NCBI GenBank assembly: GCA_965215565.1
Contig: CBDCDZ010000004.1
Span: forward strand, 3,264,001 to 3,328,000
Source: Trueperaceae bacterium
Lineage (GTDB): Bacteria; Deinococcota; Deinococci; Deinococcales; Trueperaceae
DNA length: 64,000 nucleotides
Reading direction: 5' to 3'
Positions 1-64,000 of the stretch are shown here, piece by piece; positions within the stretch are counted from its first letter, which is position 1, and every line of letters begins with the position of its first letter. The notes under the pieces are model-generated. The model searched no databases, was not told the origin of the DNA, and saw only the letters and a list, made by a program, of their open reading frames with translations. The translations under genes were made by a program, and so were the position numbers.

Positions 1-293
1 CAGGGCGGAGCGCGGATTTGGCGAGCTACCGCGAGGGCGTCGCGGAACTGTTCAAAGCCTTTCCCGACTTCGCCACCGTGACCGAAGATATTTTAGTTGA
101 TGTACAAACATGTAAAACAGCCATTCGTTGGCGTGCAAGCGGCACGCATGAAGGTACGTTCATGGGTGCAGAGCCAACGCAAAAACGTATCACCTTTTCA
201 GGTATCGAGATTTTACAGTTTGAAGCGGAGTGCATTGTGGCGCGCTGGGGTGAGTGGGATGGGCTCGAGATTTTAGCCCAACTGAAAGGATAA
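1..293 (+). CDS. SnoaL-like ester cyclase / polyketide cyclase family protein (5' end probably outside window)
   Basis: ORF with AFPD...RWRASGTHEGTFMGAEPTQKRITFSGIEI...W.EWD pattern typical of ester cyclases; frame is open to the window edge. Confidence 0.75.
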   Translation, partial: GRSADLASYREGVAELFKAFPDFATVTEDILVDVQTCKTAIRWRASGTHEGTFMGAEPTQKRITFSGIEILQFEAECIVARWGEWDGLEILAQLKG

Positions 294-295
294 AA

Positions 296-1246
296 ATGAA
301 AGCGATGGTTCTAACCGAGTTCGGCAGCACCGAAAACTTCGAACTGCAGGAGAGGGATAAGCCCACGCCGGGTGCACAGCAAGTCGTCGTCAAAGTTCAC
401 GCGACGTCGGTCAACTTAGCTGACACGGGCGTGCGCTCTGGCGCGTTTGGACCTATGATAAAGACGCCGACGCTGCTGGGCTACGACGTGTCGGGCGTCA
501 TCGAAGCGGTGGGCGAGGGTGTCGAAAACTGGCAGGTGGGCGATGAGGTCTACTACGCGGTAGAACTCATGGGCGGCGTGGGCGCGAACGCCGAGTACAA
601 CCTCACGCACATCTCTAAGCTCGCCCAGAAACCTAAAAATCTCTCGCACGCTGAAGCGGCGGCGGTGCCCGTGGCGGGCGGCACGGCGTACGCGGCGCTC
701 GTCACGAGCGCGGACCTGCGCCTCGGACAGAGCGTCCTCATCCACGGCGCGGCGGGCGGCGTCGGGCACTTCGCGGTGCAACTTGCGAAGGCAGCGGGCG
801 CGTACGTCTTCGCAAGTTGCGGCGCTTACGACGCTGACTTTGTCCGCTCACTCGGCGCAGATAGGGTCATAGACTACCGCGAAGAGGATTTCGTGAAGAC
901 TGTGAACGCCGAAACGGACGGCGCGGGCGTGGGCGTGGTGCTGGACGCGGCGGGCGGACAAGTCGCTAAGAGTATCGGGGCGACGGCGCTGAACGGACAG
1001 ATCGTCACGGTGACGGGCGCACAAGGCGATCTCAACCCGGCGATGCGCAAAAACGTCACGGTGCGTTTCGTCCATTTGGAGGACGCGGCAGAGAAACTAG
1101 CGGCGATGCGTGTACTTTTCGAGCGCGGACAGCTCAGAGCCGAAGTCGGCGCGACGTTTCCTCTGGAGGAACTCGCCGGAGTGCACGACCTCTTAGAGCG
1201 CGGCGGCGACGCGGTGCGCGGCAAGGTTGTCGTCGAGGTTACGTAA
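296..1246 (+). CDS. NADPH:quinone oxidoreductase / MDR family oxidoreductase
   Basis: MKAMVL..FG start after AAAGGA; LGYDVSGV, VLIHGAAGGVG nucleotide-binding motif, GKVVV C-terminus. Confidence 0.9.
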   Translation: MKAMVLTEFGSTENFELQERDKPTPGAQQVVVKVHATSVNLADTGVRSGAFGPMIKTPTLLGYDVSGVIEAVGEGVENWQVGDEVYYAVELMGGVGANAEYNLTHISKLAQKPKNLSHAEAAAVPVAGGTAYAALVTSADLRLGQSVLIHGAAGGVGHFAVQLAKAAGAYVFASCGAYDADFVRSLGADRVIDYREEDFVKTVNAETDGAGVGVVLDAAGGQVAKSIGATALNGQIVTVTGAQGDLNPAMRKNVTVRFVHLEDAAEKLAAMRVLFERGQLRAEVGATFPLEELAGVHDLLERGGDAVRGKVVVEVT

Positions 1247-1290
1247 ACGCGCTCCAAAACGCTGCACAGTTGACTACAAGGAGAATCATC

Positions 1291-1722
1291 ATGGCATCAT
1301 CCGCTTCAACCCAGACCAGTGGCGTCCGTTACCGCCACCTCGCTCGGCTCGCACTCCTAGCAGCCGTCGCCGCGGCGATAACCAACGCAGTTCTCTTCTA
1401 CATCTTTAGACCGCTCGGCGCGTGGCCCCAAGATATTTTAGTGGCGGGGAACAACCCGATGACGGTGGTACCTATCATCCTCTTCTCGTGCGTGGGCGTC
1501 CTTGGCGCGGCGGTGGCGCTCGGGCTGCTCGCGCGGTTTACCGAACACTCTGAACGCAACTTCTACATCGTTGCGGCGCTCGTCTTCATCGGTTTTTTCT
1601 TCACGCCTTTCACCATTCCCAACGCGCCCACCATCATGGTTATCGCGCTAGAGATCGTTCACGTGCCGCCCGCCCTCGCCTCCATTATCGTCTTGCCCAA
1701 AGCGCTGGAAGGAAACGCATGA
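1291..1722 (+). CDS. four-TM membrane protein (DUF6069-like)
   Basis: AAGGAG RBS; four hydrophobic segments; stop overlaps the next gene's start (ATGA). Confidence 0.6.
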   Translation: MASSASTQTSGVRYRHLARLALLAAVAAAITNAVLFYIFRPLGAWPQDILVAGNNPMTVVPIILFSCVGVLGAAVALGLLARFTEHSERNFYIVAALVFIGFFFTPFTIPNAPTIMVIALEIVHVPPALASIIVLPKALEGNA

Positions 1723-2069
1723 GCCGCATCACGGTTGCGCCGTCCGACAAAGAGATCGAGGTCCGCTTCGCGGGTGAGGTCATCGCGTCTTCGGCGAACG
1801 CATTGGCGCTTAAAGAGGGTGACTACCCCGCCGTTTACTACCTGCCACCTCATGATGTCAACGGGGCGTATCTGAGCCAAACGGACCACCAAACGCACTG
1901 CCCTTGGAAGGGCGACGCGGCGTACTGGAGCGTCGAAGTGAACGGCGATAGGGCGGAGAACGCTGTGTGGGCGTACCCTGAGCCGAAAGAGGACGTCAAA
2001 GAGATCGAGGGGTACATGGCGTTTTATCCGAGCAAGCTCGAGGTGAAAGTGGACGGCAAAATCCTTTAA
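1719..2069 (+). CDS. DUF427 domain protein
   Basis: VYYLPP.DV, THCPWKGDAAYW, NAVWAYPEP motifs. Confidence 0.9.
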   Translation: MSRITVAPSDKEIEVRFAGEVIASSANALALKEGDYPAVYYLPPHDVNGAYLSQTDHQTHCPWKGDAAYWSVEVNGDRAENAVWAYPEPKEDVKEIEGYMAFYPSKLEVKVDGKIL

Positions 2070-2107
2070 CGGTAGTGGCTCTATCTGGTAAGGACAGGGG
2101 TGTCAAG

Positions 2108-2175
2108 GCAAGGGGTTGAAACCCCTTGTTCATCGTGTGGAGACGGTAGAAGAAGCGCGCGGCGGCATTCGACTC
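2108..2175. repeat. REP-like 68-bp element, copy A
   Basis: Hairpin CAAGGGGTTGAAACCCCTTG plus tail; its reverse complement aligns with 32432-32499. Confidence 0.8.
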
Positions 2176-2177
2176 GT

Positions 2178-2336
2178 TATAGCAAGTATCATTTGGTTTG
2201 AGCCAATCTGAGAAGAGAAAACACGCTTTCCTTCGGAAAACTTCGTAACTAGCACGCACATTCGAGAATGAAATCCCGCTAGTTCTTCGAACTGAGACTT
2301 GTGTGATTAAGCTCAGTGTTTGGGTGAATTGCTGTA
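2178..2336. repeat. MITE-like dispersed repeat, copy A
   Basis: TATAGCAAGTATCATTTG.TTTGAGCCA.TCT...AGCACGCACATTC...GTGAATTGCT shared with 40951-41062; ends TATAGCAA/TTGCTGTA. Confidence 0.65.
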
Positions 2337-2740
2337 CCTTTTGAATCTTTTCTGCTCTCACGCAACCCCGTATGAGACGCTGACAAGCCAAAACCACCTC
2401 AACGCCCGCCTGTCTATACGGCATACGGGTCTACGCAGCACATAAGCAGCACTGTTAAATATCTCCCTTTTCGCATTTTCTTACCGTTACGCCTTCTAAA
2501 GAGGTTTAGACTGAAGGATGAACGGATTTATATTTCCAATACTGCAACCTTTCTATACTGAGACGAATGACCGCAGTGACCATCCCACAACATATGAGCT
2601 AAGCAATGTTCTACAAAGAGTGAGCGCTGCTTCGCCTAGCGACAGCGTGCCACGCGACAGTAACTTCGTTCACCGTAACCAGATAATATCTGCTTTTCCA
2701 TGTAAGCCACCTTCCAGCTTATGTCGCCGAGCGTAGTAAA

Positions 2741-2761
2741 CTTGATACATGCACGCTCATA
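2741..2761 (+). promoter_or_regulatory. possible degenerate HAIR (HspR) operator upstream of lon
   Basis: CTTGATA-N7-GCTCATA versus consensus CTTGAGT-N7-ACTCAAG, about 50 nt before lon. Confidence 0.35.
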
Positions 2762-2810
2762 TTTCCGTAGCAACCTCAGAAGTTAAACCTCTCGCTCAGA
2801 GGAGAATGAT

Positions 2811-5255
2811 ATGGCAGAGATAACCAACGACGAACTCTTCGACGCGGCGATTCCCGTTTGCCCGGTGCGCGGCTCGGTCCTTTACCCCACGATGGTCATG
2901 CCGATCGACGCGGGGCGCGGTGTCTCGATTCGGGCGATTAACGCGGCCTTAGACCGCAACCGCACTATCTTGATTGTGAGCCAGAAGGACCGCGAAGTGG
3001 AGGAGCCCACGGGTGACGACCTCTTCGAAGTCGGCACGGTGTGTAACATCTTGCGGATGAAGAAGAACCCGAACGGCAGCATCCAGATGCTCGTGCAGGC
3101 GTTTGCGCGGGTGCACATCGACGCCTATCACTCGGGCGAAATCATCGAAGCAGACGTGTCGCCTTTTGAAGTGCCGACGGGCAATGAGGTCACGCTCGAG
3201 GCTGCCTTCCGCGAACTCAAAGAGAAGTTCTCGGACGTCATCGAGTCCGGGCGCAACATCCAACCCGAAGTCGCGCAGTTCGTGATGAACTTGGACGACG
3301 CGGGGCAGTTCGCGGATTACGTGGCGTATCATCTAGACTTTCGCTTGGAGGACAAGCAAGAGGTCTTGGAGTCCGACTCCGTCGAGGAGCGCGTCCGCAA
3401 GGTCTTGGTCTTGATTGACACCGAAATCGAACTCGCCGAAACCCAGCGCCGCGTTCAGCGTGAGGTCAAGGACGAGATCGACCGCAACCAACGCGAGTAC
3501 TTCTTGCGCGAGCAGATTAAAGCCTTGCAGCGCGAGCTGTCCGGCTCCGAAGAGGGCGACGACGAAGTTGAGAACTTCCGCGTCAAGTTAGACGAGCTGA
3601 ACTTGGACGAAGAGGTCATGAAAGAGGCCGAGCGCGAACTGAACCGTTTGGCCCGGATGCACCCCGACTCGGCGGAAGCCTCGGTCATTCGCACCTACCT
3701 CACAACGATTACCGAACTCCCCTGGAACGAGCGTAGCGAAGACCGCCTCAAGTTGGATAAAGCGATCGACATCCTAGACGAAGACCACTACGGCTTGGAG
3801 AAGATCAAAGACCGCGTCATCGAATACCTCGCCGTGCGCAAGCTCAAAGCGGACCGCGCCGCGAAAGGGGAACTCGAAGAGGGCGAAGTCAACCGTGGGC
3901 CCATTCTCCTGTTCGTCGGACCGCCTGGCGTCGGTAAAACCTCGATTGCCAAGTCCATCGCCAAAGCGTTAGGGCGCGAATACGTGCGCATCTCACTGGG
4001 CGGCGCACGCGACGAGTCCGACATCCGCGGACACCGCCGCACCTATATCGGCTCCATGCCGGGGCGCATTATTCAGGGCATCCGTCAAGCCGGGACGAAA
4101 AACCCCGTCTTTCTCTTGGACGAAATCGACAAGCTCGGAATGAGCTATCAGGGGGACCCGTCCTCCGCACTCTTGGAGGTCCTAGACCCCGCTCAAAACA
4201 GCACCTTTGTGGACCACTACTTAGGCGTCCCTTTTGACCTCTCCGAAGTCTTGTTCATCGCCACCGCAAACTATGGGCAGCAGATTCCCGAAGCGTTGAT
4301 GGATCGGATGGAAACATTAGAGTTCTCCTCCTACATCGAGCCGGAAAAGGTCGAAATCGCCAAGCGCTACCTCTTGCCGCGCCAGGTCAGGGAGAACGGG
4401 CTCAAAGAGAAGCAGCTCATCATCTCGGACGGCGCACTCACCAAGCTCGTGACCTCTTATACGCGCGAGGCGGGCGTCCGCAACTTGGAGCGCACTATCG
4501 GCACCTTGGCTCGCAAGTCGGCGCGGCGCATCGCCGAGGGCGACAAGAAGCGCATACGCATCGGTGAGCGTTCCTTGGAGCAGTTCTTGGGACCGGAGCG
4601 TTTCACACCCGAGAGCGAAGCCGAAGACAACCTCGTTGGTGTGGCGACAGGCATGTACTACACGCCCGTCGGCGGCGACATCCTCTTCGTCGAAACGTCA
4701 GTCACGCCCGGCAAAGGCGGCTTAGTCTTGACGGGGCAGCTCGGCGACGTGATGAAGGAGTCGGCGCGCGCGGCTTTAACCTACGCGAAGAACAATGCGG
4801 AGCGCTTCGGCATCGCTCAAGACGTGCTCGACAACCACGAACTGCACATCCACGTGCCCGCAGGCGCGACGCCTAAAGAGGGGCCGAGTGCCGGGGTTGC
4901 CATCGCTACCTCGCTCATTAGCGCCTTGACGGGCGTGCCGGTGCGCAAAGACGTCGCCTCGACGGGTGAGATTACTCTACGCGGACGGGTGCTCCCTATC
5001 GGCGGGCTCAAGGAGAAAATCTTGGGGGCTAAGCGTGCGGGCATCAAGCACATTGTCTTCCCTGAGAAGAACCTCTCGGACTTAAACGACATCCCGAGCC
5101 ACCTGCGCCGCAGCTTGGAGTTCCACGAGGTGGACGACTTAGACAAAGCGTTAGAGGTCTTTATGGTCGGTGGGTTGGAGGCGCTCGAGTCTCGCAAGAA
5201 GCCCAAGAAGAGCCGCAAGCGTAAGGACCCGGAAGCGCCAGCGGCGCAAGCGTAA
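2811..5255 (+). CDS. lon: ATP-dependent protease La
   Basis: Lon N-domain, GPPGVGKT Walker [25 protein letters not shown] catalytic Ser, IGGLKEK; AGGAG RBS. Confidence 0.98.
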
Positions 5256-5275
5256 CTGAAATAGATAAACCGTAG

Positions 5276-5313
5276 AGAGGGCTGAGTTTCGACTCAGCTC
5301 TCTTCTTTTGTTT
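5276..5313 (+). terminator. intrinsic terminator of lon
   Basis: GCTGAGT-TTCG-ACTCAGC hairpin followed by TCTCTTCTTTTGTTT. Confidence 0.8.
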
Positions 5314-5339
5314 TGCTGCGATTGGCATATACTGACGCT

Positions 5340-5573
5340 ATGAAGCACATAACGATTGACTTAGACCCCGAGTTAGAGATTATGCTCAAGCTCGAGGCGA
5401 TGCGACAGCAAAAGCCGGTGACTGAAGTCATTCGTGAGACACTTAAAGAGAAATTTGTGAATAAGCCTCGTCCGCAATCTAAATACATCGGTGCATTCGA
5501 CAGTGGACGCTCAGATACCGCTGAAAGGCATGAAGAACTCTTAGGGGAATGGGGCTTTGGTGAGGACGGTTGA
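5340..5573 (+). CDS. ribbon-helix-helix (CopG/VapB-like) antitoxin
   Basis: MKHITIDLDPEL...EVIRETL RHH pattern and SGRSDTAERHEELL...GFG tail; leaderless TATACT-N6-ATG. Confidence 0.7.
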   Translation: MKHITIDLDPELEIMLKLEAMRQQKPVTEVIRETLKEKFVNKPRPQSKYIGAFDSGRSDTAERHEELLGEWGFGEDG

Positions 5574-5639
5574 TTCATCATAAACCGGAAACATTTTAGC
5601 GCGGTGGCGCAAGAGGTGAGGCTCGAGCTGCTTCCCTAA
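5570..5639 (+). pseudogene. deleted PIN/VapC toxin remnant
   Basis: TTG-ATT overlaps the antitoxin stop; downstream frame reads INRKHFSAVAQEVRLELLP*, resembling VapC C-termini. Confidence 0.55.
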
Positions 5640-5673
5640 GCGTAACCTCTTTTCAGAGCGGAATAACGCGCCG

Positions 5674-7152
5674 TCACGGTTTTACCGAGCGCGTCGCTAT
5701 ACTTAGAGGTGTTCTTACGCTACCCCAAAGCAGCGCAAGCACACCCGCCACAGTGAAAACATAGCCGACATCGGGCGTGCTGAGGCGTATAGAAGACATT
5801 GGCGCGTCAAATACTCGAGGAAGGCCGAAGAGAAACCCTGCGCCAAGCGCGATAAAAGCTGCGCTCAGAAAGGCGCTCCGAAGAGGTCTGAAGCGCTCCT
5901 TATGTCTCGCACGGCTCACGAGGAAGCTCAGCAGATCAGCGAGAACGATGAGCGAGCAGAGGATGACGCCCCAAAACGCCGCGAGGGACGCTGAGAAGCC
6001 TGTCGGCTGAACCTCTTGCGCCAGGAGCATCCGAAAGGCGTTCTTGGCAATCTCCCAGCGCCGCTCATTCGCGAGATAGCTTTCAGCGTTCGTGAGCATG
6101 ACTAAACCCAAATCACGTTCGGGCGCAATCATCATATTGGCGTGGTAGCCCGTAAAAGAACCGTAGTGGTTGAGTACCCGCTCGCCTTCCCAACGTTCAT
6201 CAAACCAACCCATCGCGTAAAAGTCATCGTAGGGCGTCGGCGCTGTGCCTCGGTGAAGCGTCGCTACACCCGCTTCGCTCAGAACGCGCTGACCGTCATA
6301 AACACCGCCATTTACATGAGCGATAAGGTAGCGTCCCATATCTTCGATACTCGAGCTGAGCAAATAAGAGGGTAAATCGCTCCGCCCAAAAGGAAGGTTA
6401 GGACTTGCCACCGCGCGACCAAAGATGTAGCGGTGACCTACCGCGAGTCCGTTTTTCCTAGCCTCACCTATGGAGGCGTAACTATCATTCATCTGAAGAG
6501 GTTCGAAGATGCTGCGCGTAATGTAGCTTTCGTAGGATTGGCCTGTGACGGCCTCGATAACCGCACCCGCGATGACATAGTTGACGTTTGAATACGCGAA
6601 CTGCTCACCGGGAGGTGAGGACAAGCTGACGGAGAGAGCTTCGACGCGCTTACGGACAGCGTCAGATGAGCGGTCTTGGCTACCCTCATAACCCAAACCG
6701 TCCCACCACGTAATGCCTGTGGTGTGGTTAAGCGTATGTCGAACGGTGATGTCGTCTGCTCGAGGATCGTCAAGCGTGAAGTAAGGAAGATAGGTTTTAA
6801 CAGGGGTGTCTAAGTTCACCTCACCACGTTCCACAAGCTGCATCACGGCGAGCGCGGTGAACGATTTCGTAAGTGATCCTATAACGAAAGGCGTGTCTGG
6901 CGTTACGGCGTTCCCTCGAGCGTCTGCCACGCCGTACGTCTCTAAGAGCGCAACGTCGTCGCCTCGAACTACGACAAGGGCAGCACCGGGCATGCCTGTA
7001 GCAGCAAGTTCGTCTTCGACGTACTGACTCACCTCTTGCAAACTGTTAGCTTGAGCCAAGCTGTAGAGAAGAGCGAGCGCAAGGATAAAGAGCAGGTTGA
7101 AAAATCTAATTCGTTTATGCGTTTGTTGGCTGAAGCTGCGTGGCTGACTCAT
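5674..7152 (-). CDS. membrane-anchored serine hydrolase (class C beta-lactamase / PBP family)
   Basis: IGSLTKSFTA (SxxK), YSNVNY (YxN), HYG; N-terminal hydrophobic segment and C-terminal TM helices. Confidence 0.9.
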   Translation of the reverse strand: MSQPRSFSQQTHKRIRFFNLLFILALALLYSLAQANSLQEVSQYVEDELAATGMPGAALVVVRGDDVALLETYGVADARGNAVTPDTPFVIGSLTKSFTALAVMQLVERGEVNLDTPVKTYLPYFTLDDPRADDITVRHTLNHTTGITWWDGLGYEGSQDRSSDAVRKRVEALSVSLSSPPGEQFAYSNVNYVIAGAVIEAVTGQSYESYITRSIFEPLQMNDSYASIGEARKNGLAVGHRYIFGRAVASPNLPFGRSDLPSYLLSSSIEDMGRYLIAHVNGGVYDGQRVLSEAGVATLHRGTAPTPYDDFYAMGWFDERWEGERVLNHYGSFTGYHANMMIAPERDLGLVMLTNAESYLANERRWEIAKNAFRMLLAQEVQPTGFSASLAAFWGVILCSLIVLADLLSFLVSRARHKERFRPLRSAFLSAAFIALGAGFLFGLPRVFDAPMSSIRLSTPDVGYVFTVAGVLALLWGSVRTPLSIATRSVKP

Positions 7153-7228
7153 GAAAACTCACCTCAGACTCCAAAATACTCAGAGAAAGGAGGCGGATAC
7201 ATCCACAAAAAGGTGGAGACGCTACGAC

Positions 7229-7717
7229 TTATTCTTCAGCGTTAAATTCTTCACTCACCTCGAGCACCCGCTTCACCACATCCCCCGGATACCCCCGCCG
7301 CGCCAGGTACGCATACGCCTTGCTACGCCGCTCAAATGGCTCCCCCTTCCAGCGCCACGCCTGCTTCTCCACCAATGTCAGCGCCGCTTGCACCTGCTCC
7401 TCTTCGCCTAGTTCTTCGATAGCGGGCGCGATGAGCTTACCTGGTACACCCTTCTGATATAGCTCCTGCTTGAGCGCCAACGGCCCCTTTTTGCGTTTGC
7501 GGGCGCGGATGTAGTTCTCAGCGTACAAAGCGTCATCGACGAAGTAGAGGCGCTCGAGCTTCTCCAGCACCCGCTCAATGGTTTCGGGGCTAGCCTCTTT
7601 GCGCTCCAACTTCTTGGCGAGTTGCGCCTTAGTATACGACTGCCGCCCTAAGAGCCACAGCACATAGTTCCAAGCGCGTTCATACGTATAAGGTCCGCTT
7701 TTCGTCCGTCCTGCCAT
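7229..7717 (-). CDS. recX: RecA regulator RecX
   Basis: L..KL.RK, VDDALYAENYIR, KGP..LKQELYQKGV, YLARRGY repeats. Confidence 0.9.
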   Translation of the reverse strand: MAGRTKSGPYTYERAWNYVLWLLGRQSYTKAQLAKKLERKEASPETIERVLEKLERLYFVDDALYAENYIRARKRKKGPLALKQELYQKGVPGKLIAPAIEELGEEEQVQAALTLVEKQAWRWKGEPFERRSKAYAYLARRGYPGDVVKRVLEVSEEFNAEE

Positions 7718-8976
7718 CAGCCAAAGAGCCGCCCGGCGATGCTAAAGCCTGCGAGGTACGTGCCCGCCGCCGAGCCGAGCGTCGCGAGGAAGAAGACGAG
7801 GAGCGTCCGCGCGACGCGGTTGCGCCACCAGCCGCGCCACTCGGTCACGTCTTGGCGGAGCGTATTGAAGTCGCCCATCTTGGGTTTACGTGCCCACAGT
7901 TCGATGCCCGCCGCCACAAAGCCCGCGCCGATGAGCGGGTTGAGCGAGGTCAAGGGTGCAGCGAAGAACGCACCGATAATGGTCAGCGGGTGCGCTGTCG
8001 CGATAATCGCGCCGAGCGCCGTGAGGCTGCCGTTGATGAGCACCCAATCCGTGACGAGTTGGAGACCAAGCTCGGGGCTGCGCGAGAAGCCGATGATAAA
8101 CCCCGTAATGATAAGTGCAACGATGAGCCAGGGAAAGATGCGGAGCCAGGGCGTACCTTTGGGGAGGGTCTCGAGCTTGCGCCTCACCTCTTCTGGCGAC
8201 GCGCCACTCGGCGCTTCCAGGTTCTGCGCCAACCCCTTGAGATGTCCTGCGCCGATGACGACGAGCACCTCTTTGTAAGGCTTAGCGTTCGTCTCTTCAC
8301 GCAGCCGCACGGCCATGTACTCGTCACGCTCAGCGATGAGCGGTACGTAGAGTTCTTGCGAGGACTCCGCAAACTCGTTAAACGTCGCCTCTAACATATC
8401 CCCCTCTTTAAGCTTCTCGATCTCCTCTTCGGTGACCTCTTCACGGCTCACCACGCTCGCCAAAAGTCCGCCGATGAGCGTCATGCGCTGCCACCAGGGG
8501 ACGTTGCTGTAGACGCGGCGCAAGGTGATACCGATGTCGCGGTCAATTAAGAGAACGGGCAACTCGGCGTCTTTCGCAACACGAATGGCGCGGCGCATCT
8601 CCTCGCCGGGTTGGATGCCCGACTGCTCCGCGATGCGCTGCTGAAAGGCTCCTAGTGCCAGCGACGCCGCCATCATGCTCGCTTTGCCCTGGCGGAAGAC
8701 TTCGAAGAGGTCCGTTTTCGCCCAGCGGTCTGGGTCGGTCAAGTTGGCATGGCGGTTCGGGTCGAGTTCGATGGCGACGGCGTCAAAGTCGCCTGTGTTG
8801 ATTAAGCGTTCCACCTCGTCGGCACTGGTTTTAGAGACGTGGGCGGTGCCCAAAATCGTGTAGCGGGTGTCGCCCTGTTGGGTGGTGCGAAGAGGTTGCT
8901 CGGGGACGCCTTTGGCACGTGCCTCTTGCGAAGAGTCTTGCTTGGTTAGCTCAGGCTGAGCTTGGGTGTCGGTCAT
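7717..8976 (-). CDS. TraB/PrgY/GumN family protein with C-terminal TM region
   Basis: LGTAHVS, AIELD..R, IDRDIGITLRR, LIAERD, VIGAGH; leaderless TACACT-N6-ATG at 8976. Confidence 0.9.
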   Translation of the reverse strand: MTDTQAQPELTKQDSSQEARAKGVPEQPLRTTQQGDTRYTILGTAHVSKTSADEVERLINTGDFDAVAIELDPNRHANLTDPDRWAKTDLFEVFRQGKASMMAASLALGAFQQRIAEQSGIQPGEEMRRAIRVAKDAELPVLLIDRDIGITLRRVYSNVPWWQRMTLIGGLLASVVSREEVTEEEIEKLKEGDMLEATFNEFAESSQELYVPLIAERDEYMAVRLREETNAKPYKEVLVVIGAGHLKGLAQNLEAPSGASPEEVRRKLETLPKGTPWLRIFPWLIVALIITGFIIGFSRSPELGLQLVTDWVLINGSLTALGAIIATAHPLTIIGAFFAAPLTSLNPLIGAGFVAAGIELWARKPKMGDFNTLRQDVTEWRGWWRNRVARTLLVFFLATLGSAAGTYLAGFSIAGRLFG

Positions 8977-9011
8977 CTTTAGAGTGTACCTAAAGTCGGT
9001 GAGGTCTCGAG

Positions 9012-9413
9012 TTAAGTAGCTTGAAGACGCCAAATTTCTATTTTCTCTTCGTGGTTTAGAACCGCAAGTACGGCGTTGTCTTCTCTTACAAAAACGACAT
9101 CATCCTGAGCGGGATACCAGAGGCTGTCCAAATCTTTGATGAAACTTCTCAGCTTAGCTTTTATTCCGAATTTACTGGAAGCCCAGAGCATATTAAACCT
9201 TTACCCACCGCCGAGGTTTAGCTCGAGAAAAACACTCTTCGTTTCATCCATGCTTTTATCTGAAACATCGGCCTCTTCATACTGGATAGTCGAATCAATA
9301 CTGACATAGTGAAACTTTTCCATGATTTCTTCAAATTCTTGTCGGCTCATGACATCGTATTGACGACGTGTCCAACCTAATTCATCAAGACGTTTTTGAA
9401 TCGCATTAGCCAC
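9012..9413 (-). pseudogene. AT-rich 133-codon ORF broken by one in-frame TAA (possible orphan immunity protein)
   Basis: Frame continues past TAA 9201-9203 as RFNMLWASSKFGIKAKLRSFIKDLDSLWYPAQDDVVFVREDNAVLAVLNHEEKIEIWRLQAT*. Confidence 0.55.
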
Positions 9414-9426
9414 CTAGTACCCTCTT

Positions 9427-10362
9427 TCACCTCTTAGACAGTGACGACAACTCGAGCGCCAAGCGCTCCAACGCCCAGCCTTCATCCCCGCCAGACTTCA
9501 TGGCGACATCTGCCTCGAGAATCGCCGAGAGCACCTCTTTAAGTTTTGGTTCGTCCAAGTCCTTCGCCAGCCCTAACGCCTTTTTCGCCACGAACGGCTT
9601 GACCTTCAAGGTTTGCATCACAAGCCCGTCATTCACCGCTGCCCGATCCTCCTTGAGCCCGACGCACCGCGCCACCAAATTGTACTGCCAAGTGAGCGCC
9701 CCCAATACGCGCGGCGGCGCTTCGCCCTGCGCCATAAGGCTCTGGCAGATAGCGAGCGCTTTGGCGGCTTCGCCCGCCGACGCCGCTTCGACGAGGTCGA
9801 AGGCGTCTCTCGCGGCGGGGCGGTTGACGATTTCTCGCACCCGTTCGCTATTCAAGGTTTCGTCCAAGACTTCCAACTTCTGAATCTCGGCGGCGATGCT
9901 CGGCAAGTCTTCCCCAAAGAGGTCGGCTAGGGTCTGCGGCACATCTTTGTCGAACTGCACATTTTCAGCGGTGAGTTCTTGGCGAACCCAGTGTGTCAGC
10001 GCGTTGAAGCGCGGCGTGGGGAGGTGCTCGTGCTGACCGAGGGCGTTGTAGGTTTTTTGCCGGGACGCACTCGCGTTGAGGTCGATCACGACGATGAGGC
10101 TGTCTTCGGGGACGTTCTCGAGTGCTTTCAAGACCTCATTGCGCGGCTTGACGCCTGCTTGTCCCTTGAAGGCGGCGTCGAAGTCTAAAAGGAGCGCAAC
10201 TTGACCGAACAAACCCGACTGCGCGGCGAGTTGGGCGACTTGGGGCGCGTCCATCCCTTCGCCGAGTTCGGTCACTTCGTCCAGTTTGAAGCCTCTTGAT
10301 TGGAGGGCGCGGCGGGCGGCCCTGGTAGCTAAAAATTCGTCACCGCTAAAGGAGAGAATCAC
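9427..10362 (-). CDS. holA: DNA polymerase III subunit delta
   Basis: FSGDEFL start, SGLFG, EIQKL, AFDLVEA, KVKPFVAKK, EADVAMKSG; about 310 aa as for Deinococcota HolA. Confidence 0.85.
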   Translation of the reverse strand: MILSFSGDEFLATRAARRALQSRGFKLDEVTELGEGMDAPQVAQLAAQSGLFGQVALLLDFDAAFKGQAGVKPRNEVLKALENVPEDSLIVVIDLNASASRQKTYNALGQHEHLPTPRFNALTHWVRQELTAENVQFDKDVPQTLADLFGEDLPSIAAEIQKLEVLDETLNSERVREIVNRPAARDAFDLVEAASAGEAAKALAICQSLMAQGEAPPRVLGALTWQYNLVARCVGLKEDRAAVNDGLVMQTLKVKPFVAKKALGLAKDLDEPKLKEVLSAILEADVAMKSGGDEGWALERLALELSSLSKR

Positions 10363-10498
10363 ATCCTTAGTTTACCTCTTGGGTTTTAGAGCTGAGTAGC
10401 TGACAGTCTGAAGTGCTGATATGCTTTCTTTGTGAATAGACTTTTTTCCAACCCATCGTCTGAACGAAAGAGCGTTTAATCTATGATTGAGTGCGTCC

Positions 10499-10546
10499 AT
10501 AACCAGATGCTACCTGCAGCATATAACCAGATGTTACCTGCAACAT
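10499..10546 (+). repeat. 2 x 24-bp tandem repeat overlapping the hisF start
   Basis: ATAACCAGATGCTACCTGCAGCAT / ATAACCAGATGTTACCTGCAACAT. Confidence 0.9.
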
Positions 10547-11324
10547 GCTAGCCAAACGCATTATCCCCTGCTTAGACGTTCATAACGGCAGAACGACAAG
10601 AGGTCAGCAGTTCGGGCAAGTCGAAAAGGGCGAACTCACGGACGTAGGCGACCCCGTCGAGTTAGCCCTGCGCTACAACGAACAGGGCGCGGACGAATTG
10701 GTCTTCTACGACATCACCGCGACGAGCGAAGGGCGAGCGCTCATCACGGATGTGATCACAAAGGTGGCGGAGAGGTGCTTTATGCCTTTAACCGTTGGCG
10801 GCGGCGTGCGCACTTTGCAAGACTTTCGCACGCTCTTTCTGGCGGGTGCAGATAAGGTCTCCATCAATTCGGGCGCGGTGGCAAACCCTGACGTGGTGCG
10901 CGAAGCGGCGGAGCACTACGGCTCGCAGGCGGTAGTCTTCTCGGTTGACGCGAAACGGCGCGAAGATGGAAAGGGCTGGGAGGTCTACGTGGCGGGCGGA
11001 CGTAAGAAAACGGGGTTGGATTTGCTCGAGTGGGCAGTTCGCGGTCAAGCACTCGGCGCGGGCGAAATCGTCTTGAATAGCATTGACGCCGACGGGATGA
11101 AGACAGGGTATGACTTAGAGGCGACAAAGCTGGTGGCGCAGGCCGTAGATATTCCTGTGATCGCCTCGGGCGGGGCGAATAACGCTCAGCATATGCGAGA
11201 GGTTTTGCAAGAGAGCGGGGCGGACGCGGCGCTAGCGGCAGGGATGTTTCACCGTGGCGAGACGACCGTCGGCGAGGTCAAGCGGCTCTTAGCAGAAGAG
11301 GGCGTACACGTGAGGCTGGTTTGA
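10545..11324 (+). CDS. hisF: imidazole glycerol phosphate synthase cyclase subunit
   Basis: [52 protein letters not shown]. Confidence 0.97.
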
Positions 11325-11818
11325 TGGATATTGCTGTTAGAAAGATTGAACTCGGCGATGCTCGAGGCTTCTGGTCTGCCCTCTCAAGTGTCGCGCAAGA
11401 ACGCAAGTACATCTTGACGATTGACCCCCCGCCTCTTGAGCGCTCCAAAGCGTTCGTACGCGAGAACGTCGAGAAGGACTACGCGCAGTACGTCGCGCTT
11501 CATGGCGAAGAAGTCGTAGGTTGGGCAGACATCATCCCCTCGAGCCATCCTAAGATGAATCATGTTGGCGCATTAGGCATGGGCATCTTAGCGGGCTACC
11601 GCGGAAGAGGTATTGGAAGTCAGCTCTTAGAAAAAACGGTTGAACACGCTTGGGCTAGCGGCTTAAAGAGGTTGGAGTTGGAGGTCTTCGCCGACAACGA
11701 ACCCGCTATCAGGCTCTATAAAAAGTACGGCTACGCTCAAGAAGGTCTCAAGCGCTACGCTCGTTTCATAGACGGACAGTATCAGGATATCGTGGTGATG
11801 GCGCAGGTCCGCGTTTAA
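11324..11818 (+). CDS. GNAT N-acetyltransferase
   Basis: LGMGI...YRGRGIG, LELEVFADNEPAIRLYKKYGY. Confidence 0.9.
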   Translation: MDIAVRKIELGDARGFWSALSSVAQERKYILTIDPPPLERSKAFVRENVEKDYAQYVALHGEEVVGWADIIPSSHPKMNHVGALGMGILAGYRGRGIGSQLLEKTVEHAWASGLKRLELEVFADNEPAIRLYKKYGYAQEGLKRYARFIDGQYQDIVVMAQVRV

Positions 11819-11886
11819 TTCGGCATCTCTCAAAGAAATAACGTGACTGAGGCGCAAGGCTCGTATAGAGGTGCTAAGCTGTAAAG

Positions 11887-12096
11887 ATGAAAGCTTACGA
11901 ACTCCCCGTCAAACTGGACCGCGGCGGTAAGGTTGAACTGCCCGCAGATTTGGCGAAGGTGCTTACGGAGGCGTCCGAAGCGCGGATGATTCTGCTCGTA
12001 GAGAGCCCCGACGATCAAGGGTGGGCGCAGCTAAGCCGTGAGCAGTTTTCGGCAGGTTATAGCGACGCCGACAGCGTATACGACATCTTGAGCTAA
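11887..12096 (+). CDS. small hypothetical protein, antitoxin-like, no adjacent toxin
   Basis: Leaderless TAAGCT-N6-ATG; acidic tail W..LS..QF..GYSDADSVYD. Confidence 0.55.
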   Translation: MKAYELPVKLDRGGKVELPADLAKVLTEASEARMILLVESPDDQGWAQLSREQFSAGYSDADSVYDILS

Positions 12097-12147
12097 CGCC
12101 TCTTATCAGTAAAGCCGCAGCAAAATTTTGAATACTAAGACCTTTCC

Positions 12148-12567
12148 ATGATTGACTCATTCATCATCAAATCCGTTAAAACGGATGCGGTGCTCGAGTT
12201 CAGTCATCTGAGACGGTACTACGTCAAAGTCGCATTGCTCAGTGAGGATCGTAGGGCTGTAACAGATATTTATTTAGACGATGACGATGCTCTGAAACTC
12301 GTTGAGTTATTTCAAAAGATGGCTGAGCAGTGGCGCGGCTGGGAAGGTAAATTTAGTTGGGCACCGCTCGAGATGGAATTTACACTTAGCACATCCTCAG
12401 ATAGTTTAGGGCACGTAGAACTCGAGGTGGAATTTAGCAGATATGGCGTAGCTGAACCCTGGTATTTCAAAGGTTCACTTTTTACAGAAGCAGGGCAACT
12501 CGACACTTTAGCGCGTGAAGCGAAGAAGTTCTTTGTTGACGGCGCGGTGCGGACGGGGATGAAATGA
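12148..12567 (+). CDS. DUF6228-like hypothetical protein
   Basis: F..MA..WRGWEG...W..LE......DSLGHV.L...EAGQL pattern. Confidence 0.65.
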   Translation: MIDSFIIKSVKTDAVLEFSHLRRYYVKVALLSEDRRAVTDIYLDDDDALKLVELFQKMAEQWRGWEGKFSWAPLEMEFTLSTSSDSLGHVELEVEFSRYGVAEPWYFKGSLFTEAGQLDTLAREAKKFFVDGAVRTGMK

Positions 12568-13697
12568 CCAAAAAATACAACCTCGAGACCTTAGCTGTCC
12601 ACGCGGGTTTGAAAACAGACTCGGCCACGGGCGCAGTCACCCCGCCGATTCACCTCTCGACGACGTTCGAGCGGGAGAAAGACGGGTCTTACCCGCACGG
12701 GCACGTCTACACGAGGACGAGCAATCCGAACCGCGCAGCGTTGGAGGAGGCGTTGGCGCGGCTCGAGGGAGGCTCCTCGGCAGCCGCCTTCTCCTCGGGC
12801 TCCGCCGCAGCAGGCGCAGTCTTCCGCGCGCTTAGACCGGGCGACCACGCCATCGTCCCCGACGACATGTATCACGGGATTGCCAAGCTCTTAAAAGAGG
12901 TTTTCATCCCTTGGGGACTCAAAGTTGACTTTGTTGACCTCACGGATTTGGACGCTTTGAGAAATTCTCTACGTGAAGAGACGAAACTGGTGTGGCTCGA
13001 GACGCCCTCCAACCCGCTCTTAAAAATTACCGACATCGCCGCTGTCGCCGAAATCGCACACGGAGCGGGAGCCGTCGTCGCTTCGGACAGCACCTGGACG
13101 CCGCCCCCTCTGCAACCTGCTTTTGACCTTGGCGTAGACCTCATCGTGCACTCCACGACGAAGTACCTCTCCGGTCACAGTGACGTGCTGGGCGGCGCAG
13201 TTGTAGCGAGAGAGGATGACCTCTTGGAGCGCGTCCGCATGGTGCAACGGATGGAGGGCGCGGTTCCCTCACCCTTCGACTGCTGGCTCGTCTTACGAGG
13301 AATGCGCACGCTGCCCTACCGAATGCGGGCGCACTGCGAGAACGCGCAGAAGGTGGCGGAGTTCTTAAACGAACATGAGCAGGTTGAAGCGGTGCACTAT
13401 CCGAGCTTGACAACGCATCCCGGTCATGAGGTTGCTAAAAAGCAGATGAACGCTTGGGGCGGAATGCTCTCGTTCCGGGTAAGAGGTGCGGCGGAAGACG
13501 CGATGAAGGTGGCGGCGAACGTCGAGCTTTTCACTAGAGCGACGAGCTTAGGCGGAGTAGAGAGTCTGATCGAACACCGCGCCTCTACCGAGGGACCGCA
13601 GTCGCAGACGCCGCAGAATTTACTGAGGGTGTCGGTGGGGCTCGAGCACCCCGATGACCTTATTGGAGACCTAGAACAAGCTTTAGCTGTCGAATAG
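12564..13697 (+). CDS. cystathionine gamma-synthase/lyase family PLP enzyme (MetB/MetC)
   Basis: Y.R..NP, WLETPSNP, HSTTKYLSGHSD (PLP Lys), SLGGVESL, LRVSVGLE. Confidence 0.93.
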   Translation: MTKKYNLETLAVHAGLKTDSATGAVTPPIHLSTTFEREKDGSYPHGHVYTRTSNPNRAALEEALARLEGGSSAAAFSSGSAAAGAVFRALRPGDHAIVPDDMYHGIAKLLKEVFIPWGLKVDFVDLTDLDALRNSLREETKLVWLETPSNPLLKITDIAAVAEIAHGAGAVVASDSTWTPPPLQPAFDLGVDLIVHSTTKYLSGHSDVLGGAVVAREDDLLERVRMVQRMEGAVPSPFDCWLVLRGMRTLPYRMRAHCENAQKVAEFLNEHEQVEAVHYPSLTTHPGHEVAKKQMNAWGGMLSFRVRGAAEDAMKVAANVELFTRATSLGGVESLIEHRASTEGPQSQTPQNLLRVSVGLEHPDDLIGDLEQALAVE

Positions 13698-13751
13698 GGA
13701 GTAAGATTAAGTGTTCAAAGCTTTGTCTTACCTCTAAAGGAAGGATTCATT

Positions 13752-14861
13752 ATGGAATCTTTACAAGAAAGCGTAATACAAGAAAGCATATTTGAAAGCG
13801 GAGTTTTAGACGAAACTGTAGAAAGTGAAGAAGTTGCAAAGGTTGAATATGACATTACGAGTTACGGTGCTGATTATGACGTTGAGGGACTTGTTCGTCG
13901 TTTAGATCGATCAAACATAGTTGTGCCAGATTTCCAGCGTGATTATGTCTGGACAATAGCTGAAGCTTCTCGTTTTGTTGAATCTCTCTTGCTAGGTTTA
14001 CCTGTTCCTGGTATCTTTCTGGCTCGAGAACCCGAAACAGAGCGCTTACTCGTCATCGATGGTCAGCAAAGGCTAAAAACCTTACAATTCTTTTATAAAG
14101 GTGTTTTCAACACTGAGGGTGAAGATAACACACGAAGGGTTTTTCAGCTGAATAAAGTTCAACCATATTTTGAAGGAAAAACTTTCGAAGATATGGAAGT
14201 GCGAGACCAAGAAAGGCTGAATAATTCGATACTTCACGCGACAATTGTCAAGCAGGAACGCCCAAGTAATGATAATACTAGTATCTATCATATATTCGAA
14301 AGGCTCAACACAGGAGGACGTAAGCTAACACCCCAGCAGATTAGAGCGGTGGTTTATCATGGACCCCTTATCGATCTTCTCAAGCACTTAAATGAAAATG
14401 TTGCTTGGCGAGCTATTTTTGGTAGAAAGAACAAATTATTAAAGGATCAAGAGCTGATTCTTCGCTTCTTGGCACTTTTCTTCGATAGTAGTGATTACAA
14501 AAGCCCTATGAAAGAGTTCCTGAACGTTTTCGCTGGAAACAACCGCAGTGCAAATAGCGATACTCTCGTGGAGTTTGAAAACCTTTTCAGTAAGACAATT
14601 ACTAAGGTCTATGAAGCATTTGGGAAACGCGCATTCCGATTAGAAAAAGTTCTCAATGCCGCTGTTTTCGACTCTGTGATGGTAGGAGTGGCTCGCCGTA
14701 TAACTAGTGAGCCGCACGTAGACACGGAGTCATTGAAGCAGGTATATGAAAGTTTGTTACAAAAATCGGATTATCTCCAAGCAGTTACACAAGGCACAGC
14801 AAACGAGAGGTCCGTGGAGAATAGATTGAATATTGCGACGGACGTTTTCGCAGGAGCTTAG
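13752..14861 (+). CDS. DUF262 (GmrS/ParB-like) domain protein
   Basis: PDFQRDYVW, VIDGQQRLKTL, IFERLNTGG motifs; AT-rich. Confidence 0.9.
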   Translation: MESLQESVIQESIFESGVLDETVESEEVAKVEYDITSYGADYDVEGLVRRLDRSNIVVPDFQRDYVWTIAEASRFVESLLLGLPVPGIFLAREPETERLLVIDGQQRLKTLQFFYKGVFNTEGEDNTRRVFQLNKVQPYFEGKTFEDMEVRDQERLNNSILHATIVKQERPSNDNTSIYHIFERLNTGGRKLTPQQIRAVVYHGPLIDLLKHLNENVAWRAIFGRKNKLLKDQELILRFLALFFDSSDYKSPMKEFLNVFAGNNRSANSDTLVEFENLFSKTITKVYEAFGKRAFRLEKVLNAAVFDSVMVGVARRITSEPHVDTESLKQVYESLLQKSDYLQAVTQGTANERSVENRLNIATDVFAGA

Positions 14862-15340
14862 TGCAGAATCAGGAAGTAAGTAGACAGCTTCAGAGACTCA
14901 GAAGCCAATGGAATCTAGTTTCCGAAAAGTGCGGTGGAGACTTAGAGTTGGAGGCACAGTGGGCGCGATACATGTGTATCCGGTGTGCAGGCTTCTTCGA
15001 AATTGCGTTGAGAGAAATTTTAAGCGATTACTTAGACAAGACCAGTTCACCAGCGTCAGCCAAGTATGGTAAGCAAGCATTAAAAAGAAATCAAAACCCT
15101 AATGGTGAACAAATAATGCAGACACTCAGTTCTTTTGACCCTACTTGGCGCAACAAGCTAGAGGTGCACCAATACTGGCTCGATGGAGGCAGAGATGCCT
15201 TCGATTCGGTTATGAACGTCCGGCACACCATAGCGCATGGCGGCGACGCAGGTATTACCCTAGGAACTTTATCTTCATACCTTGAAAGAGCACTAAAAGT
15301 TTTAGAATACATTGAAAAGTTGTGCCGTAACGAAATCTAA
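14861..15340 (+). CDS. HEPN domain putative ribonuclease (MAE_28990/RiboL-PSP-like)
   Basis: RHTIAH (Rx4H) near the C-terminus, GFFE in an N-terminal helix; GTG start overlaps the DUF262 stop. Confidence 0.75.
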   Translation: MQNQEVSRQLQRLRSQWNLVSEKCGGDLELEAQWARYMCIRCAGFFEIALREILSDYLDKTSSPASAKYGKQALKRNQNPNGEQIMQTLSSFDPTWRNKLEVHQYWLDGGRDAFDSVMNVRHTIAHGGDAGITLGTLSSYLERALKVLEYIEKLCRNEI

Positions 15341-15414
15341 AAGTAAGAATTTTGAAATATTTGTTTGCTTTCAAAAGGGACTGAAGTAAGCTCACACTAC
15401 TTTAGGATGGATGT

Positions 15415-16038
15415 ATGAACGCTTTATCTACTATCAATTTCGACGAACGCGGTCTCGTCCCCGTTGTCACCCAAGACGCTTTGAGCGGCGAAGTCTTGAT
15501 GCTCGCCTACGCGAACCGCGAAGCTTACGAGAAGACGCTCGAGACCCGCCAAGCCCACTACTACAGCCGCTCCCGTGACGAACTCTGGCGCAAAGGTGCC
15601 ACGAGCGGCAACACGCAAGAGGTCCTTGAGGTGCGCGTAGACTGCGACGAGGACGCGCTTCTCTACCGCGTGAAGCAGTTGGGTTCAGCCTGTCACACGG
15701 GCGAGAGGTCGTGCTTTTACCGCTCGTCGGACCACGAGCGGACCTCTTTGGGTGAGACGATGGCGCTTTTAGAGCGGGTGGTGAATGAGAGGTTAGGGAC
15801 ACTTCCCGAAGACTCGTACGTCACCAAGATGCACAAAAGAGGTAAGGGCTACGTCGCGCAAAAAGTCGTCGAAGAGGCGGGGGAGAGCATCGTCGCGGCG
15901 TTAGAGAACAAACCGGACGAACTTGTCGGCGAGGCGGCGGACCTCTTGTTTCACCTCACGGTCCTCCTGCGGGAGAGCGGCGTGAGCTTGCAAAACGTGT
16001 CGGATGAACTCGTAGAGCGTCATCAAGCCAAAAGGTAG
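15415..16038 (+). CDS. hisIE: phosphoribosyl-AMP cyclohydrolase / phosphoribosyl-ATP pyrophosphatase
   Basis: [43 protein letters not shown]. Confidence 0.97.
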
Positions 16039-16180
16039 TTGAAAGCAACGAGAAAAAGTAGTTGAAAGCAATGAGCAACGAGCAATCCAGTCAAGCTGGT
16101 TACGCAGTCTCTTGAAGGGAACGAACGGCGAGCCTAAAGGGTTTCACTCATTGCTCGGAACTCATTGCTCATTGCTGCTT
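16035..16180. repeat. inverted arrays of the heptamer GCAATGA/TCATTGC plus a GTAGTTGAAAGCAA direct repeat
   Basis: Left arm AAGCAATGAGCAACGAGCAATC; right arm CTCATTGCTCGGAACTCATTGCTCATTGCTGCTT. Confidence 0.75.
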
Positions 16181-16242
16181 CCTGTTTACCTACGGGAGAG
16201 ATACACCACCTCTCGCCGCCGTGAGCCGTGTCACCATGCGGT

Positions 16243-17301
16243 ATGACCACAAAAGCACCTGAATCGCCTAAATCTGATAAGCCTGATAAGCCGAAAAAAC
16301 GCCCGCGCAAGCAGGGCAAGACGGTGGATATGGAACGCGCGCTGGTCCTCGACACCGTGCGCATCACCGAGCAAGCCGCCATCGCTGCGAGCCGCGTGGC
16401 GGGCAAGGGCGACTCCGATCTGGTGGATCAAGCGGGCACGGACGCCATGCGCCGCGTTTTGAACGAACTCGATATCGACGGTGAGATCGTCATCGGCGAG
16501 GGCGAGCGCGACGAAGCGCCGATGCTCTACATCGGCGAGAAGCTGGGGCTGGGCGGCGAGGGCGCGTGGGCGGTGGACATCGCGGTGGACCCCGTTGAGG
16601 GCACGGGCATCACGGCGCGGATGGTGAATAACTCGGTGGCGGTCATCGCCATTGCCGAAAAGGGCGGGCTCTTCCAAGCGCCCGACACCTACATGGACAA
16701 GCTCATCGTCGGACCGCCCGCCGCGGGCAAGGTGGACATCACCTGGCCTGTCAACGCGAACTTGAGCGCCGTTGCGCAGAGTTTGGACCGCTCCGTGGAG
16801 GACTTGACGGTGGTGATTTTGGACCGTCCGCGTCACGCTGACCTCTTGAAGCAGGTGAGGGGGGCGGGCGCGCGGGTCAAGCTCATCGGGGACGGCGACG
16901 TGATCGCAGCGCTCTCGGCGGCGGTGCGCGGAACGAACGTCCACGCGGTCATGGGTATCGGCGGCGCACCCGAAGGGGTGTTGGCGGCGGCGGCTTTGAA
17001 GTGTTTGGGCGGCGAGATACAGGGGCGCTTTAAGCCGCGCAATGAGGGTGAGCAGAAGCGGCTCGAGGCGATGGGCGCGTCCACCAGTCAGGTCTATAAA
17101 ACCGAAGACCTAGCTCCGGGTCAAAACATCGTCTTTAGCGCGACGGGCATCACCGACGGCGACCTCTTGCGCGGCGTGCGCTTTTTCAAAAATGGCGCGC
17201 GCACGCACTCGATTTCGATGGGCTATCAGTCGCGGGTCTTGCGACTCGCAGACGCCGTTCACCTCTTGGGCGACGGGGCGCGGGTGACGATTCAGGTTTA
17301 G
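16243..17301 (+). CDS. glpX: class II fructose-1,6-bisphosphatase
   Basis: [55 protein letters not shown]. Confidence 0.97.
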
Positions 17302-17457
17302 GTTTCGTCCTTTTGCCTTAAAGCCGACAGCTTGAACGCCTCGGTAGCGTCTCGTTGCACCTTTACTTTTTCTTCGTGAGAGCGAACAAAGCGCTCCACC
17401 GCCCGAACTAAGCGTGTAGCGAGAATAAGTTAATTGCTTACTAGGCTATCTTAAACC

Positions 17458-18609
17458 TCAGAACTCCGCCTCCATGAGCGCCTCGAAACGCTCGCGCGTG
17501 GCGGCGGCTTTCGCGCTCTGACCGCGCAGCTCCCAGATGTTGGCGAGCCCTTCCCAGGCGCTCTCGCTATAGGGATCGTGCTCGGTCATGGCGCTATAGA
17601 AGCGGGTGGCGTTGTCGTAGTCCTCACTCGTCTCCGCTAGCTCAGCCGCCGTCAAGAGGTTGGTGAGGTGGTCAGCGTGCAGCTCCGCGCGCGCCACCTC
17701 CGCCCACTCCGAGTCGACGCCCGTCAAGAAGTTGCCCCGGTAAAGCTCCACGAGCTGCGCGTAGTCCTCTAAACCGCCGCTCGGCTCCTCTAAACGCACT
17801 GCGCGGCTCTTTGCGCGGTAGCGCTCAGCGTCGTAGCTCATCTCCAAGTTGCGCTGCAGGTAGTAGCGGCGGTTCGCCGACTCGACGATCTCGCCGCCCA
17901 TCACCTTGCGCAGGCGGTACAAGGTGGTGTGAAACGAGCTGCTCGCTTTAGACTCGGTTTTGCCGGGCCAGAGGGCCTCCGCCACCTCAAAGGTGCTGAC
18001 GCCGTCGGGGTGCTCCAAGAGGTAGAAAAATAGCTCCAAGGCCTTGAGCGAATCCCAGTCGAGCCGCTCGCCGCCCTTCTCAACTAAAGGTGCGCCCAGC
18101 GCGGACGCCCTGACGACGCCTTCGACGGGCTTGCGAATCTCCGCGAAGCGCTCGATGCGCGTCTCGACGGCGTGGATGACCTCGGAGCGCTCGAAGGGCT
18201 TGGTGAGGTAGTCATCCGCGCCCAGCGACATGCCGTGCCGCACGTACTCGCGCTCGCCCATCGCCGTCAAAAAGATGAAGGGGACGCCGCGTAACTCGGC
18301 GACGTCTCTCGCCTTGGCGCAGAACTCGAAGCCGTCCATGACAGGCATCGTCACGTCCGAGATGATTACGTCGGGGCGCAAGCCGCCTCTAAGTTCCTCT
18401 AGAGCGTCTTTCGCTCGGTCAAAGGTAATGACGGCGAAGCCCGCCGAGACGAGGCTGACCTCGATGAGCTTGCGGATGGCGTTGTCGTCGTCGACGGTCA
18501 GCACGAGCCGGTTGGTGTTCGACTTCTTGACGGGTTGGCTGACTAAATTGATCCTAGTTTTAGCTTCGCTTTTCTCTACACTTTTCGTTATAGTCTTTGC
18601 AGTTGCCAC
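17458..18609 (-). CDS. response regulator: receiver + wHTH + BTAD (SARP-like)
   Basis: VDDD, ISDVTMPVMDG, GADDYLTKPF; then EALWPG...TLYRLRK and LYRGNFL...EW...DPYSE. Confidence 0.85.
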   Translation of the reverse strand: MATAKTITKSVEKSEAKTRINLVSQPVKKSNTNRLVLTVDDDNAIRKLIEVSLVSAGFAVITFDRAKDALEELRGGLRPDVIISDVTMPVMDGFEFCAKARDVAELRGVPFIFLTAMGEREYVRHGMSLGADDYLTKPFERSEVIHAVETRIERFAEIRKPVEGVVRASALGAPLVEKGGERLDWDSLKALELFFYLLEHPDGVSTFEVAEALWPGKTESKASSSFHTTLYRLRKVMGGEIVESANRRYYLQRNLEMSYDAERYRAKSRAVRLEEPSGGLEDYAQLVELYRGNFLTGVDSEWAEVARAELHADHLTNLLTAAELAETSEDYDNATRFYSAMTEHDPYSESAWEGLANIWELRGQSAKAAATRERFEALMEAEF

Positions 18610-18611
18610 GC

Positions 18612-18803
18612 CTAATCCGCCCAGCTTTCGGTCTGCTGGTAATAGACGAGCGCGCTGTATTCTACGCTCTGCCCCGCGACGGCGCTCGAGAACTTGATGT
18701 CGACGATGATGTCGTCCGTTCCCAAAGAGGTCGTGAAGCGCTCCAGCCGCTCTTCAAAGGTATCGGCGCTGCTCGAGGTGATCAGTTTGAATTTAGGTTC
18801 CAT
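18612..18803 (-). CDS. 63-aa hypothetical protein, co-oriented upstream of the regulator
   Basis: GGAGGAG RBS; stop lies 2 nt before the regulator start. Confidence 0.65.
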   Translation of the reverse strand: MEPKFKLITSSSADTFEERLERFTTSLGTDDIIVDIKFSSAVAGQSVEYSALVYYQQTESWAD

Positions 18804-18914
18804 CGTTCTCCTCCGCACCCTTAGTCTGTCCGAACGTCTCCCGAACGCTTTGCGGTTTAGCCTCTACCCAAGTGATTTGCAGGAACGAACCGTATGGTTC
18901 GTGGTTCTTGACCG

Positions 18915-19721
18915 CTATACGCTGTCCTTCGGACAGGAGGTACTTAACACCCCATCTTTCAACGCTTCAGGGTCATCCGCCATGAGACCGTTCACACCCA
19001 GACGTGTAAGCTCTTTCACACGCCGCGCTTCGTTGACCGTCCAGGCGTTGACGCTCAGCTTGCGCCGCGCCGCCCAGCGCAGCAGCGTCTCGTTAACTTG
19101 GCTGTGGTGCGCGTGGAGCGCGTCCACGTGGAGCCACCTGGCGAGGTGCCCGCTGCGGAGCCAGAAGGGTAAGTCGGGCGCGTAGAGGAGCGCCGTGCGG
19201 AGTTCCGGTGCGAGGAGGCGCACGCGGACGAGCGAAATGGGGTTAAAGCTCGAGACCAGCACCCGCCCCGCCAAGCCAGAGTTGCGTACGGCGCGCACAA
19301 CCTCGCGCTCTAACCCGTCCGAGCGCGTGCGCTGAGACTTGATCTCCAAGTTGAGCAGTTTGCCTGGATACCGACTCGCTAGCGTGAAGAGGTCATCCAG
19401 CGCAGGAATATTTTTATCGAACGCCTGCAATTCGCGCACTGTGAGCGAATGCGTCAGGCGTCCGTCCGGGAGGGTGAAGTCGTGGTAGATGAACAGCCTA
19501 CCGTCGCGGCTCCTCTGCACGTCGAATTCGACGCCGCTCAGCCCCGCCTCAAACGCAGCACTAAACGCCTCGAGGCTGTTCTCGGGCAAGCGCCCGCGCA
19601 GCCCGCGATGTCCGATGAGGAGGGGCGGCGCGGTGTTCACGTCAGGAAGAGGTCGGGGGAACCAGAGCAGCGCCCAGAGCGCGAGAAGGGCTATCAGACT
19701 CAGTATCCAGAGAAAAACCAC
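18915..19721 (-). CDS. glycerophosphodiester phosphodiesterase
   Basis: IGHRG..PENSL, VEFDVQ.SRDG...HD, NLEIK, AWTVN. Confidence 0.93.
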   Translation of the reverse strand: MVFLWILSLIALLALWALLWFPRPLPDVNTAPPLLIGHRGLRGRLPENSLEAFSAAFEAGLSGVEFDVQRSRDGRLFIYHDFTLPDGRLTHSLTVRELQAFDKNIPALDDLFTLASRYPGKLLNLEIKSQRTRSDGLEREVVRAVRNSGLAGRVLVSSFNPISLVRVRLLAPELRTALLYAPDLPFWLRSGHLARWLHVDALHAHHSQVNETLLRWAARRKLSVNAWTVNEARRVKELTRLGVNGLMADDPEALKDGVLSTSCPKDSV

Positions 19722-19787
19722 GATGACGCAGTATACTCACCCTTGTGAACCGGACTCTCAACCTCTTGCGCAGTTTTGAATGTGACG

Positions 19788-20228
19788 ATGCCTGAGCGAC
19801 CCCTCGCCACCGTCGGCGCGCTCGTCGTCGGTCCTTCAGCGCGCGTGCTCATCATCCAAACGCACAAGTGGCGCGGCAAGTGGGGCGTGCCCGGTGGCAA
19901 GATCGAGTACGGGGAGAGGGTGAGTGGTGCCCTAAAACGCGAATTTTTGGAGGAGACAGGGCTTACGCTTACCGACATCTACTGGGGACCCGTGCAAGAA
20001 GCCGTCGAAAGCCCGGAGTTTCATAGGAGCGCTCACTTCATCTTGCTCAACTTCGTCGCGCGTACAGAGAGCGAAGAGGTCACGCTGAATGAGGAGGCGC
20101 AGGCGTACACGTGGGTCTCGCCCGAAAAGGCGCTGCGCTATGACCTCAACGCGCCGACGCGCCAACTCGTCACGTTTTATCTGGAACACCAGCCGCTCGA
20201 GAAGCGCTTGACGTGCCTGCCGCACTAG
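19788..20228 (+). CDS. NUDIX hydrolase
   Basis: PGGKIEYGE....ALKREFLEETGL Nudix box. Confidence 0.92.
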   Translation: MPERPLATVGALVVGPSARVLIIQTHKWRGKWGVPGGKIEYGERVSGALKREFLEETGLTLTDIYWGPVQEAVESPEFHRSAHFILLNFVARTESEEVTLNEEAQAYTWVSPEKALRYDLNAPTRQLVTFYLEHQPLEKRLTCLPH

Positions 20229-20917
20229 TCACCGGCTCCGCCAAAGGCATTGGCAAGGCGTTGGCGCTGATGCTGGCGGATGAGGGTTACGACGTCGCGG
20301 TGCACTACCGGACGAGCCAGCGTGAGGCTGAGGAGGTCGCGCAAGAGGTCGAGGCAAAAGGTGTGGGCGCGGTCCTCTTGCAAGCAGATGTGACCGACGC
20401 CCAGCAAGCGGCGGGTCTGGTCAATGAGGCGCACGCGCAACTCGGGCGACTGGACGTGCTCATCAACAACGTCGGTGACTACTTCTTTACACCGCTAGGC
20501 AAATTGGAAATAGCCGACTGGCACGCCATGTTCGACTCGAACTTGCACAGCACCTTCTACACGTGCCGCGCCGCCCTTCCGCTCATGCGAGAAAGAGGTG
20601 GGCGCATCATCAATATAGGTTACGCAGGCGCAGAACTCGTGGAGGCGAGACCGAGCATCGCGGCGTACAGCATCGCGAAAACGGGCGTGATTCTCCTCAG
20701 CAAAGCGCTCGCCAAGGTGGAGGCGAAACATGGGGTTACGGTGAATGTCATCTCGCCAGGTATCGTAGAAAACAGCGTATCTATACCTAAGAATCTGCCG
20801 ATGGGACGCGCGGGCACATTCAGTGAACTCACTCACGCGGCGAGGTACCTCATCTCACCCGAGGCGCGCTACGTGACGGGAGTGACGCTCGAGGTGGCGG
20901 GCGGTTGGAATGTTTAA
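20213..20917 (+). CDS. SDR oxidoreductase, probably TmpR-like dihydropteridine/dihydrofolate reductase
   Basis: VTGSAKGIG, NNVG, YSIAK (YxxxK); overlaps the NUDIX gene. Confidence 0.8.
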   Translation: MPAALVTGSAKGIGKALALMLADEGYDVAVHYRTSQREAEEVAQEVEAKGVGAVLLQADVTDAQQAAGLVNEAHAQLGRLDVLINNVGDYFFTPLGKLEIADWHAMFDSNLHSTFYTCRAALPLMRERGGRIINIGYAGAELVEARPSIAAYSIAKTGVILLSKALAKVEAKHGVTVNVISPGIVENSVSIPKNLPMGRAGTFSELTHAARYLISPEARYVTGVTLEVAGGWNV

Positions 20918-20924
20918 TATTTAA

Positions 20925-20998
20925 TAGCGATGGAGAGACTTGAACTCTCGACCTCACGATTATGAGTCGTGCGCTCTAACCAGCTGAGCTACATCGCC
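20925..20998 (-). tRNA. tRNA-Met(CAT), probably elongator; CCA not encoded
   Basis: GGCGATGTAGCTCAGCTGGTTAGAGCGCACGACT-CAT-AATCGTGAGGTCGAGAGTTCAAGTCTCTCCATCGCTA. Confidence 0.95.
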
Positions 20999-21079
20999 GT
21001 GCTTTGGTGCCGTACACCACGCGCTTCTCTTACTCTGTGTAGCCCCTTGTCCTCACGACTAGCGGGCTCACGGTTGTCG

Positions 21080-21109
21080 AGTATAGCCTATAGCGTTAGT
21101 AGTAGACAA
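21080..21109 (-). promoter_or_regulatory. sigma70-type promoter for tRNA-Met
   Basis: TTGTCT-N18-TATACT on the minus strand. Confidence 0.6.
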
Positions 21110-21200
21110 GTAGTTCTGCACCACCAAACTGGTTAGCAAGTTGGGTGCTTTGATTATTTTTTGGCTTTCTACCGGTCCGCTCGAGCATCACCGCGCCCCG

Positions 21201-21344
21201 AAAAGAGAGCCCGCTAGGTGAAGCGGACTCTTATCTTTCTCCACATGGCGCTGCCAACCCCGGTGAATAGGCCCATTGTAATGCAGCGTCCTCGCCTCAA
21301 CTAGACCCGTTTGTACCTCTTTGGGTAGTGTTTGAGTACATACT
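21201..21344 (-). ncRNA. candidate ~145-nt sRNA
   Basis: TATTCT -10 box at 21351-21356, two internal hairpins, then AGAGTCCGCT/AGCGGGCTCT-CTTTT terminator. Confidence 0.4.
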
Positions 21345-21524
21345 TTTCTTAGAATAGCAGTTCCACGCTTCGCTGCACCAACTGCCCTGCGTTTATTTCA
21401 AGGCTTGCGCGTCACTTCGCTCCCACTGGCGACTTCGTGAACGCATCCGACAAGCACGTTTCATTGCTACAGCAATGAAACGTGGAAACGCTAGAACCTA
21501 GAACAATGAAAATTTTGGGGCAAT

Positions 21525-21583
21525 AAAAAAGCTCGGGGACCTCCACCGGGGGGGCAGCGGGTGTGGAGGTTCTACCCTGAGCT
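21525..21583 (-). ncRNA. candidate ~60-nt hairpin sRNA with a C-rich loop
   Basis: TATACT at 21590-21595, then AGCTCAGGG..ACCTCCAC-loop-GTGGAGGT..CCCGAGCT-TTTTT. Confidence 0.5.
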
Positions 21584-21656
21584 GTAGAAAGTATACTACT
21601 TGGTAATGCGGAGCGCAAGTCTAGTGGGCAACACAAAGGAGAGGTGGTTTGAGCGC

Positions 21657-24083
21657 TCACGCCAACTTGCTCTGGGGTACGGGTCTGAACCGACAAGCGA
21701 GCAGTCCGCCAGCCGACGCCGCGCCCTCGTCCTGCGGCTCCGAAGAGGTCAGAATGAGGTAGTCTCGAGCCCTCGTCAACGCGACGTAGAGGAGGCGCTT
21801 CTCTTCCGCCAACTCTCGTTTGTGCTTAGCGCCCTGTAACGCCTCGTAAACCACAGGATTGCGCTTGCTAGGGGTTTTTTTATCCAGCTTTAAGCCTAGA
21901 CCCACGTCCCCGAAGAGCAGCGGGTCTGTACGTTTGCGAGAGGGGTTGCTCAGGTCGGCGACGATGACGACGGGCCACTCCAGACCTTTCGCCTTGTGGA
22001 TGTTCAGAAGCGTCACCGCGTCCGCTGCTGCTAAGGGCGCCCTCGCCAGGCTCACCTCGCGCTCGAGCAATTTCAACTCGCGCCAGACGCTAAAGGCGCT
22101 GTGCGTGTCCGCCTCGGAGCGCCTGACGAGGGCGACGAACGCGGCGTAGTCGGCGAGCCGCCTGTCGCCCCCCGCGAGGTTGGCGATGACCGCGCGGTAG
22201 CCCGTGCGCTTCTCAGCGAGGTCGAAAAGTTCGGTAGGAAGGCGCTTGCGCCGCTCGGTCAGCTCGAGGAGGATGGCTTTGGCATCTTCCAGGCAGGGCA
22301 ATTCGCTCGCCTGGACCAGCGCCCACCAGCTTTGCGCGTCGGCCCTGTCTGCGGCTATCGTCTGCAAATCTCTGTCGCTGAGGGCGAAAAAGGGGCTTCT
22401 CAGCAGGGTGAGCAGGGCGAGGTCGTCGTTGGGATCAGCTAGAAAGCGTAAAAGCGCCACGCCGTCTTGCGCCTCTCGCGTCGCCAGCAGGTCGTCGGTA
22501 CCGCCTTGCAAGAAGGGAACACCTGCTTCGGCGAGCGCCTCGGCGTACACGCCGAGGGGCGCTTTATGTCTGGCGAGCACAGCGATGTCTTTAGGCTCTA
22601 CGGGGCGTTCGGACTCACCGTCGTGGACCAGTACCTTCTTGTCCAGCAGCGCCCGCACGCGCAGGGCGATGAGCCGCGCCTCCTGCTCCAGGCGCTCGGA
22701 ACGCAACCGGGACGGCTCCTCTAAGGTGTACACCTCGAGATAGGGGCCGCAACCGGGCGCGCACTGCCTGGAGGCGCTGAGCGGTTCGTGGAGAGTGCCT
22801 AAGAACATGGTCAGGTCATTGAGCGGGGTGAGCAGGGCGTCGTGAGTTCTAAACGAGGTGTCTAGCGCGACTACGTCACCGCCGTTCTCCTGAATATGCT
22901 CACGGAAGCGGAAAAAAACCTCGACGTCCGCCCGGCGGAAGCCGTAGATGCTCTGTTTGGGGTCGCCGACGACGGTGAGGAGGCTGTTTTCAGCTAAGAG
23001 GTCAAGAAAGCGCTCCTGCACCGGGTTGGTGTCTTGCAACTCGTCAATGAGAAACGCCTTCCAGCGGGCCCGGTAGTGCGCTCTAACGTGCGCGTGCCCT
23101 AAGGCGTTAAGGGCGTGAACCTCGAGGTTCGCGAAGTCCACACAGCGCACCTCTTTGCGCCGTTCACTCATGAACTGCTTGACGTGTTCAAAGGCGGTTC
23201 GGAGCGCCGGTAAGCGTGAGGCGAGTTGAGTGTCAGCGTCGCTCAAGTCTAGCGTGAGCTGCTTGTGGTTTCGCTTGACGCCCTCTCTGAGCGCTGAAAT
23301 CGCGACGCCTGCCCCCGTAAAGGCGTCCTCGCCCCACTTCTTGCGGCTGCCGCCTCGCAAGTTGATCGTTAGCGCCTCTTCGTACGCGCTTTGACACGCC
23401 TCTGAACCGCCCGACTCGATGGTCTCCAAGCACTTCAGCGCGAGCCTTCTGGCGTCTTCGCGGGCGTCGCCCTCGGGTCCTGGTATGCAGAGTGTAGCCT
23501 TGTGGGGCGCTAAAGCGGCGAGGAGGTCGTGGTGGGCGCTCCCACGAGTTGCCTCGGCAAGCGTGGCCCAATCCTCTTGTCCCTTGCTCAGCGCAAGGTC
23601 CGCCGTGAGCGGGTCGAAGAGCAGTTCTTCTACGAACGCTCTAAGCTCGGTATAGGGAATTTGCTCGAAGCACCAGGGCGGCACGCTCGCCATCGCTTCG
23701 CCAAATACCCCTAGCCGGAAGAGCTTCTCCTCGTTCTCGTCCATGACCCTGAAGTCGGCGGGAAGACCCCCTTCCAAAGGAAAATCGCGGCAGACGCGCG
23801 CAGCTAAAGCGTCAATCGTGCTGATCTGAGCCGCCTCGAGTTCGGCGAGGTGCTCCGGGCTGACGTGCCCTTGACTGCTCAGGCGCGTGCGGATGCGGCT
23901 TCTAAGCTCCGCCGCCGCCTTGCGCGTAAAGGTCGTGGCGACGACTTCTAAGGGCGACAGACCGCGTCCTACCAAGAAGAGGTAGCGCTCGGTCAGTAGA
24001 AAGGTCTTGCCGCTCCCCGCCCCGGCAGTGACGGCGACGCTGCCTTCGGCGTGGGCAGCCCGCCGCTGTTCAGGGGTCAGCAC
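21657..24083 (-). CDS. AddA/UvrD-like SF1 helicase lacking a C-terminal nuclease domain
   Basis: AGAGSGKT, TFTRKAAAEL, LIDELQDT, VGDPKQSIYGFR, IHKAKGLE, LLYVALTRARD; GTG start overlaps the upstream gene. Confidence 0.88.
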   Translation of the reverse strand: MLTPEQRRAAHAEGSVAVTAGAGSGKTFLLTERYLFLVGRGLSPLEVVATTFTRKAAAELRSRIRTRLSSQGHVSPEHLAELEAAQISTIDALAARVCRDFPLEGGLPADFRVMDENEEKLFRLGVFGEAMASVPPWCFEQIPYTELRAFVEELLFDPLTADLALSKGQEDWATLAEATRGSAHHDLLAALAPHKATLCIPGPEGDAREDARRLALKCLETIESGGSEACQSAYEEALTINLRGGSRKKWGEDAFTGAGVAISALREGVKRNHKQLTLDLSDADTQLASRLPALRTAFEHVKQFMSERRKEVRCVDFANLEVHALNALGHAHVRAHYRARWKAFLIDELQDTNPVQERFLDLLAENSLLTVVGDPKQSIYGFRRADVEVFFRFREHIQENGGDVVALDTSFRTHDALLTPLNDLTMFLGTLHEPLSASRQCAPGCGPYLEVYTLEEPSRLRSERLEQEARLIALRVRALLDKKVLVHDGESERPVEPKDIAVLARHKAPLGVYAEALAEAGVPFLQGGTDDLLATREAQDGVALLRFLADPNDDLALLTLLRSPFFALSDRDLQTIAADRADAQSWWALVQASELPCLEDAKAILLELTERRKRLPTELFDLAEKRTGYRAVIANLAGGDRRLADYAAFVALVRRSEADTHSAFSVWRELKLLEREVSLARAPLAAADAVTLLNIHKAKGLEWPVVIVADLSNPSRKRTDPLLFGDVGLGLKLDKKTPSKRNPVVYEALQGAKHKRELAEEKRLLYVALTRARDYLILTSSEPQDEGAASAGGLLACRFRPVPQSKLA

Positions 24084-26565
24084 GGGGCTCTCTTTCCGGG
24101 TGCGCTCCCTGTATGTATTTACCCTTGAGGCGCGGTCCCTTGCGGCAGAGGAGTGAGAAGTCGCAGTACGCGCAGTTGTCGTCACTCGAGACGGGCGGGA
24201 AGGTGCCCGACGCTAGCGCTTCCTTCGCCGCTGCTAAACGTTCTTCTAGGTCATCGGGGGCGCGGCTCGAGATAACTTCTGCGTGCTTTAAGGAGAAGTA
24301 GCGGGCGCGGACGGGCGCGTCCGGGTAGCGCTCCCTAACGGCAGTTTCGTAGATGCTGAGCTGCACGTCGGGCTTAGAAATATAGCGCGAGGTCTTGTAG
24401 TCGGTGATCTCATATCCATCCGGGGTGCGGTCCAGCCGGTCGAGGCGTCCTCTGACCTTGAAGCCCTGCCAGGTTGACACGAAGTGCTGTTCGGTCTCGG
24501 TAATAAGGGCGTCCTCGGCGATGAAGCCCGGCGAGGCGATGGCGGAGCGCAACGTCGCGATGAGTTCTAGTCGCTTGCTGGACCAAGCCGCGACGCCAGT
24601 CACGCCCTCCGACGCTTCGGCGTCCGCGAACGCCGCCTCGACGCCCGCCAGCATTGCCTCTCTAAGGTCAGCCGCGCCCTGCGTGCGCTCGGCGAGTCGC
24701 TCGAGCGTTTTGTGATAGAGGTTCCCCGTAAGGAGCGCGTCCTCTTCGAACTCGGCGGGCGGCCCTGCCTCCAGTACATACGCGGCAAACCACTTGAAGG
24801 GGCAGCTCAGCAAATGCGTCAGTTGTGTCGCGCTAAAGACGTGATTGGAGACGTCCACCGCGACGCTGGTCACACCGTCGAACTCATTGAACGTCCCTGC
24901 CGCTTCGCGTGAGCGCTCCACCTTTAATGCCTGCGCGCCCACCCCTCCTTTTGCACCCCCTTCGTCCCGCAAGCTAGCCCGCTGCCGCTCCTGCTCGCTC
25001 ACGAGGTAGACCTCACGGCTCACCTCGGGCGTCAGCCCTAAAACGCGGAAGTAGTGACTGGCTTCGGCAGGTTGCCCGTCCAACTGCTGCGGGTAAGAAA
25101 GCGTTAGGCTCGCCTTAGCGTGCGCCACGAGCGAGTGGAAGCTGAGCTGTTCGCGCCACGCGGCGTAGGGTGCGGTCTCGACGTTTACCCCGGCAGAGCG
25201 CAAGGTTTTACGCTCGAAGAAGTCCAGCGCGGCGTCGTCTCTGAGGGGTGCAGGAAAGGTCCCTTCGGCGAGGCCCAGCACGAACACGTGGGGCAACTCT
25301 GCGCCCAACACCGCCAGCGGCGTATGTACCGAGATGCCCCGCCCCGGTTTGACGGGTACGCTCAGAGAGTGCAGCGTGTCGTCTAATTCTGTAAGGAAGG
25401 CGTCGCGGGACAGCGTGGTTTCGCCGTCCAAGGACTCGAGCGCAGACCTTAGTGTCTTGAGGGCAGCCTGCTCGCGCGGCAGACGCAACTCGAAAGCGTT
25501 CCCGAATTCAGCGAGCACGGCACTGAACGAGGTGCGCGTGGCGAAAGAGGGTAGGGTGGGGAGGTCTATCCCTAACGTGCCCCAATCCGAGAGGCGCTGA
25601 GGATGCGCCCCACGTATCCGCGCCCAGAGCGCCGAGTCGAGCCTGTCGGTCAGCGGGTGCGCTAAGAACCTCGCTGTCGCCTCGTAAGCGTACGCACCCC
25701 TCATCATGGCGATGAACGCTCCCACAAAGCTGCCCACGCGGGTGTTTTTGAGCGGCACGGCGTAGTAAGCGGCGATCTCCAAACCGTATTCACGCGCGAC
25801 CGCGAGAATCAGCGGACCGTAAAGCGCTTCGTCACGCACGACGAGCGCGATGTCGCTTGGGTGCACCCCTTCGTTCAGATGCGCGTTGACCCGCCCCAGC
25901 ACGCCGCGCACCTCGGCTTCTTGGTTGGCGAAGGCGAGAGCGTGAGTAGGAACGCGCGTCGTCCAGGTCTGCGCCGCCGGTTCGCGCACGGTAGACCAAC
26001 CCCGCGCCTCTAAAAAAGCCGCCGCGCCCTCGTTCTCGGTGAAGAGCGCGTCCTCGGCGAAGGGCAGGGCGAGCTGCGAGCCGTCTCCTGCCAGCGCGTC
26101 TAAAAAGGTCAGCTCGCCCAAGCCCAGCCGCGGGTAGCCCGTGAGCGTGACCTGCACCGGCTGAACGGTTCGCGCCGCCTCGAAAAAGACCTGAGAGGCG
26201 TCGATAAGTCCTTTTTCAGCGAGCAGGCGCTTGAACGCTTTCGTCACCTCAGCGAGCTTGACCAGGCGACCGCCGCAGGAGGCGACGACGTCAAGGTCAG
26301 CGTCCAGTCGGAGCAACTCTCGCACCGCCGGGGCGAAGAAGCGGGCGAAGCCGAGCGCGTCGCACTCGCCCAATATCTCTCGCACAGCGCTCATGAGAAG
26401 CTGCCGGGACCGAACTGAAGAGGCAACTTCTGCCGTGACAGCTCCGCGGGCGAGGGACTCGAGCGTCACCCCAGCGACGCTCAGTGAGCTAGCGGCGGAC
26501 CGGTTCGGCGTGATGACTGAGCCGCGAAGGTCCGGCCGTGACCCCAGATAGACAGTGCGGCTCAA
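24070..26565 (-). CDS. AddB-like protein with a C-terminal PD-(D/E)XK nuclease and Fe-S cysteines
   Basis: GLAEGTFP, LTLSYP, FSATQL...CPFKWF, GRLDRLD...ITDYKT, QLSIY, CAYCDFSLLC. Confidence 0.85.
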   Translation of the reverse strand: MSRTVYLGSRPDLRGSVITPNRSAASSLSVAGVTLESLARGAVTAEVASSVRSRQLLMSAVREILGECDALGFARFFAPAVRELLRLDADLDVVASCGGRLVKLAEVTKAFKRLLAEKGLIDASQVFFEAARTVQPVQVTLTGYPRLGLGELTFLDALAGDGSQLALPFAEDALFTENEGAAAFLEARGWSTVREPAAQTWTTRVPTHALAFANQEAEVRGVLGRVNAHLNEGVHPSDIALVVRDEALYGPLILAVAREYGLEIAAYYAVPLKNTRVGSFVGAFIAMMRGAYAYEATARFLAHPLTDRLDSALWARIRGAHPQRLSDWGTLGIDLPTLPSFATRTSFSAVLAEFGNAFELRLPREQAALKTLRSALESLDGETTLSRDAFLTELDDTLHSLSVPVKPGRGISVHTPLAVLGAELPHVFVLGLAEGTFPAPLRDDAALDFFERKTLRSAGVNVETAPYAAWREQLSFHSLVAHAKASLTLSYPQQLDGQPAEASHYFRVLGLTPEVSREVYLVSEQERQRASLRDEGGAKGGVGAQALKVERSREAAGTFNEFDGVTSVAVDVSNHVFSATQLTHLLSCPFKWFAAYVLEAGPPAEFEEDALLTGNLYHKTLERLAERTQGAADLREAMLAGVEAAFADAEASEGVTGVAAWSSKRLELIATLRSAIASPGFIAEDALITETEQHFVSTWQGFKVRGRLDRLDRTPDGYEITDYKTSRYISKPDVQLSIYETAVRERYPDAPVRARYFSLKHAEVISSRAPDDLEERLAAAKEALASGTFPPVSSDDNCAYCDFSLLCRKGPRLKGKYIQGAHPEREPRADP

Positions 26566-26681
26566 CGCGACCTCAACGTGTTAAAGTGCGCGTTGCGCGG
26601 ATGAGCGCAGAAGCTACCTGTGGATAAAGACTGCCGAATCAAATTGGCACACACAATCTGTATCTTACCGTCTCACGCGCA

Positions 26682-26765
26682 TCAGTTTAAGTTGCCACTT
26701 CGCTGAAACTCAGGCAGGGTCATCGATCCGTTGTCGATTTGATCAAGAATAGTGCTGATATTCAC
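26682..26765 (-). pseudogene. N-terminal stump of a DUF262/GmrSD gene
   Basis: AAGGAG RBS + GTG; reads MNISTILDQIDNGSMTLPEFQR then SGNLN*; DUF262 similarity stops right after FQR. Confidence 0.7.
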
Positions 26766-27118
26766 GAACTGCTCCTTGTGATCACACCCTATCTTTTAGA
26801 GGGTACTGCGCGACGTGCAACGGTTCACTTTGCACTACGGTTCACTTTTTATTGAGCATCGTTCGCTGGCTCTAGCAAAACTTCAAGCGGTATCCAGCAA
26901 CCTGCGCAGAGTTTGACACGTAGACCTTCGCGGCGTTTAGCCTATCCATCGGGCTCGAATTTGTCGTAACCGCCGAGGAGAGCCTGCACGAGCGGCTCTT
27001 CGAGCTATAAGGTCCTCACCCTCACTTGTGAGATACTCTCAAAAGTTGCATGAGTTAGGAAGAGGCGTGAAGACATAGACGCATAGGGAAGACGGCTGCG
27101 AATAGGCCGCCCTAACAG

Positions 27119-27889
27119 CTACGTCCAGCGCGGCTCACGCTTCTCCAGAAACGCCGCCACGCCCTCTTTCAAATCATCTGTGGTGCGCGCTAAAGCGTTG
27201 ACTTCGGTTGCGTAGCGGAGCCCCTCCTCTAACCCCATGCTCGGCACCGCCGCGAGAAGCTGCTTGGTCATAGCTAAAGAGGTGGGCGCGTTCTTCGCGA
27301 GGTCAGCCGCTCGCGCCAGCGCTCGCGCCACAACCTCTTCTGGGGCGCACACCTCGTTGACGAGCCCTACCTCTTTCGCCTCACCCGCTCGAATGAGCCG
27401 GGCGGAGAGGAGGAGGTCTCTCGCTGCCTTCTCACCAACCTGCCGTACCAGAAACACCCCAACCAGAGCCGCCACAAAGCCGATGCGCGCTTCCGTATAT
27501 CCGAGCGTCGCCGCTTCGCTCATCACGACTAAGTCGCAGACCGAGGCGAGCCCCGCCCCGCCCGCGACAGCGTGAGCGTTGAGCGCGGCGATAACCGGTT
27601 TGGGAAAGGTGTAGATGCGCCTTAGGAGCGCCGCCAAGTGCGCCGAGTCGCGGCGGTTTTCCTCGGTAGAACGTGTGCTGATCGCCCCCAAGTCAGCGAG
27701 ATCGAGCCCGGCGCAGAACGCCTTGCCGCTGCCGGTTAGGACGAGCGCACGAACTTGCGCCCTTTCAGCTTCATCTAAAGCCTCCAACAGCCGACTGATG
27801 AGTTCGCTGTTAAGGGCGTTGCGCACCTCGGGGCGGTTGAGGGTGAGAATGCGAACGGCGTCTCGGTCTTCGATTAAGAGGATGGACAT
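27119..27889 (-). CDS. enoyl-CoA hydratase/isomerase (methylglutaconyl-CoA hydratase-like)
   Basis: LNRPEVRNAL, AFCAGLDL, AVAGGAGL, EGVAAFLEKR. Confidence 0.92.
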   Translation of the reverse strand: MSILLIEDRDAVRILTLNRPEVRNALNSELISRLLEALDEAERAQVRALVLTGSGKAFCAGLDLADLGAISTRSTEENRRDSAHLAALLRRIYTFPKPVIAALNAHAVAGGAGLASVCDLVVMSEAATLGYTEARIGFVAALVGVFLVRQVGEKAARDLLLSARLIRAGEAKEVGLVNEVCAPEEVVARALARAADLAKNAPTSLAMTKQLLAAVPSMGLEEGLRYATEVNALARTTDDLKEGVAAFLEKREPRWT

Positions 27890-27948
27890 GCTCGACTATA
27901 TCGCTTGCTCGAGAGGGTCATTCCGATTGTAGATTCTTAGAAGTGGGG

Positions 27949-27982
27949 AAAAAAGAAGAGGGCGTATCTCGAGACACGCCCC
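27949..27982 (-). terminator. terminator of the tRNA operon
   Basis: GGGCGTGTCTC-GAGATACGCCC hairpin + TCTTCTTTTTT on the minus strand. Confidence 0.75.
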
Positions 27983-27986
27983 GCAA

Positions 27987-28058
27987 AGCCGATGGTCGGA
28001 ATTGAACCGACGACCTGCCGATTACGAATCGGCTGCTCTACCGCTGAGCTACATCGGC
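27987..28058 (-). tRNA. tRNA-Thr(CGT)
   Basis: GCCGATGTAGCTCAGCGGTAGAGCAGCCGATT-CGT-AATCGGCAGGTCGTCGGTTCAATTCCGACCATCGGCT. Confidence 0.95.
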
Positions 28059-28117
28059 AAGAGAGGCATCATCTGTCAAAACGGGTTGTAAGGACGGATG
28101 ATACCTCTTGACTGCGT

Positions 28118-28193
28118 TGGTGGCCAGAGGCGGGATTGAACCGCCGACACTACGATTTTCAGTCGTATGCTCTACCAACTGAGCTATCTGGCC
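28118..28193 (-). tRNA. tRNA-Phe(GAA)
   Basis: GGCCAGATAGCTCAGTTGGTAGAGCATACGACT-GAA-AATCGTAG...TCTGGCCACCA. Confidence 0.97.
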
Positions 28194-28307
28194 GAGGTGG
28201 GTATCATCTATCAAACATTTTTTATAAAAACCAAGAATCCACCAAAAGGAGCATTATTTCTGGCTTTTAAGTATCATGTCCGATATGAGATGATACCTCT
28301 ATGGTGA

Positions 28308-28380
28308 CGGAGCCGACGGGATTTGAACCCGCGACCTTCTGCGTGACAGGCAGATATGCTAACCGCTACACTACGGCTCC
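28308..28380 (-). tRNA. tRNA-Asp(GTC)
   Basis: GGAGCCGTAGTGTAGCGGTTAGCATATCTGCCT-GTC-ACGCAGAAGGTCGCGGGTTCAAATCCCGTCGGCTCCG. Confidence 0.96.
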
Positions 28381-28408
28381 ACGCGGCTCACTCGAGTGAG
28401 CGAAGTGC

Positions 28409-28438
28409 ATAATACCCGAGTTTTTAAGGGCTTGTCAA
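28409..28438 (-). promoter_or_regulatory. sigma70 promoter of the Asp-Phe-Thr tRNA operon
   Basis: TTGACA-N18-TATTAT on the minus strand. Confidence 0.8.
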
Positions 28439-28461
28439 CGCCGGTTTTTACACCTCTTCAC

Positions 28462-29334
28462 TCAGAAAACAAGGTCTGCGACAATCGCCAGGAGCATCAC
28501 GGCGCTGACATAGAGGTTAGCGTTAAAAGAGCGCAGCACATCCCCGACGCTTCTCTTGCGGACCAAGAGGTGTTGCGCGACAAGAATCGCCGCGACGACG
28601 CCCAAGCCGAGCGCGTAGAACCAGCCCGCGCTAGTGAACGGCAAAACGAGTGCCAGCGAGAGCCAAGCGAGCGCGTGCGTCGAAGCGGAGAGGGTGAGCG
28701 CTCTGTCTACACCGAAAACAGCCGGAACGCTGTACACGCCGTGCGCCACGTCGAAGTCGTAGTCGAGCACCGCGTAAATGATGTCGAACCCCGCGATCCA
28801 CAGCCCGACGCCTGCCCAAAGTGCTGCTGTACCGGGCGCGAATGCGCCTGTCACCGCAATCCAGCCGCCCGCCGCCGCCGCGCCGATGGTGAGACCCAGC
28901 CAGTAGTGACAGAGCCAGGTGAAGCGCTTCGTGTAGGGGTAGAGCGCCAAGAAGAACACGGCGACGGGTAGGAGCGCCAAAGTGAGCGCGTTGAGCGCCC
29001 AACCCGAGACGATGAGGAGCGCGAACCCTACTACCGCCAGCCCCACGCCCTCGCGTTTGCGCAGCACGCCGCTAGGAATCTCGCGTGTCTGCGTGCGCGG
29101 GTTGCGCGCGTCGATTTCCGCGTCGATGACGCGGTTGAGCGCCATGCTCGCGGTGCGCGCCCCTACCATCGCCAGCGTGATCCAGAAGAACGTGACGAAG
29201 CCGGGCCAGCCGTCCGCCGCTAAGAGCATTCCGCCATACGCGAAAGGGAGCGCAAAGAGGGTGTGCTCGAACTTGACGAAGGAGAGGTAGGTTTTGAGGC
29301 CCTTGGGGCGGGGTTGGGAGGGAGCGGCGCTCAT
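28462..29334 (-). CDS. UbiA-family polyprenyltransferase (MqnP-like)
   Basis: KFEHTLFALPFAY, NRVIDAEIDARNPRT..R.IP.G, YPYTKRFT, FDIIYA..D..FD. Confidence 0.93.
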   Translation of the reverse strand: MSAAPSQPRPKGLKTYLSFVKFEHTLFALPFAYGGMLLAADGWPGFVTFFWITLAMVGARTASMALNRVIDAEIDARNPRTQTREIPSGVLRKREGVGLAVVGFALLIVSGWALNALTLALLPVAVFFLALYPYTKRFTWLCHYWLGLTIGAAAAGGWIAVTGAFAPGTAALWAGVGLWIAGFDIIYAVLDYDFDVAHGVYSVPAVFGVDRALTLSASTHALAWLSLALVLPFTSAGWFYALGLGVVAAILVAQHLLVRKRSVGDVLRSFNANLYVSAVMLLAIVADLVF

Positions 29335-29512
29335 AGCTCAACCTATCATGTGACGCCACGAAAGGATTTTGAGGGTCTTACAAAGTAGCTCAAAATGAGA
29401 TTTAGATGAGTTCCTAAGAGTAGAATTAGAAAGCAGGACCTGTTGCAATAATGACGCTTTAACAAAACCTCTTGCAACGCAACTAATGTATTACGGACGG
29501 AAGGTATTTTCT

Positions 29513-30430
29513 ATGACTAGCAATAATGCTGACTACAGCGTTTCATCAGACTTATACACTGACTGGATTAACGAGCTACGGAAAAGCCTTGAATCTGAAG
29601 GGAATACAATTCCTCCAAATGCGAGTAAATTAGATATTTGCTCGATGTATTTCAATCTCCAAAAACGAAAGATTACTGAAAAGCCACGACAAGTATTTAT
29701 AGCTAAAAGCTTTACGTGCCCTCCTGAACATCAGAATGGTCTACGAGCGCTACGTTCTAAAATGGAAGCAGGAGAAGATTTGACTCCTCACCTCAGTGAA
29801 AAGCTAAGGAAGCTTAAATACAACGACATGATGCTCAATGATTGGGGTATTTACCATTTCCATCTTGGAACTGAATTGAGGAATAACGGCTACGTCAAAC
29901 GAACAGGCCCGGTCCTTTACGCACGTGTAACCCAAGATTCCATCTTCTTTATTAACGTCGAGAATCACGGCTCTTGGACGAACCAACAACTCATGGAAGT
30001 TGTTCATCGAAACTGGCCTACCTCTTTAGAGAATTACAAGCTTGATTTTAGTATAAACTATGAAATTACGGGTAATACTAGAGAAGAAATATGGGAATGT
30101 AGAAAAAAGTTTCGCGAGTTAGGAGTGTCAGCGCCGCTAGAAATGGCCGATGGTACGGTTTACATGTCTCCTGGGGGTGGGTATATGATGAGCGGAGTAA
30201 GCACAGAGGTTGTTATGACACACGATCAAAATGCTTATCACATGAGGTGTTTTGAGAAAAGTTTGCACGATAATATTGCAAAACTGGCTAAAAAAATTCA
30301 CGAGTTGACGGAATATCAGGACAATGACTTTATCTTCAAGCTAGAGCTTTCTGAGGGTATCCTTTTTGCAGTGGAGTCAAATTCCGGTTCAATGCTCGAG
30401 CTTTTTCCTATGAAAAATTTTGTCTCATAA
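29513..30430 (+). CDS. AT-rich hypothetical protein (DWGIYHFHLG motif)
   Basis: 305-codon AT-rich ORF, opposite in orientation to both neighbours. Confidence 0.75.
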   Translation: MTSNNADYSVSSDLYTDWINELRKSLESEGNTIPPNASKLDICSMYFNLQKRKITEKPRQVFIAKSFTCPPEHQNGLRALRSKMEAGEDLTPHLSEKLRKLKYNDMMLNDWGIYHFHLGTELRNNGYVKRTGPVLYARVTQDSIFFINVENHGSWTNQQLMEVVHRNWPTSLENYKLDFSINYEITGNTREEIWECRKKFRELGVSAPLEMADGTVYMSPGGGYMMSGVSTEVVMTHDQNAYHMRCFEKSLHDNIAKLAKKIHELTEYQDNDFIFKLELSEGILFAVESNSGSMLELFPMKNFVS

Positions 30431-31684
30431 TTGTGGAAGATACAGCGTAAACACCGCCCCACCTTGAGGATGATTGCGCGCGTCCAACGTCCCCCCGTGC
30501 GCCTCCACCAGCGCCTTGGCAATAGAGAGCCCCAACCCCGAGCCGCCCCTCTCACCCTGGCGCGTCCTCGAGGCGTCCCCCCGGTAAAAGCGCTCAAAGG
30601 CTCGCCCTAACTTATCTGGTGAAAGCCCAGGTCCGTAGTCACGCACCCAAATTTTAACGTGCTCCTCTTCTGCTTCAGCTCCGAGTTCGACGCTGCCCGG
30701 CGCGGCGTAGCGAACCGCGTTATCTAAGAGGTTATTCAAGACTTGGGTGATGCGGTCAGGGTCTATAAAGGCGGTTAGGTCTTCTTCGGTTGGGTGAAGT
30801 TTTAAGGTCACGTTTGCCTGGGAAGCTCGAGCCCCAAACGCCTGCGCGCTCCGCTCCAAAAGAGGTCGAATCTGCGTCTCTTCGCGCCTTAGCGACAGCC
30901 CGCCCCCTTCGGCTAAGGTGAGTGTGCGCAAGTCGTCCACCAGGCGCGAGAGCATCATCACCTCACCGTGGAGGCGTCCTAGACCGGCGTCATCTAGTTC
31001 GACCACGCCGTCTTGCATCCCCTCCAACTCGCTGCGCATCACCGCTAGGGGCGTGCGCAAATCGTGGGCGATGTCGGCGACGAGATTGCGCTGCGAGACC
31101 TCTTGGCGCTCCAAGCTCATGACGAGATGGTTGAAGGCTTCGGTCAAGCCGCGCAGTTCGTCGCGGGCTCTAGGCAGCTCGAGCCTCAACCCCCGCTCCC
31201 CCGCCTCGAAGCGCATTGCGCCGTCGGTCAATGCCCTGAGCGGCTGGGTGAGAAAGCGCGTCGCGAAGGCGGCGACGCCCGAGGCGAGTAAAAACGACAA
31301 GAACGCCGCGAGAAAGGCGGTGCGCGTCACCTGCTGGAAGGCTTCGCGGATCGGGGCGTACGCGACGTTGTCCATGTCGGGTCTACTGCTCCCGAATGCG
31401 CCTCTCCCAAACATACCTTGCGCCTCGGTATCTTCGCCGCGATCCGACCAGTTCCACCAGGAATGCTCCGACGTGTCCGGGTAGGTTGGACCTGCCGCCT
31501 CGAACAGCGCGCGCTGCACCTCGAAGACCGCGCCCAATGTGAGCCACGCCGTGAGGCTGACCGCCGTGAGCGCGACGAAGGCGAACATGAAGGTGAGGCG
31601 GCGGCGCAGCCCCCAACGCGAGCGGCGCTTGCGACGCCAGCCCTTCTTGTACCGCCAGGAATGTGGACGCCAACCTCTCGCCAT
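30425..31684 (-). CDS. HAMP sensor histidine kinase (BaeS-like)
   Basis: Two TM helices, HAMP, DIAHDLRTPL H-box, NLLDNA, D.GPG, FERFYR, GSGLGL. Confidence 0.95.
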   Translation of the reverse strand: MARGWRPHSWRYKKGWRRKRRSRWGLRRRLTFMFAFVALTAVSLTAWLTLGAVFEVQRALFEAAGPTYPDTSEHSWWNWSDRGEDTEAQGMFGRGAFGSSRPDMDNVAYAPIREAFQQVTRTAFLAAFLSFLLASGVAAFATRFLTQPLRALTDGAMRFEAGERGLRLELPRARDELRGLTEAFNHLVMSLERQEVSQRNLVADIAHDLRTPLAVMRSELEGMQDGVVELDDAGLGRLHGEVMMLSRLVDDLRTLTLAEGGGLSLRREETQIRPLLERSAQAFGARASQANVTLKLHPTEEDLTAFIDPDRITQVLNNLLDNAVRYAAPGSVELGAEAEEEHVKIWVRDYGPGLSPDKLGRAFERFYRGDASRTRQGERGGSGLGLSIAKALVEAHGGTLDARNHPQGGAVFTLYLPQL

Positions 31685-31693
31685 GCATCTATC

Positions 31694-32377
31694 CTAACCG
31701 CGTAACCTGTAGCCGACGCCGCGCACCGTCTCCAACTGCTCGCCGCAGCCGCGCAGCTTGCGCCGCAGGTTCTTCACGTGCGCGTCCACGGTGCGTTCGT
31801 CCGCGAAGCGCTCGGCGTCGCCCGAGGCGGCGAGGAGTTCGGCTCTCGAGCGCACCCGCCCCGGCTCCTTTGCGAGCGCCGCCAAAAGTCTCAGTTCGCT
31901 CGCCGTTAGGTCAACCTCCCTAGCCTTGCCCTTCTCGCGACACATAACTTCGAAGCGCCCCGCGTCCACCTCTAAACCTCCGACCTTGAAGACCTCTTGC
32001 GTGACGAGCTGCCCGCTCGAGCGCCGCAAGACCGCCTTGATGCGCGCCACGACTTCTCTCGGGCTATAGGGCTTCACCACGTAGTCGTCCGCGCCCAAGC
32101 CGAGCCCCAAAAGTTTGTCGACCTCTTCGTCTCTCGCGGTTAGCATGATGATCGGCACGCCCGACTCACTGCGGATGCGCCGCGCCACCTCGAAACCGTC
32201 CAGAACGGGCAGCATGAGGTCCAACAAGACGAAGTCGGGCTGCGCGGCTCGCCACAGCTCCAAAGCCCGCGCCCCGTCTTTAGCGCGTTCGGTGCGGAAG
32301 CCTTCGCGCTTTAGGTAGTCCTCGAGGATGTCCGCTAAGCGCGCCTCGTCCTCGACGATCAGGATGGTTTCTGCCAT
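31694..32377 (-). CDS. OmpR/BaeR-family response regulator
   Basis: ILIVEDE, LDLMLP, GADDYVVKPYS, RTVDAHVKNLRRKL, TVRGVGY. Confidence 0.95.
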   Translation of the reverse strand: MAETILIVEDEARLADILEDYLKREGFRTERAKDGARALELWRAAQPDFVLLDLMLPVLDGFEVARRIRSESGVPIIMLTARDEEVDKLLGLGLGADDYVVKPYSPREVVARIKAVLRRSSGQLVTQEVFKVGGLEVDAGRFEVMCREKGKAREVDLTASELRLLAALAKEPGRVRSRAELLAASGDAERFADERTVDAHVKNLRRKLRGCGEQLETVRGVGYRLRG

Positions 32378-32431
32378 AGATACCTCAAAAAAGATGAAAA
32401 AAAAGATGGAAAGAAGAGGTGTAGGGGTTCT

Positions 32432-32499
32432 GAGTCGAACGCCGCCGTGTGCTCCTGCTGCCGTCTCCGCGTAATGAACAAGGGGTTTCAACCCCTTGC
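32432..32499. repeat. REP-like 68-bp element, copy B
   Basis: Inverted copy of 2108-2175; GTAG at 32421. Confidence 0.8.
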
Positions 32500-32625
32500 T
32501 ACAACATCAGCGTCATTCCTAACAGAGCCACTGCCGAGGTGAAAACGTTCTTGCTTCTGTCTTCTATTTATTCTAAACACAACCGTGAGCGCGGAGTCAG
32601 GCTCCGCGCTCGGTGCACCCGTCGT

Positions 32626-33078
32626 CTAGTTCTCGAGCGTCCTCTTGACCGTCTCGAACTCCTCTTTACTGATTTCGCCTTTGGCAAACCTTGTGCGGGC
32701 GATGTCTAAGGCGCGTTCGCGTCCCCAACTGCTGCCCAAGCTCCCTAAATTGCTGAGGTCAGGGAAGCTCGGACCGTCCCGTTTGTCGCTCTCGCCGCCT
32801 AAACCACTGCGAATCGTCTCGAACTCCTCGGCGCTGATTTTGCCCTGGGCAAAACGCTCTTTCGCCATCCTAAGGGCGCTGTCTTCGCCGCTACTATCAC
32901 CGTCCCAGCGGCTCCAGCCGCGACCTCTTCCGAACGGGGGGCGGTAGCGTCCGCGCCGCCCTAAAACGAAGGTGCGAAGAAGCCAAACCACCGTGATGAA
33001 AAAGAGAATCGTGCCCAAGAAGTTGAGAAAGCCTAAGCCGAACCCGTAACCGTGTCCCACTGCGTGTGCGTACTCCAT
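32626..33078 (-). CDS. membrane protein with two SHOCT domains
   Basis: TM helix followed by ERFAQGKISAEEFE and TRFAKGEISKEEFE. Confidence 0.85.
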   Translation of the reverse strand: MEYAHAVGHGYGFGLGFLNFLGTILFFITVVWLLRTFVLGRRGRYRPPFGRGRGWSRWDGDSSGEDSALRMAKERFAQGKISAEEFETIRSGLGGESDKRDGPSFPDLSNLGSLGSSWGRERALDIARTRFAKGEISKEEFETVKRTLEN

Positions 33079-33320
33079 GATGTTTCCTTTCCTCGAGCCA
33101 CTGCGAGTTTTCCCTTCTGCGAGGGTGTGGGCTCGAGCTGCTATGAGTGTAGGGCGCAGCCTGTGAAGCGCAGGTGGGCGCAATGTGGACACAGTGTGAA
33201 TGAGGTTGTGAAGGCGAAAACGGCGTGTGGCACGCACTTTAACTTCATGCGCGACCTCTTGGCTTTGTGACTGTCTCACGAGGACAGTCCGTCAATAACC
33301 CCCAAGGTATGCTCGTCAGA

Positions 33321-34241
33321 ATGATTCAGCATTTAGAAGCCGTCACACTAGGCGGCTTAGAGCAGTGGATTTACGTGAGCGGTGATCCTGAGAAGCCGCT
33401 CTTGCTCTTTTTGCACGGCGGCCCGGGCGTGGCGCAAATCGGCTTCGCGGAGCGCTTTCAGGGAGACCTCGAGAAGCACTTTCTAGTGGCGCACTGGGAC
33501 CAGCGCGGCGGCGGCAAGTCGTTTCGCGCCCGCACGCCAGATATGACGTTAGGGCAATATGTCTTAGATGCAGAAGAATTGTCGCGCTACCTCTTGAAAA
33601 CCTTTAACAAAGACAAGCTCTACCTCTTCGGGCACTCCTGGGGCGGCGCGTTCGGCGCAAAGGTGGCGCAGCGTGCGCCGGAGCTTTTCCACGCTTACAT
33701 CGCTCAGGGGATGCTCGTGCACGGTGAGGAGAACAAACGGCTCTCTTACAAGCGTGTTCAGGAGCAGTTAGAGAGTTTGGAAGACCGCGCCACCTTAAAG
33801 CGGCTTAAAAGTATGAGCGAACCGCCGCGCACAAACCAAATACGCGCATTTTTAGTCCAACGCTGGGCAACGTTGCGTTCAGGTGGGCTTTTTCACGACG
33901 AGAAATGCTGGCGTATTTACGCCCGCGCGATGTTCAGGTCAAAGACCTACACCTATAGAGACGTGCTCAGCTATCCGCTCGGCGTGCTCTCGTCCATTAG
34001 CTCACTCTGGGATGAGGTGCTGGAGGTTGACCTCTTTCGAGATGTGCCGCGCTTAGAGGTTCCTTTTTACCTTCTGATGGGACGTTACGACACGGTGACG
34101 CCACCCGAAATTGCGGAGCGGTTTTTGGAGAGGCTAGGGGCTCCTCACAAAGAAAAGGTCTGGTTCGAACATTCTGCCCACTGTCCGCACTTAGAAGAAC
34201 CGAAGCGCCTTGCGCAGGTGCTCTCCGAGCGTGTTTTATAG
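33321..34241 (+). CDS. alpha/beta hydrolase (proline iminopeptidase-like)
   Basis: LHGGPG, WDQRGGGKS, GHSWG, GRYD, SAHCPHLEEP; leaderless TATGCT box. Confidence 0.9.
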   Translation: MIQHLEAVTLGGLEQWIYVSGDPEKPLLLFLHGGPGVAQIGFAERFQGDLEKHFLVAHWDQRGGGKSFRARTPDMTLGQYVLDAEELSRYLLKTFNKDKLYLFGHSWGGAFGAKVAQRAPELFHAYIAQGMLVHGEENKRLSYKRVQEQLESLEDRATLKRLKSMSEPPRTNQIRAFLVQRWATLRSGGLFHDEKCWRIYARAMFRSKTYTYRDVLSYPLGVLSSISSLWDEVLEVDLFRDVPRLEVPFYLLMGRYDTVTPPEIAERFLERLGAPHKEKVWFEHSAHCPHLEEPKRLAQVLSERVL

Positions 34242-34361
34242 GCTCGTACCGCTTGCTACGGTTGTAGAGGACCTTATCCACTAGAGTTTAGTTATTGAAG
34301 CGTTCGCTCGCCGAGGGTTTTAGAAGCGATTTTGAGGCTGAGCGGTAGAGAAGGAGACCCT

Positions 34362-34436
34362 GTGAAAATAACCGGAGTGAAATCAACCGGAGTGAAAACA
34401 ACCTGGCTAAACCCTGTGCGGATAAACCATGCCTGA
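34362..34436 (+). CDS. possible 24-aa leader peptide built from 3 x 15-bp repeats
   Basis: AAGGAG RBS + GTG; MKITGVKSTGVKTTWLNPVRINHA*; stop lies inside the ABC ATPase start region (ATGCCTGA). Confidence 0.4.
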   Translation: MKITGVKSTGVKTTWLNPVRINHA

Positions 34437-35412
34437 CGCCGCCATCGTCGTCGAAGATGTCCACAAGCGGTTCGGCGACGTCGAGGCCTTAGCAGGCGTC
34501 GAACTTCGCGCCGAAGCGGGCAAGGTCTTTGGACTTCTAGGACCGAACGGCGCGGGTAAGACGACATTGGTGCGCATCCTCACCACGCTCCTCCAGCCGG
34601 ACAAGGGTGAGGTGCGCGTGCTCGGGCTCGACGTGACGCGCGAGGCGGAGGCGCTACGCGGGCTCGTCGGACTTGCCGGGCAGTACGCTGCTGTGGACGA
34701 AAACTTGACTGGGCGCGAGAATCTGGAGATGGTGGGGCAGCTCTACCACTTAGGGCGGCGCGAGGCGAAAAAGCGGGCGGGGGAGGTCTTGGCGCGGTTC
34801 TCGCTCGAGGACGCCGCCAACCGCCCCGTCAAAGGGTACTCGGGCGGGATGCGCCGCCGTTTGGACCTGGGCGCGAGTTTAGTCGGGCGTCCACAGGTGC
34901 TCTTTTTGGACGAGCCCACCACCGGGCTCGATCCGCGCAGCCGCTTGGAGATGTGGGACCTCATCAAAGAACTCGTGGCGGGTGGGACGACGCTCTTACT
35001 CACGACGCAGTATTTGGAGGAAGCCGACGAACTCGCTGAGCGCATCGCGGTCATCGACGACGGGCGCGTCATTGCGGAGGGCACGGCGGACGAACTCAAA
35101 GCGGAGTTGGCCTCGGACTTTTTGGAGCTTACGCTCGAGCACACTTCGGACGTGAGCCGCGCCGCCGACGTGCTCCGCGCGCTCGGCGCGGACGCGCCCC
35201 AAGTGAACGAGAGCGCCGGACGCCTCACCCTACCCGTCTCAGACGGACCGCAGAGCCTTATTCAAACGGTGCGGCGGCTCGACGAGGCGGACATCAGGCT
35301 CGCTGACCTGAGCCTGCGCCGACCCTCGCTCGACGACGTGTTTCTCTCGCTCACCGGCGAAAAGAAGCAGAGCAACAAGCAATCTAGTGCCGAATCCAGG
35401 AGCAATTCATGA
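34429..35412 (+). CDS. ABC exporter ATP-binding protein (DrrA-like)
   Basis: GPNGAGKT, YSGGMRRRLDL, FLDEPTTGLDP, TTQYLEEAD. Confidence 0.93.
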   Translation: MPDAAIVVEDVHKRFGDVEALAGVELRAEAGKVFGLLGPNGAGKTTLVRILTTLLQPDKGEVRVLGLDVTREAEALRGLVGLAGQYAAVDENLTGRENLEMVGQLYHLGRREAKKRAGEVLARFSLEDAANRPVKGYSGGMRRRLDLGASLVGRPQVLFLDEPTTGLDPRSRLEMWDLIKELVAGGTTLLLTTQYLEEADELAERIAVIDDGRVIAEGTADELKAELASDFLELTLEHTSDVSRAADVLRALGADAPQVNESAGRLTLPVSDGPQSLIQTVRRLDEADIRLADLSLRRPSLDDVFLSLTGEKKQSNKQSSAESRSNS

Positions 35413-36248
35413 GTTTAAGCGCCCAGAAAACCGAAGCCCGTCCAGCCGAACCCTCCGCCCCGACGTTGTGGCAGCGCGTCTCCTACAACGTCAACGACAC
35501 GCTCGTCATGGCCTGGCGCAACCTCATCCGTTACACGCGGCTGCCACAACTCCTGGTCTTTTCCACCATCCAGCCCGTGATGTTCGTCCTGCTCTTCGCC
35601 TTCGTCTTCGGCGGCGCAATCGAGACGCCCGGCACGAGCTACATCAACTACCTCATCCCCGGCATCCTCATCCAGAGCGTGCTCTTCGGCGCGTCGCAAA
35701 CGACCGTCGGTTTGGCCGAAGACCTCTCGAAAGGAATGGTGGACCGCTTCCGCTCGCTGCCGATGGCGCGGGGCGCAGTTTTGGCGGGGCGCACCTTAGC
35801 AGACAGCGCCCGTAACGTCTTCGTCGTGCTGCTCATGCTCGTGGTTAGCTCTATCATCGGCTTTCGCTTCGAGGGGAGCATCTTACAAGCGGTAGGGGCA
35901 GTTGCTCTAGTGGTCTTTTTCGGCTTCGCCTTCTCCTGGATTTCGGCGCTGATTGGTCTTTTGGTGCGAGACCCCGAGAGCGCGGACGCCGCCGGGTTCG
36001 TCTGGATTTTCCCGCTCGTCTTCGCGAGTTCGGCGTTCGTACCCGTCCAGACGATGCCGGGGTGGTTGCGCACCTTTGCGGAGGTGCAACCCATCTCGGT
36101 GACGGTGGACGCGGTGCGCTACCTCACCTCGGGGGGCGCGGCACCTGGCGCGGCGTCTGATGACGTGCTCTGGGCGTGTCTTTGGGCACTCGGGATTCTC
36201 GCGGTGTTTGTACCCTTAGCCGTGGCGCAGTATCGGCGGAGCACTTGA
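35409..36248 (+). CDS. ABC-2 permease (DrrB-like)
   Basis: QPVMF.LLF, DRFRSLPM, FASSAFVP..TMPGWL. Confidence 0.92.
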   Translation: MSLSAQKTEARPAEPSAPTLWQRVSYNVNDTLVMAWRNLIRYTRLPQLLVFSTIQPVMFVLLFAFVFGGAIETPGTSYINYLIPGILIQSVLFGASQTTVGLAEDLSKGMVDRFRSLPMARGAVLAGRTLADSARNVFVVLLMLVVSSIIGFRFEGSILQAVGAVALVVFFGFAFSWISALIGLLVRDPESADAAGFVWIFPLVFASSAFVPVQTMPGWLRTFAEVQPISVTVDAVRYLTSGGAAPGAASDDVLWACLWALGILAVFVPLAVAQYRRST

Positions 36249-36291
36249 GCAACGTGCGAAAAGAGCCTTCAGATAGCAGAGGTAGAGCAGG

Positions 36292-37155
36292 ATGAATCCT
36301 ATTATGGTGACAGGCGCGACGGGCAACGTCGGCGCGGAGATAGTGCGTCTTCTTGTGGAGCAGGGCTACCCCGCGAGAGCCGCCATGCGGGACGTGCAAG
36401 GAGCAGAAGAGAGGTTCGGTGAGGGTACGGACCTCATCGACTACGTCTCCTTCAATTTTGGCAGACCGGAAACTTACGAGGCTGCTTTTAGAGGCGTCAA
36501 GGCGATGTTCCTTATGCGCCCGCCCGCCGTGGCAGACGCGAGCAAGCTCAACGCAGCCGTGGACGCGGCAAAAGTGGCGGGCGTTCAGCACGTCGTCTTT
36601 CTCTCGCTGCAAGGCGTCGAGAAAAATCCTGTCGTACCCCACGCTAAAACGGAGAAGTATCTCAAATCCTCCGGTCTCACCTATACCTTTTTGCGCGCCT
36701 CATTTTTCATGCAAAACTTAGATACCACGCACCGAAAAGACATTGCCGAGTACGGCGAAATCTTTGTGCCCGCGGGCAGAGGCAAAACGAGTTTCATCGA
36801 CGTGCGCGATATTGCGGCGGTAGCGGTCAAAGCGCTCACCGAAGAAGGTCATGAAAACCGCGCGTACGAACTCACGGGCGCGGACGCGCTCGACTACTTC
36901 CAGGTAGCGGATATCTTCACTGACGTTCTGGGTAAAGAGGTCACCTATCCCAACCCGTCGCCCTGGCGCTTCTGGCGGCGGATGAGGAAGAGAGGGCTGG
37001 AGGTCCCCTTCATCCTCGTAATGATTGGGCTCTATACGGCTTGTCGGTTCGGGCTAGCGTCTAACGTGACGCGGAATACGGCGCAGCTTTTGGGGCGGAG
37101 ACCGATCTCGGTGCGGCAGTATGTCGAGGACTACAAGGAGAGCTGGCTACTTTAA
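36292..37155 (+). CDS. NmrA-like SDR / NAD(P)H-binding protein
   Basis: VTGATGNVG, LRASFFMQN, IDVRDIA, YELTG. Confidence 0.9.
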   Translation: MNPIMVTGATGNVGAEIVRLLVEQGYPARAAMRDVQGAEERFGEGTDLIDYVSFNFGRPETYEAAFRGVKAMFLMRPPAVADASKLNAAVDAAKVAGVQHVVFLSLQGVEKNPVVPHAKTEKYLKSSGLTYTFLRASFFMQNLDTTHRKDIAEYGEIFVPAGRGKTSFIDVRDIAAVAVKALTEEGHENRAYELTGADALDYFQVADIFTDVLGKEVTYPNPSPWRFWRRMRKRGLEVPFILVMIGLYTACRFGLASNVTRNTAQLLGRRPISVRQYVEDYKESWLL

Positions 37156-37216
37156 GAACAAGAAGCGGATAGCCCTCTCTCTACTGCGGCTCCTAAACTG
37201 TGTTCAGGAGGTTAAA

Positions 37217-38311
37217 ATGATGGTCATGACCTTGACTGAAAGGGACGAAAGCGCCAAGTGGCAAGCCGTCCTAGCGCGTGACAGAACCGCCGACGGGACC
37301 TTTGTCTACGCTGTGCAAACCACCCGAATTTACTGCCGCCCGACGTGTCCCTCCAAACGCCCCAAACGCGAAAATGCGCTCTTCTTCGGGAGCGCAGGGG
37401 ACGCGGAAAACGCAGGCTTCCGTCCCTGCTTGCGCTGCAAGCCGAATGAGGTGAGCCTCGAGCAAAAGGTAGTGGCGCAGCTTCAATCTCTGCTGGAAAC
37501 GCGCTACCCCGCGCCCACACTGAGCGAACTCGCCGCCGAAGTAGACCTCAGCCCGAGCTACGTACAAAAACTCTTCAAAAAGGTGACGGGGCTGAGCCCT
37601 AAAAAGTATGCGAACGCGCTGCGCGCAGAGAAGTTAGCGGACGAACTCAGAATGCAGGGGACGGTGACGGCGGCGATGTACGGCGCGGGATACGGCTCGA
37701 GCCACGCCCTCTACCGCACCTCTTCACAGGATTTAGGGATGAACCCTAAGGCCTATCAAACAGGTGGCAGAGGAGAATGGGTGACGTACGCATTGGCAGA
37801 TACCTCGTTAGGAAGAATGCTCATCGCGGCGACGGACAAGGGCGTGTGCGCCTTGCGCTTCGGTGAAGATGAGGTGCTTTTGGCGGAACTTAAAGAGGAG
37901 TTTCCGAACGCAGAATTGCATCAAGACACCGCCTCTCTAGCGCCTCTTACCGAAGAGGTCGAGTCTCATCTAGCGGGAACACTGCCGACGCTCAATCTAC
38001 CTCTCGACGTGCACGCCACCGACTTTCAAAAGCGCGTGTGGCGCGCCTTACAGAGCGTTCCTTACGGCGAGACGCGCTCGTATGCGCAGCTTGCGGAGAT
38101 GATCGGGCAGCCTAAAGCGGTGCGAGCGGTGGCGAGAGCGTGCGCTACCAATCCGGTCGCGCTCAGCATCCCTTGTCACCGAATTGTGCGTTCGGGTGGT
38201 GGGCTCAGCGGCTACCGCTGGGGCGTGGAACGTAAGAAGAGGTTGCTGAACCAAGAAGCTGCGCACGCCAGCGATCTGTTCAGGGGCGGTCTGTTTGCGG
38301 GCGCTGAGTAG
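37217..38311 (+). CDS. ada: bifunctional regulator / O6-methylguanine-DNA methyltransferase
   Basis: YCRPTCPS and FRPCLRC zinc site, AraC HTH, IPCHR active site; AGGAGG RBS. Confidence 0.95.
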   Translation: MMVMTLTERDESAKWQAVLARDRTADGTFVYAVQTTRIYCRPTCPSKRPKRENALFFGSAGDAENAGFRPCLRCKPNEVSLEQKVVAQLQSLLETRYPAPTLSELAAEVDLSPSYVQKLFKKVTGLSPKKYANALRAEKLADELRMQGTVTAAMYGAGYGSSHALYRTSSQDLGMNPKAYQTGGRGEWVTYALADTSLGRMLIAATDKGVCALRFGEDEVLLAELKEEFPNAELHQDTASLAPLTEEVESHLAGTLPTLNLPLDVHATDFQKRVWRALQSVPYGETRSYAQLAEMIGQPKAVRAVARACATNPVALSIPCHRIVRSGGGLSGYRWGVERKKRLLNQEAAHASDLFRGGLFAGAE

Positions 38312-38444
38312 ATGCGAGATATAAACATCGGTTGTGCAAACATCGGTCGTGAATGAAAGGAGCGGGACTCGCTAGAGTTTGCGTGGTGTTCAACCAAAAT
38401 CCGTGTGAGACTTGCTGTATTGGCGGCAGCCTCCAGATAGGTTA

Positions 38445-39308
38445 ATGTCAACTATGTTCTCGCTCTACCTCATTGCGGTGATGTCTTTGCTCACGGTGCT
38501 TCTCGTAGTGCTCGTCCGGCAGCGCGGACTCTCCACGGACACCTCTTCGGTGCGCGACTGGCAGCCTGACTTCGCCGAGCAAGCGTACAGCGTTATAGAG
38601 GGAGACACCTTAACGCTCCACAATGTCCGCAATACGCGCTACCCGGACGTGGGTGAGCCCTACAAAGTGGTGTGGGAGACGCGCCAGTACGACCTCGGTA
38701 AAGTTCAACGCCTCTGGTTCCTCATCGCTTCGTTCAGCCGCTTTGAGGTTGTCGCGCACACCTTCTTGAGCTTCGAGTTTGAGGATGGGCAGTTTTTAGC
38801 TGTGTCGGTAGAAGCTCGTCCCGAGCGGGGTAGAGACTACAACCTCGTCGAGGGCGTGCTCCGCCACTTCGAGCTGAGCTACGTGTTTGGCGACGAGCGC
38901 GACCTCATCTTGCGGCGAACGCTCTATCAAGACACCGAGGTCTACCTCTATCCGCTCGTCACGCCACCAGAAGAGGTCCGCAGCTTGCTCGTTCGCATGG
39001 TGGAGCGAGCCAACGACATCCGCAAGAATGCCCGCTTCTATAACAGCATCACGGAAAACTGCACGAGCGTCCTGCGCGAGCACGCCAATGAGGTGCGCCC
39101 CGGCTCCTTCCCCTCATTCGTGCTCGCCCAGGTGATGCCAGGAATTTCAGACCGGGTGCTCTACCGCAAAGGTTGGATTGACACCAGTTTACCTTTCGAG
39201 AAGATTCGGGAGCATTTCGCGGTGCAGGAAAAGTCGCGGCGCTGTGAGGCGGATGAGGCGTTCTCCCACTGTATCCGACACCGTATCCGGGAGAATTTAG
39301 AGAGATGA
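38445..39308 (+). CDS. DUF4105 (Lnb N-terminal-like) protein
   Basis: AHTFLSFEF, SVEAR, ERDLI..RT, YNSITENCT. Confidence 0.85.
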   Translation: MSTMFSLYLIAVMSLLTVLLVVLVRQRGLSTDTSSVRDWQPDFAEQAYSVIEGDTLTLHNVRNTRYPDVGEPYKVVWETRQYDLGKVQRLWFLIASFSRFEVVAHTFLSFEFEDGQFLAVSVEARPERGRDYNLVEGVLRHFELSYVFGDERDLILRRTLYQDTEVYLYPLVTPPEEVRSLLVRMVERANDIRKNARFYNSITENCTSVLREHANEVRPGSFPSFVLAQVMPGISDRVLYRKGWIDTSLPFEKIREHFAVQEKSRRCEADEAFSHCIRHRIRENLER

Positions 39309-39985
39309 GCGCCGTCGCGGACCTGTGGGGCGTCATCTGGAGCAGCCTCACACTGGATTCGAACCTGTGGCGTGACCTCACCGAGCCTGATGCGCTGCGT
39401 TTTCGGTTCGCCATTCTCATTGTGGTCATCGCGGGCTTGTCCGAAGCCGTGGCGCAGAGCGTGGTCTTATTCCTCAATCAGATCAGGGCGCACCGCTTCA
39501 TGGCGAGCTTGCTCATCAACGCGCTGCTCTTCACTTTCGGTTACGTGTTTTATGTGCTGAGCATCAACGTCGTCGCCCGCGCCCTGTACGGCGCGCCGCG
39601 CACGAACGAGCTTATCTTGACTAGCGTCGCACTCACCTACGCGCCGCTCATCTTGAGTTTTACGACGCTCATCCCTTACTTCGGGCGCGGTATCAGAATT
39701 CTCTTATCGGTGTATCACGTGTTGGCGCTGCTCATCGCGGTGCGGGTGGTGTTTGCGTTGGAACCTCTTCAAGCCCTCGTCTGCGTTGCGGTGGGTTGGA
39801 CGCTCTACACATTACTGAGCGGCACGCTCGGACGCCCGATCATCTCGCTGGCACGCTTTATACGCTACCGCTTTGCGGGCAAACAACTCTTAGAGGTGCA
39901 AGAGTTGCGCCGCCGCTACCGCGAACGGCTCGCGCTCCGCCAGGATGAGGCGCTGAGCGAACATCCGGGCGAGGAAAACCAGTGA
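39305..39985 (+). CDS. multi-TM membrane protein (Yip1-like)
   Basis: AGLSEAVAQSVVLFLN, APL...LIPYFG; translationally coupled on both sides. Confidence 0.65.
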   Translation: MSAVADLWGVIWSSLTLDSNLWRDLTEPDALRFRFAILIVVIAGLSEAVAQSVVLFLNQIRAHRFMASLLINALLFTFGYVFYVLSINVVARALYGAPRTNELILTSVALTYAPLILSFTTLIPYFGRGIRILLSVYHVLALLIAVRVVFALEPLQALVCVAVGWTLYTLLSGTLGRPIISLARFIRYRFAGKQLLEVQELRRRYRERLALRQDEALSEHPGEENQ

Positions 39986-40944
39986 TCACCACCTTGCTGC
40001 TAAGCGGCTTAGCCGCGCTTTTACTGATGGGGCTCCTCGCGCCTTTTGAGACGTTCGGCTGGTGGGCGGGCTGGTACGGTGAGAAGCCGGGCGAGCGTGC
40101 GCTACCTGACCCCAGTGAGGTGCCGCAGAGTGACGCCGCGCAGTTCGTGGTGTATCTGACGGGCATCAACGGGCTCAATCCTGAGGAGTACACCGAAGCG
40201 GAACAGGTCTTTCTAGCCGAACTCAGGGCGCGACTCCCCGATATTGAATTAGTCGAGGACGCTTATCCGTACGCGGCAAGCAACGAGGCGCTTACGGGCG
40301 AGCGCGTCTTCGCCTGGTTTTGGCGGCGTTTGGGCGACATGAGGGGCAAGGGGGCGCTCAGCCTCATCACCTACCTCATTCACGTGCGCAACATCTGGCA
40401 AGTGCTGGTCTCTTCGGATAACCGCTTCGGTCCCCTCTATAACTACGCCACCGCGCAGCACGTGCTTATTAGGCTTTTGGAGCACGGCTATCCGCTGGGC
40501 AGGGGCACCCCCGTCACCCTGATTGGCTATAGCGGCGGCGGGCAGATTTCAGTGGGCGCGGCTCCCCTCTTAGAAGACGCAATCGGCGCGCCCGTCCACG
40601 TCATCTCACTAGGCGGCGTGATCAGCTCGAACCGCAACATCATGGCGTTAGACGGTCTAGTGCACCTCTACGGCTCCAAGGACGCGGTGCAGCGCCTAGG
40701 CTATATCTTCTTTCCGCAGCGCTGGCCCTTTTTACGCTGGACGGCTTGGAACAAGGCGCGGCGGGCGGGCATCATCACGCGCATCCTGGTGGGACCGATG
40801 GTCCACGTCGGCGCAGGGGATTACATGGACCCGAACGCAATGCTGGAGGGTGGGCAGAGCTACTTGGATAAGACGTTGGGGGTGGTGAGCGAGCTGCTCA
40901 AAACGTTTCAAACAAGCGAGCGGAGCCGGGTGGAAACAACCTAA
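39982..40944 (+). CDS. membrane-associated alpha/beta-hydrolase-like protein
   Basis: LAPFETFGWWAGW, LIGYSGGGQ nucleophile elbow, late His (GPMVH). Confidence 0.65.
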   Translation: MITTLLLSGLAALLLMGLLAPFETFGWWAGWYGEKPGERALPDPSEVPQSDAAQFVVYLTGINGLNPEEYTEAEQVFLAELRARLPDIELVEDAYPYAASNEALTGERVFAWFWRRLGDMRGKGALSLITYLIHVRNIWQVLVSSDNRFGPLYNYATAQHVLIRLLEHGYPLGRGTPVTLIGYSGGGQISVGAAPLLEDAIGAPVHVISLGGVISSNRNIMALDGLVHLYGSKDAVQRLGYIFFPQRWPFLRWTAWNKARRAGIITRILVGPMVHVGAGDYMDPNAMLEGGQSYLDKTLGVVSELLKTFQTSERSRVETT

Positions 40945-40950
40945 GCTCAC

Positions 40951-41062
40951 TATAGCAAGTATCATTTGATTTGAGCCAGTCTCACGCTGGAGAACATCGA
41001 CGAGCACGCACATTCTTAAATGATACTTGCGCTATTTCAATTCAGCACTTCTGTGAATTGCT
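40951..41062. repeat. MITE-like dispersed repeat, copy B
   Basis: GCAAGTATCATTT...AAATGATACTTGC inverted repeat; shares blocks with 2178-2336. Confidence 0.7.
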
Positions 41063-41185
41063 TTGTATGTTTCAAGGGTCTAGCAGAACCTCAAGGAGCG
41101 AAGGGACGCCCTCAAGGATACTTTTGTAAAGCTGTCGTTAAGGGCGCGGCGCAACGTCCGCCTCCTCTTGCTTTATACTTCTCGC

Positions 41186-41632
41186 ATGGCTACACAGTTA
41201 CAGAAGATCGCGGTGCGCCCCGTTAGCAGCGACAACTGGCGCGACGTGAGTACACTAGAAGTTACCCAAGCGCAACGTGACTTTGTCGCTGAGCCGAACT
41301 TTTATCTCGCGCTATGCTGCTACGACACCTGGAACCCGCTCGCTATCTTCCTCGGTGAAACCGTTATAGGTTTCATGATGTGGGGGCTCGAGGAGGGAAG
41401 CTGTTGGCTGGGTGGTATCCTCATAGACCGGCGGTACCAGGGAAGAGGCTACGGGCGGCGCGCGGTGCAAGAGGCGGTGGAGGTGCTTGCGGCGCAAACG
41501 GGCGTGTCGGACTTCGCGCTCTCCTATCAGCCGACGAACGCCTTGGCTAGGCACCTCTATACCTCGGAGGGGTTTGTAGAGACGGGCGAGAGGGAAGATG
41601 ACGAGGTGGTGGCGAGGCTGAAGGTGAGGTGA
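41186..41632 (+). CDS. GNAT acetyltransferase (spermidine/diamine type)
   Basis: Q..FVA, IGFMMW, IDRRYQGRGYG, LSYQPTN..ARHLY; leaderless TATACT-N6-ATG. Confidence 0.88.
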   Translation: MATQLQKIAVRPVSSDNWRDVSTLEVTQAQRDFVAEPNFYLALCCYDTWNPLAIFLGETVIGFMMWGLEEGSCWLGGILIDRRYQGRGYGRRAVQEAVEVLAAQTGVSDFALSYQPTNALARHLYTSEGFVETGEREDDEVVARLKVR

Positions 41633-41834
41633 AAGCTCGAGCCTCAGCTTCACTGCGCTTTCACTGCGTCTATCTCTCAACCGAGTTTCTCTAAGGTCAA
41701 CGGTTTAGAGGTGTGAGTAGAAAGGCTGAGCGTCCTCGAGACCTTCAATTCTCGAAACCCGCAGTCCCCCTGCAGAGCCGCGCATGACATCCGAACGTCA
41801 TTCCCTCTAAACAGAACGTGTAACACTACCTCCT

Positions 41835-42818
41835 ATGAAGGTTCACCTCATCGCGGTGCAAGCGGCGATGCAGCTCAGCGACTACAGGAGCGCGCATCAC
41901 TTCGGGGCAAAGGTGCAGGCGCTGACCCGCCGCGCCGTAGCGGGTTTAGACGGCGCGCCCAAGCTCGTCGCCTTTCCTGAGACCATTGGCTTTCCGCTCC
42001 TCGCGTTGGGTGAGTACGAGGCTGTTTCTGAAATGCGCCGCGTATCTGAAGTGATGCGCCACCTCTTGGGGCGCTACTGGCGCGAGGTGCTCCGTGCGGC
42101 GTGGCGCTGGCGCGTGGTTGGGCTCGGGGCGCTGCACCTCGGGCGGGCTCTGCCCGCTTATCTCGCCTACAAGGATGCGTTTAGCGAGGCGGCGCGAACG
42201 TGCGGCGTGACGATCGTCGCAGGCTCGCACTTCCTGCCGCATATCGAAGAGGAGGCGACGAGGGGGGTGCACGTCGCGGACAAGAGGGTCCAGAACGTCG
42301 CTTACAGCTTTTCCCCGACGGGGCGCATCCTCAACCGCTCGAGCAAACGCTACCTCAACCCTGGGGCGGAATCGCGGGTTGGGCTGTCGCCTTCGGGAGA
42401 GTCCGCTCGTCCCTTCGATACACCTGCTGGGCGCGTCGGCGTCGCAATCTGCCTAGACGGATTTTACAGTTCGCCAATCGAACATTTAGATGGGCTCAGC
42501 GCGCAAATCGTGGTGCAGCCGAGCGCGAACCACGCGCCGTGGGATAGAAGGTGGCCCGCTGACCCCTCTCTATCCGAAGGAGAAGCGTGGCTGCATAAGG
42601 GTCTGCGCGCGCAGCTCCAAGGGCGGCTCCACCTGCGCTACGGTGTCAACCCGATGATGGTGGGCGATGTATGGGACTTGTCACCTAGAGGACGCTCCGC
42701 GCTCCTCGCGAACACCTGTTTTGGAGAGGTCGAGACCGAAGGGTATAGAGGGGTGCTGGCGCTCGCGCGTACCCCCGACCAAGAAGAGGTCGTGCGAGCT
42801 GAGGTAACGCTCCCTTAG
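41835..42818 (+). CDS. nitrilase-related carbon-nitrogen hydrolase
   Basis: VAFPE, K (SKRYL), AICLD catalytic triad. Confidence 0.85.
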   Translation: MKVHLIAVQAAMQLSDYRSAHHFGAKVQALTRRAVAGLDGAPKLVAFPETIGFPLLALGEYEAVSEMRRVSEVMRHLLGRYWREVLRAAWRWRVVGLGALHLGRALPAYLAYKDAFSEAARTCGVTIVAGSHFLPHIEEEATRGVHVADKRVQNVAYSFSPTGRILNRSSKRYLNPGAESRVGLSPSGESARPFDTPAGRVGVAICLDGFYSSPIEHLDGLSAQIVVQPSANHAPWDRRWPADPSLSEGEAWLHKGLRAQLQGRLHLRYGVNPMMVGDVWDLSPRGRSALLANTCFGEVETEGYRGVLALARTPDQEEVVRAEVTLP

Positions 42819-42901
42819 CTGCCGCGTAAGGAATCCTACATTCTCCTGTCATCCCGCTGTAAACGGTTTCGAAAGGCGCTTAAAGGCGTTAGAGTAGGAG
42901 G

Positions 42902-43720
42902 GTGACTGGAACGTTAGGACTCTTCTCCTTAGTCGACCTCTTTCAACTTTTAACGGCGTCCTCGAGGACGGGCCGCCTTTTAGTCGAACATCCCGAAGGC
43001 ACCGCGCGCGTCTATTTCGATAGAGGCAAGGTTGTGCACGCTGAGTTCGGCGCGTCGCGCGGTGTAGAGGCGGTCTACAGTCTTTTTGGCGACGAGCGCG
43101 GCTCCTTCGAATTTGGGCTGGGCTTGCCCGCTCCCGATACGACGATCCAGACGAGCACCGACAACCTGCTCCTAGAGGCGATCCGCCGCGTGGACGAGTA
43201 CCGCCGCGACAACCCCGAGCCGAGCCCGCCCCCCTACACGCCCGACGCCGTACCCGCGCCCGCCAAAGAGGACGCGGACGGGCTCGCGCTCGCCGACAAA
43301 GAGGCGGAGGTGCTACGCCTCGCGAACGGCGGACGTAACTTAGACGAGATCGCGCAGAGCGCGGGGCTAGGGCTTGACGAGGTCCGGGAGATCGTCTCGC
43401 GACTTTCGCAGGTGGGGGCGCTCGAGCTGCAGAACAAAAAGCCCCGCGTCGCGCGGCTCGTCACGCAGCTCGGCAAGCGTTTGCCGAGGGGCACTGTCGG
43501 CGTTGACGAGCAGATTCTGGCGAACTGGGCGCGGCTGCTCGGCGAGCCTACCGTGCGCGTCGCGTGTCGCCGCCCGGATGGAAAGGTGGACGTTTACGCC
43601 GCGCAAGGCGTGACAGGCGCGGGTCCCTACCTGCTCCTCTCGAAAGAGACGCTCTTCGCCGCGAACCTCTCGGTCAACACGGCGCTGCTCGTTAAACCCG
43701 CGAACGGGCTTAGTCAGTAG
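42902..43720 (+). CDS. DUF4388 domain protein with wHTH
   Basis: GTL..FSL.DLFQLL...RTG.L, YF..G.VVHA, LLLEAIRRVDE. Confidence 0.85.
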   Translation: MTGTLGLFSLVDLFQLLTASSRTGRLLVEHPEGTARVYFDRGKVVHAEFGASRGVEAVYSLFGDERGSFEFGLGLPAPDTTIQTSTDNLLLEAIRRVDEYRRDNPEPSPPPYTPDAVPAPAKEDADGLALADKEAEVLRLANGGRNLDEIAQSAGLGLDEVREIVSRLSQVGALELQNKKPRVARLVTQLGKRLPRGTVGVDEQILANWARLLGEPTVRVACRRPDGKVDVYAAQGVTGAGPYLLLSKETLFAANLSVNTALLVKPANGLSQ

Positions 43721-43745
43721 CGTGTCGAGGTTCGTCTAATTGAGT

Positions 43746-44621
43746 AGACCTCTTGCAAAAGTCATGAATCGAGGTTGGCGTTGATGAGCCCGGCGATGAG
43801 GTTGAAGCGTAAGGAGAAGCGCTTGCGCCTATTACGGTAAGTTTCTTTGAGGATACGCCAGATCTTGAGCGAACGAATCACATGTTCTACCGCGATGCGG
43901 AAGCGTCCTAGAGCGCGGTTGTGTTGTTTGGCTTCATCACTAAGCTCACCGCCCTTAGGCTTTTTGACGGGCAAGCAGGTCTGTGGATGACGCGTTGCTA
44001 AGCCTTGATAGCCGCTATCAGCGACGTACCAGACTTCAGGTTTACACCTAGGGGCTGTTTCTTTGAACAGCTTGTAGTCGTGCTTGGGACCTTTGGCGTG
44101 GGCTGTTGAAAGAATCCTCGTGTCACTTGCGTCTACCAGCACTTGACTCTTCAGCGTGTGGCGCTGCTTTTTTCCGCTAAAGTAACGTCGCTCCTTTTTT
44201 TGGGCTTCTCAATAGGCGTCTCGGTGACATCAATCAAGACGACAGTCCACTCAATCTCTTCCACCTCGCGCCTTTTAGGTAAGCTGAACTTGCCTGAAGC
44301 GATGAGTACGTCTTCAATCCGTGTGATGATCCGGTTCGCTGTGGACTCGTGCAGTCCGTAACTCGCCGCAATATGAAACTGCGTCCTGTATTCGCGCCAG
44401 TACGACAGCGCTAAGAGCAGTTTGTCCTCCAAGCTGAGTTTGCTTGTGCGTCCCGCCTTCTTCTTCTGCCGTTCAGCTTCTCCTAGAACGTCGAGCATCT
44501 GTTTGAACACACCAGGCTTGACGCCTGTCAAACGTCTGAACCCTTCTGGCGCTAGTCCTCTAATCTCTTCGTATCGCATAGCCTTACTTTGCAGCTATAT
44601 GTCTACTTTTGCAAGAGGTCT
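43746..44621 (-). mobile_element. IS5-family (ISL2/IS702-like) insertion sequence
   Basis: 17-bp perfect TIR AGACCTCTTGCAAAAGT; 3-bp target duplication AGT (43743-43745 and 44622-44624). Confidence 0.92.
43762..44579 (-). CDS. IS5-family DDE transposase, two ORFs joined by a -1 frameshift
   Basis: ORF1 HTH ...IDVTETPIEKPKK; A7G at 44184-44191; -1 frame YFSGKKQRHTLK...ADSGYQG...RIAVEHVIR. Confidence 0.88.
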
Positions 44622-44850
44622 AGTAAGTCAGCGTGGGCAAAACTGTCTGAGGAGACACCTCGCTTTACTCTTGAACGATAGTTGCGAAGCGTTATCTTGT
44701 ACGCTTTCCGGTTAATTCCCGTAGGAATCAACCCAAGTGTAACGAGCAGAAGCACGTACAGATTCCGATGATAGCGGAATAAACTCTGCAAGAGTTTATA
44801 TGGCAATCAATCGGAATCCATATTACGTAGCAGAACTGCTAAACTAGGGG

Positions 44851-45894
44851 ATGCAAGTGCGCGACACCTCTCACCCTGTGACTGACGTGCCCCAAGCCTC
44901 CCTGCTCGGCGCGCCGCGTGGTGGTGCGCTGGTGCAGTGGCGGCGCTACCCTTTTCCGCTCGAGTGGACGCGCCATTTCGATATGCCCTCGGACGTTCCG
45001 GTGCATTTAGAGATTGGTTTTGGCGACGGGCGCTACACCGTGCGGCGCGCCGCCGACGCGGGTGGCGAAGCGTTCGTGGGCTTGGAGATTTCTGGCGCGA
45101 GCTTGCTACGCGGGCTCAAAAATATCGAGCGCCACAAGGTCACGAATGTGCGTCTCCTCAAAGCGAACGCGAACTTCGCGGTGCGGCACCTTTTCGCGCC
45201 GCGTTCGCTCGCGTCCATAACCGTGAATTTCCCTGACCCCTGGCCCAAAGAAAAACACGAAGAGAACCGCCTCTTGCGCGCGCCCTTTTTCGAGTTAGCG
45301 GCGAGCCGCCTCGTCTCCGGCGGCGAGATTCGCCTCGCGACGGACCACCCGGCCTATCTCGAGTTCGCCCGAGCGCAGGCGCGGCAGACGGAACGCTTCG
45401 ACCTTCGCGAAGCGACGCCGCCCGCAGCGGTATTCGAGACTAAGTACGCGCTCAAGTGGACCGCGCAGGGAAAGCCGCTCTACTACCAGATTTTCACCTA
45501 CCGGGGTGCGCCGGCTCCTGAATTCTCCAGCCTAGAAAGAGTTGATACGATGCCTCACGCGATCCTTACGGGCACACTGCCGGGTCACGCGCCTTTTGCT
45601 AAGCAAGTCGTCCCTTACGCTTCGGGTCACGTCATCTTGCACGAGGTGGCGCGCTCACTCAGCGGCTCGGATGCGGGTGAGCGCCTGCTCGTTCGCACGA
45701 CGATCGAAGAGCGAGACTTGCGGCAACAAGTTTTAGTGACGGTGCGCCCACGCGGGTCAGGTGAGCTGATCGTAAGTCTAGAACCCTTCGGCGATCCCAT
45801 CGTTACCGAGGCCACGCGCGGCGCAGTGCACGCCGTGACCGAGTGGCTGCTGAGCTTGCCCGCCGAAATTCGGGTGAAAGCTAGGTCTTACTGA
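44851..45894 (+). CDS. trmB: tRNA (guanine46-N7)-methyltransferase with C-terminal extension
   Basis: LEIGFGDG, NFPDPWPK.KH...RL, LATDH, TKY..KW. Confidence 0.9.
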   Translation: MQVRDTSHPVTDVPQASLLGAPRGGALVQWRRYPFPLEWTRHFDMPSDVPVHLEIGFGDGRYTVRRAADAGGEAFVGLEISGASLLRGLKNIERHKVTNVRLLKANANFAVRHLFAPRSLASITVNFPDPWPKEKHEENRLLRAPFFELAASRLVSGGEIRLATDHPAYLEFARAQARQTERFDLREATPPAAVFETKYALKWTAQGKPLYYQIFTYRGAPAPEFSSLERVDTMPHAILTGTLPGHAPFAKQVVPYASGHVILHEVARSLSGSDAGERLLVRTTIEERDLRQQVLVTVRPRGSGELIVSLEPFGDPIVTEATRGAVHAVTEWLLSLPAEIRVKARSY

Positions 45895-46472
45895 TGGCTC
45901 CTGGGTCCGAGGAAAGGGCGACTCATGAACCCACCCCGGCGGTAAGGCGCAAAGCTGAGGCTGCCGGGATAGACTTAGACACCCTTAGGCAGAGCGATCC
46001 GACTGCCTATGCGGTGCTCAACGCGCAGCGCACGGTGCAGCTTGACCCGGCACTTAAAGAGGTGGCGGGAAGGACCCTCTTCGCCGCCTTTCCCGAGCGC
46101 CAGCTTTTTGATATGCCGCAAGGTGCACCAGGCGGTAAGACGCTCAGCCTGCTCATCTTTCCGCCTCTGGATAGCGACGAGTTAGCGCGTTTAGATGCGG
46201 TGCTCGCTGAGTTAGCGACGCAAGTACCGTCTCAATACGCTTTTTACCGTGTTGTTACCGACGTAGCAGGCGAACGGCGCGAACTTGCGCTGCCCGTCGC
46301 GCCCGGCGATTGGCGCGGGCAAGCTGGCGTTATGGTGGGACCGTTCGAGAGCGAGTCGGCAGCCGGCGCGTGGGGTGAAACGCATGTAGACGCCTCGAGC
46401 GGTTTAGTCAGCGACGTTTTGCCCTACAACGGTGCGTGGTTCTGCGACCTCTTTCGGGGCAATTCTCTTTAG
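45894..46472 (+). CDS. hypothetical protein coupled to trmB
   Basis: TGATG overlap; 192-aa ORF with host-like codon usage. Confidence 0.65.
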   Translation: MAPGSEERATHEPTPAVRRKAEAAGIDLDTLRQSDPTAYAVLNAQRTVQLDPALKEVAGRTLFAAFPERQLFDMPQGAPGGKTLSLLIFPPLDSDELARLDAVLAELATQVPSQYAFYRVVTDVAGERRELALPVAPGDWRGQAGVMVGPFESESAAGAWGETHVDASSGLVSDVLPYNGAWFCDLFRGNSL

Positions 46473-46511
46473 CTGCAGGGCTGCCTGCAAAGCCCCTTCA
46501 CCGGACTTGCG

Positions 46512-46793
46512 CTAACTCAAGCCAGGTGTAGACGCTACCTGCTCGAGCCGCAACCGCGAACCGTCCTCCAAGGTCAAATCTCCGTCAGCGGTAACGCTGT
46601 CTACGATGATCGTGCCGGGGCGCACCTGTCCGCCCGTTAGAGTAGCGACTTTGTAAGCGATAAAGTTGTCGCGGTAGATGAGCAGTTCCGCGCCATCTGC
46701 GCTGTTTACGCAGGTGGCTAGCTCGAGGTTCTCCTGCTTTAGAGCCCGCTTGCGCTCGGGTGAGGTGATGACGACGTAACGTTTGTTGAGCAT
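46512..46793 (-). CDS. hypothetical protein
   Basis: 93-aa ORF with ATG after AAATGGGG. Confidence 0.55.
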   Translation of the reverse strand: MLNKRYVVITSPERKRALKQENLELATCVNSADGAELLIYRDNFIAYKVATLTGGQVRPGTIIVDSVTADGDLTLEDGSRLRLEQVASTPGLS

Positions 46794-47359
46794 GATGCCC
46801 CCATTTCTGTCTAGGTTGTTTCTCGACTGTTCCTGTTTTAGCTGCCCTGTGTAAGGTTGTCGCAGCGCTGCGTTTTACAAACGCTTGTGACGAGAACTTA
46901 CAATACTGTAAAAAAAGTAACGGGCGGGGTCATGTGTCACGGTGTTTCTACACACCTTGAGGTGATCTGAATTATGGGATGTTGCCTTTAGGACGAGTGG
47001 TCAAAATTTATCCCGAAGGTCAAATTCACCTCTTCACGCTTAGAACAAACTTACTCACTGAAAATGCTGATAGATATACACACTTTAGAATAAAATCCCG
47101 CCAACGCCTCGAGCTGAAGTCTGAGTGGCGTCTCGTTCGGTGCGCGAAAAAGCTGGAGTCGTGTGAGCGATACTTTGCTCCGTAGCAAGGCGCAGGTTTT
47201 GGTTCGTTGCGAAAGCTATATGGTATAACTTACACCACACTAAAAGTTAATTAAGCTACATTAGGCGCTCCGCAGTTCGAATTATCCTCCTAACGTGCAA
47301 TACTAAGAGATATTTTGAGCTGCACGGCTAATGATTCGGGGGAGGGGGTGAAAAGAGAG

Positions 47360-48289
47360 ATGAACGACGTGGACGAAGCTGCGCTGCCGCAAGGACTCTC
47401 CCTTCGTAAAAAAGGGGAGAGCTTAGAGACGGTCTCCTCGAAAGCCATCGAGGTGCAGCTTCTGGCGGCGGGGCAGGGCGTAGAGATTCTTGAAGGAAAA
47501 TTGGGTAAGGGCAAGCGAATAACGCTCGTCCCTTCGGGTAAAGCGCTAGAGACATACTATATTTTGGAGGGACAGTTGCGTAGCGATAGCGATGCTGCCG
47601 CCAGGTCTATAGCTGTGGATGCGGGAGATTACCTCGTGACGGAGTCGCTAGCAGAATCTTACACCCTACTCGCGCAAACTGACGTTCGCTTTCTCTACTT
47701 CACCTCACAACCCACCTTTCACGAGATAAGCGAAGAGTTGGGCGATCTGATGCGGCTCGCCGTCGAAGTCGAAGTCAAGGACGGTTACACCGCCGAGCAT
47801 TGCAGGCGGTTACAGGTGCTCTCCTACGCGGCGGGACAGGAACTCGGCTTGGCGCAAGACAGGCTCTACCTTTTGGATTACGGCGCATATTTACACGATG
47901 TAGGCAAAGTCAAAGTGCCCGCCAACATCCTGCGCAAGCCCTCCACGCTGACCCAAGCGGAATGGGCGCTGATGAAAAAGCACCCTACGTTCGGGCGCGA
48001 ACTGCTCGAGAAAACCTACCTTAAAAGAGCCGGCGTCATCGTCGAACAGCATCACGAGCGTTTAGACGGAAGTGGCTACCCCCACGCACTCTCCGGGGAG
48101 GACGTCCTCATCGAGTCCTATATCGTCGCCGTCGCAGACGCCTACGACGCGATGACCACAGACCGCCCCTACCGCCGCGCCGCGCCGCCAGAGCAAGCGT
48201 TTATCGAACTTAGGAAATACGCCGGGATATACTACCCGAAAGAGGTCGTGCGCGCCTTTATTTCGGTTGTGATGAGAAAAGCGCTGTAA
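47360..48289 (+). CDS. cupin-domain + HD-GYP cyclic-di-GMP phosphodiesterase
   Basis: N-terminal ETYYILEGQL...AGDYL beta-barrel; HC.R, LHDVGK, HP, HHERLDGSGYP, ADAYDAMTTDRPYR. Confidence 0.9.
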   Translation: MNDVDEAALPQGLSLRKKGESLETVSSKAIEVQLLAAGQGVEILEGKLGKGKRITLVPSGKALETYYILEGQLRSDSDAAARSIAVDAGDYLVTESLAESYTLLAQTDVRFLYFTSQPTFHEISEELGDLMRLAVEVEVKDGYTAEHCRRLQVLSYAAGQELGLAQDRLYLLDYGAYLHDVGKVKVPANILRKPSTLTQAEWALMKKHPTFGRELLEKTYLKRAGVIVEQHHERLDGSGYPHALSGEDVLIESYIVAVADAYDAMTTDRPYRRAAPPEQAFIELRKYAGIYYPKEVVRAFISVVMRKAL

Positions 48290-48300
48290 TACCAAAGTGA

Positions 48301-48331
48301 TTTAAGGGTGTCACAAAGTGACAGCCTTAAA
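48301..48331. terminator. palindrome after the HD-GYP gene (terminator or operator)
   Basis: TTTAAGG.TGTCAC-AAA-GTGACA.CCTTAAA. Confidence 0.5.
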
Positions 48332-48772
48332 CGCTCTATGAGCGTAACTTCTAACGTCCTCACATTGTGACACCTCCTTTTCAGTCTGGTATAACACTAA
48401 CAATCTGCGAACACTCAACCAAAACAAACTGGACGCTGTTACGGTTCTGCGTGACGCTTCTCCACCCTCTGAGCGCTCGGGCGGTACGCCGAAGCGTAGA
48501 CTTTTTTGGTACTTGCGTACTCCCTCCTAACTATTGAAAGCGGTATTTCTATACGCTGACGCCGCACAGTTCAGCCGTAAAGTATGAGAACGCTTTTTAC
48601 GTTAATAACTTCATAAGGCCCGCTCCAATCGGATAAGAAGAATCTCACGCACTATTAAAAAAGCTTCTATGAGTTCTCAGTGTGCTCGATGTCACTCGGT
48701 TTCATCTTTGTGAAAAGTCCGCCACGGAGTATTTCAGTACCCATGATACGTTGTGTTTCGAGGTTGATAAGC

Positions 48773-48870
48773 CTCATCGGAAGCGACGACTTCTGTCCCG
48801 CAAGGAGCTTTGCTAAAGGCTCTTCTGGGCGCTTGGGACAGAAGAAGCTAGTAGCGCAACCGGCCGGGAC
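48773..48870 (+). ncRNA. c-di-GMP-II riboswitch aptamer
   Basis: CGGAAGC-GACGA-CTTCTGTCCC...TGGGCGCTT-GGGACAGAAG-AAGCTAGTAGCGCAACCGGCCG follows the class II layout (GGAA...GGGCRCUU...AGUAGYGCAACCGRCC) with pseudoknot GCGCT/AGCGC. Confidence 0.85.
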
Positions 48871-48935
48871 GCTCTTCCGGACAACTTGAAAAGCTTTGGA
48901 AAACCGGAGCACGCCATATCAGGGAGGATATGAAA

Positions 48936-49067
48936 ATGAAAAAGTCACTCATCAAAGCGTTGGTTCTTGCTCTTACTCTTACTGCGTTTGGTACAGTTTC
49001 GACAGCGAGCGCTGCCGAAGGTTCGGACAAGGCTCCGTCAGTTCAAAAGTTTAGAGTCAACTGCTAA
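48936..49067 (+). CDS. 43-aa secreted peptide precursor 1 (Phr-like architecture)
   Basis: GGGAGG RBS; MKKSLIKALVLALTLTAFGTVSTASA-AEGSDKAPSVQKFRVNC*. Confidence 0.85.
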   Translation: MKKSLIKALVLALTLTAFGTVSTASAAEGSDKAPSVQKFRVNC

Positions 49068-49087
49068 AGATTAAAAGTTCACCAACG

Positions 49088-49119
49088 AACTCCTCTACGA
49101 AGACGTAGAGGAGTTTTCT
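49088..49119 (+). terminator. terminator after peptide 1
   Basis: AACTCCTCTACG-AAGA-CGTAGAGGAGTT-TTCT. Confidence 0.8.
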
Positions 49120-49204
49120 CTTACCTCTTTTTTGCTGTGAAGTTTTCCACATTGTGGTTGACGCCCTGCAGACGAAATTTAGGGGTAAAAGAGAGAGGGT
49201 ACAC

Positions 49205-49330
49205 ATGAAGAAACTCACAAGCTTAACGCTCGTTTTGATGCTGGCTATCTGCGGTTTTTCTGTGGCGTCTGCGGGTGCTGCATCTTCAGACGGTGAGCCG
49301 TCAACTCAGAAGTACAGAGTCAACCGTTAA
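49205..49330 (+). CDS. 41-aa secreted peptide precursor 2 (paralog of precursor 1)
   Basis: GAGAGGG RBS; MKKLTSLTLVLMLAICGFSVASA-GAASSDGEPSTQKYRVNR*. Confidence 0.85.
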   Translation: MKKLTSLTLVLMLAICGFSVASAGAASSDGEPSTQKYRVNR

Positions 49331-49350
49331 GGCTGTAAGCAACATACTCG

Positions 49351-49383
49351 GGCGTCTCCGCGCAGAAGCGGAGGCGCTTTTTT
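49351..49383 (+). terminator. terminator after peptide 2
   Basis: GGCGTCTCCGC-GCAGAA-GCGGAGGCGCT-TTTTT. Confidence 0.85.
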
Positions 49384-49410
49384 ATGTTCTGTCTAATTCA
49401 TACTCCAAGG

Positions 49411-49839
49411 CTAAAGGTCACGCGCCAAAAAGCGGATTGCCGCTTCGTAACCATGTACCCCTAGCCCTGCAATCGTACCCACACAGACCGCCGAGAGGTA
49501 GCTGTGATGCCTGAAGGCTTCCCTAGCGTAGACGTTGGAAATATGCACCTCGACGACGGGTACGTGAATACCGGAGACCGCGTCGCGTAGCGAGACGGAG
49601 GTGTGGGTTAGACCGCCGGGGTTGATGACGATACCTTTTGCGCCTTCATCCGCAGCCCCGTGAAGCCAGTCGATAAGCTGACCTTCGTAGTTGCTTTGGC
49701 GGCACTGCGCCTCTGTGCCCACCTCAACCGCCCAGCTTTCACACTGGGCTTCTAGGTCGCTAAGGGTTGCCTTGCCATATACGTCAGGCTCGCGTCTGCC
49801 CAAGAGGTTGAGGTTGGGACCGTTGAGGATCAAGATCAT
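49411..49839 (-). CDS. aroQ: type II 3-dehydroquinate dehydratase
   Basis: LNGPNLNLLG.REP..YG, QSN.EG, INPG, EVHISN..RE.FRH. Confidence 0.97.
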   Translation of the reverse strand: MILILNGPNLNLLGRREPDVYGKATLSDLEAQCESWAVEVGTEAQCRQSNYEGQLIDWLHGAADEGAKGIVINPGGLTHTSVSLRDAVSGIHVPVVEVHISNVYAREAFRHHSYLSAVCVGTIAGLGVHGYEAAIRFLARDL

Positions 49840-49842
49840 GGC

Positions 49843-50928
49843 TTACGCCGCCGCTTCTGAAGCAACCTCTTGCAGATAGCGCCAAGCACGCTCCAAGTGC
49901 TCATTCGAGACGTCGCTGACTAGGCGGGGATGGCTGGGGGACTCGAGCAACACCCAGCGCACCTTGTCCGCCTTTTTCTTATCGCGTTCAATGTAAGGAA
50001 GCAGTTCCTCCAAAGAGGTGGCGCTGAAAGGCGCAGGGGAGACCCAGCGCAAGAACGCGCGCGTCTCCTCCAAGCCGCCGTGCCAGCCGCGTAGCTCTGC
50101 GGTTTTAGCGGCGAAGAGGAGCCCATAAGAGACCGCGTCGCCGTGCGTGAGCCCGTGCTCAGAGTGCGCCTCTAAAGCGTGCGCTAAGGTGTGCCCCAGG
50201 TTGAGGTGCGCCCGCACGCCGCCCTCGCGCTCGTCTTGCGCCACGATATTCGCCTTGACCTGCACGGAGCGCCCGATGAGGTCCGCTAGAAAGTCGCTTG
50301 GTCCGTCCCTGTGAAAGGTATCTTTCGACATATCACCGAGGATGCTGGGGTCTGCTAGGAGTCCGTGCTTGAAAAGTTCGACTGCGCCCTGCTTAAATTC
50401 GCGTTCGGGCAGCGTTCGCAAGGTCTCCACATCTATGATGACCTCTTTCGGCTGCCAGAACGCGCCGACTAAGTTCTTGCCTTCCGGCAGATTGATGCCC
50501 GTCTTGCCACCTACGCTAGCGTCCACCATCGCCAAGAGGCTCGTCGGGCAGATGTAAAAGTCAATTCCGCGCATGAACGACGCGGCGACAAAACCCGCGA
50601 GGTCGCTTACGACGCCGCCGCCTAGCGCGAGGACGGCGCTCTGGCGAGTCAGACCGTCCCCTGCCATCTTGCTCAGAAGCTGTCCGAACGTAGTGATGGA
50701 CTTGCTCGCCTCGCCTGGCGGCACGACGTAGCGCTTGACCCTCTTGCCGCAACCTTCTAAACTATGCGCTACCTCTTCAGCGTAGAGGGGTGCGACGTTG
50801 GCGTCGCTGATGAGGGCGACGCTTTGCGCCTTGACGGATTCGGCGGCTTGACTCAATCCCCTGCCGATAGTGACAGGGTAGGAGGGACGCACTTCAACGT
50901 TGACGGTGGCTGCGACGTTACTTGCCAT
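49843..50928 (-). CDS. aroB: 3-dehydroquinate synthase
   Basis: GE.SK, LGGGVVSD, PTSLLAMVDASVGGKTGIN, LNLGHT.AHA.E. Confidence 0.96.
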   Translation of the reverse strand: MASNVAATVNVEVRPSYPVTIGRGLSQAAESVKAQSVALISDANVAPLYAEEVAHSLEGCGKRVKRYVVPPGEASKSITTFGQLLSKMAGDGLTRQSAVLALGGGVVSDLAGFVAASFMRGIDFYICPTSLLAMVDASVGGKTGINLPEGKNLVGAFWQPKEVIIDVETLRTLPEREFKQGAVELFKHGLLADPSILGDMSKDTFHRDGPSDFLADLIGRSVQVKANIVAQDEREGGVRAHLNLGHTLAHALEAHSEHGLTHGDAVSYGLLFAAKTAELRGWHGGLEETRAFLRWVSPAPFSATSLEELLPYIERDKKKADKVRWVLLESPSHPRLVSDVSNEHLERAWRYLQEVASEAAA

Positions 50929-51505
50929 AGCTACCACGTTGCGTGTGCGCCTCATGCGTCCAAAGCCTATTCACAATCTCCTCAATGACGTCTTCGGAGT
51001 GACGACCGTCGGTGGAGACTTGGAGCGAGCCCGCGTCGTCGTAGGCGGCTTGGCGGGCGCTCATCAGCTCGCGGATGCGCCCCTGAGGGTTGCCGATCTC
51101 CAGGAGGGGGCGTTTGTGGCGGCGCGTGCGCTTGTAGATGGTCTCGGGGCTCGCAGTGAGCACGATGACCGGACCCCGGCTTTTGAGCATCCGCCTGTTC
51201 TCAGCGCGCATGACGGTGCCGCCGCCCGTTGAGATGACGACGTCGTCTAAGCGCAAGCAGCGGCGCACGATTTCGGTCTCGTACTCGCGGAAGACTGCCT
51301 CGCCGTACAGCTCGAAGATGTCGGGAATGCGCATACAACTGACGCGCTCGATGACCCTGTCGGTGTCGATAAAGTTTAGGCTCAAGCGCCTCGAGAGCTC
51401 CCATCCGATGCGGCTCTTGCCCGTTCCCATAAAGCCTGCCAAGGCGATCCAGGTGGCGGGGCGCTCCAGCATATGAGGTCTTGACATAAGTGTTGCCGTC
51501 GACAT
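50918..51505 (-). CDS. aroK: shikimate kinase
   Basis: GFMGTGKS, IDTD, FREYE, STGGG, RPLL. Confidence 0.95.
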   Translation of the reverse strand: MSTATLMSRPHMLERPATWIALAGFMGTGKSRIGWELSRRLSLNFIDTDRVIERVSCMRIPDIFELYGEAVFREYETEIVRRCLRLDDVVISTGGGTVMRAENRRMLKSRGPVIVLTASPETIYKRTRRHKRPLLEIGNPQGRIRELMSARQAAYDDAGSLQVSTDGRHSEDVIEEIVNRLWTHEAHTQRGSYGK

Positions 51506-51512
51506 CGCGACG

Positions 51513-52667
51513 TCAAAACGCTTTTACGTAGTCGCGGTGCGCACGGGTGCGCTCGGTAATTTCACTCACCGTATCCGCGCCGAATTTCTCCATGAGCGCG
51601 TCCGCGAGCACGAGGGCGCTCATCGCTAAGAGAACGATAGAGGCGGCGGGCACGGCGGTCGTGTCCGAGCGCTCTCTAGCGGCGTCGGCTTTCTCGTGCG
51701 TGACGACGTCTACAGTGGGCAAGGGCTTCATCAGCGTGGCGATGGGCTTCATCGCGGCGCGTACGATGAGGTCTTCGCCGTTCGTGATGCCCGCCTCCAA
51801 GCCGCCTGAGCGGTTCGTCTTGCGCTCATAGCCGCCCTCTTCGCGGTAGATGGCGTCGTGAACCTGGCTACCGGGCACCGTCGCGTTGCGCCAGCCGTCA
51901 CCAATTTCGACACCCTTCATCGCCTGGATGCTCATGGCGGCTTGCGCCAAGCGCCCGTCCAGCTTGCGGTCCCACTGCGTGTGGCTGCCGAGCCCGACAG
52001 GAAGCCCCCTAAAACGCGCCTCGATAATGCCGCCTAACGTATCGCCATTTTTCTTGGCGTCGTCGATGCGGCGGATGACCTCTTCCTCCGCCGCTTTATC
52101 AAACGCGCGAATCGGGCTCTCATCGAGCGCGTCTAGGTTGTCCCAGTCCATGCCGCCGTCACAAGGAACACCCGCTAAGCTCACGACTCTCGCGCAGCCC
52201 TGTACGCCCGCTGTCTCCAGTAGGCGCAGCGCCACCGCGCCCGCCGCGACGCGGCTCGCCGTCTCGCGCGCAGAGGCGCGTTCTAAGACGTCGCGCAGGT
52301 CCTTATGACCGTACTTGATGCCACCTGCTAAGTCGGCGTGTCCAGGACGCGCCTCGGTGAGCGCCTTCTTGCGCGGCTCGTTGCCCGGCTCGGCGCTCAT
52401 GATCTCCTGCCAGTTGCGCCAGTCGCGGTTCTCGATCTGGAGCGAAAGGGGTGCGCCCGTGGTGCGTCCCGCGCGTACGCCAGCGAGAATTTTAACGCAG
52501 TCGCTCTCGATGACCATGCGCCTGCCGCGTCCGTACCCGCCCTGACGGCGGCGCAACCAAGGGTCGATGTGTTCGCCTGCGACGAGTTCCAAGCCAGCCG
52601 GTACGCCGTCTAGGAGGATAGAGAGGGCAGGTCCGTGTGATTCGCCTGCGGATAAAAACCTAATCAT
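51513..52667 (-). CDS. aroC: chorismate synthase
   Basis: AGESHG, RRQGGYGRG.RM, RPGHADL, ERASARET, MKPI.TL. Confidence 0.97.
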   Translation of the reverse strand: MIRFLSAGESHGPALSILLDGVPAGLELVAGEHIDPWLRRRQGGYGRGRRMVIESDCVKILAGVRAGRTTGAPLSLQIENRDWRNWQEIMSAEPGNEPRKKALTEARPGHADLAGGIKYGHKDLRDVLERASARETASRVAAGAVALRLLETAGVQGCARVVSLAGVPCDGGMDWDNLDALDESPIRAFDKAAEEEVIRRIDDAKKNGDTLGGIIEARFRGLPVGLGSHTQWDRKLDGRLAQAAMSIQAMKGVEIGDGWRNATVPGSQVHDAIYREEGGYERKTNRSGGLEAGITNGEDLIVRAAMKPIATLMKPLPTVDVVTHEKADAARERSDTTAVPAASIVLLAMSALVLADALMEKFGADTVSEITERTRAHRDYVKAF

Positions 52668-52783
52668 TTATATAGCCTAGCACGTTGCGGGTAGAGCCAG
52701 AAGAAAGCTCACCACTTAGGACCGCAGCGTTGGCTGAGCACGACGCGATGTGTAGAGGTTCACGTGGTGTAAGCGGATAATAG

Positions 52784-52810
52784 AAAACCCCCTCCGGCGA
52801 GGAGGGGGCG
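52784..52810 (-). terminator. terminator after pilQ
   Basis: CCCCCTCC-TCGCC-GGAGGGGG-TTTT on the minus strand. Confidence 0.75.
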
Positions 52811-52829
52811 AATGGAAATTATGGTTGGC

Positions 52830-54326
52830 TTACTCGAGCACGTCCGCCGTTACGATGAGGAGCAGCTCGCTGTTGGTCTCTTCCGTCGTGGTGGTGCTAA
52901 AGACGCTGCCGATGATAGGCAAGCTGCCGAGCAGCGGCACGCGCGAGACGGAGTCGCGCAACTCGTTTTGCAAAAGTCCGCCGAGCACGATAGTTTGACC
53001 GGGGTCGAGCGTCACCTGCGAATTGACGTTGCGCGTCGAGAGGTTGAGGAAGTTCGGGTTTTCCGACTCGGATACGACCGCCTCAACTTTGGCGTCTACG
53101 TTCAGAGTTACGCTGCCGTCGTTGGAAATCTGCGGACTCACTTCGATCTGTACGCCGTAAGGGATTTCGCGTTCGATGTTGGCGTCCACGCCGGGGATCG
53201 TAATGTAGATGGTGCCGCCCGACTGCAGCGTCGCCGTGCCGTTATTTTTCACGGTCAAGTTGCTGTCGTCCACGCGGCGGGCGAGCCCTTGTTGCTCCAG
53301 CGTGTCGAGCGTCGCGCCCAAGTTGAGACCCGTAATGGCTTTTTGCGCGTCGAACACGAAGCTGAGACCGGTGTCGAGTAGCGTGGTCGTGAATTTGCCG
53401 AGTTCGGCGCTCAAGTTGATGCCTAAGTCCTGCGCGGCGTTGCTGGTGATCTCTTGGATGCGTACCTGGACGTTGACCTGCTGCTGAGGCTGGTCGAGTT
53501 CGCTGATGATAGAGGCGATCTCACCTTGAACAGTCTCGGGTGCGGTGACGACGAGGCGGTTTGTACGGGTGTCTGCAGCGATGTTGATGTCGCTCGAACG
53601 AACAATCGTATTGGTCTGCGTGTCGGTGTTCTGGTTGCCTGCCGCGTCGAAGGAATTACCTTCCATCGTCACGGTCTCCTCTTCGTCGCCCACGACTGTC
53701 TCCTCGAGCACCTCTTTAAGCTCGTCGGCTTTGGCGTAGGAGAGCGCGTAGGCGCGCCTAACTGAGCGAGCCGCCTCAGGATCGAAGCGCCGTAATACAT
53801 CCGCGACGACCTCTTGTTGCGCTTCGGTGGCGCGCACCGAGAGAAGTCCGGTCTCGTCAAAGGCGCTGACGCTCACCTCGTCGCGCGGGGTGAACTGGCT
53901 GTCCAAGACGTCTTTGAGCTGGCTGGGCGTGTTGGTCACCGGATAGATGCGAACGACGACGGGCGCAGACGTTTGAGCGGGGCGCAAGCTCGCGAGCGAT
54001 TCAGGCGTGCCAACGACGACGATGTCGTTCTCCAAGAGCACGTAGTCGAGGTTGTTGAGCGTCAAAATGAGGCTCCACACCTGTCTAAAGGGCTTGGGCG
54101 TGCCGATGTCGTACGTGATGGTCTTGTCGGGTACGTCGTCCACGAGCGCGGTCAGCTCGACGGAGCGGGCAAGAGCGCTGATCATCATGCGCAGCGACTC
54201 GCCGCCGTTCGTCGTCTGAAATTCAACCGGCTGGTTGAACCGGCTGCTCTCCGGGAGAGGCGTCACCTGCGCGCTGGCTACCGAAAGCGCCAAGCCGAGG
54301 AGGAGGGTTAAGAGGATACGTTTCAT
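52830..54326 (-). CDS. pilQ: type IV pilus / competence secretin
   Basis: Signal peptide, N3-like domains (DTRTNRLVV), QVNVQVRIQE, VPLLGSLPIIG secretin motif. Confidence 0.9.
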   Translation of the reverse strand: MKRILLTLLLGLALSVASAQVTPLPESSRFNQPVEFQTTNGGESLRMMISALARSVELTALVDDVPDKTITYDIGTPKPFRQVWSLILTLNNLDYVLLENDIVVVGTPESLASLRPAQTSAPVVVRIYPVTNTPSQLKDVLDSQFTPRDEVSVSAFDETGLLSVRATEAQQEVVADVLRRFDPEAARSVRRAYALSYAKADELKEVLEETVVGDEEETVTMEGNSFDAAGNQNTDTQTNTIVRSSDINIAADTRTNRLVVTAPETVQGEIASIISELDQPQQQVNVQVRIQEITSNAAQDLGINLSAELGKFTTTLLDTGLSFVFDAQKAITGLNLGATLDTLEQQGLARRVDDSNLTVKNNGTATLQSGGTIYITIPGVDANIEREIPYGVQIEVSPQISNDGSVTLNVDAKVEAVVSESENPNFLNLSTRNVNSQVTLDPGQTIVLGGLLQNELRDSVSRVPLLGSLPIIGSVFSTTTTEETNSELLLIVTADVLE

Positions 54327-54328
54327 GA

Positions 54329-55279
54329 TCACCGCCTAAGAAGAATCAGGAGTAGAGAGTCGTCGTTTCGGGAGAGTTCGGCGCTCTGACCCGTGAGGTC
54401 AGTGAGCACGATGTCCGTATTGGGCAGCGTTTGCCCGAGGGGAACGAGAAAGGGGGCGGGCGCGTTCGCGGAGCGGAAGATGCCGACGCTGACCGGACCT
54501 AATACCGAGCCCGTGAAGGTGACTTGCTGGTCGCGCAAGTAAAGGCTGAGGTCGCTCGAGCCCGCTGCTAGAGGTAGGGAATTCGCTTCGTTCGCTTCGC
54601 CCTCGCTTTCAGCCACGAGTGGGTTCTGCGTCTTTTGTACGTTCGTCGGTGTGCTGATGGCGCTTCTTAACACATCGGGCGTGCTGGACAAGGTGCTCGT
54701 GGGCAATGAGCGCGGCAAACGTGTTTGACTTACCGCGCTCGTGCCAGGCGTACGCGCGCTAGGGATGGGCGCGCGGCGGCGTGGGGTGGGCGTCGGTGCA
54801 GTAGCTGTTTGAGGCTGCGGTTGCACGGGCACATCCGTGACTCTCTGCGTGTTTTGCTCGGGCGCAGGGTCTGCTTGCGCGACGACGAGCGGTGAGAAGG
54901 GGTTGACCGAGGCGCGTTGTCCGCTGCTCGCCTGTGTGAGGGGCATCTCGCTCTCTTCGACGTCTAACGTCGGCGCAGCTTCCGGTGCTGCCAGGGGCGC
55001 GGTCACGAGGAAGGGAAGCTCTGCCACCTGAAGTTCGCGGGCGATGCGCGGCTCGTTCGTCTCTTCCGCTTGCTCCTCCACTTGGCTCGCCTGCTGGTCC
55101 GCCTGCTCGGGTGCGAGAGGAGCGATTGCGCTCTCAGCCCTGTCGCGGTTGGGGACAGGTGTGCTGACCGCCGTCGGGGTGGACTCGCCCTGCTGCGTGG
55201 AAAAGTGCAGCACAGCGAAGCCGAGCCCTAACACGGCGAAGACGGCGACGAGGATGCGTGCTTCTTTAGATAAGGTCAC
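54329..55279 (-). CDS. Pro/Ala-rich pilus accessory protein (Thermus PilW position)
   Basis: N-terminal TM, LPFLVT and NPFSPL motifs, position between pilO and pilQ. Confidence 0.65.
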   Translation of the reverse strand: MTLSKEARILVAVFAVLGLGFAVLHFSTQQGESTPTAVSTPVPNRDRAESAIAPLAPEQADQQASQVEEQAEETNEPRIARELQVAELPFLVTAPLAAPEAAPTLDVEESEMPLTQASSGQRASVNPFSPLVVAQADPAPEQNTQRVTDVPVQPQPQTATAPTPTPRRRAPIPSARTPGTSAVSQTRLPRSLPTSTLSSTPDVLRSAISTPTNVQKTQNPLVAESEGEANEANSLPLAAGSSDLSLYLRDQQVTFTGSVLGPVSVGIFRSANAPAPFLVPLGQTLPNTDIVLTDLTGQSAELSRNDDSLLLILLRR

Positions 55280-55911
55280 CGTCTCACCTCCGCCCGGTCT
55301 AGCGAGCCACCTAGTTCGTCCACAGGTTCCACATCGTCACCTGTAAAGACGTAAACCGTGAAGTCGTACGTTGCGCTGAGCGGAGGATTCACCGAGTCTT
55401 GATCGTTGACCGAGAGACCGACTTGACGAATTTTCGTAAAGCGCTCGAGCGCCTCTAGCGTCTGCAAGAAGTCCACCGTTTCGACGTACGTGCCTTCCGT
55501 GCCCATGCTGAAGCCGAGCGGACGAACGCCCTGCACGTCTTCGCCGCGCGCGCCGTTACTCTGCAGCGTGTCGAAGGTAACGCCTGCGTCATTCGCCGCC
55601 GTTCTGAGTTGATCGAGCAGTTGCGCCACCTCATTTTCGCGGGGCAGTTGTGCTAAAAAGGCGCGTCTGTCCGCCTCTAACTGTGCTACGGCGGCGCGTA
55701 GTTGGGGTAGGTTGGCCCTAGCCGCTTCGCCGCGCTGAATCTGCGTTTCTAAGCGGCTGATCTCGCTCTCCAATTCGGTGATGCGCTCCTGCGTTGACGT
55801 GTAGGGGTAGAAGTACCAGAACGCGCCGATAAGTGCGGTGAGCACGACGACAGCGAGCGCGATGTCACGCTGGCGCAAGTTGCGCAGTTTGAAGTTTTTA
55901 AGGGCGTTCAC
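55276..55911 (-). CDS. pilO: type IV pilus assembly protein PilO
   Basis: TM + coiled coil, LP...EVAQLL, GTY....FL..LE...R. Confidence 0.88.
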   Translation of the reverse strand: MNALKNFKLRNLRQRDIALAVVVLTALIGAFWYFYPYTSTQERITELESEISRLETQIQRGEAARANLPQLRAAVAQLEADRRAFLAQLPRENEVAQLLDQLRTAANDAGVTFDTLQSNGARGEDVQGVRPLGFSMGTEGTYVETVDFLQTLEALERFTKIRQVGLSVNDQDSVNPPLSATYDFTVYVFTGDDVEPVDELGGSLDRAEVRR

Positions 55912-56573
55912 CGGATCACCTCCGCGCTCGTGTCGCCGTTGTCCTCGTCGCTTGACCCCTCTGGATCGGCTGCGCCGACGGTGAGGCTGAACGAGTAGAG
56001 GCTACTCTCGCTCTCCCTTGCCGCGTCTCTGAAGGACACTCCAAAGCGCGGTGAAGACTGAAGCTGCCGAATGTAATCCGCAAGAATCTCCGCGCTGCCC
56101 GCTGTGCCCTGAATGTCCATCTCGGCGACGACGGAGACGCCTTCGTACGTGCTGTCGCCCGCGAAGCGGTCCTGCGCGCCCTGATCGAGCGCCCGCATGT
56201 CGAGCTGGTTAAACGCGATGCGCGCGTCTAGGCTCCCGCCCTGCGCAGGCAACGTCTCCAACATGCTGAAAAGCTGCTCTGACCAAACGATGCGCCCTTC
56301 TCTGACCGCTCTGGCGATACCGACGAGCTCGTCCAGTTCGCGCTGACGCGCCCGCAGTTCGTTCTGCTCTTCGACGTAGGGGTGCAGCAGCTCGAGCCTC
56401 ACCTCGCGCTCCTCCTTCGTTTCGACGAGCTGCCGCTCGGTCTGCAAGGCGGAGAACTGAAGGATGCCAATCACGCCCAAAACGAGCACCGGGAACGCCA
56501 CGGCGATGAGCCGCCAGTAGCCCGGCTCGCGCCGCCGCTGTAAATTCTTAGGTAAGAGGTTGACGTTAATCAA
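55908..56573 (-). CDS. pilN: type IV pilus assembly protein PilN
   Basis: N-terminal INVNLLP motif, TM, coiled coil. Confidence 0.88.
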   Translation of the reverse strand: MINVNLLPKNLQRRREPGYWRLIAVAFPVLVLGVIGILQFSALQTERQLVETKEEREVRLELLHPYVEEQNELRARQRELDELVGIARAVREGRIVWSEQLFSMLETLPAQGGSLDARIAFNQLDMRALDQGAQDRFAGDSTYEGVSVVAEMDIQGTAGSAEILADYIRQLQSSPRFGVSFRDAARESESSLYSFSLTVGAADPEGSSDEDNGDTSAEVIR

Positions 56574-57753
56574 GACCCTCAACCCCTCTGAGCGCCAAGC
56601 CTATCGGTACGGCGAACTCGGGACCGACGCGGCGCAAGTAGTCCGCTTCGAACCGTCCGCCGCTCGTGTCCACCGTGAGCCAGGGGTCGCCTAACTCGAC
56701 GCGGAAGCCGAGCGCATCGCTGATCGCTTCGGGTAGCCCGCGCAGCTTCGCGCCACCACCCGTGATGAGCATCCGGTGGATGTCCGCGTCGCCCGCTTGA
56801 ACCCGGAAAAACTCCAAGCTGCGGCGAATCTCCGTGGTGAGTTCGACTAAGACGGGGCGGAGCGCTTCGTAGACACGCCCAGGGCTGTACTGCTCGCGTT
56901 TCGCGTCGAAGTTGAGGAGTTCCTCCTCGTCGTCGGTAGGAATCGTCGCGGTGCCGTAGTCCACTTTGATCTCTTCCGCCGAATCGAAGTCGAGCCCGAA
57001 CGCCCGCTGCAGAGCGGCCGTGAAGTCGTCGCCCGAGACGCCGATGTTGCGGTTCATCAGGACGCGCTGACCTCGTACGAGCGTAATGGTAGTACTCGAC
57101 GCCGCAATCTCCAACACGACGCCAATCTCTTCGGCTTCCGTGTAGAAGACGCCCGTGAGGTTCGTTTTATTGAGGTGCTCGCCCAAAAGTGCGCCTTTGA
57201 GTGAGCGCAGCAGCGAGAAGGGGCGCACGTCGACGATGATGGGCTCTAAACCCGCAAGCTTGAGGTACTCGACTTGCTGCGTGACCATGTCGAGCCGCGC
57301 CGCCGAGATAACCACCTCCAACTGCCCGTCGTCGTCGATGTCGGCGGGGTTGTCGAGCACGTAGTAGTCGAGCACAACCTCGTCGATGGGGTAGGGGATG
57401 TAGCGCTCCGCTTCCCACTTGATTGCCTCGTCCAACTCCTGCAAGGACATCTTGGGGACGTGGATATTGCGGGTGATCGCCAGCCGGTTGCTGACCGCCG
57501 CTACAACAAAACGTTTAGTGATGTTCGCCTCTTCGAATAGCGCCTTGATCTCGACGGCAAGACCTTCGGCGTCGAGCACCTGATCGTCTTGGATGAGACC
57601 GGGGGGCATCGGACGGATCGCCAGCGACTGGAGGACGGGAGGGGTACCGGCACGCAACTCAACAACCTTGAGAGCGCTGGTTCCAACCTCGAGCCCAACC
57701 GCTTCGATCCGTGGATTAAAGAGGCGCGAGACCGATTCGCGCAGTGAAGCCAT
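56566..57753 (-). CDS. pilM: type IV pilus assembly protein PilM
   Basis: GLEVG...LKVV, EAERYIPYP..EVVLDY, ITGGGAKL.GL, IGLALRG actin-like motifs. Confidence 0.95.
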   Translation of the reverse strand: MASLRESVSRLFNPRIEAVGLEVGTSALKVVELRAGTPPVLQSLAIRPMPPGLIQDDQVLDAEGLAVEIKALFEEANITKRFVVAAVSNRLAITRNIHVPKMSLQELDEAIKWEAERYIPYPIDEVVLDYYVLDNPADIDDDGQLEVVISAARLDMVTQQVEYLKLAGLEPIIVDVRPFSLLRSLKGALLGEHLNKTNLTGVFYTEAEEIGVVLEIAASSTTITLVRGQRVLMNRNIGVSGDDFTAALQRAFGLDFDSAEEIKVDYGTATIPTDDEEELLNFDAKREQYSPGRVYEALRPVLVELTTEIRRSLEFFRVQAGDADIHRMLITGGGAKLRGLPEAISDALGFRVELGDPWLTVDTSGGRFEADYLRRVGPEFAVPIGLALRGVEGLD

Positions 57754-57939
57754 AGTGTTCCCTCCTTGAGAACTTAGGGAACTTTAGCAACGGCTCTAGA
57801 CTCCAAGGGTAAAGTTTTTCCCGCATAGAGGAGGAAGTGTTATTTCTTACTAGAAACGCGCATCACGGGGTGTCAGCAGACACAAGGGGTGTCTTACAGA
57901 ATTCTTAGTTGAGGAAATTTCATCCTGCCGTTCAACGAG

Positions 57940-57965
57940 AAAGCCGCGCAACTTATGCGCGGCTT
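57940..57965 (-). terminator. terminator after ftsH
   Basis: AAGCCGCGCA-TAAGT-TGCGCGGCTT-TCTC on the minus strand. Confidence 0.7.
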
Positions 57966-57987
57966 AACACTCAAATTTCAGAGAGAA

Positions 57988-59895
57988 TTATCCCGGCTTA
58001 GGCATCATGCCAGGAGGTAACAGCGGTCCTTTCGAGGGCTTATCAGATTTAGGCGCGGGGGTGTGGGCGGGCGCGTCTTTTGCGAGCATGTCGCCGCTGT
58101 CCAAAGGCGGCAGCGTCTCGCCGCGCATGAGCATCGCGAACTCATCCGCGTGGAGCGTCTCGCGCTCTAGAAGTACCTCGACGATCGTCTCTAAGACCTC
58201 GCGCTGCTCCTCTAACATGTCGATGATACGGCTGTACTGCGCGTCGATGATCGACTTGACCTCGGTGTCGATAACTTTAGCGGTCTCTTCGCTGTAGGTG
58301 CGCGCGCCCTCCATCTCACCTAAATAGGAGTCGCTCGAGCTTGAGAGTGCAATCTTACCGAGCACGTCGCTCATGCCCCAGCGCGTCACCATCCGCATGG
58401 CGATGTCCGTCGCTTGCTGAAAGTCGTTCTGCGCCCCTGTCGTAACATCTTGAAAGATGATCTCTTCGGTAGCGCGCCCTGCTAACGCCACGCCGATGCG
58501 GTCTAAAAGCGCTAAACGCGTGACCGATACGCGGTCCTCATCGGGAAACTGCATGACGTAACCGAGCGCACGTCCGCGCGGCACGATAGTGATCTTGTGA
58601 ACCGGGTCGGCGCGTTCTAACATTTGCGCTGCCAATGCGTGCCCCGCCTCGTGGTACGCCGTGACCTTCTTCTCGCGGTCGCTGATGACGCGGCTGCGCC
58701 GCTCCGGTCCCATGACGACGCGGTCTGCTGCCTCGTCCAGGTCAGGGGACAAGATTTCTTTACGGCTCGCCCGCGCCGCAACCAAGGCGGCTTCGTTGAT
58801 GAGGTTCTCCAAATCTGCGCCTACAAAGCCGGGCGTACGTCTGGCAACCGTTTTGAGGTCGACGTTCTTAGCAAGAGGTTTGCCCCGCGCGTGGATGCGC
58901 AAAATTGCCTCGCGTCCCTTGACGTCGGGCGCGTCCACAACGACTTGCCTGTCGAAGCGTCCGGGGCGCAAGAGCGCCGGGTCCAGTACGTCGGGGCGGT
59001 TCGTCGCCGCGATGATGATGATGTCGTGCTTCGATTCGAAACCGTCCATCTCGACAAGAAGTGCGTTTAGAGTTTGCTCGCGCTCGTCGTTACCACCGTT
59101 CACGTTCATGCCGCGCCGACGTCCCACCGCGTCGATCTCGTCGATAAACACGATGCAAGGCGCGTTCTTCTTCGCGTTTTCGAAGAGGTCGCGCACGCGC
59201 GCCGCACCGACGCCTACAAACATTTCTACAAAGTCCGAGCCGGAGATGCTGAAAAAGGGCACTTTCGCCTCGCCCGCCACGGCTTTCGCGAGGTGCGTCT
59301 TACCTGAGCCTGGCGGTCCAACCATCAGCACGCCGTGGGGAATGCGCGCGCCTAATGCGTGAAACTTGCTGGGATTCTTGAGAAATTCCACCACTTCGAA
59401 GAGGTCGTTTTTCGCCTCCTCGACACCCGCGACATCCTTGAAGAGCGTCTGCGAGTTCTCCTCGGTGATCATGCGGGCTTTGGATTTGCCGAACTGCATC
59501 GCGCCGTCGCCGCCGCCGCGCATCCCGCGCATCAAGTACCATAAAAAGCCGATCATGAGTAAAATTGGCAAGAGAGTGATCAGAATGCCGCCCCAGTTGT
59601 TGCCCGGAGGTGCGACATCGACTTGGATGCCTTGGTCGCTAAAGCGCTCTAACGCCTCCGTTGTCAGCGGCGCTGAGATATTGGTGACGTACTCTTCGTC
59701 ACCGCGCGTGGTGACGACGATCTCGTTTTCCTTCACTAAAATTTCTCTAACCGCGTTATTGGTTACTTGGTCTCTAAAATAGCTATAAGGCTGGGTGTCA
59801 CCGCTATTTCTGGCATTATTTTGCGAGGCGACAAAAATGACGAGTCCTAAGACAGCGGCGGCAATGAGCAAGCTGCGTACTGGAAATTTCCCCAT
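57988..59895 (-). CDS. ftsH: ATP-dependent zinc metalloprotease FtsH
   Basis: Two [32 protein letters not shown]. Confidence 0.98.
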
Positions 59896-60077
59896 AGTCT
59901 AGTTTACTCCTTTGAGCCCGTGAGGGTGTGTAAGCGGATGCTATCTAGGACACTCTTCACAATGAGATAGGCGTTACGCTAGCGCCGCAGATAGGGTTAC
60001 GTCCATCCTAGTACGGCGCTAATGTGATGCGACGTACAGTTGAACATCGCACCGCTTTTGTGAAGCTGGCTGAACCC

Positions 60078-61412
60078 TCAAGGCGTCGCTTTAGCGAGGT
60101 CGTTAAAACGCACGTGCGCGTTGTGGAACTGAAGCTCGACTGTACCGACGGGTCCGTTGCGCTGCTTGCCGATGATGATTTCGGCGATGCCCTGCTTTTC
60201 GCTGTGCGGGTCGTAATATTCGTCGCGGTAGATGAACATGACCAAATCTGCGTCCTGCTCTATGGCTCCACTTTCGCGCAAATCCGAAAGCATAGGGCGT
60301 TTGTTCGGGCGGCTTTCGACCGCTCTGGAAAGCTGCGAGAGAACGATCACAGGAATATCGAGTTCTCGAGCTAAAAGTTTGAGCCCCCTCGAGATAGTAG
60401 AAATTTCTTGCTGCCGGTTCTCACCCAGCCCGCCGCGCCCGCTGCCGCTCATGAGCTGCAGGTAGTCGATGATGATGAGCCCCAAGTCGTGCTCCGCCAT
60501 GAGTCTGCGGGCGCGGCTGCGCAGCTCCATCACGGTCATATCGGCGGCGTCGTCGATAAAGATATTCGCCTCGGAAATTTTGCCCGCCGTATCCGCGAGC
60601 CGCTGAAAATCTCGCTCGGAGAGTTGACCATTGCGCACGCGGCTCATGTCTACACGCGCTTCGCTGCAGAGCATCCTTGTGACGAGTTGGACGGCAGACA
60701 TCTCGAGGTTGAAAATCCCCACCGTCTTGCCTTCGCGCAGGGCGACGTTTTGACCAATCGTTAAGGCGAAGGCCGTTTTTCCCATAGCTGGCCGCGCTGC
60801 CAACACATTGAGCGTGCTCGGCTGCAAGCCCGCCGTCAAAATATCGAGTTCCTTAAAGCCTGTGCGGAGGCCCGAAATCGGGTCGGGGTTGTTGAACAGC
60901 TCGTTGATGTAGTTGAAGGTATCCGTGACGAGTGTGCCCATGCCTTCAAAGGCGTGGGAGCGCTTGCTGCTGGATAACTCAAAGATACCCGCTTCAGCTT
61001 TGTCCAAAACTTGCTCGATGGGGAGTGCCTGGTCATAGGCGGTCTGCATAATCTTACCGCTCGCCGCGATGAGGTCGCGCAGCACCGCCTTTTCGGAGAC
61101 GATTTTCGCGTAGCTCTCGGCGTAAGCGGCAGTCGGCACTTCGTCCGCTAAGCCGATGAGGTACGGCACGCTGCCCACCGCCTCTAGCTCACCCGTCTGC
61201 CTAAGCTCCTCGGTGAGTGTGACTAAGTCCATCGGCTCGCTGCGGCGAAAAAGGCGCTCGCAGGCGCGGTAAATCTTGCGGTGACTCTCCTTATAAAAGT
61301 GCTCGGGGGTGATGGAGCCCTCGAGCGCCCCAAATACCTCGTTGTCGATGAGAATACTTCCTAGGACGCTCTTCTCGGCTTCTAAATTATGGGGGGCAGT
61401 GCGCATCTCCAC
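60078..61412 (-). CDS. dnaB: replicative DNA helicase
   Basis: ARPAMGKT, IDYLQLM, LSQLSR, DLRESGAIEQDAD, KQRNGP; no intein. Confidence 0.98.
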   Translation of the reverse strand: MEMRTAPHNLEAEKSVLGSILIDNEVFGALEGSITPEHFYKESHRKIYRACERLFRRSEPMDLVTLTEELRQTGELEAVGSVPYLIGLADEVPTAAYAESYAKIVSEKAVLRDLIAASGKIMQTAYDQALPIEQVLDKAEAGIFELSSSKRSHAFEGMGTLVTDTFNYINELFNNPDPISGLRTGFKELDILTAGLQPSTLNVLAARPAMGKTAFALTIGQNVALREGKTVGIFNLEMSAVQLVTRMLCSEARVDMSRVRNGQLSERDFQRLADTAGKISEANIFIDDAADMTVMELRSRARRLMAEHDLGLIIIDYLQLMSGSGRGGLGENRQQEISTISRGLKLLARELDIPVIVLSQLSRAVESRPNKRPMLSDLRESGAIEQDADLVMFIYRDEYYDPHSEKQGIAEIIIGKQRNGPVGTVELQFHNAHVRFNDLAKATP

Positions 61413-61567
61413 GATGAGGAATTGTAACCGGAAAGGGGTTTTGCATACGTGAGTATTCAGCTTGACTTGGAGGGGTGCGGTGTGGTGTCAGCCGCTGACC
61501 TCTTTGTGAAGATGCGTGTGTGACGGCGTTTCTAGCTTAGAGAGGTTATGTAACCTCTTGCGAATGG

Positions 61568-62047
61568 TTAAGGTTGGGGCTCGAGTTCAGGATTTTTGTA
61601 GAGCACCCGAAACCGCTCGCATTCCAAAAGCATCTCCTCGTGAAAAGGAACGCCATCCTCTTCAGCCCTGCGCGTAAAAAAGTCCCGGTGCGCCTCGCGC
61701 CAGTACGCCAAGCTCCGGTCTCCCTCCCCTTCATCGAAGGCGAACTGCGCGTCCACGTCGCAAAAGCGCCGCACGGTGATCTCGTGCGTTTCGCTGAGGC
61801 AAAGAGGTTGTCCGCTGCCATTAAGAACAATCCACAGGCCCGAATAGTCTAAGAGGTTTTCGCCGAGGTAGCGTCCGCACGTCGCCGTTTTAACGCCGTC
61901 AAAGACGAGCTTACCTAGTTCATCTGCCATCTCGGAACTGTCCCCGAACCCGCTAGCCTCGGGTAAGGGATGAAAATGGTGGATGTGACCCTTCGGAAGA
62001 GTCTCGAGATAAGACTGCCAAAACGCTTCTACTTTTGAGTCTGCCAT
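61568..62047 (-). CDS. ASCH domain protein
   Basis: FGD...ADEL..LV..G.KTAT, EGEGDRSLAYWR..H..FF. Confidence 0.9.
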   Translation of the reverse strand: MADSKVEAFWQSYLETLPKGHIHHFHPLPEASGFGDSSEMADELGKLVFDGVKTATCGRYLGENLLDYSGLWIVLNGSGQPLCLSETHEITVRRFCDVDAQFAFDEGEGDRSLAYWREAHRDFFTRRAEEDGVPFHEEMLLECERFRVLYKNPELEPQP

Positions 62048-62120
62048 AAGGTGAGTTTACTTGGTAGGTCCGAACTTCGAGCAGTACTCGCATATCTTTT
62101 CGGTGGAACAACGTCTTAGA

Positions 62121-62705
62121 CTAAGGCGTGCGCTCACGCGACCAGCGCCAAATACCTCTTTCGTCACGAACCGCCTCGCCCCGGTTCTCTTCAGAGTATC
62201 TGTGGGCAGCGAGTGACGCCTCCGTTGGACGGGGTTCGCGCTCAGCGTGAACGCTACCTGGAAAGGTCATACGGACGCAGGTGCAGGGGTAGCCGCGTTC
62301 GTTGCCGGGAAAGAAGGCGACGGGTCGAAAGCCAACCTTCTGGTAGAAGTTGAAGCCGTACGCGTTCTCTTCCGCGCAGAGGACAAAACCATCTGGTTCT
62401 AAGGAATCTCGCACGTGCTCAACGAGAGCGCTCGCTATCCCCTTGCGGTGATGGTCGGGATGAACGTACAGCCATGTGAGTTCATCGCCCTGCACGGCGA
62501 TGAAACCTAAAACCTCGCCGCGCTCATCCACCCCTACGAACACGTCACTTTCGAAGAAATTGCCGTCTATGTGGACGGCCTTTTCCATCGGTAGAGTGAC
62601 GTCATCGGGCGTGAAGGTTTCTACCTCGAGTAGCCGCGCCGCATCATGTACGCGGCAAACGCCTTCCCAATCTCTATCCTGATAGGAACGAACCGAGAAC
62701 TTCAT
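62121..62705 (-). CDS. GNAT acetyltransferase
   Basis: LYVHPDHHRKGIAS, N....FYQKVGF. Confidence 0.85.
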   Translation of the reverse strand: MKFSVRSYQDRDWEGVCRVHDAARLLEVETFTPDDVTLPMEKAVHIDGNFFESDVFVGVDERGEVLGFIAVQGDELTWLYVHPDHHRKGIASALVEHVRDSLEPDGFVLCAEENAYGFNFYQKVGFRPVAFFPGNERGYPCTCVRMTFPGSVHAEREPRPTEASLAAHRYSEENRGEAVRDERGIWRWSRERTP

Positions 62706-62727
62706 AACGGAGTCTAACCGAACGTGT

Positions 62728-63918
62728 CTAACTTCGTTGCCGGTGAATTTCCAACGCTCGGTCCAAAATGACGTCAGCGAGGTCTCGTTTGCTCATGAGG
62801 GGGAGTTCTTCCGCGCTTTCATCCGCTGTCACAATCGTGACCTTATTCGTCTCGCCGCCGAACGCGGTGTTTTCTTGGGTGGGGTAGTTGAGGCAGATGA
62901 ACTCGAGCTTTTTGCGCTTCGCCTTGTCCGCTGCACGTTCCACCCCTTGGTGCGTTTCCATCGCAAAGCCGATCATAATCTGCTGCGCTTTGCGTTTGGA
63001 CAAGGTCTCTAAAATATCGGGTGTCCGCTTTAACGACAAGGTTTGCTCTTCACCTGACTTCGCTTGTTTCTCGGTGGCGATGTCCGCCGCTCGCCAATTG
63101 GCGACGGCGGCGCTCATAATGAGCATAGAAGCGTCGCCAAAGTGGTTGGAAAGTGCCTCCAACATCTCTTCGGCGCTTCCGACTTCTAGCCGCTTTACCC
63201 CGTGAGGTTTGGCGAGCGACGTGGGGCCGCTCACGAGCGTCACCTGTGCGCCGCGCTCCGCGGCTGCACGCGCTAGCGCGTAGCCCATGCGCCCACTGCT
63301 CGGGTTGGAGATGAAGCGCACGGGGTCTAAGTATTCCCTCGTTGGCCCGGCAGAGACGAGAACGTGGTGTCCCTCGAGGTCACGCCTAAAGAGGTTGCCG
63401 AGCCGCGCCACAATCTCTTCGGGCTCCACCATCCGCCCGACGCCTTCCCCTTCGCCTTTCGCCGCGAGCTTTCCCTCGCTAGGACCGATGAAGTGGTGTC
63501 CGAATGTTTTCAGCGTTTCTACATTGCGCTTAACGGCTGGGTGTAGCCACATCTCTGTGTTCATCGCGGGAGCCCAAATGACTTCGGGCACGCCCGCGAG
63601 GATGAGCGCGGAGATGACGTCGTCACCTCGCCCTGTCGCGGCGCTCGCGAGCGCGTCGGCGGTGGCGGGCGCAACTAACAGGGCGTCCGCCCAGCGCGCC
63701 CACTCGATATGCCTCGCTTGACCATCGGGTGCGAACCACGCCTCGCGGTCGAAGACCTCGCCGCCCGCCGCCACTGCGAGCGAGAGTTTGGTAACGAAGT
63801 AGAGTGCGTCGTCCGTCGTCGCCACGCGGACTTCATGCCCCGCTTCTTGCAAATGGCGCAAGAGCGACGGGGTCTTGAGGGCGGCGACGCCACCCGAAGC
63901 GGCAACGATGAGGTTCAC
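62728..63918 (-). CDS. coaBC: phosphopantothenoylcysteine decarboxylase/ligase
   Basis: SGGVAALK, APATAD, PAMN..MW, AGPTREYLDPVRFISNPSSGRMG, GFAMET. Confidence 0.96.
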   Translation of the reverse strand: MNLIVAASGGVAALKTPSLLRHLQEAGHEVRVATTDDALYFVTKLSLAVAAGGEVFDREAWFAPDGQARHIEWARWADALLVAPATADALASAATGRGDDVISALILAGVPEVIWAPAMNTEMWLHPAVKRNVETLKTFGHHFIGPSEGKLAAKGEGEGVGRMVEPEEIVARLGNLFRRDLEGHHVLVSAGPTREYLDPVRFISNPSSGRMGYALARAAAERGAQVTLVSGPTSLAKPHGVKRLEVGSAEEMLEALSNHFGDASMLIMSAAVANWRAADIATEKQAKSGEEQTLSLKRTPDILETLSKRKAQQIMIGFAMETHQGVERAADKAKRKKLEFICLNYPTQENTAFGGETNKVTIVTADESAEELPLMSKRDLADVILDRALEIHRQRS

Positions 63919-63934
63919 GGGTTAAAGAGAAGCG

Positions 63935-64000
63935 TTACTCATCTTCGCCGTTGGCGCTCGAGACGCTGTACCCGCTCGTCTCCTCGCGCTGTTCACGCTC
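63935..64000 (-). CDS. 3' end of an upstream gene (possibly rpoZ by synteny)
   Basis: Frame ...EREQREETSGYSVSSANGEDE* ends just before coaBC; identity inferred only from the common rpoZ-coaBC order. Confidence 0.3.
   Translation of the reverse strand, partial: EREQREETSGYSVSSANGEDE

Follow-up and report, generated by a model that had tools for sequence, protein, structure and literature searches.

In the genome of a Trueperaceae bacterium (Deinococcota), a gene for a probable cyclic di-GMP (c-di-GMP) phosphodiesterase lies beside a riboswitch for the same messenger and two genes for very small secreted peptides, raising the question of whether these parts form one circuit and, if so, which of them reads the peptide. 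The window analysed here, i.e. the whole stretch of 64,000 nucleotides (assembly GCA_965215565.1, contig CBDCDZ010000004.1, positions 3,264,001 to 3,328,000), had been interpreted in a sequence-only reading as carrying a peptide and c-di-GMP signalling module, an interpretation that our results support in part. The four co-oriented parts it described were all found in place on the + strand, and they look like an undescribed cell-to-cell signalling loop in which the peptide would bind the enzyme.

A metal-free cupin in front of an HD-GYP domain

47360..48289, + strand: probable c-di-GMP phosphodiesterase of cupin-HD-GYP type, a cytoplasmic protein of 309 aa (Pfam HD_5, motifs and fold)
47393..47713, + strand: metal-free cupin domain at the N-terminus (about residues 12-118), which we propose as the peptide sensor (conserved E42, E64 and G71; model and fold matches)

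The enzyme gene is intact, with an ATG start preceded by a GGAGG-type site, and the two-domain architecture first read from its sequence was borne out. Pfam HD_5 matched residues 140-292 (E 2.8e-28), and the HD-GYP metal ligands (H, HD, H, HH, D) and the GYP and RxxR motifs were all found, H147, H179-D180, K183, H208, H231-H232-E233, G239-Y240-P241, D260 and R269 being invariant across 43 homologues. The best fold matches of the HD domain were c-di-GMP phosphodiesterase structures, including PA4781 (4r8z; Z 23.8, rmsd 2.6 over 192). Judged from these features, the enzyme probably hydrolyses c-di-GMP, as the linked c-di-GMP riboswitches indirectly support, another cyclic dinucleotide being a possible substrate.

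The N-terminal domain had no Pfam match at cut-off, and its predicted fold is the double-stranded beta-helix barrel of cupins (AF2, pLDDT 90.4), close to ectoine synthase 5ono (Z 12.5, rmsd 5.5 over 128) and 1o4t (Z 10.9, rmsd 2.5 over 98). Cupin_2 weakly matched 16 of 31 family members (best E 1.1e-5), and an Atlas search with the cupin returned leads only, all under 0.9. From the cupin metal site HxH...E...H the Glu (E64) alone is retained, no conserved cupin histidine being found among the 31 family members or 150 aligned representatives. The domain is related to the sensor domains of XRE-cupin regulators (hhalign 85.7%), and because acidic residues resembling E42 and E64 also occur in such regulators that have no peptide neighbour, these residues are no proof of a peptide site. 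Elsewhere in the family, the cupin-HD unit is fused to GGDEF, GAF and TPR signalling domains. The sequence-only reading was right that no TPR receptor is adjacent, with no TPR match in the 309-aa protein and no TPR-sized ORF among the neighbour genes. This absence is no gap in the system we propose, in which the cupin domain of the neighbouring enzyme would, on our evidence, act as the receptor.

Riboswitch and secreted peptide precursors

48485..48498, + strand: weak terminator-like hairpin 3' of the phosphodiesterase gene
48744..48752, + strand: promoter element resembling an extended -10 (TG-n-TA-nnn-T), 5' of the aptamer; loci L048 and L049 share its position and pattern
48770..48873, + strand: class II c-di-GMP riboswitch aptamer (RF03169 and RF01786 scores); its loop L3 contains a hairpin insert of ~20 nt (about 48802-48824)
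48864..48935, + strand: expression platform, with a P1-competing hairpin carrying an anti-SD (48864-48880), a spacer hairpin and the SD (48922-48928)
48936..49067, + strand: secreted peptide precursor 1, ending FRVNC; 43 aa, or 45 if counted from the ATG at 48930
49087..49116, + strand: terminator-like hairpin after peptide 1, -20.3 kcal/mol
49205..49330, + strand: secreted peptide precursor 2, 41 aa, ending YRVNR
49350..49379, + strand: terminator hairpin, common to the convergent aroQ end, -23.0 kcal/mol, 12 pairs and a T tract

The class II aptamer scored 43.5 bits against RF03169 (cut-off 40) and 43.8 bits (E 1.4e-7) against RF01786, under the cut-off of 53.5; the L3 insert accounts for this low RF01786 score, insert-free orthologous aptamers passing with 57-69 bits. 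Assignment to the GAG variant class was not adopted, the two models tying on the window copy and the orthologues scoring as RF01786. Across 11 orthologous aptamers, the named helices were 93.4% paired (slid controls 32-41%), a value biased upward by taking the structure from the window copy. Covariation was found under this same pairing of P1-P3 and the L3 pseudoknot, with two-sided change in 8 of 19 helix pairs, while the pseudoknot pairs barely vary. L3 inserts span 20 to about 70 nt in the window clade. The longer ones in L048 and L002 contain part of a dispersed genome repeat, which rules out the shared insert motif as a second RNA element.

No U-tract terminator was found in the expression platform, and modelling predicts a translational OFF switch: when the P1 3' strand was blocked, SD accessibility fell in 7 of 11 loci, was unchanged in 3 and rose in 1, the shift in the window being small (0.71 to 0.58). 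Peptide 2 lies outside the reach of the riboswitch because the first hairpin (49087-49116) cuts it off, so that control in the window is plausibly limited to peptide 1. The earlier proposal that c-di-GMP controls peptide output is supported as a recurrent arrangement, with riboswitches of two classes before partner genes, and here plausibly for one of the two peptides only.

Both small ORFs, paralogous and similar at the C-terminus, were recovered with signal peptides called by a heuristic of our own that looks for a basic N-terminus, a hydrophobic core and a small-x-small site, and each is followed by a terminator-like hairpin, much as first described. For peptide 1 the second ATG (48936) is the more probable start, the first (48930) being just 1 nt from the SD. 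Both ORFs are preserved as coding sequences in a genome of the same genus, with 8 synonymous and 3 non-synonymous codon changes for peptide 1 and 11 and 6 for peptide 2, and sequence-changed hairpins occupy the place of the peptide 1 hairpin in same-genus loci L048 and L049. The hairpin at 48485..48498 is weak on its own, since 8 such sites were found against 5.0 expected, and matches to a CRP-like box, seen at 49136-49151, stayed at chance level, with 2 against an expected 0.81 (19/100 shuffles).

Linkage of the enzyme with an exported partner

One check set beforehand was whether this neighbourhood is kept in relatives. A uniform partner detector, tuned on the first two sets (the Deinococcota family and the other phyla), was applied to loci with at least 600 nt of flank, related loci in the resulting counts not being independent. 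The linkage proved strongly conserved: an exported partner lay beside the enzyme at 31 of 44 loci of the Deinococcota family, at 37 of the 42 other-phylum loci among the matches listed, and at 15 of 17 loci in a held-out HMM sample of Bacillota. By contrast, it was found at 0/29 non-HD cupin loci and at 5/40 non-cupin HD-GYP loci (0/40 for the Asp-Pro type described below). These HD-GYP controls came from a metagenome scan that returned one family member and 79 generic HD-GYP loci, 40 of the 80 having enough flank. The other-phyla loci were found with a degenerate DNA pattern that gave at least 120 stretches, 80 of which were taken; the pattern matches in kind ~47 of 150 representatives, so that these loci are a sample of the family.

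The linkage persists whether the partner is upstream, downstream, divergent or convergent. The system is not confined to Deinococcota: the matches listed also place it in Bacillota, Thermotogota, Bipolaricaulota and Fraserbacteria, and cognate pairs occur in named species of Bacillus, Paenibacillus and Clostridium. It occurs in 18 of 401 sampled Bacillota genomes (about 4%) and in 33-35 of 127 other genomes of the same Deinococcota family. The genome studied here holds five receptor paralogues, four with a partner, the fifth (L005) being among the 13 of 44 family loci at which no partner was detected; the 16 kb around each of four orphan receptors likewise held none. Near L005, a 38-aa signal-peptide ORF that does not fit the motif lies 3 kb upstream.

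Of the 37 family loci scanned, 10 have a class II aptamer before a short peptide; 6 of these aptamers score over the cut-off, 2 fall below it and 2 were recognised by alignment. Class I c-di-GMP aptamers lie 11-181 nt before the partner at 14 of 56 non-Deinococcota loci scanned, indicating that two classes of aptamer with no relation to each other were recruited for riboswitch feedback. The majority of partners have no riboswitch and are still linked to the enzyme.

Asp-Pro carriers and the pentapeptide motif

Partners come in two forms, short peptides, some of them with tandem repeats, and carriers of 93–255 aa, sometimes lipoproteins, that end in Asp-Pro plus usually five residues; the carrier is the commonest precursor type. 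Asp-Pro was present in 96 of 96 carrier profile homologues, forming the sole invariant columns among residues 56-105, and the chain ended exactly five residues beyond it in 87. In the Bacillota-type carrier, Asp-Pro fell within the last 22 residues in 38/38. The carrier model (pLDDT 82.6) places the tail outside the fold (56 vs 86-93), and its best structural match among 48,161 chains reached Z 3.0; no Pfam or NCBIfam family matched at cut-off, and the Atlas returned unnamed clusters only.

Short precursors hold two to seven copies of the pentapeptide-type unit, which follows a proline and reads hydrophobic-x-hydrophobic-x-x, and carrier tails such as FRFNR and FRVSR are close to the endings in the window. 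The pentapeptides FRVNC and YRVNR are likelier signals than the heptapeptides QKFRVNC and QKYRVNR proposed at first. In a quick receptor tree of 74 hand-picked rows, short precursors group in receptor clades with carriers of the same motif, the short-precursor locus L131 clustering with carrier loci L120, L147 and L162 (support 99), and all members of the six-row window clade (support 98) end in [FY]RVN[RC]. Locus L058 has both a short precursor and a carrier, and the short partners at L062 and L103 do not fit the motif. Residue covariation between cupin and pentapeptide was discarded as evidence, high scores following the split between Deinococcota and other phyla; among the 60 of 74 pairs kept after thinning at 75% identity, no receptor residue tracks a peptide residue independently of lineage. 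The genome encodes six SBP_bac_5 genes, which with the Asp-Pro+5 pattern are compatible with peptide release and Opp re-import, without being proof.

A candidate peptide-gated c-di-GMP loop and its alternatives

Considering the observed parts and folds, the conserved linkage, the Asp-Pro+5 ending and the riboswitches before the partner gene, we favour with reasonable confidence a loop in which a released pentapeptide returns to the cell and gates the phosphodiesterase by binding its metal-free cupin, the precursor in turn being repressed by c-di-GMP. Given its signal peptide, the precursor would be exported by Sec. The signal, i.e. the C-terminal or repeated unit and most likely the pentapeptide after proline, would be released outside the cytoplasm, by trimming of short precursors or by cleavage of larger carriers at the invariant Asp-Pro. 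It would re-enter through an Opp-type transporter and bind to the cupin of the HD-GYP enzyme encoded alongside, where it would gate the hydrolysis of c-di-GMP, and high c-di-GMP would, as modelled, lower precursor output through the riboswitch. We lean slightly towards activation of the enzyme, which would make the loop a positive-feedback switch into a low-c-di-GMP state; inhibition would make it a homeostat raising c-di-GMP at high density.

The most serious alternative, which we consider unlikely, is that the partner is a c-di-GMP output acting extracellularly or on another receptor (e.g. a membrane kinase), the cupin sensing either c-di-GMP itself or a small molecule such as an amine or amino acid, and the linkage reflecting one pathway. 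Riboswitches would then explain the tie between partner and enzyme without contact; riboswitch-controlled small proteins serve as outputs in C. difficile (available part of PMC13724677), a cupin is given as the domain with which CuxR binds c-di-GMP (available part of PMC10519070), the enzyme's own cupin resembles XRE-cupin small-molecule sensors, and orphan receptors exist. However, the partner tracks the cupin-bearing enzyme and not HD-GYP proteins in general, as the lack of Asp-Pro carriers at control loci illustrates, the linkage is kept at the many partners without a riboswitch, the motif class of the peptide follows the receptor clade, and no other gene recurs at enzyme loci in the ORF lists inspected.

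Loss confined to the window, in which the family would be a working peptide-gated system and the local riboswitch would have lost function, and with it the feedback, through the repeat-derived insert, appears improbable: the aptamer scores under the RF01786 cut-off, insert length in the clade ranges from 20 to about 70 nt and the L049 aptamer looks decayed, but P1 core, P2, P3 and pseudoknot are all paired in the window copy, its insert forms a closed hairpin within L3, and the insert has been trimmed with the aptamer core kept. More improbable still is a RiPP-like system with the cupin-HD protein as modifying enzyme and the secreted ORF as substrate. Repeated cores, enzyme-precursor adjacency and a weak match of peptide 1 to an NCBIfam RiPP peptide model (E 0.014) recall such systems, yet that match is restricted to residues 1-22, within the signal peptide, the cupin has no metal histidines, the HD domain retains its GYP and RxxR motifs and matches c-di-GMP phosphodiesterases best, the fusions of the family are signalling domains and c-di-GMP riboswitches sit on the partner.

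Comparison with known systems

The enzyme resembles PA4781 (4r8z), PmGH (4mcw) and DvhD (9rbz), whose sensors we take to be of REC, GAF or PAS type, in that a sensor at the N-terminus is followed by a long linker helix (120-140) and then by the HD-GYP fold with its catalytic motifs; its own sensor, however, is a metal-free cupin genetically tied to an exported peptide. Asp-Pro bonds are labile to acid and heat, and self-cleavage at Asp-Pro is known from DP-EP/SO1698 and the self-processing module of FrpC. Like these exported proteins, the carrier has an invariant Asp-Pro; searches for a family or solved chain resembling it in sequence or fold found none, and its self-cleavage is hypothetical. 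The aptamer has the P1-P2-P3 architecture, pseudoknot and conserved 3' sequence of RF01786 and its variant RF03169, and differs from typical RF01786 members in its L3 hairpin insert and in its predicted target, a peptide precursor encoded beside the very enzyme that would degrade c-di-GMP.

According to the available part of PMC5199041, the precursor logic of Rap-Phr includes gene duplication and intragenic duplication. The module resembles Rap-Phr/RRNPP systems, as presented there, in its receptor gene beside a short signal-peptide precursor, its predicted mature penta- or hexapeptide, its several paralogous pairs per genome, the duplication of genes or of units within them and the presence of Opp-type importers. 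It departs from RRNPP in having no TPR domain, a cupin as candidate sensor, a probable c-di-GMP phosphodiesterase as output, a folded Asp-Pro carrier as its commonest precursor and predicted feedback by riboswitch. The CD1980.2 family of C. difficile parallels the predicted loop in that c-di-GMP represses its small proteins through riboswitches; as presented in the available part of PMC13724677, its members, 58 aa long and associated with the membrane, were detected in cell extracts and lie behind class I switches, with no adjacent phosphodiesterase or processed C-terminal motif described there. XRE-cupin regulators (HTH_3 + Cupin_2) and CuxR (available part of PMC10519070) have a related cupin sensor domain, but are transcription factors without the partner at the 29 loci mentioned above, and the XRE-cupins examined keep a motif histidine that is absent from the enzyme's cupin family.

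Implications

The literature searched, which covered few subscription papers and no supplements, contained no description of this module; PMC13157175 was set aside as not relevant, its available text mentioning cupin and HD-GYP separately. The newness concerns the molecular parts, the logic being analogous to Rap-Phr, and it depends on the proposed binding. More tentatively, and with considerable doubt, the module may represent a cross-phylum class of peptide signalling without homology to RRNPP or two-component pheromone systems, in which an exported, sometimes lipid-anchored carrier cleaves itself at Asp-Pro to yield a pentapeptide read by a cupin-gated phosphodiesterase, short multi-copy precursors having arisen repeatedly by carrier loss and class I and II riboswitches having been recruited separately.

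Testing the central claim would cost little, since the predicted ligand has five residues, the proposed receptor is a soluble enzyme of 300 aa and pairs exist in named species. If true, it would provide a direct peptide input into c-di-GMP turnover, with the cupin as a new peptide-receptor fold and the Asp-Pro carrier as a new type of precursor.

The cupin-HD-GYP protein and its exported neighbours

The four parts described in the sequence-only reading, an HD-GYP gene, an aptamer and two peptide ORFs, were all found as claimed, with the first two located as follows:

47360-48289, + strand: cupin-HD-GYP ORF, 309 aa, HD_5 at residues 140-292
48770-48873, + strand: c-di-GMP-II aptamer, above the RF03169 (variant model) cut-off and below that of RF01786 (c-di-GMP-II riboswitch family)

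The protein, hereafter the putative receptor, has the full set of HD-GYP metal ligands together with the GYP and RxxR motifs, and these positions are invariant across 43 homologues. In its AlphaFold model (pLDDT 90.4), a long helix (120-140) lies between a beta-barrel and the HD-GYP domain. The closest structural matches are c-di-GMP phosphodiesterases, with Z 23.8 to 4r8z, and cupins, with Z values of 10-12.5. The cupin domain retains the glutamates E42 and E64 and G71; with no conserved histidine in the family alignment, it is probably not a metal enzyme. No Pfam or NCBIfam family covers this cupin architecture.

The two window ORFs with signal-peptide features end in FRVNC and YRVNR, each with a strong hairpin 3' of it; compared with a same-genus genome, synonymous changes are in excess in both. 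These paralogues (48936-49330) exchange F/Y and R/C across genomes, with both endings in R at L048, both in C at L049 (the orthologous same-genus loci) and one of each in the window, which suggests gene conversion or tolerated variation. The aroQ synteny is kept at both loci, as far as checked. A pilM-Q-like and aroC-K-B-Q run (49411-57753, - strand; gene names, aroQ excepted, presumed from motifs) ends convergently at the module, and a split transposase-like ORF pair lies at 43762-44579 (- strand).

Recurrence and partner counts

The window's genome encodes five full-length cupin-HD-GYP paralogues. Behind the L002 receptor come an aptamer and a peptide ending in FRVNR; the L004 receptor precedes a peptide carrying its unit twice, and the L003 receptor a 105-aa lipoprotein with the ending Asp-Pro-FRFSD. 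No comparable partner follows the L005 receptor. The domain occurs in 36 of 363 genomes of the order, every one in the window's own family (f1), with a phylum-level profile count of 34/364 genomes; one carrier homologue bears the label Trueperaceae in its source. Profile searching retrieved 265 representatives (E 0.001), including Bacillota and fusions with GGDEF, GAF and TPR domains, and a DNA pattern scan yielded at least 80 loci from Bacillota, Thermotogota, Bipolaricaulota and Fraserbacteria. Receptor variants (L088, L089; P0021-P0023, P0046) include double-cupin forms and TPR-GGDEF-cupin-HD-GYP fusions of ~960 aa that retain a carrier.

Partners were called uniformly as signal-peptide ORFs within 1 kb, either ≤85 aa and soluble or longer with an Asp-Pro ending, at loci with ≥600 nt on each side (45/60, 71/80 and 40/80 loci of three sets). 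They were detected at 31/44 f1 loci, leaving 13 orphan receptors, at 37/42 pattern-scan loci among the matches listed, and at 0/29 non-HD cupin loci such as XRE-cupin regulators; related genomes are not independent in these counts. Non-cupin HD-GYP controls gave 5/40, none of Asp-Pro type. As the detector had been tuned on these sets, it was tested on a later sample in which 18/401 Bacillota genomes matched: of 18 new loci examined, one had too little flank to be scored and 15 of the other 17 had a partner. The linkage expected in related genomes is strongly conserved. The short partners of L062 and L103 depart from the motif.

Four of the five control hits are explained by metagenome loci (L237, L239, L244, L245, L246, L249, L250, L252, L256, L265) where a membrane-type HD-GYP gene precedes a 59-68 aa signal-peptide ORF with a GVSWE-type terminal unit; at L239, L244 and L256, the upstream region also encodes a 490-aa exported protein with repeats of this unit at its end.

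Carriers, short precursors and a probable pentapeptide

Partners occur as carriers and as short precursors. Carriers (93-255 aa) combine a signal peptide, with a lipobox in some, a helical body, a beta-hairpin, Asp-Pro and a short tail, poorly ordered in the structure model. Structure comparison gave no fold match, and no Pfam or NCBIfam family covers them. The initial 61 carriers were chosen on Asp-Pro, a circular selection, and homologues were therefore collected with a profile. Both residues are invariant in this set (96/96), of which 87 members end exactly five residues later (e.g. FRFNR, FRVSR, FTFSS). Bacillota-type carriers have Asp-Pro in 38/38, with tails of at least five residues. 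The Asp-Pro bond is acid-labile, and protein self-cleavage at this bond has precedents.

Short precursors retain only the tail-type unit, often in two to seven copies, PIHVGG-type in Bipolaricaulota and Thermotogota; L058, which has both partner forms, carries NPFRFS twice, and GFKISN and GFTVTN are also doubled. Since the unit is preceded by different residues (P, K, I, A, L, G), the common core of the signal is probably a pentapeptide, and the sequences indicate that the Asp-Pro+5 rule connects carriers with short peptides. In a quick tree of 74 hand-picked receptors, the short-precursor locus L131 groups with carriers of similar ending (support 99), every ending in the six-row window clade is [FY]RVN[RC] (support 98), and PIHVGG short and carrier clades unite at a support of 91, which is not firm.

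Riboswitches ahead of partners

The window aptamer scores low because a hairpin is inserted in loop L3; orthologous aptamers lacking it reach 57-69 bits. Pairing in the named helices is 93.4% over an alignment of 11 copies, against 32-41% in slid controls, with two-sided changes in 8/19 pairs, the structure being drawn from the window copy and two rows being partly misaligned or cut. The longer L3 inserts of L048 and L002 include a fragment of a dispersed repeat. In the window's genome this repeat is intergenic, roughly 100-150 nt long, with an internal inverted repeat and no Rfam match; one 17-mer from it occurs 314 times at ≤1 mismatch, and it also lies 3' of three other c-di-GMP-II aptamers.

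A U-tract terminator is absent ahead of peptide 1, and the P1 3' strand overlaps a hairpin containing the anti-SD. Blocking this strand lowered modelled SD accessibility in 7/11 loci, left three unchanged and raised one. The proposed control of peptide output by c-di-GMP is thereby weakly favoured for peptide 1, as a translational OFF switch, and doubtful for peptide 2, which sits behind the first hairpin.

Class II aptamers are common in f1, scoring above cut-off in 114/128 genomes. Of 37 f1 loci scanned, 10 have one ahead of a short peptide and none has one ahead of a carrier. In 14/56 non-Deinococcota loci scanned, the partner is the first gene behind a class I aptamer, at a distance of 11-181 nt, whether it is upstream, downstream or convergent. 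In the minimum-energy folds of L140 and L164, the 5' arm of a terminator-like hairpin is base-paired with the aptamer 3' strand, read by eye as the likely anatomy of an OFF switch. Riboswitch feedback thus appears wired twice, in class I and class II. Their position ties partners to c-di-GMP and supports c-di-GMP as the substrate of the enzyme.

Elsewhere, a second class I riboswitch downstream of the receptor (L140 3813-3904, L164 3825-3914) precedes a 208-aa membrane-like protein in both, and three class II aptamers, two in tandem (L011, L012, L014; G000:C4:2483145-2484498), lie upstream of a 175-aa exported protein and related genes.

Proposed mechanism and alternatives

We consider it probable that the pentapeptide leaves its precursor outside the cytoplasm, enters the cell by import and is sensed by the cupin. 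The cupin would then gate the phosphodiesterase through the linker helix, and c-di-GMP would repress the precursor; the steps after export are inferred. Six SBP_bac_5 genes are present in the genome. Residue covariation between cupin and pentapeptide was discarded as evidence, being inseparable from lineage. In the main rival reading, appreciably less probable, c-di-GMP controls the partner as an output that acts on some other target, and the ligand of the cupin is a small molecule; the CuxR cupin is tabulated as a c-di-GMP-binding domain (PMC10519070), and riboswitch-repressed small proteins are described in C. difficile (PMC13724677). That the cupin-HD protein is a modifying enzyme seems very unlikely.

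The proposed working logic resembles Rap-Phr, with release and import inferred here. The Rap-Phr pre-peptide yields a penta- or hexapeptide that re-enters through Opp, and gene and intragenic duplications both occur (PMC5199041). The module falls outside RRNPP because it has no TPR receptor; it differs from these systems in receptor fold, output, carrier and riboswitch feedback. No published description of the cupin-HD-GYP/exported peptide pairing was found in the open literature, subscription papers being mostly outside this coverage.

Other peptide-type loci

At L311 (G000:C4:1211500-1217500), genes for a 676-aa TPR-HD-GYP protein and an S8 subtilase, the latter with four GRSNVWAG copies in its frame, adjoin a 42-aa signal-peptide ORF whose last eight residues are GRSNVWAG; the locus appears to be a second, RRNPP-like peptide/HD-GYP system in this genome. 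At L013/L003 (G000:C4:3828000-3834000), the gene behind a c-di-GMP-II aptamer encodes a 749-aa lipoprotein with BACON domains and an HExxH-like motif, a possible processing protease; this gene lies immediately upstream of the L003 receptor and its carrier. Small signal-peptide ORFs (32-59 aa) also occur at G000:C4 971776, 1422816, 1578198 and 2808488, with no receptors assigned, one near a large regulator-like gene. At L085 and L103, upstream 39-43 aa signal-peptide ORFs with TPxHA-type endings, behind a regulator-like gene, probably represent another system.

The locus contributes the Deinococcota branch, the Asp-Pro+5 rule and apparent riboswitch feedback in two classes.

Follow-up and report, generated by a model that had tools for sequence, protein, structure and literature searches.

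A variant class II c-di-GMP riboswitch with a probable repeat remnant, ahead of predicted exported peptide genes and behind a cupin + HD-GYP gene in Trueperaceae

Introduction

A stretch of 64,000 nucleotides from the genome of a Trueperaceae bacterium (hereafter the window) had been proposed, in a sequence-only reading, to carry at 48773-48870 a c-di-GMP-II riboswitch with an extra inserted hairpin, leading a micro-peptide gene. The locus raises the question of whether an aptamer so interrupted still belongs to its class, where the hairpin comes from, and what the messenger would control through such a small gene. The nearest precedent comes from C. difficile, where class I switches precede genes for small proteins (PMC13724677). 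A full-text literature search, with subscription journals outside its coverage, returned no paper on a cupin + HD-GYP/peptide pair and none on repeats inside class II aptamers. The features of the locus are collected in Table 1.

Table 1. Features of the locus and repeat copies elsewhere in the window.
Feature	Position	Strand	Remarks
Cupin + HD-GYP protein, 309 aa from ATG	47360-48289	+	in-frame TTG 47315 gives 324 aa
Predicted extended -10 element TG-A-TACGTT	48744-48752	+	7 nt before the 5' hairpin
5' hairpin GAGGTT/AGCCTC, predicted transcript start	48760-48775	+	GAGG or GAAGG hairpin recurs in paralogous leaders
c-di-GMP-II aptamer core: P1, P2, kink-turn, 10-bp stem, pseudoknot	48777-48867	+	Rfam envelope 48770-48873
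9-bp hairpin in the loop, probably both ends of a palindromic module of 80-104 nt that has lost its middle	48803-48824	+	
Ligand pocket CAACCG	48857-48862	+	part of the aptamer core
Predicted expression platform, hairpin CCGGGA/TTCCGG competing with P1	48864-48880	+	constrained folding
Shine-Dalgarno GGGAGG	48922-48927	+	8 nt before ATG 48936; 2 nt before alternative ATG 48930
Peptide gene 1, 43 aa, signal-peptide-like N-terminus	48936-49067	+	orthologues in G001 and G002
Terminator-like hairpin, 13 bp, then pyrimidine and T run	49087-49133	+	-20.3 kcal/mol; absent from the strict scan list
Peptide gene 2, 41 aa, C-terminus STQKYRVNR, without its own riboswitch	49205-49330	+	orthologues in G001 and G002
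Intrinsic terminator-like hairpin with T run	49350-49385	+	12 pairs, 8 G-C; -23.0 kcal/mol
Repeat copies	40953-41062; 2180-2275; 2554-2628	-; -; +	

The aptamer and its ligand pocket

The covariance search with RF01786, suggested as a check in the sequence-only reading, gave a significant match at 48770-48873 that spans the entire model (positions 1-84 of 84), with E-values of 1.4e-7 in 3 kb and 4.9e-8 genome-wide and a score of 43.8 bits, which falls short of the gathering cut-off (53.5); in the source genome (G000), four copies that lack an insert reach 65-74. This match and the presence of every named element support the claimed class II aptamer with its inserted hairpin: P1 (TCGG/CCGG) lies at 48777-80 and 48864-67, the GGAA junction at 48779-82, the 10-bp stem is formed by CTTCTGTCCC (48790-99) and GGGACAGAAG (48835-44), and the pseudoknot pairs GCGCT (48829-33) with AGCGC (48853-57). 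The latter pair had been singled out as a variant and is indeed present, but it is not peculiar to this site, since relatives use it more often than any other pseudoknot (48 of the 74 distinct aptamers inspected). Across the family, about 460 pattern matches were found, of which 74-76 distinct aptamers were inspected; the pseudoknot is complementary in 73 of 74, with eight pair types. In the kink-turn-like GA region, one strand has a GAC bulge followed by GA, and the opposite strand carries AA instead of GA. Specifically, position 48845 is A while 71 of the 76 inspected aptamers have G, and the non-standard A at 2n is found in two of the 76, including the window aptamer.

The whole-window Rfam scan also assigned 48770-48873 a score of 43.5 for the clan sister RF03169 (c-di-GMP-II-GAG), which exceeds the gathering score of 40 and thus renders the site visible to Rfam. 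A reading as a GAG variant was rejected: the pocket is the canonical GCAACCG, in contrast to GCGAGACCG in the RF03169 model, and an A stands at 48858 where the GAG type needs G. The score above the cut-off probably reflects tolerance of the loop insert. The ligand contacts of structure 3Q3Z, as given in the available part of PMC7288161, are A13, A14, U37, G39, U60, A61, and C68-A74; 12 of these 13 bases are identical in the window aptamer, the placing of U37 and G39 being putative, and the thirteenth (A74) is a G, as in the RF01786 consensus.

Plain folding of the aptamer region is not significant (z -0.42), as expected of a pseudoknotted RNA, and the energy of the class II secondary structure goes from -17.7 kcal/mol without the extra hairpin to -27.7 kcal/mol with it, leaving the 10-bp stem intact. 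The window switch shares with 3Q3Z and the C. difficile Cdi2 switches the fold, a kink-turn-like region, the pseudoknot, the pocket string, and, by prediction here, exported products downstream; unlike them, it bears a 22-nt hairpin within the pseudoknot loop and an A at kink-turn position 2n. The window riboswitch is a variant of this known class.

Other class II switches of the source genome were recorded alongside. At C4:941494-941580, a divergent aptamer (L006) with a GCGACCG pocket and an altered P1 junction lies divergent from a GGDEF gene at 940124-940585. At C4:2483145-2484498, two tandem switches and a third 1 kb further (L001, L002, L004) precede exported proteins that resemble fimbrial subunits by eye, and a repeat copy sits between the tandem pair and its gene.

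The inserted hairpin and its likely origin

The extra hairpin has the 9 bp attributed to it, formed by AGGAGCTTT (48803-11) and AAGGCTCTT (48816-24) around the loop GCTA. Its 12-mer at 48813-24 occurs 12 times in the genome against none for the reversed control, and a palindromic module of 80-104 nt, with ends like GAGAAGCCYTTAGC and GCTAAAGGCTCTT, is present at nine places outside riboswitches, and the window hairpin probably corresponds to the left end of this module joined to its right end. A profile of the nine module copies matches the insert of the orthologous switch in the relative G001 (L013) with an E-value of 1.1e-8 and three other G000 inserts with values from 7e-7 to 1.4e-5, while its match to the window stump is weak (E 0.015) and the inserts of L028, L085, and L095 gave no match at E 10, their assignment resting on the closing stem; a general repeat profile aligned to the inserts over their last 20-25 nt only. 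In Rfam searches of eight paralogous loci for a second known RNA family in the hairpin, only the c-di-GMP-II clan appeared at a meaningful E-value.

The G001 switch has an 81-nt loop, with 54 extra bases within the hairpin relative to the window, and differs from the G000 aptamer, from P1 to P1, by a single base outside the insert. The G002 orthologue carries a long insert in a decayed aptamer that has lost P2 and has a mismatched pseudoknot; inserts are therefore not always harmless. The short form in the window is not an assembly artefact, because a contig from a second study covers 48600-48977 without a gap; the second-study contigs also have the hairpin in its short form, with two of its bases (48805, 48809) altered so as to resemble the left end of the module more closely, and the loose ends at 48811-12 match the long forms.

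In G000, 5 of the 10 class II pattern matches have an insert, always at one and the same point of the loop, and all five fall below the RF01786 cut-off; the counts for the identical position are 3 of 12 for G001 and, apart from the decayed copy, 2 of 11 for G002. Conversely, the orthologues L027, L084, and L092 have no insert, and none was found outside the source genus among the 74 distinct aptamers inspected, where seven other long loop values were due to mis-picked stems. Within the genus, the insertion point is the same in four different switch loci and the closing stem is kept in nearly all, while the loops measure between 26 and 83 nt and have interiors that bear no relation to one another. 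Paired into a stem, the insert does not displace the U-GGG segment of the loop. Taken together, the sequence comparisons make it likely that the hairpin is what remains of a repeat and is tolerated by the aptamer, as opposed to a novel RNA domain. One and the same class II aptamer thus occurs naturally with a long insert, with a short one, and with none, a series suited to testing the tolerance of the pseudoknot loop. As a separate observation, L008 and L009 (G000:C4:2505947 and 4293659) share an identical insert-bearing switch and the start of a lipoprotein gene, a recent duplication.

The dispersed repeat family

In the source genome, an unnamed family of repeats occurs in many copies between genes; its members are about 110 nt long and contain nested hairpin modules, and the commonest form starts with TAGCAG and ends with CTGCTA. 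The end motif of the repeat has 284 matches in G000 against 1 for the reversed control; the matches are mostly intergenic and mostly followed by TA, and 12 of the 284 lie inside ORFs of at least 200 aa, compared with 72% of random positions. Of 128 genomes of the bacterial family, 25 contain the motif, and the repeat has no match in Rfam. Among the repeat spans inspected, none held a parent transposase with the ends of the repeat, and for this reason the repeat is only MITE-like. An insertion sequence at 43750-44610 (minus strand) of the window, whose transposase occupies two reading frames and which is bounded by terminal inverted repeats around CTCTTGCAAAAGT, was considered as the parent and discarded because its ends differ. 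Short arrays also occur: at G000:C4:179848-179945 the end motif is repeated four times head-to-tail in 27-nt copies, and similar arrays are present in G046.

Correia, ERIC, and Rickettsia palindromic elements are bacterial MITEs or palindromic repeats that insert in structured RNAs. The G000 repeat resembles them in being short, intergenic, high-copy, hairpin-forming, TA-flanked, and built of nested modules; it differs from them in that the riboswitch module is an inner part of larger copies and in that no parent transposase was found among the spans inspected.

The peptide genes and their leader

The 43-aa ORF claimed downstream starts at ATG 48936, 65 nt after 48870, and its synonymous bias marks it as a real gene. 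Compared with G001, it differs at 11 of 132 bases, distributed over the codon positions as 3/0/8, with 8 synonymous against 3 non-synonymous codons. A second peptide gene starts 137 nt beyond the first, and its differences from G001 are distributed as 6/1/14; these patterns indicate that both genes are under coding constraint. Each product opens with basic residues, continues into a hydrophobic stretch, and reaches an A-S-A site, after which come 17-18 polar residues, the predicted mature part of peptide 1 being about 17 aa with the C-terminus SVQKFRVNC; from these putative signal peptides, judged by eye and with a hydropathy filter, export by Sec would be expected. The peptides and the partners of about 100 aa described below matched no Pfam or NCBIfam family above any cut-off, and the best ESM Atlas score of 0.80 is a lead only. 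A third peptide, with FRVNR, is encoded at C4:1236809 behind an insert-bearing switch and a paralogous enzyme. Away from cupin + HD-GYP genes, ORFs of 32-42 aa with signal-peptide-like starts and ribosome sites lie at G000:C4:971776, 1216112, 1578198, and 2808488.

Transcription would start near 48760. A TAnnnT element at the same spacing as the putative extended -10 element was seen by eye in 9 of 12 paralogous leaders, with TG-n ahead in seven; a consensus promoter scan that requires a -35 box did not list the element at 48744-48752. Downstream of the aptamer, the 3' arm of the predicted platform (TCTTCC, 48873-78) is complementary to the ribosome-binding site, and the G002 orthologue has a platform hairpin of its own (CTGGGA/TCCCAG). 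When P1 was locked in constrained folding, the predicted accessibility of the ribosome site fell from 1.00 to 0.42 at the window locus; among 11 loci scored, it decreased by at least 0.2 in seven, was unchanged in three, and increased in one. These calculations outline a possible switching mechanism. In the absence of ligand, the hairpin at 48864-80 would take the 3' strand of P1 and leave the ribosome site open, while ligand binding would fix P1 and free TCTTCC to pair with GGGAGG, hiding the ribosome-binding site. The window riboswitch is thus predicted to be a translational OFF switch with a peptide as its target, unlike the class II switches of C. difficile (Cdi2), which the available part of PMC13724677 describes as ON switches.

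The neighbouring cupin + HD-GYP protein

The gene upstream of the riboswitch encodes a protein with a Pfam HD_5 match (E 3e-28), in which HDVGK and HHERLDGSGYP are intact. Its top PDB matches are HD-GYP enzymes, and the cGAMP-specific HD-GYP enzyme 5z7c is also among the top sequence matches. The model of the N-domain (pLDDT 90.6) has a cupin fold, with a TM of about 0.6-0.7, and the alignment of the cupin domain contains no conserved histidines; the full-length model, at pLDDT 57.5, was left out of detail. The highest 19-residue hydropathy of 1.0 indicates that the enzyme has no membrane segment, and the protein is predicted to be a cytoplasmic c-di-GMP phosphodiesterase. The source genome also contains 33 GGDEF matches and six SBP_bac_5 proteins.

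Within the phylum, the cupin-domain profile matched 33 of 364 genomes, all of them Trueperaceae (32 of 127 relatives and G000), and none of the 236 genomes of other families. In a wider library, 230 representatives matched at E 0.001 or better, with HD and GYP motifs in 73 of the best 150, and two of the ten matches looked up were labelled Bacillaceae and Paenisporosarcina; judging by these matches, the putative receptor architecture reaches beyond Deinococcota into Bacillota.

Pairing of enzymes and small partners across Trueperaceae

The pairing was surveyed at 53 of 62 cupin-profile matches in 30 Trueperaceae genomes, the nine omitted being mostly fragments or on short contigs. A small partner ORF is present at 47 of the 53 cupin + HD-GYP loci and missing from six, counts that express conservation and not independent events because the loci are related by descent. 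At 26 loci, the partner matches profile A4, built from 15 of these loci and describing an exported protein of 93-118 aa with the end P-[VI]-D-P-F-x-F, in several cases with a lipoprotein-type signal; these loci hold 26 of the 31 A4 matches in 364 genomes. They include one deletion fusion (L153) and one partner beside an enzyme with an internal stop (L155). A further 18 loci have a signal-bearing peptide of 41-49 aa, and at three the partner is an ORF of 14 aa, for example MIRKTVCEGFRVNG, which lacks a signal but is preceded by a strong ribosome site; two loci combine a long partner with a peptide ending in PVTNPFRF. An automatic peptide filter gave a call at 24 of the 53 loci, about four of these calls being wrong, and in 10 of 300 randomly placed 5-kb windows.

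A C-terminal pattern is common to the long and the short partners (PVDPFRFSN, PVTNPFRFSR, LFEFNR, QKFRVNR, QKFEVNK), which is repeated in some precursors. Among the 18 short peptides, ten end in F-x-[VIF]-[NS], six do not fit, and two have GFTV[ST] repeated internally. At 13 loci, 11 of which belong to the short-peptide group, a class II switch immediately precedes the small gene; the other 40 have no riboswitch. In one genome, four paralogous enzymes each have a different peptide. A tree of 50 of the 53 enzymes, obtained with a quick method, has a mostly open backbone, and the partner types follow its terminal clades, which is no proof of co-evolution. As a conserved arrangement of genes the cassette has good support, and its mechanism, proposed here from sequence, is unproven.

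Two groups of loci deserve separate mention. L153 (G112) was considered as a natural enzyme-partner fusion and dismissed, as the C-terminal part of the enzyme and the signal of the partner are missing; a deletion has joined the truncated HD-GYP gene to the mature part of the partner gene. In L139, L143, and L145, the 14-aa ORFs lie about 170-260 nt after the enzyme stop, end in G-F/V-R/K-V-N/T, have no signal peptide, and are preceded by a conserved leader motif that also occurs before the 41-aa peptide of L133; these ORFs may possibly represent an intracellular form of the signal together with an unnamed RNA element.

Discussion

We propose, as a reading that has even chances of being correct, that the riboswitch with its probably repeat-derived hairpin shuts off translation of a peptide that is exported, re-imported, and regulates the cupin + HD-GYP protein. 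Specifically, the exported peptide would be trimmed and taken up again by an Opp/Dpp-type transporter, its C-terminal F-x-V-N stretch would be the active signal and would bind the metal-free cupin domain, and the peptide-bound domain would change c-di-GMP breakdown. An inhibitory peptide would generate a negative feedback loop and an activating one a positive loop. Confidence in these steps decreases from the repeat stump to the binding of c-di-GMP by the aptamer, to Sec export, to switching between P1 and the ribosome-binding site, and finally to binding of F-x-V-N by the cupin domain. The broader proposal, that cupin + HD-GYP proteins are direct receptors of returned peptides, a class apart from RRNPPA, paralogue-specific, and with a riboswitch closing a cell-to-cell loop, is more tentative and falls somewhat short of even chances. 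Points against the circuit are the six loci that have no partner, the 40 that have no riboswitch, the six short peptides that do not fit the motif, the kink-turn A of the window aptamer, the decayed G002 orthologue, the four of 11 loci at which locking P1 did not lower accessibility, and the ON switches of C. difficile. The host is inferred to be diderm, so that export and re-import would cross more barriers than in Bacillus, and the 26 proteins or lipoproteins of about 100 aa, which could act outside the cell without entering it, likewise count against the circuit.

The main rival takes up this last point and holds that the exported peptide acts outside the cell, on the surface, the matrix, or a membrane receptor, the enzyme being a co-inherited regulator that binds no peptide. 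The products behind the other switches of G000 are indeed exported proteins and lipoproteins, exported proteins of 93-118 aa make up half of the partners, several of them with lipoprotein-type signals, and small molecules are the commoner ligands of cupins. However, the near one-to-one pairing of enzyme and partner in both directions fits a cytoplasmic cognate partner better, and an external role would leave aside the fact that four paralogous enzymes of a single genome come with four distinct peptides and the retention of the C-terminal motif in the signal-less 14-aa versions; we regard this rival as rather unlikely, albeit the strongest.

Less likely still, and in our view improbable, is that the insert and the kink-turn change have disabled the aptamer, leaving a decaying leader and a peptide gene free of c-di-GMP control. 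The position of the insert within the pseudoknot-forming loop and the A at 2n would fit such a loss, as would the state of the G002 orthologue, without P2 and with a mismatched pseudoknot, and the 5'-truncated, insert-bearing copy L089; yet the G000 and G001 aptamers are one base apart outside the insert, compared with 11 of 132 bases in peptide gene 1, the insert closes as a stem that does not disturb the U-GGG segment, and folded A.A kink-turns are tabulated in the available part of PMC4316175. The opposite idea, that the hairpin is a selected subdomain that tunes affinity or kinetics or serves as a protein site, so that these switches would form a distinct subclass, draws on the common insertion point in four switch loci of the genus and the almost invariable closing stem, but loops of 26 to 83 nt with unrelated interiors, the insert-free orthologues L027, L084, and L092, and the match of the hairpin to a dispersed repeat make it highly improbable.

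The re-import and enzyme control assumed in the proposed circuit are drawn from the gene pairing and the likeness to Rap-Phr systems (PMC11343458, as far as its available text goes). In both the Rap-Phr/RRNPPA and the window-type cassettes, an enzyme or receptor gene is followed by a gene for a short signal-bearing propeptide, some precursors have duplicated C-terminal units, and a genome may hold paralogous pairs. Unlike RRNPPA as presented there, the window cassette has a cupin as the putative receptor in place of a TPR domain, c-di-GMP hydrolysis as the proposed output, a host in Deinococcota, and a peptide gene led by a riboswitch for the same messenger. The CD1980.2 family of C. difficile, in the available part of PMC13724677, resembles the window gene in being small, previously unannotated, and located behind an apparently orphan c-di-GMP riboswitch; it differs from it in that the switches are class I and transcriptional and the products are membrane-associated proteins tied to sporulation, and that part of the source names no paired phosphodiesterase.

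The interest of the locus lies in the cassette; the hairpin in the riboswitch is probably an ordinary remainder of a repeat. Should the peptide control the enzyme, a soluble protein of 34 kDa, this would be a peptide signal acting directly on c-di-GMP turnover via a cupin receptor, and the messenger's own riboswitch would give feedback on the peptide signal.

Follow-up and report, generated by a model that had tools for sequence, protein, structure and literature searches.

Two micro-peptide genes, P1 and P2, lie downstream of a gene for a cupin–HD-GYP protein in a Trueperaceae genome and, judged on sequence conservation, they are real genes encoding predicted Sec-type precursors under purifying selection. 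P1 is situated directly behind a predicted c-di-GMP-II riboswitch, the linkage of such putative receptor genes to genes for predicted secreted partners recurs across paralogues and across phyla, and the peptide tail matches the tail of a family of longer, apparently secreted proteins found in the same slot. The explanation that best accommodates these observations, and one that we consider rather probable, is that the exported tail is released, re-imported and bound by the metal-free cupin, which would set the c-di-GMP level, with feedback through the riboswitch.

Peptide genes, riboswitch and putative receptor

The features discussed below are listed here by their positions in the window (the whole 64,000-nucleotide stretch of DNA that was analysed). 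G000 denotes this genome, which its gene content and relatives assign to Trueperaceae, and G001 and G002 the other two species of the genus.

47360-48289, plus strand: cupin–HD-GYP protein, putative peptide receptor and predicted c-di-GMP phosphodiesterase; 309 amino acids, cytoplasmic
48285-48400, no strand assigned: palindromic repeat element of ~110 bp, REP- or MITE-like; 10 blastn matches in the genome; inverted repeats I1 and I5
48620-48769, plus strand: conserved 5' region (promoter or leader, of approximate position); conservation between G000, G001 and G002 is strong here and lacking further upstream
48770-48873, plus strand: c-di-GMP-II riboswitch aptamer with enlarged loop; RF01786, 43.8 bits, E 1.4e-7
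48864-48880, plus strand: hairpin CCGGGA..TTCCGG, candidate expression platform; competes with the aptamer closing stem and is present in the MFE fold
48936-49067, plus strand: P1, 43 amino acids; signal peptide and 17-amino acid propeptide with the end PSVQKFRVNC
49088-49115, plus strand: terminator-like hairpin after P1; perfect 12-bp inverted repeat
49136-49163, plus strand: conserved element upstream of P2; TGTGA-N6-CCACA and TTGACG (-35-like)
49205-49330, plus strand: P2, 41 amino acids; signal peptide and 18-amino acid propeptide with the end PSTQKYRVNR
49350-49379, plus strand: intrinsic terminator after P2; 12 pairs, 8 of them G-C, and a U tract; present in G001 and G002

The sequence-only reading had described P1 and P2 as secreted micro-peptides whose C-terminal tail is under selection, and its description of the genes was borne out in each particular; it overlooked the riboswitch at 48770-48873 and the connection with the upstream cupin–HD-GYP gene. 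An SD sequence precedes each ORF (GGGAGG at 48922-48927 for P1, GAGGG at 49195-49199 for P2), both n-regions contain lysine and are followed by hydrophobic cores (best 12-residue KD 2.17 in P1 and 2.68 in P2), an A-S-A site is found at residues 24–26 of P1 and 21–23 of P2, and a hairpin lies 3' of each gene; the signal peptides were judged by rule (n, h and c regions) and are hence predicted. An alternative in-frame ATG of P1, at 48930, is just 2 nt from the SD. In a six-frame translation of the 4.49-Mb genome the pattern PS.QK[FY]RVN occurs in two places only, P1 and P2. Each of the three species in the genus carries both genes, which in G001 and G002 are intact, in syntenic position and with the tail in frame, and three pairwise comparisons for each gene gave dN/dS values of 0.11–0.31 (P1) and 0.14–0.43 (P2), which supports selection on a tail whose export is predicted by rule.

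The variants V/T, F/Y and C/R are not tied to either gene, exchanging freely between P1 and P2 from species to species; the two peptides thus probably form one signal class. Since the terminal residue switches between Cys and Arg among orthologues, the Cys is dispensable and no thiolactone or disulfide is implied. Neither the peptides nor the longer partners described below had any match above a curated cut-off in Pfam or NCBIfam: for the peptides, Pfam gave nothing under E 0.1 and NCBIfam only sub-threshold matches to the N-termini of unrelated secreted proteins, whilst the best ESM Atlas scores, 0.85 for a long partner and 0.77 for P2, were both below the useful range.

The riboswitch aptamer ends 62 nt upstream of P1. 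Its alignment spans the whole RF01786 model with a score below the gathering score of 53.5, and its loop carries an enlargement of about 21 nt; the 3' core is exact, without mismatch, and the loop GGGCGC can pair with GCGC, a pairing for which other copies carry a GCAC/GTGC variant. Equivalent aptamer sites pass the cut-off at L033 (69.1), at L035 (64.4) and at another locus (57.5), and the degenerate copy in G002 went unreported at E<=1. Because several copies share the insertion seen in the window, ending GCTAAAGGCTCTTC, and have low Rfam scores, a family-specific variant of the aptamer is suggested. No sigma-70-like site was found on the plus strand of the conserved 5' region by the promoter scan.

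The hairpin that competes with the closing stem is conserved at own1238, L033 and L034, and G002 carries a compensatory change (CTGGGA..TCCCAG). The pyrimidine arm of this hairpin is able to base-pair with the SD, pointing to a translational OFF switch. Among 9 of 13 leaders for which folding could be computed, predicted accessibility of the SD went down in six, stayed equal in two and went up in one (in L092 and L096 the placement of the 5' strand is uncertain), lending the OFF direction weak support; the folding z-score of the whole leader, -1.42, was not significant. Across Trueperaceae, 13 of the 62 regions examined have a c-di-GMP-II 3' core in the interval from receptor to partner, two of them ahead of a long partner. 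All nine perfect c-di-GMP-II cores in this genome precede exported proteins, and riboswitch control alone therefore does not make a peptide a ligand. The other c-di-GMP-II riboswitches of G000 (C4:2483145-2484498, 2505947, 3168323, 3833873 and 4293659; three in one cluster) all stand ahead of secreted (surface) proteins or lipoproteins.

P1 and P2 are probably transcribed separately from the receptor gene. The terminator scan picked out the hairpin after P1 at its equivalent position in G001 and in G002, but not in the window. Upstream of P2, the CRP-like TGTGA-N6-CCACA (49136-49151) is largely conserved, and G001 has a promoter-like site (TTGACG-18-TAAACT) whose G002 equivalent falls below the promoter-scan threshold. 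Relative to both species, G000 has a 29-nt deletion at 49158-49185 that adjoins the sequence CTGCAGAC, repeated in G002; since the deletion removes the -10-like box, P2 may be poorly expressed in this strain. The palindromic repeat at the end of the receptor gene is unlike the G001 sequence and missing in G002, depth over it is raised in both runs compared, and it probably stands outside the peptide system. The two runs, which consist of contigs of unstated type, reveal strain variation only. Further away, two short minus-strand ORFs at 43762-44579 look like what we take to be the halves of an IS5-type transposase.

The product of the upstream gene combines a predicted beta-barrel (residues ~23–115) with a helical HD-GYP domain. 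Pfam assigns it HD_5/HD alone (PF13487, E 3e-28, 99 bits against a cut-off of 27), and Foldseek matched the predicted structure to 4MCW (E 1.6e-11) and to the cupin 5BY5 (E 1.9e-7). The HD-GYP residues are complete (H147, H179-D180, K183, H208, H231-H232-E233, G237-x-G239-Y240-P241, D260, D263, R269-x-x-R272), comprising the HD dyad, HHExxDGxGYP, the distal Asp pair and the Rxx(R/K) motif. The protein thus resembles the binuclear enzymes PmGH (4MCW) and PA4781 (4R8Z), which share its HD, HHExxDGxGYP and RxxR residues and are its top Foldseek matches, but differs from them in its N-terminal sensor, a His-less cupin. It has no transmembrane segment, as the highest 19-residue hydropathy is only 1.0. 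Homologues are fused to GGDEF, GAF and TPR domains (TPR in P0010 and P0012), and the context of riboswitches and of GGDEF fusions (P0010, P0012, P0053, P0070) supports c-di-GMP hydrolysis as the predicted activity.

The barrel has the double-stranded beta-helix fold of cupins, and the homologues P0005 and P0058 match Cupin_2. Cupin metalloenzymes have a His/His/Glu/His site; at these positions neither the window protein nor the consensus has a His, Glu64 being the sole residue retained. As E64 (100 of 102 aligned sequences) and E42 (97 of 102) are conserved in this His-less cupin, a binding pocket rather than an enzyme is suggested. Among paralogues the cupin diverges faster than the HD-GYP domain (30–61% against 59–70%), as is normal for a sensor domain, and this difference is given no weight here. 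A tyrosine in the N-terminal loop, Tyr143, appears from its placement by motif to occupy the position of PmGH E185, and in the main text of a survey of HD-GYP proteins a tyrosine there marks the binuclear, pGpG-producing group (10.1101/2021.11.05.467447).

Partners of the putative receptor within and beyond Trueperaceae

The genome holds five full-length cupin–HD-GYP paralogues, four of which have an adjacent signal-peptide ORF of 41–43 amino acids; the same ORF filter fired near 12 of 300 random positions. The tails at the four are QK[FY]RVN[CR], NIFRVNR, NPFRFDN and GFKISN, the last present twice in its precursor, and another short precursor repeats the unit GAIATK seven times. Across the phylum the cupin profile matches 34 of 364 genomes, all within Trueperaceae, and 223 clusters were matched among 50%-identity representatives.

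Trueperaceae receptor regions numbered 62, and 56 of these have an intact receptor; three with a broken receptor (L042, L048, L117) and three at contig ends (L114, L116, L118) were left out, and L049, where the cupin is missing, stood outside the scan for short partners. With partner types labelled by hand, 19 of the 56 have a short partner only, 23 a long partner only, two have both and one has a fused remnant; the remaining 11 lack any partner within about 1.2–1.5 kb. As the loci are related, these counts overstate independence; in a receptor tree (a quick version with weak deep branches) tails follow clades, and kin share labels, a pattern that we do not take as co-evolution. Four strict-filter candidates were discarded by eye (L039 +682, L105 +1074, L116 and L047 minus strand), and the L047 peptide may belong to the adjacent 800-amino acid gene.

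The unpartnered paralogue (G000 C4, near 1575200-1578200; L044–L047) is divergent from an 810-amino acid gene without a Pfam match, beyond which a conserved secreted peptide of 38–39 amino acids is encoded. This may be another receptor–peptide pair, or the paralogue may be an orphan receptor reading peptides in trans. A candidate for a separate peptide system, on sequence grounds, is seen at C4:1216112-1216240 (plus strand), where a predicted 42-amino acid secreted peptide ending GRSNVWAG is encoded divergently from a protease-like ORF with tandem GRSNVWAG repeats.

The long partner in Trueperaceae is a secreted protein or lipoprotein of 93–106 amino acids (two types carry a lipobox-like Cys) with 79 homologues and no Pfam or NCBIfam family. 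Its structural model comprises helices, a beta-hairpin and, after an invariant D-P, a less confident tail; a fold search with the model gave a best Z of 3.2, which is uninformative. From 28 distinct pentapeptide tails of long partners, with no short peptide in training, we built a matrix. When 5328 ORF ends of the genome are scored with it, FRVNC is placed within the top 0.09% and YRVNR within the top 0.34%; sixteen of 22 short peptides reach the top 1%, and six do not fit. Long partners ending DPFRVSR and DPFRFNR exist, and where long and short partners share a locus their tails agree (DPFRFSD and NPFRFDN at own3830; DPFRFNE and NPFRFS, the latter twice, at L041). Because their tails match the long-partner matrix, the micro-peptides look like minimal versions of the long partner, reduced to signal peptide and tail. 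This genome has a single long partner, at another locus than P1 and P2.

Several individual loci vary this arrangement. In L038 and L039 the divergent short peptide known from own3830 is reduced to a remnant, apparently frameshifted and ending RFDN, on the minus strand upstream of the receptor; the long partner is intact. In L086 and L091 TPR and GGDEF domains precede the receptor in one fused protein (~956 amino acids; compare P0012), after which come a riboswitch and a long partner with the end DPFRFNR. At L103 the HD-GYP end of the receptor, its last helices lost, runs in frame into the mature long partner; in this 70%-complete genome the fusion is probably a deletion or an assembly artefact.

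A search seeded with Bacillales receptors returned at least 80 loci, some of them from cultured species of Neobacillus, Paenibacillus and Peribacillus. Among the matches listed, an adjacent ORF ending in [IV]DP plus 3–9 amino acids is found at 59 of 61 loci with a strong cupin match, at none of six with a weak match and at two of 13 without a match, both of the latter being unrelated ORFs; the strong-cupin loci listed are mostly from Bacillota, with Thermotogota, Spirochaetota and one Trueperaceae. Of HD-GYP loci without a cupin match just one in 72 has a partner, its contig ending short of the cupin; flanks of 600 nt on either side are available for only 32 of the 72, and two further loci were unparsed. 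In metagenomes a partner accompanies three of six cupin loci, mostly on short contigs, one partner being just 80 amino acids long.

Outside Trueperaceae the partner is an unnamed secreted protein of 80–260 amino acids that ends in [IV]DP and a short tail, with the consensus [IVL]-[RK]-[VI]-[VI]-G for the tails among the matches listed. Profile similarity between Bacillota-type and Trueperaceae-type long partners is weak (probability 32.5%, E 5e-4, 26 columns), and two Bacillota loci, L217 and L220, bear the Trueperaceae-type motif. Taken together, partners form a series of lengths: 230–260, 120–170, 93–106, 80 and 41–46 amino acids. At L212 (Thermotogaceae) two tandem long partners lie on the opposite strand downstream of the receptor, echoing the tandem P1 and P2. 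A c-di-GMP-I riboswitch above the cut-off directly precedes the long partner in 12 of the 40 loci scanned (of the 61 among the matches listed). As class I and class II are unrelated RNAs and both precede the partner, the partner gene appears to be under c-di-GMP control.

A proposed peptide circuit and its rivals

In the circuit that we favour, signal peptidase would release a 17- or 18-mer from the P1 or P2 precursor, and a second cut would free a tail of 5–7 residues, about K-[FY]-R-V-N-[RC]. The tail is the likely active unit, since partners of 41–260 residues share only a signal peptide and a hydrophobic-Arg/Lys-hydrophobic tail. The putative receptor is cytoplasmic, so the tail must either re-enter the cell or act ahead of export; of the two, release and re-import is the more consistent with the tandem copies and with tails that differ between paralogues. 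An oligopeptide ABC importer would return the tail to the cytoplasm (the genome encodes six SBP_bac_5 peptide-type binding proteins, and 25 ORFs with a GGDEF motif), where it may bind the acidic, metal-free cupin (E42, E64) and so switch the binuclear HD-GYP domain that would convert c-di-GMP to pGpG. The riboswitch would close the loop, probably by stopping peptide synthesis at high c-di-GMP, and the secreted surface proteins under the genome's other c-di-GMP-II riboswitches are the likely output. Were the peptide to inhibit the enzyme, its accumulation would raise c-di-GMP until the riboswitch stopped the signal, giving a self-limiting, density-triggered attachment switch; were it to activate the enzyme, the loop would be positive and dispersal favoured.

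The cytoplasmic location of the receptor would also suit a cell-autonomous monitor, in which the tail meets the cupin before export or after envelope proteolysis in the same cell and c-di-GMP reports the state of secretion or of the envelope, not cell density. Long partners with a lipobox-like Cys would remain anchored in the membrane, and a folded body, predicted for long partners ahead of the free tail, is unneeded in a diffusible signal. Against this, tails have diversified among the paralogues of a single genome and some occur as tandem copies, which is better explained by specificity groups and multi-copy release, and we regard such a monitor as unlikely. Similarly improbable, in our estimation, is that the peptides never contact the phosphodiesterase and are c-di-GMP-controlled exported products, such as surface, matrix or antimicrobial factors or ligands of an unlinked membrane sensor. 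In its favour, exported proteins also follow the remaining riboswitches of the genome, the receptor gene is probably transcribed separately from the peptides, and riboswitch-controlled small proteins with a role of their own are described for Clostridioides difficile (PMC13724677). Co-regulation of this kind does not account for a partner that tracks the cupin rather than HD-GYP domains in general (59 of 61 among the matches listed against 1 of 72) and that stays adjacent, whether upstream, downstream or divergent, in most cases at loci without a detected riboswitch.

The coexistence of matching long and short tails at own3830 and L041, together with an upstream short copy that is apparently frameshifted in G001 and G002 whilst the long one is intact, raises the idea that short peptides are decoys, jamming or tuning receptors that normally read the long partner. 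The short form is, however, the sole partner in 19 of 56 loci, and the one long partner of this genome lies elsewhere, making a decoy role very improbable. We attach still less weight to P1 and P2 being Phr-type ligands of an unlinked RRNPP/TPR receptor: Phr precursors are similar in size and layout and some receptor homologues are fused to TPR domains, but Pfam scanning of six proteins of the window detected no TPR family, no Phr family match was found in Pfam or NCBIfam, and the fixed neighbour is the cupin–HD-GYP protein, whose long partner has the matching tail. Two further candidates were rejected. A ribosome-arrest leader peptide was discounted given the downstream or divergent position of the partner in Trueperaceae. 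AgrD-type peptides have an invariant Cys or Ser for ring closure and an AgrB partner; here the terminal Cys alternates with Arg, the signal peptide is predicted to be cleavable and no AgrB-like neighbour was present among the ORFs listed.

Release and re-import of the tail may also be framed more broadly, as a multi-phylum peptide system of which no part is homologous to a known one. A secreted carrier with an [IV]DP-linked C-terminal pentapeptide, perhaps freed at the Asp-Pro bond, would deliver a tail for re-import to a metal-free cupin gating a c-di-GMP phosphodiesterase, with both riboswitch classes feeding back. The Trueperaceae carrier would then have shrunk to a Phr-like precursor of 41–46 amino acids, arriving by convergence, and from another origin, at the layout of Rap-Phr, and would offer several specificity channels per cell. 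We put this fuller scheme forward tentatively, as quite possible.

Relation to described systems

The sequence-only reading had also likened the terminal pentapeptides to Bacillus Phr peptides and inferred a pheromone role. A pheromone-like role is indeed the best reading and a fairly probable one, but Phr-type identity is not upheld: the likeness is an analogy only, as no TPR/RRNPP receptor is linked and the tail resembles that of the long partner of cupin–HD-GYP proteins, not Phr. The Arg at position 2 on which the comparison relied is present and is common to the long-partner family (hydrophobic-Arg-hydrophobic) as well.

RRNPP(A) systems include Rap-Phr, NprR-NprX, PlcR-PapR and AimR-AimP. 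They share with the present loci a Sec-dependent precursor of ~40 amino acids, a C-terminal 5–7-mer, an adjacent cytoplasmic receptor, paralogous cassettes with divergent tails and a peptide gene with its own promoter. P1 and P2 are, by rule (n/h/c regions and a conserved tail), small Sec-exported propeptides with a C-terminal active unit, and the tandem tail units of some short precursors recall multi-copy signal precursors. The adjacent gene does not encode a TPR peptide receptor, and no Phr, PapR, NprX or AimP match was found in Pfam or NCBIfam. In contrast to RRNPP(A) systems, the putative receptor is a cupin rather than a TPR protein, the predicted output lies with a c-di-GMP phosphodiesterase, a c-di-GMP riboswitch precedes the peptide gene, the host belongs to a Deinococcota family and most family members use a secreted partner of 80–260 amino acids.

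Unlike typical RF01786 and RF01051 riboswitches, that of the window would control a signal-peptide micro-gene beside a phosphodiesterase. The nearest parallel concerns the CD1980.2 family of C. difficile, multi-copy small proteins encoded behind c-di-GMP riboswitches and repressed by c-di-GMP, which act as membrane-associated sporulation activators and for which, in contrast to P1 and P2, the portion of the paper available describes neither a cupin–HD-GYP link nor a cleaved signal (PMC13724677). The word 'cupin' is absent from the main text of the HD-GYP survey, whose supplements could list the architecture (10.1101/2021.11.05.467447). No description of a cupin–HD-GYP/peptide system was found in the literature searched, a set outside which most subscription papers lie.

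If the favoured reading holds, the system is new in kind, since neither its receptor fold nor its output nor its precursor is homologous to those of described peptide systems, although its logic is familiar. To our knowledge, the known intracellular receptors of peptide signals are TPR proteins acting on transcription or phosphorelays. The series of partner lengths suggests a route to pheromone precursors in which a larger secreted protein loses all but its signal peptide and tail, and a peptide-reading cupin that sets c-di-GMP would, if true, define a new class of receptor and connect peptide signals directly with the second messenger of biofilms.
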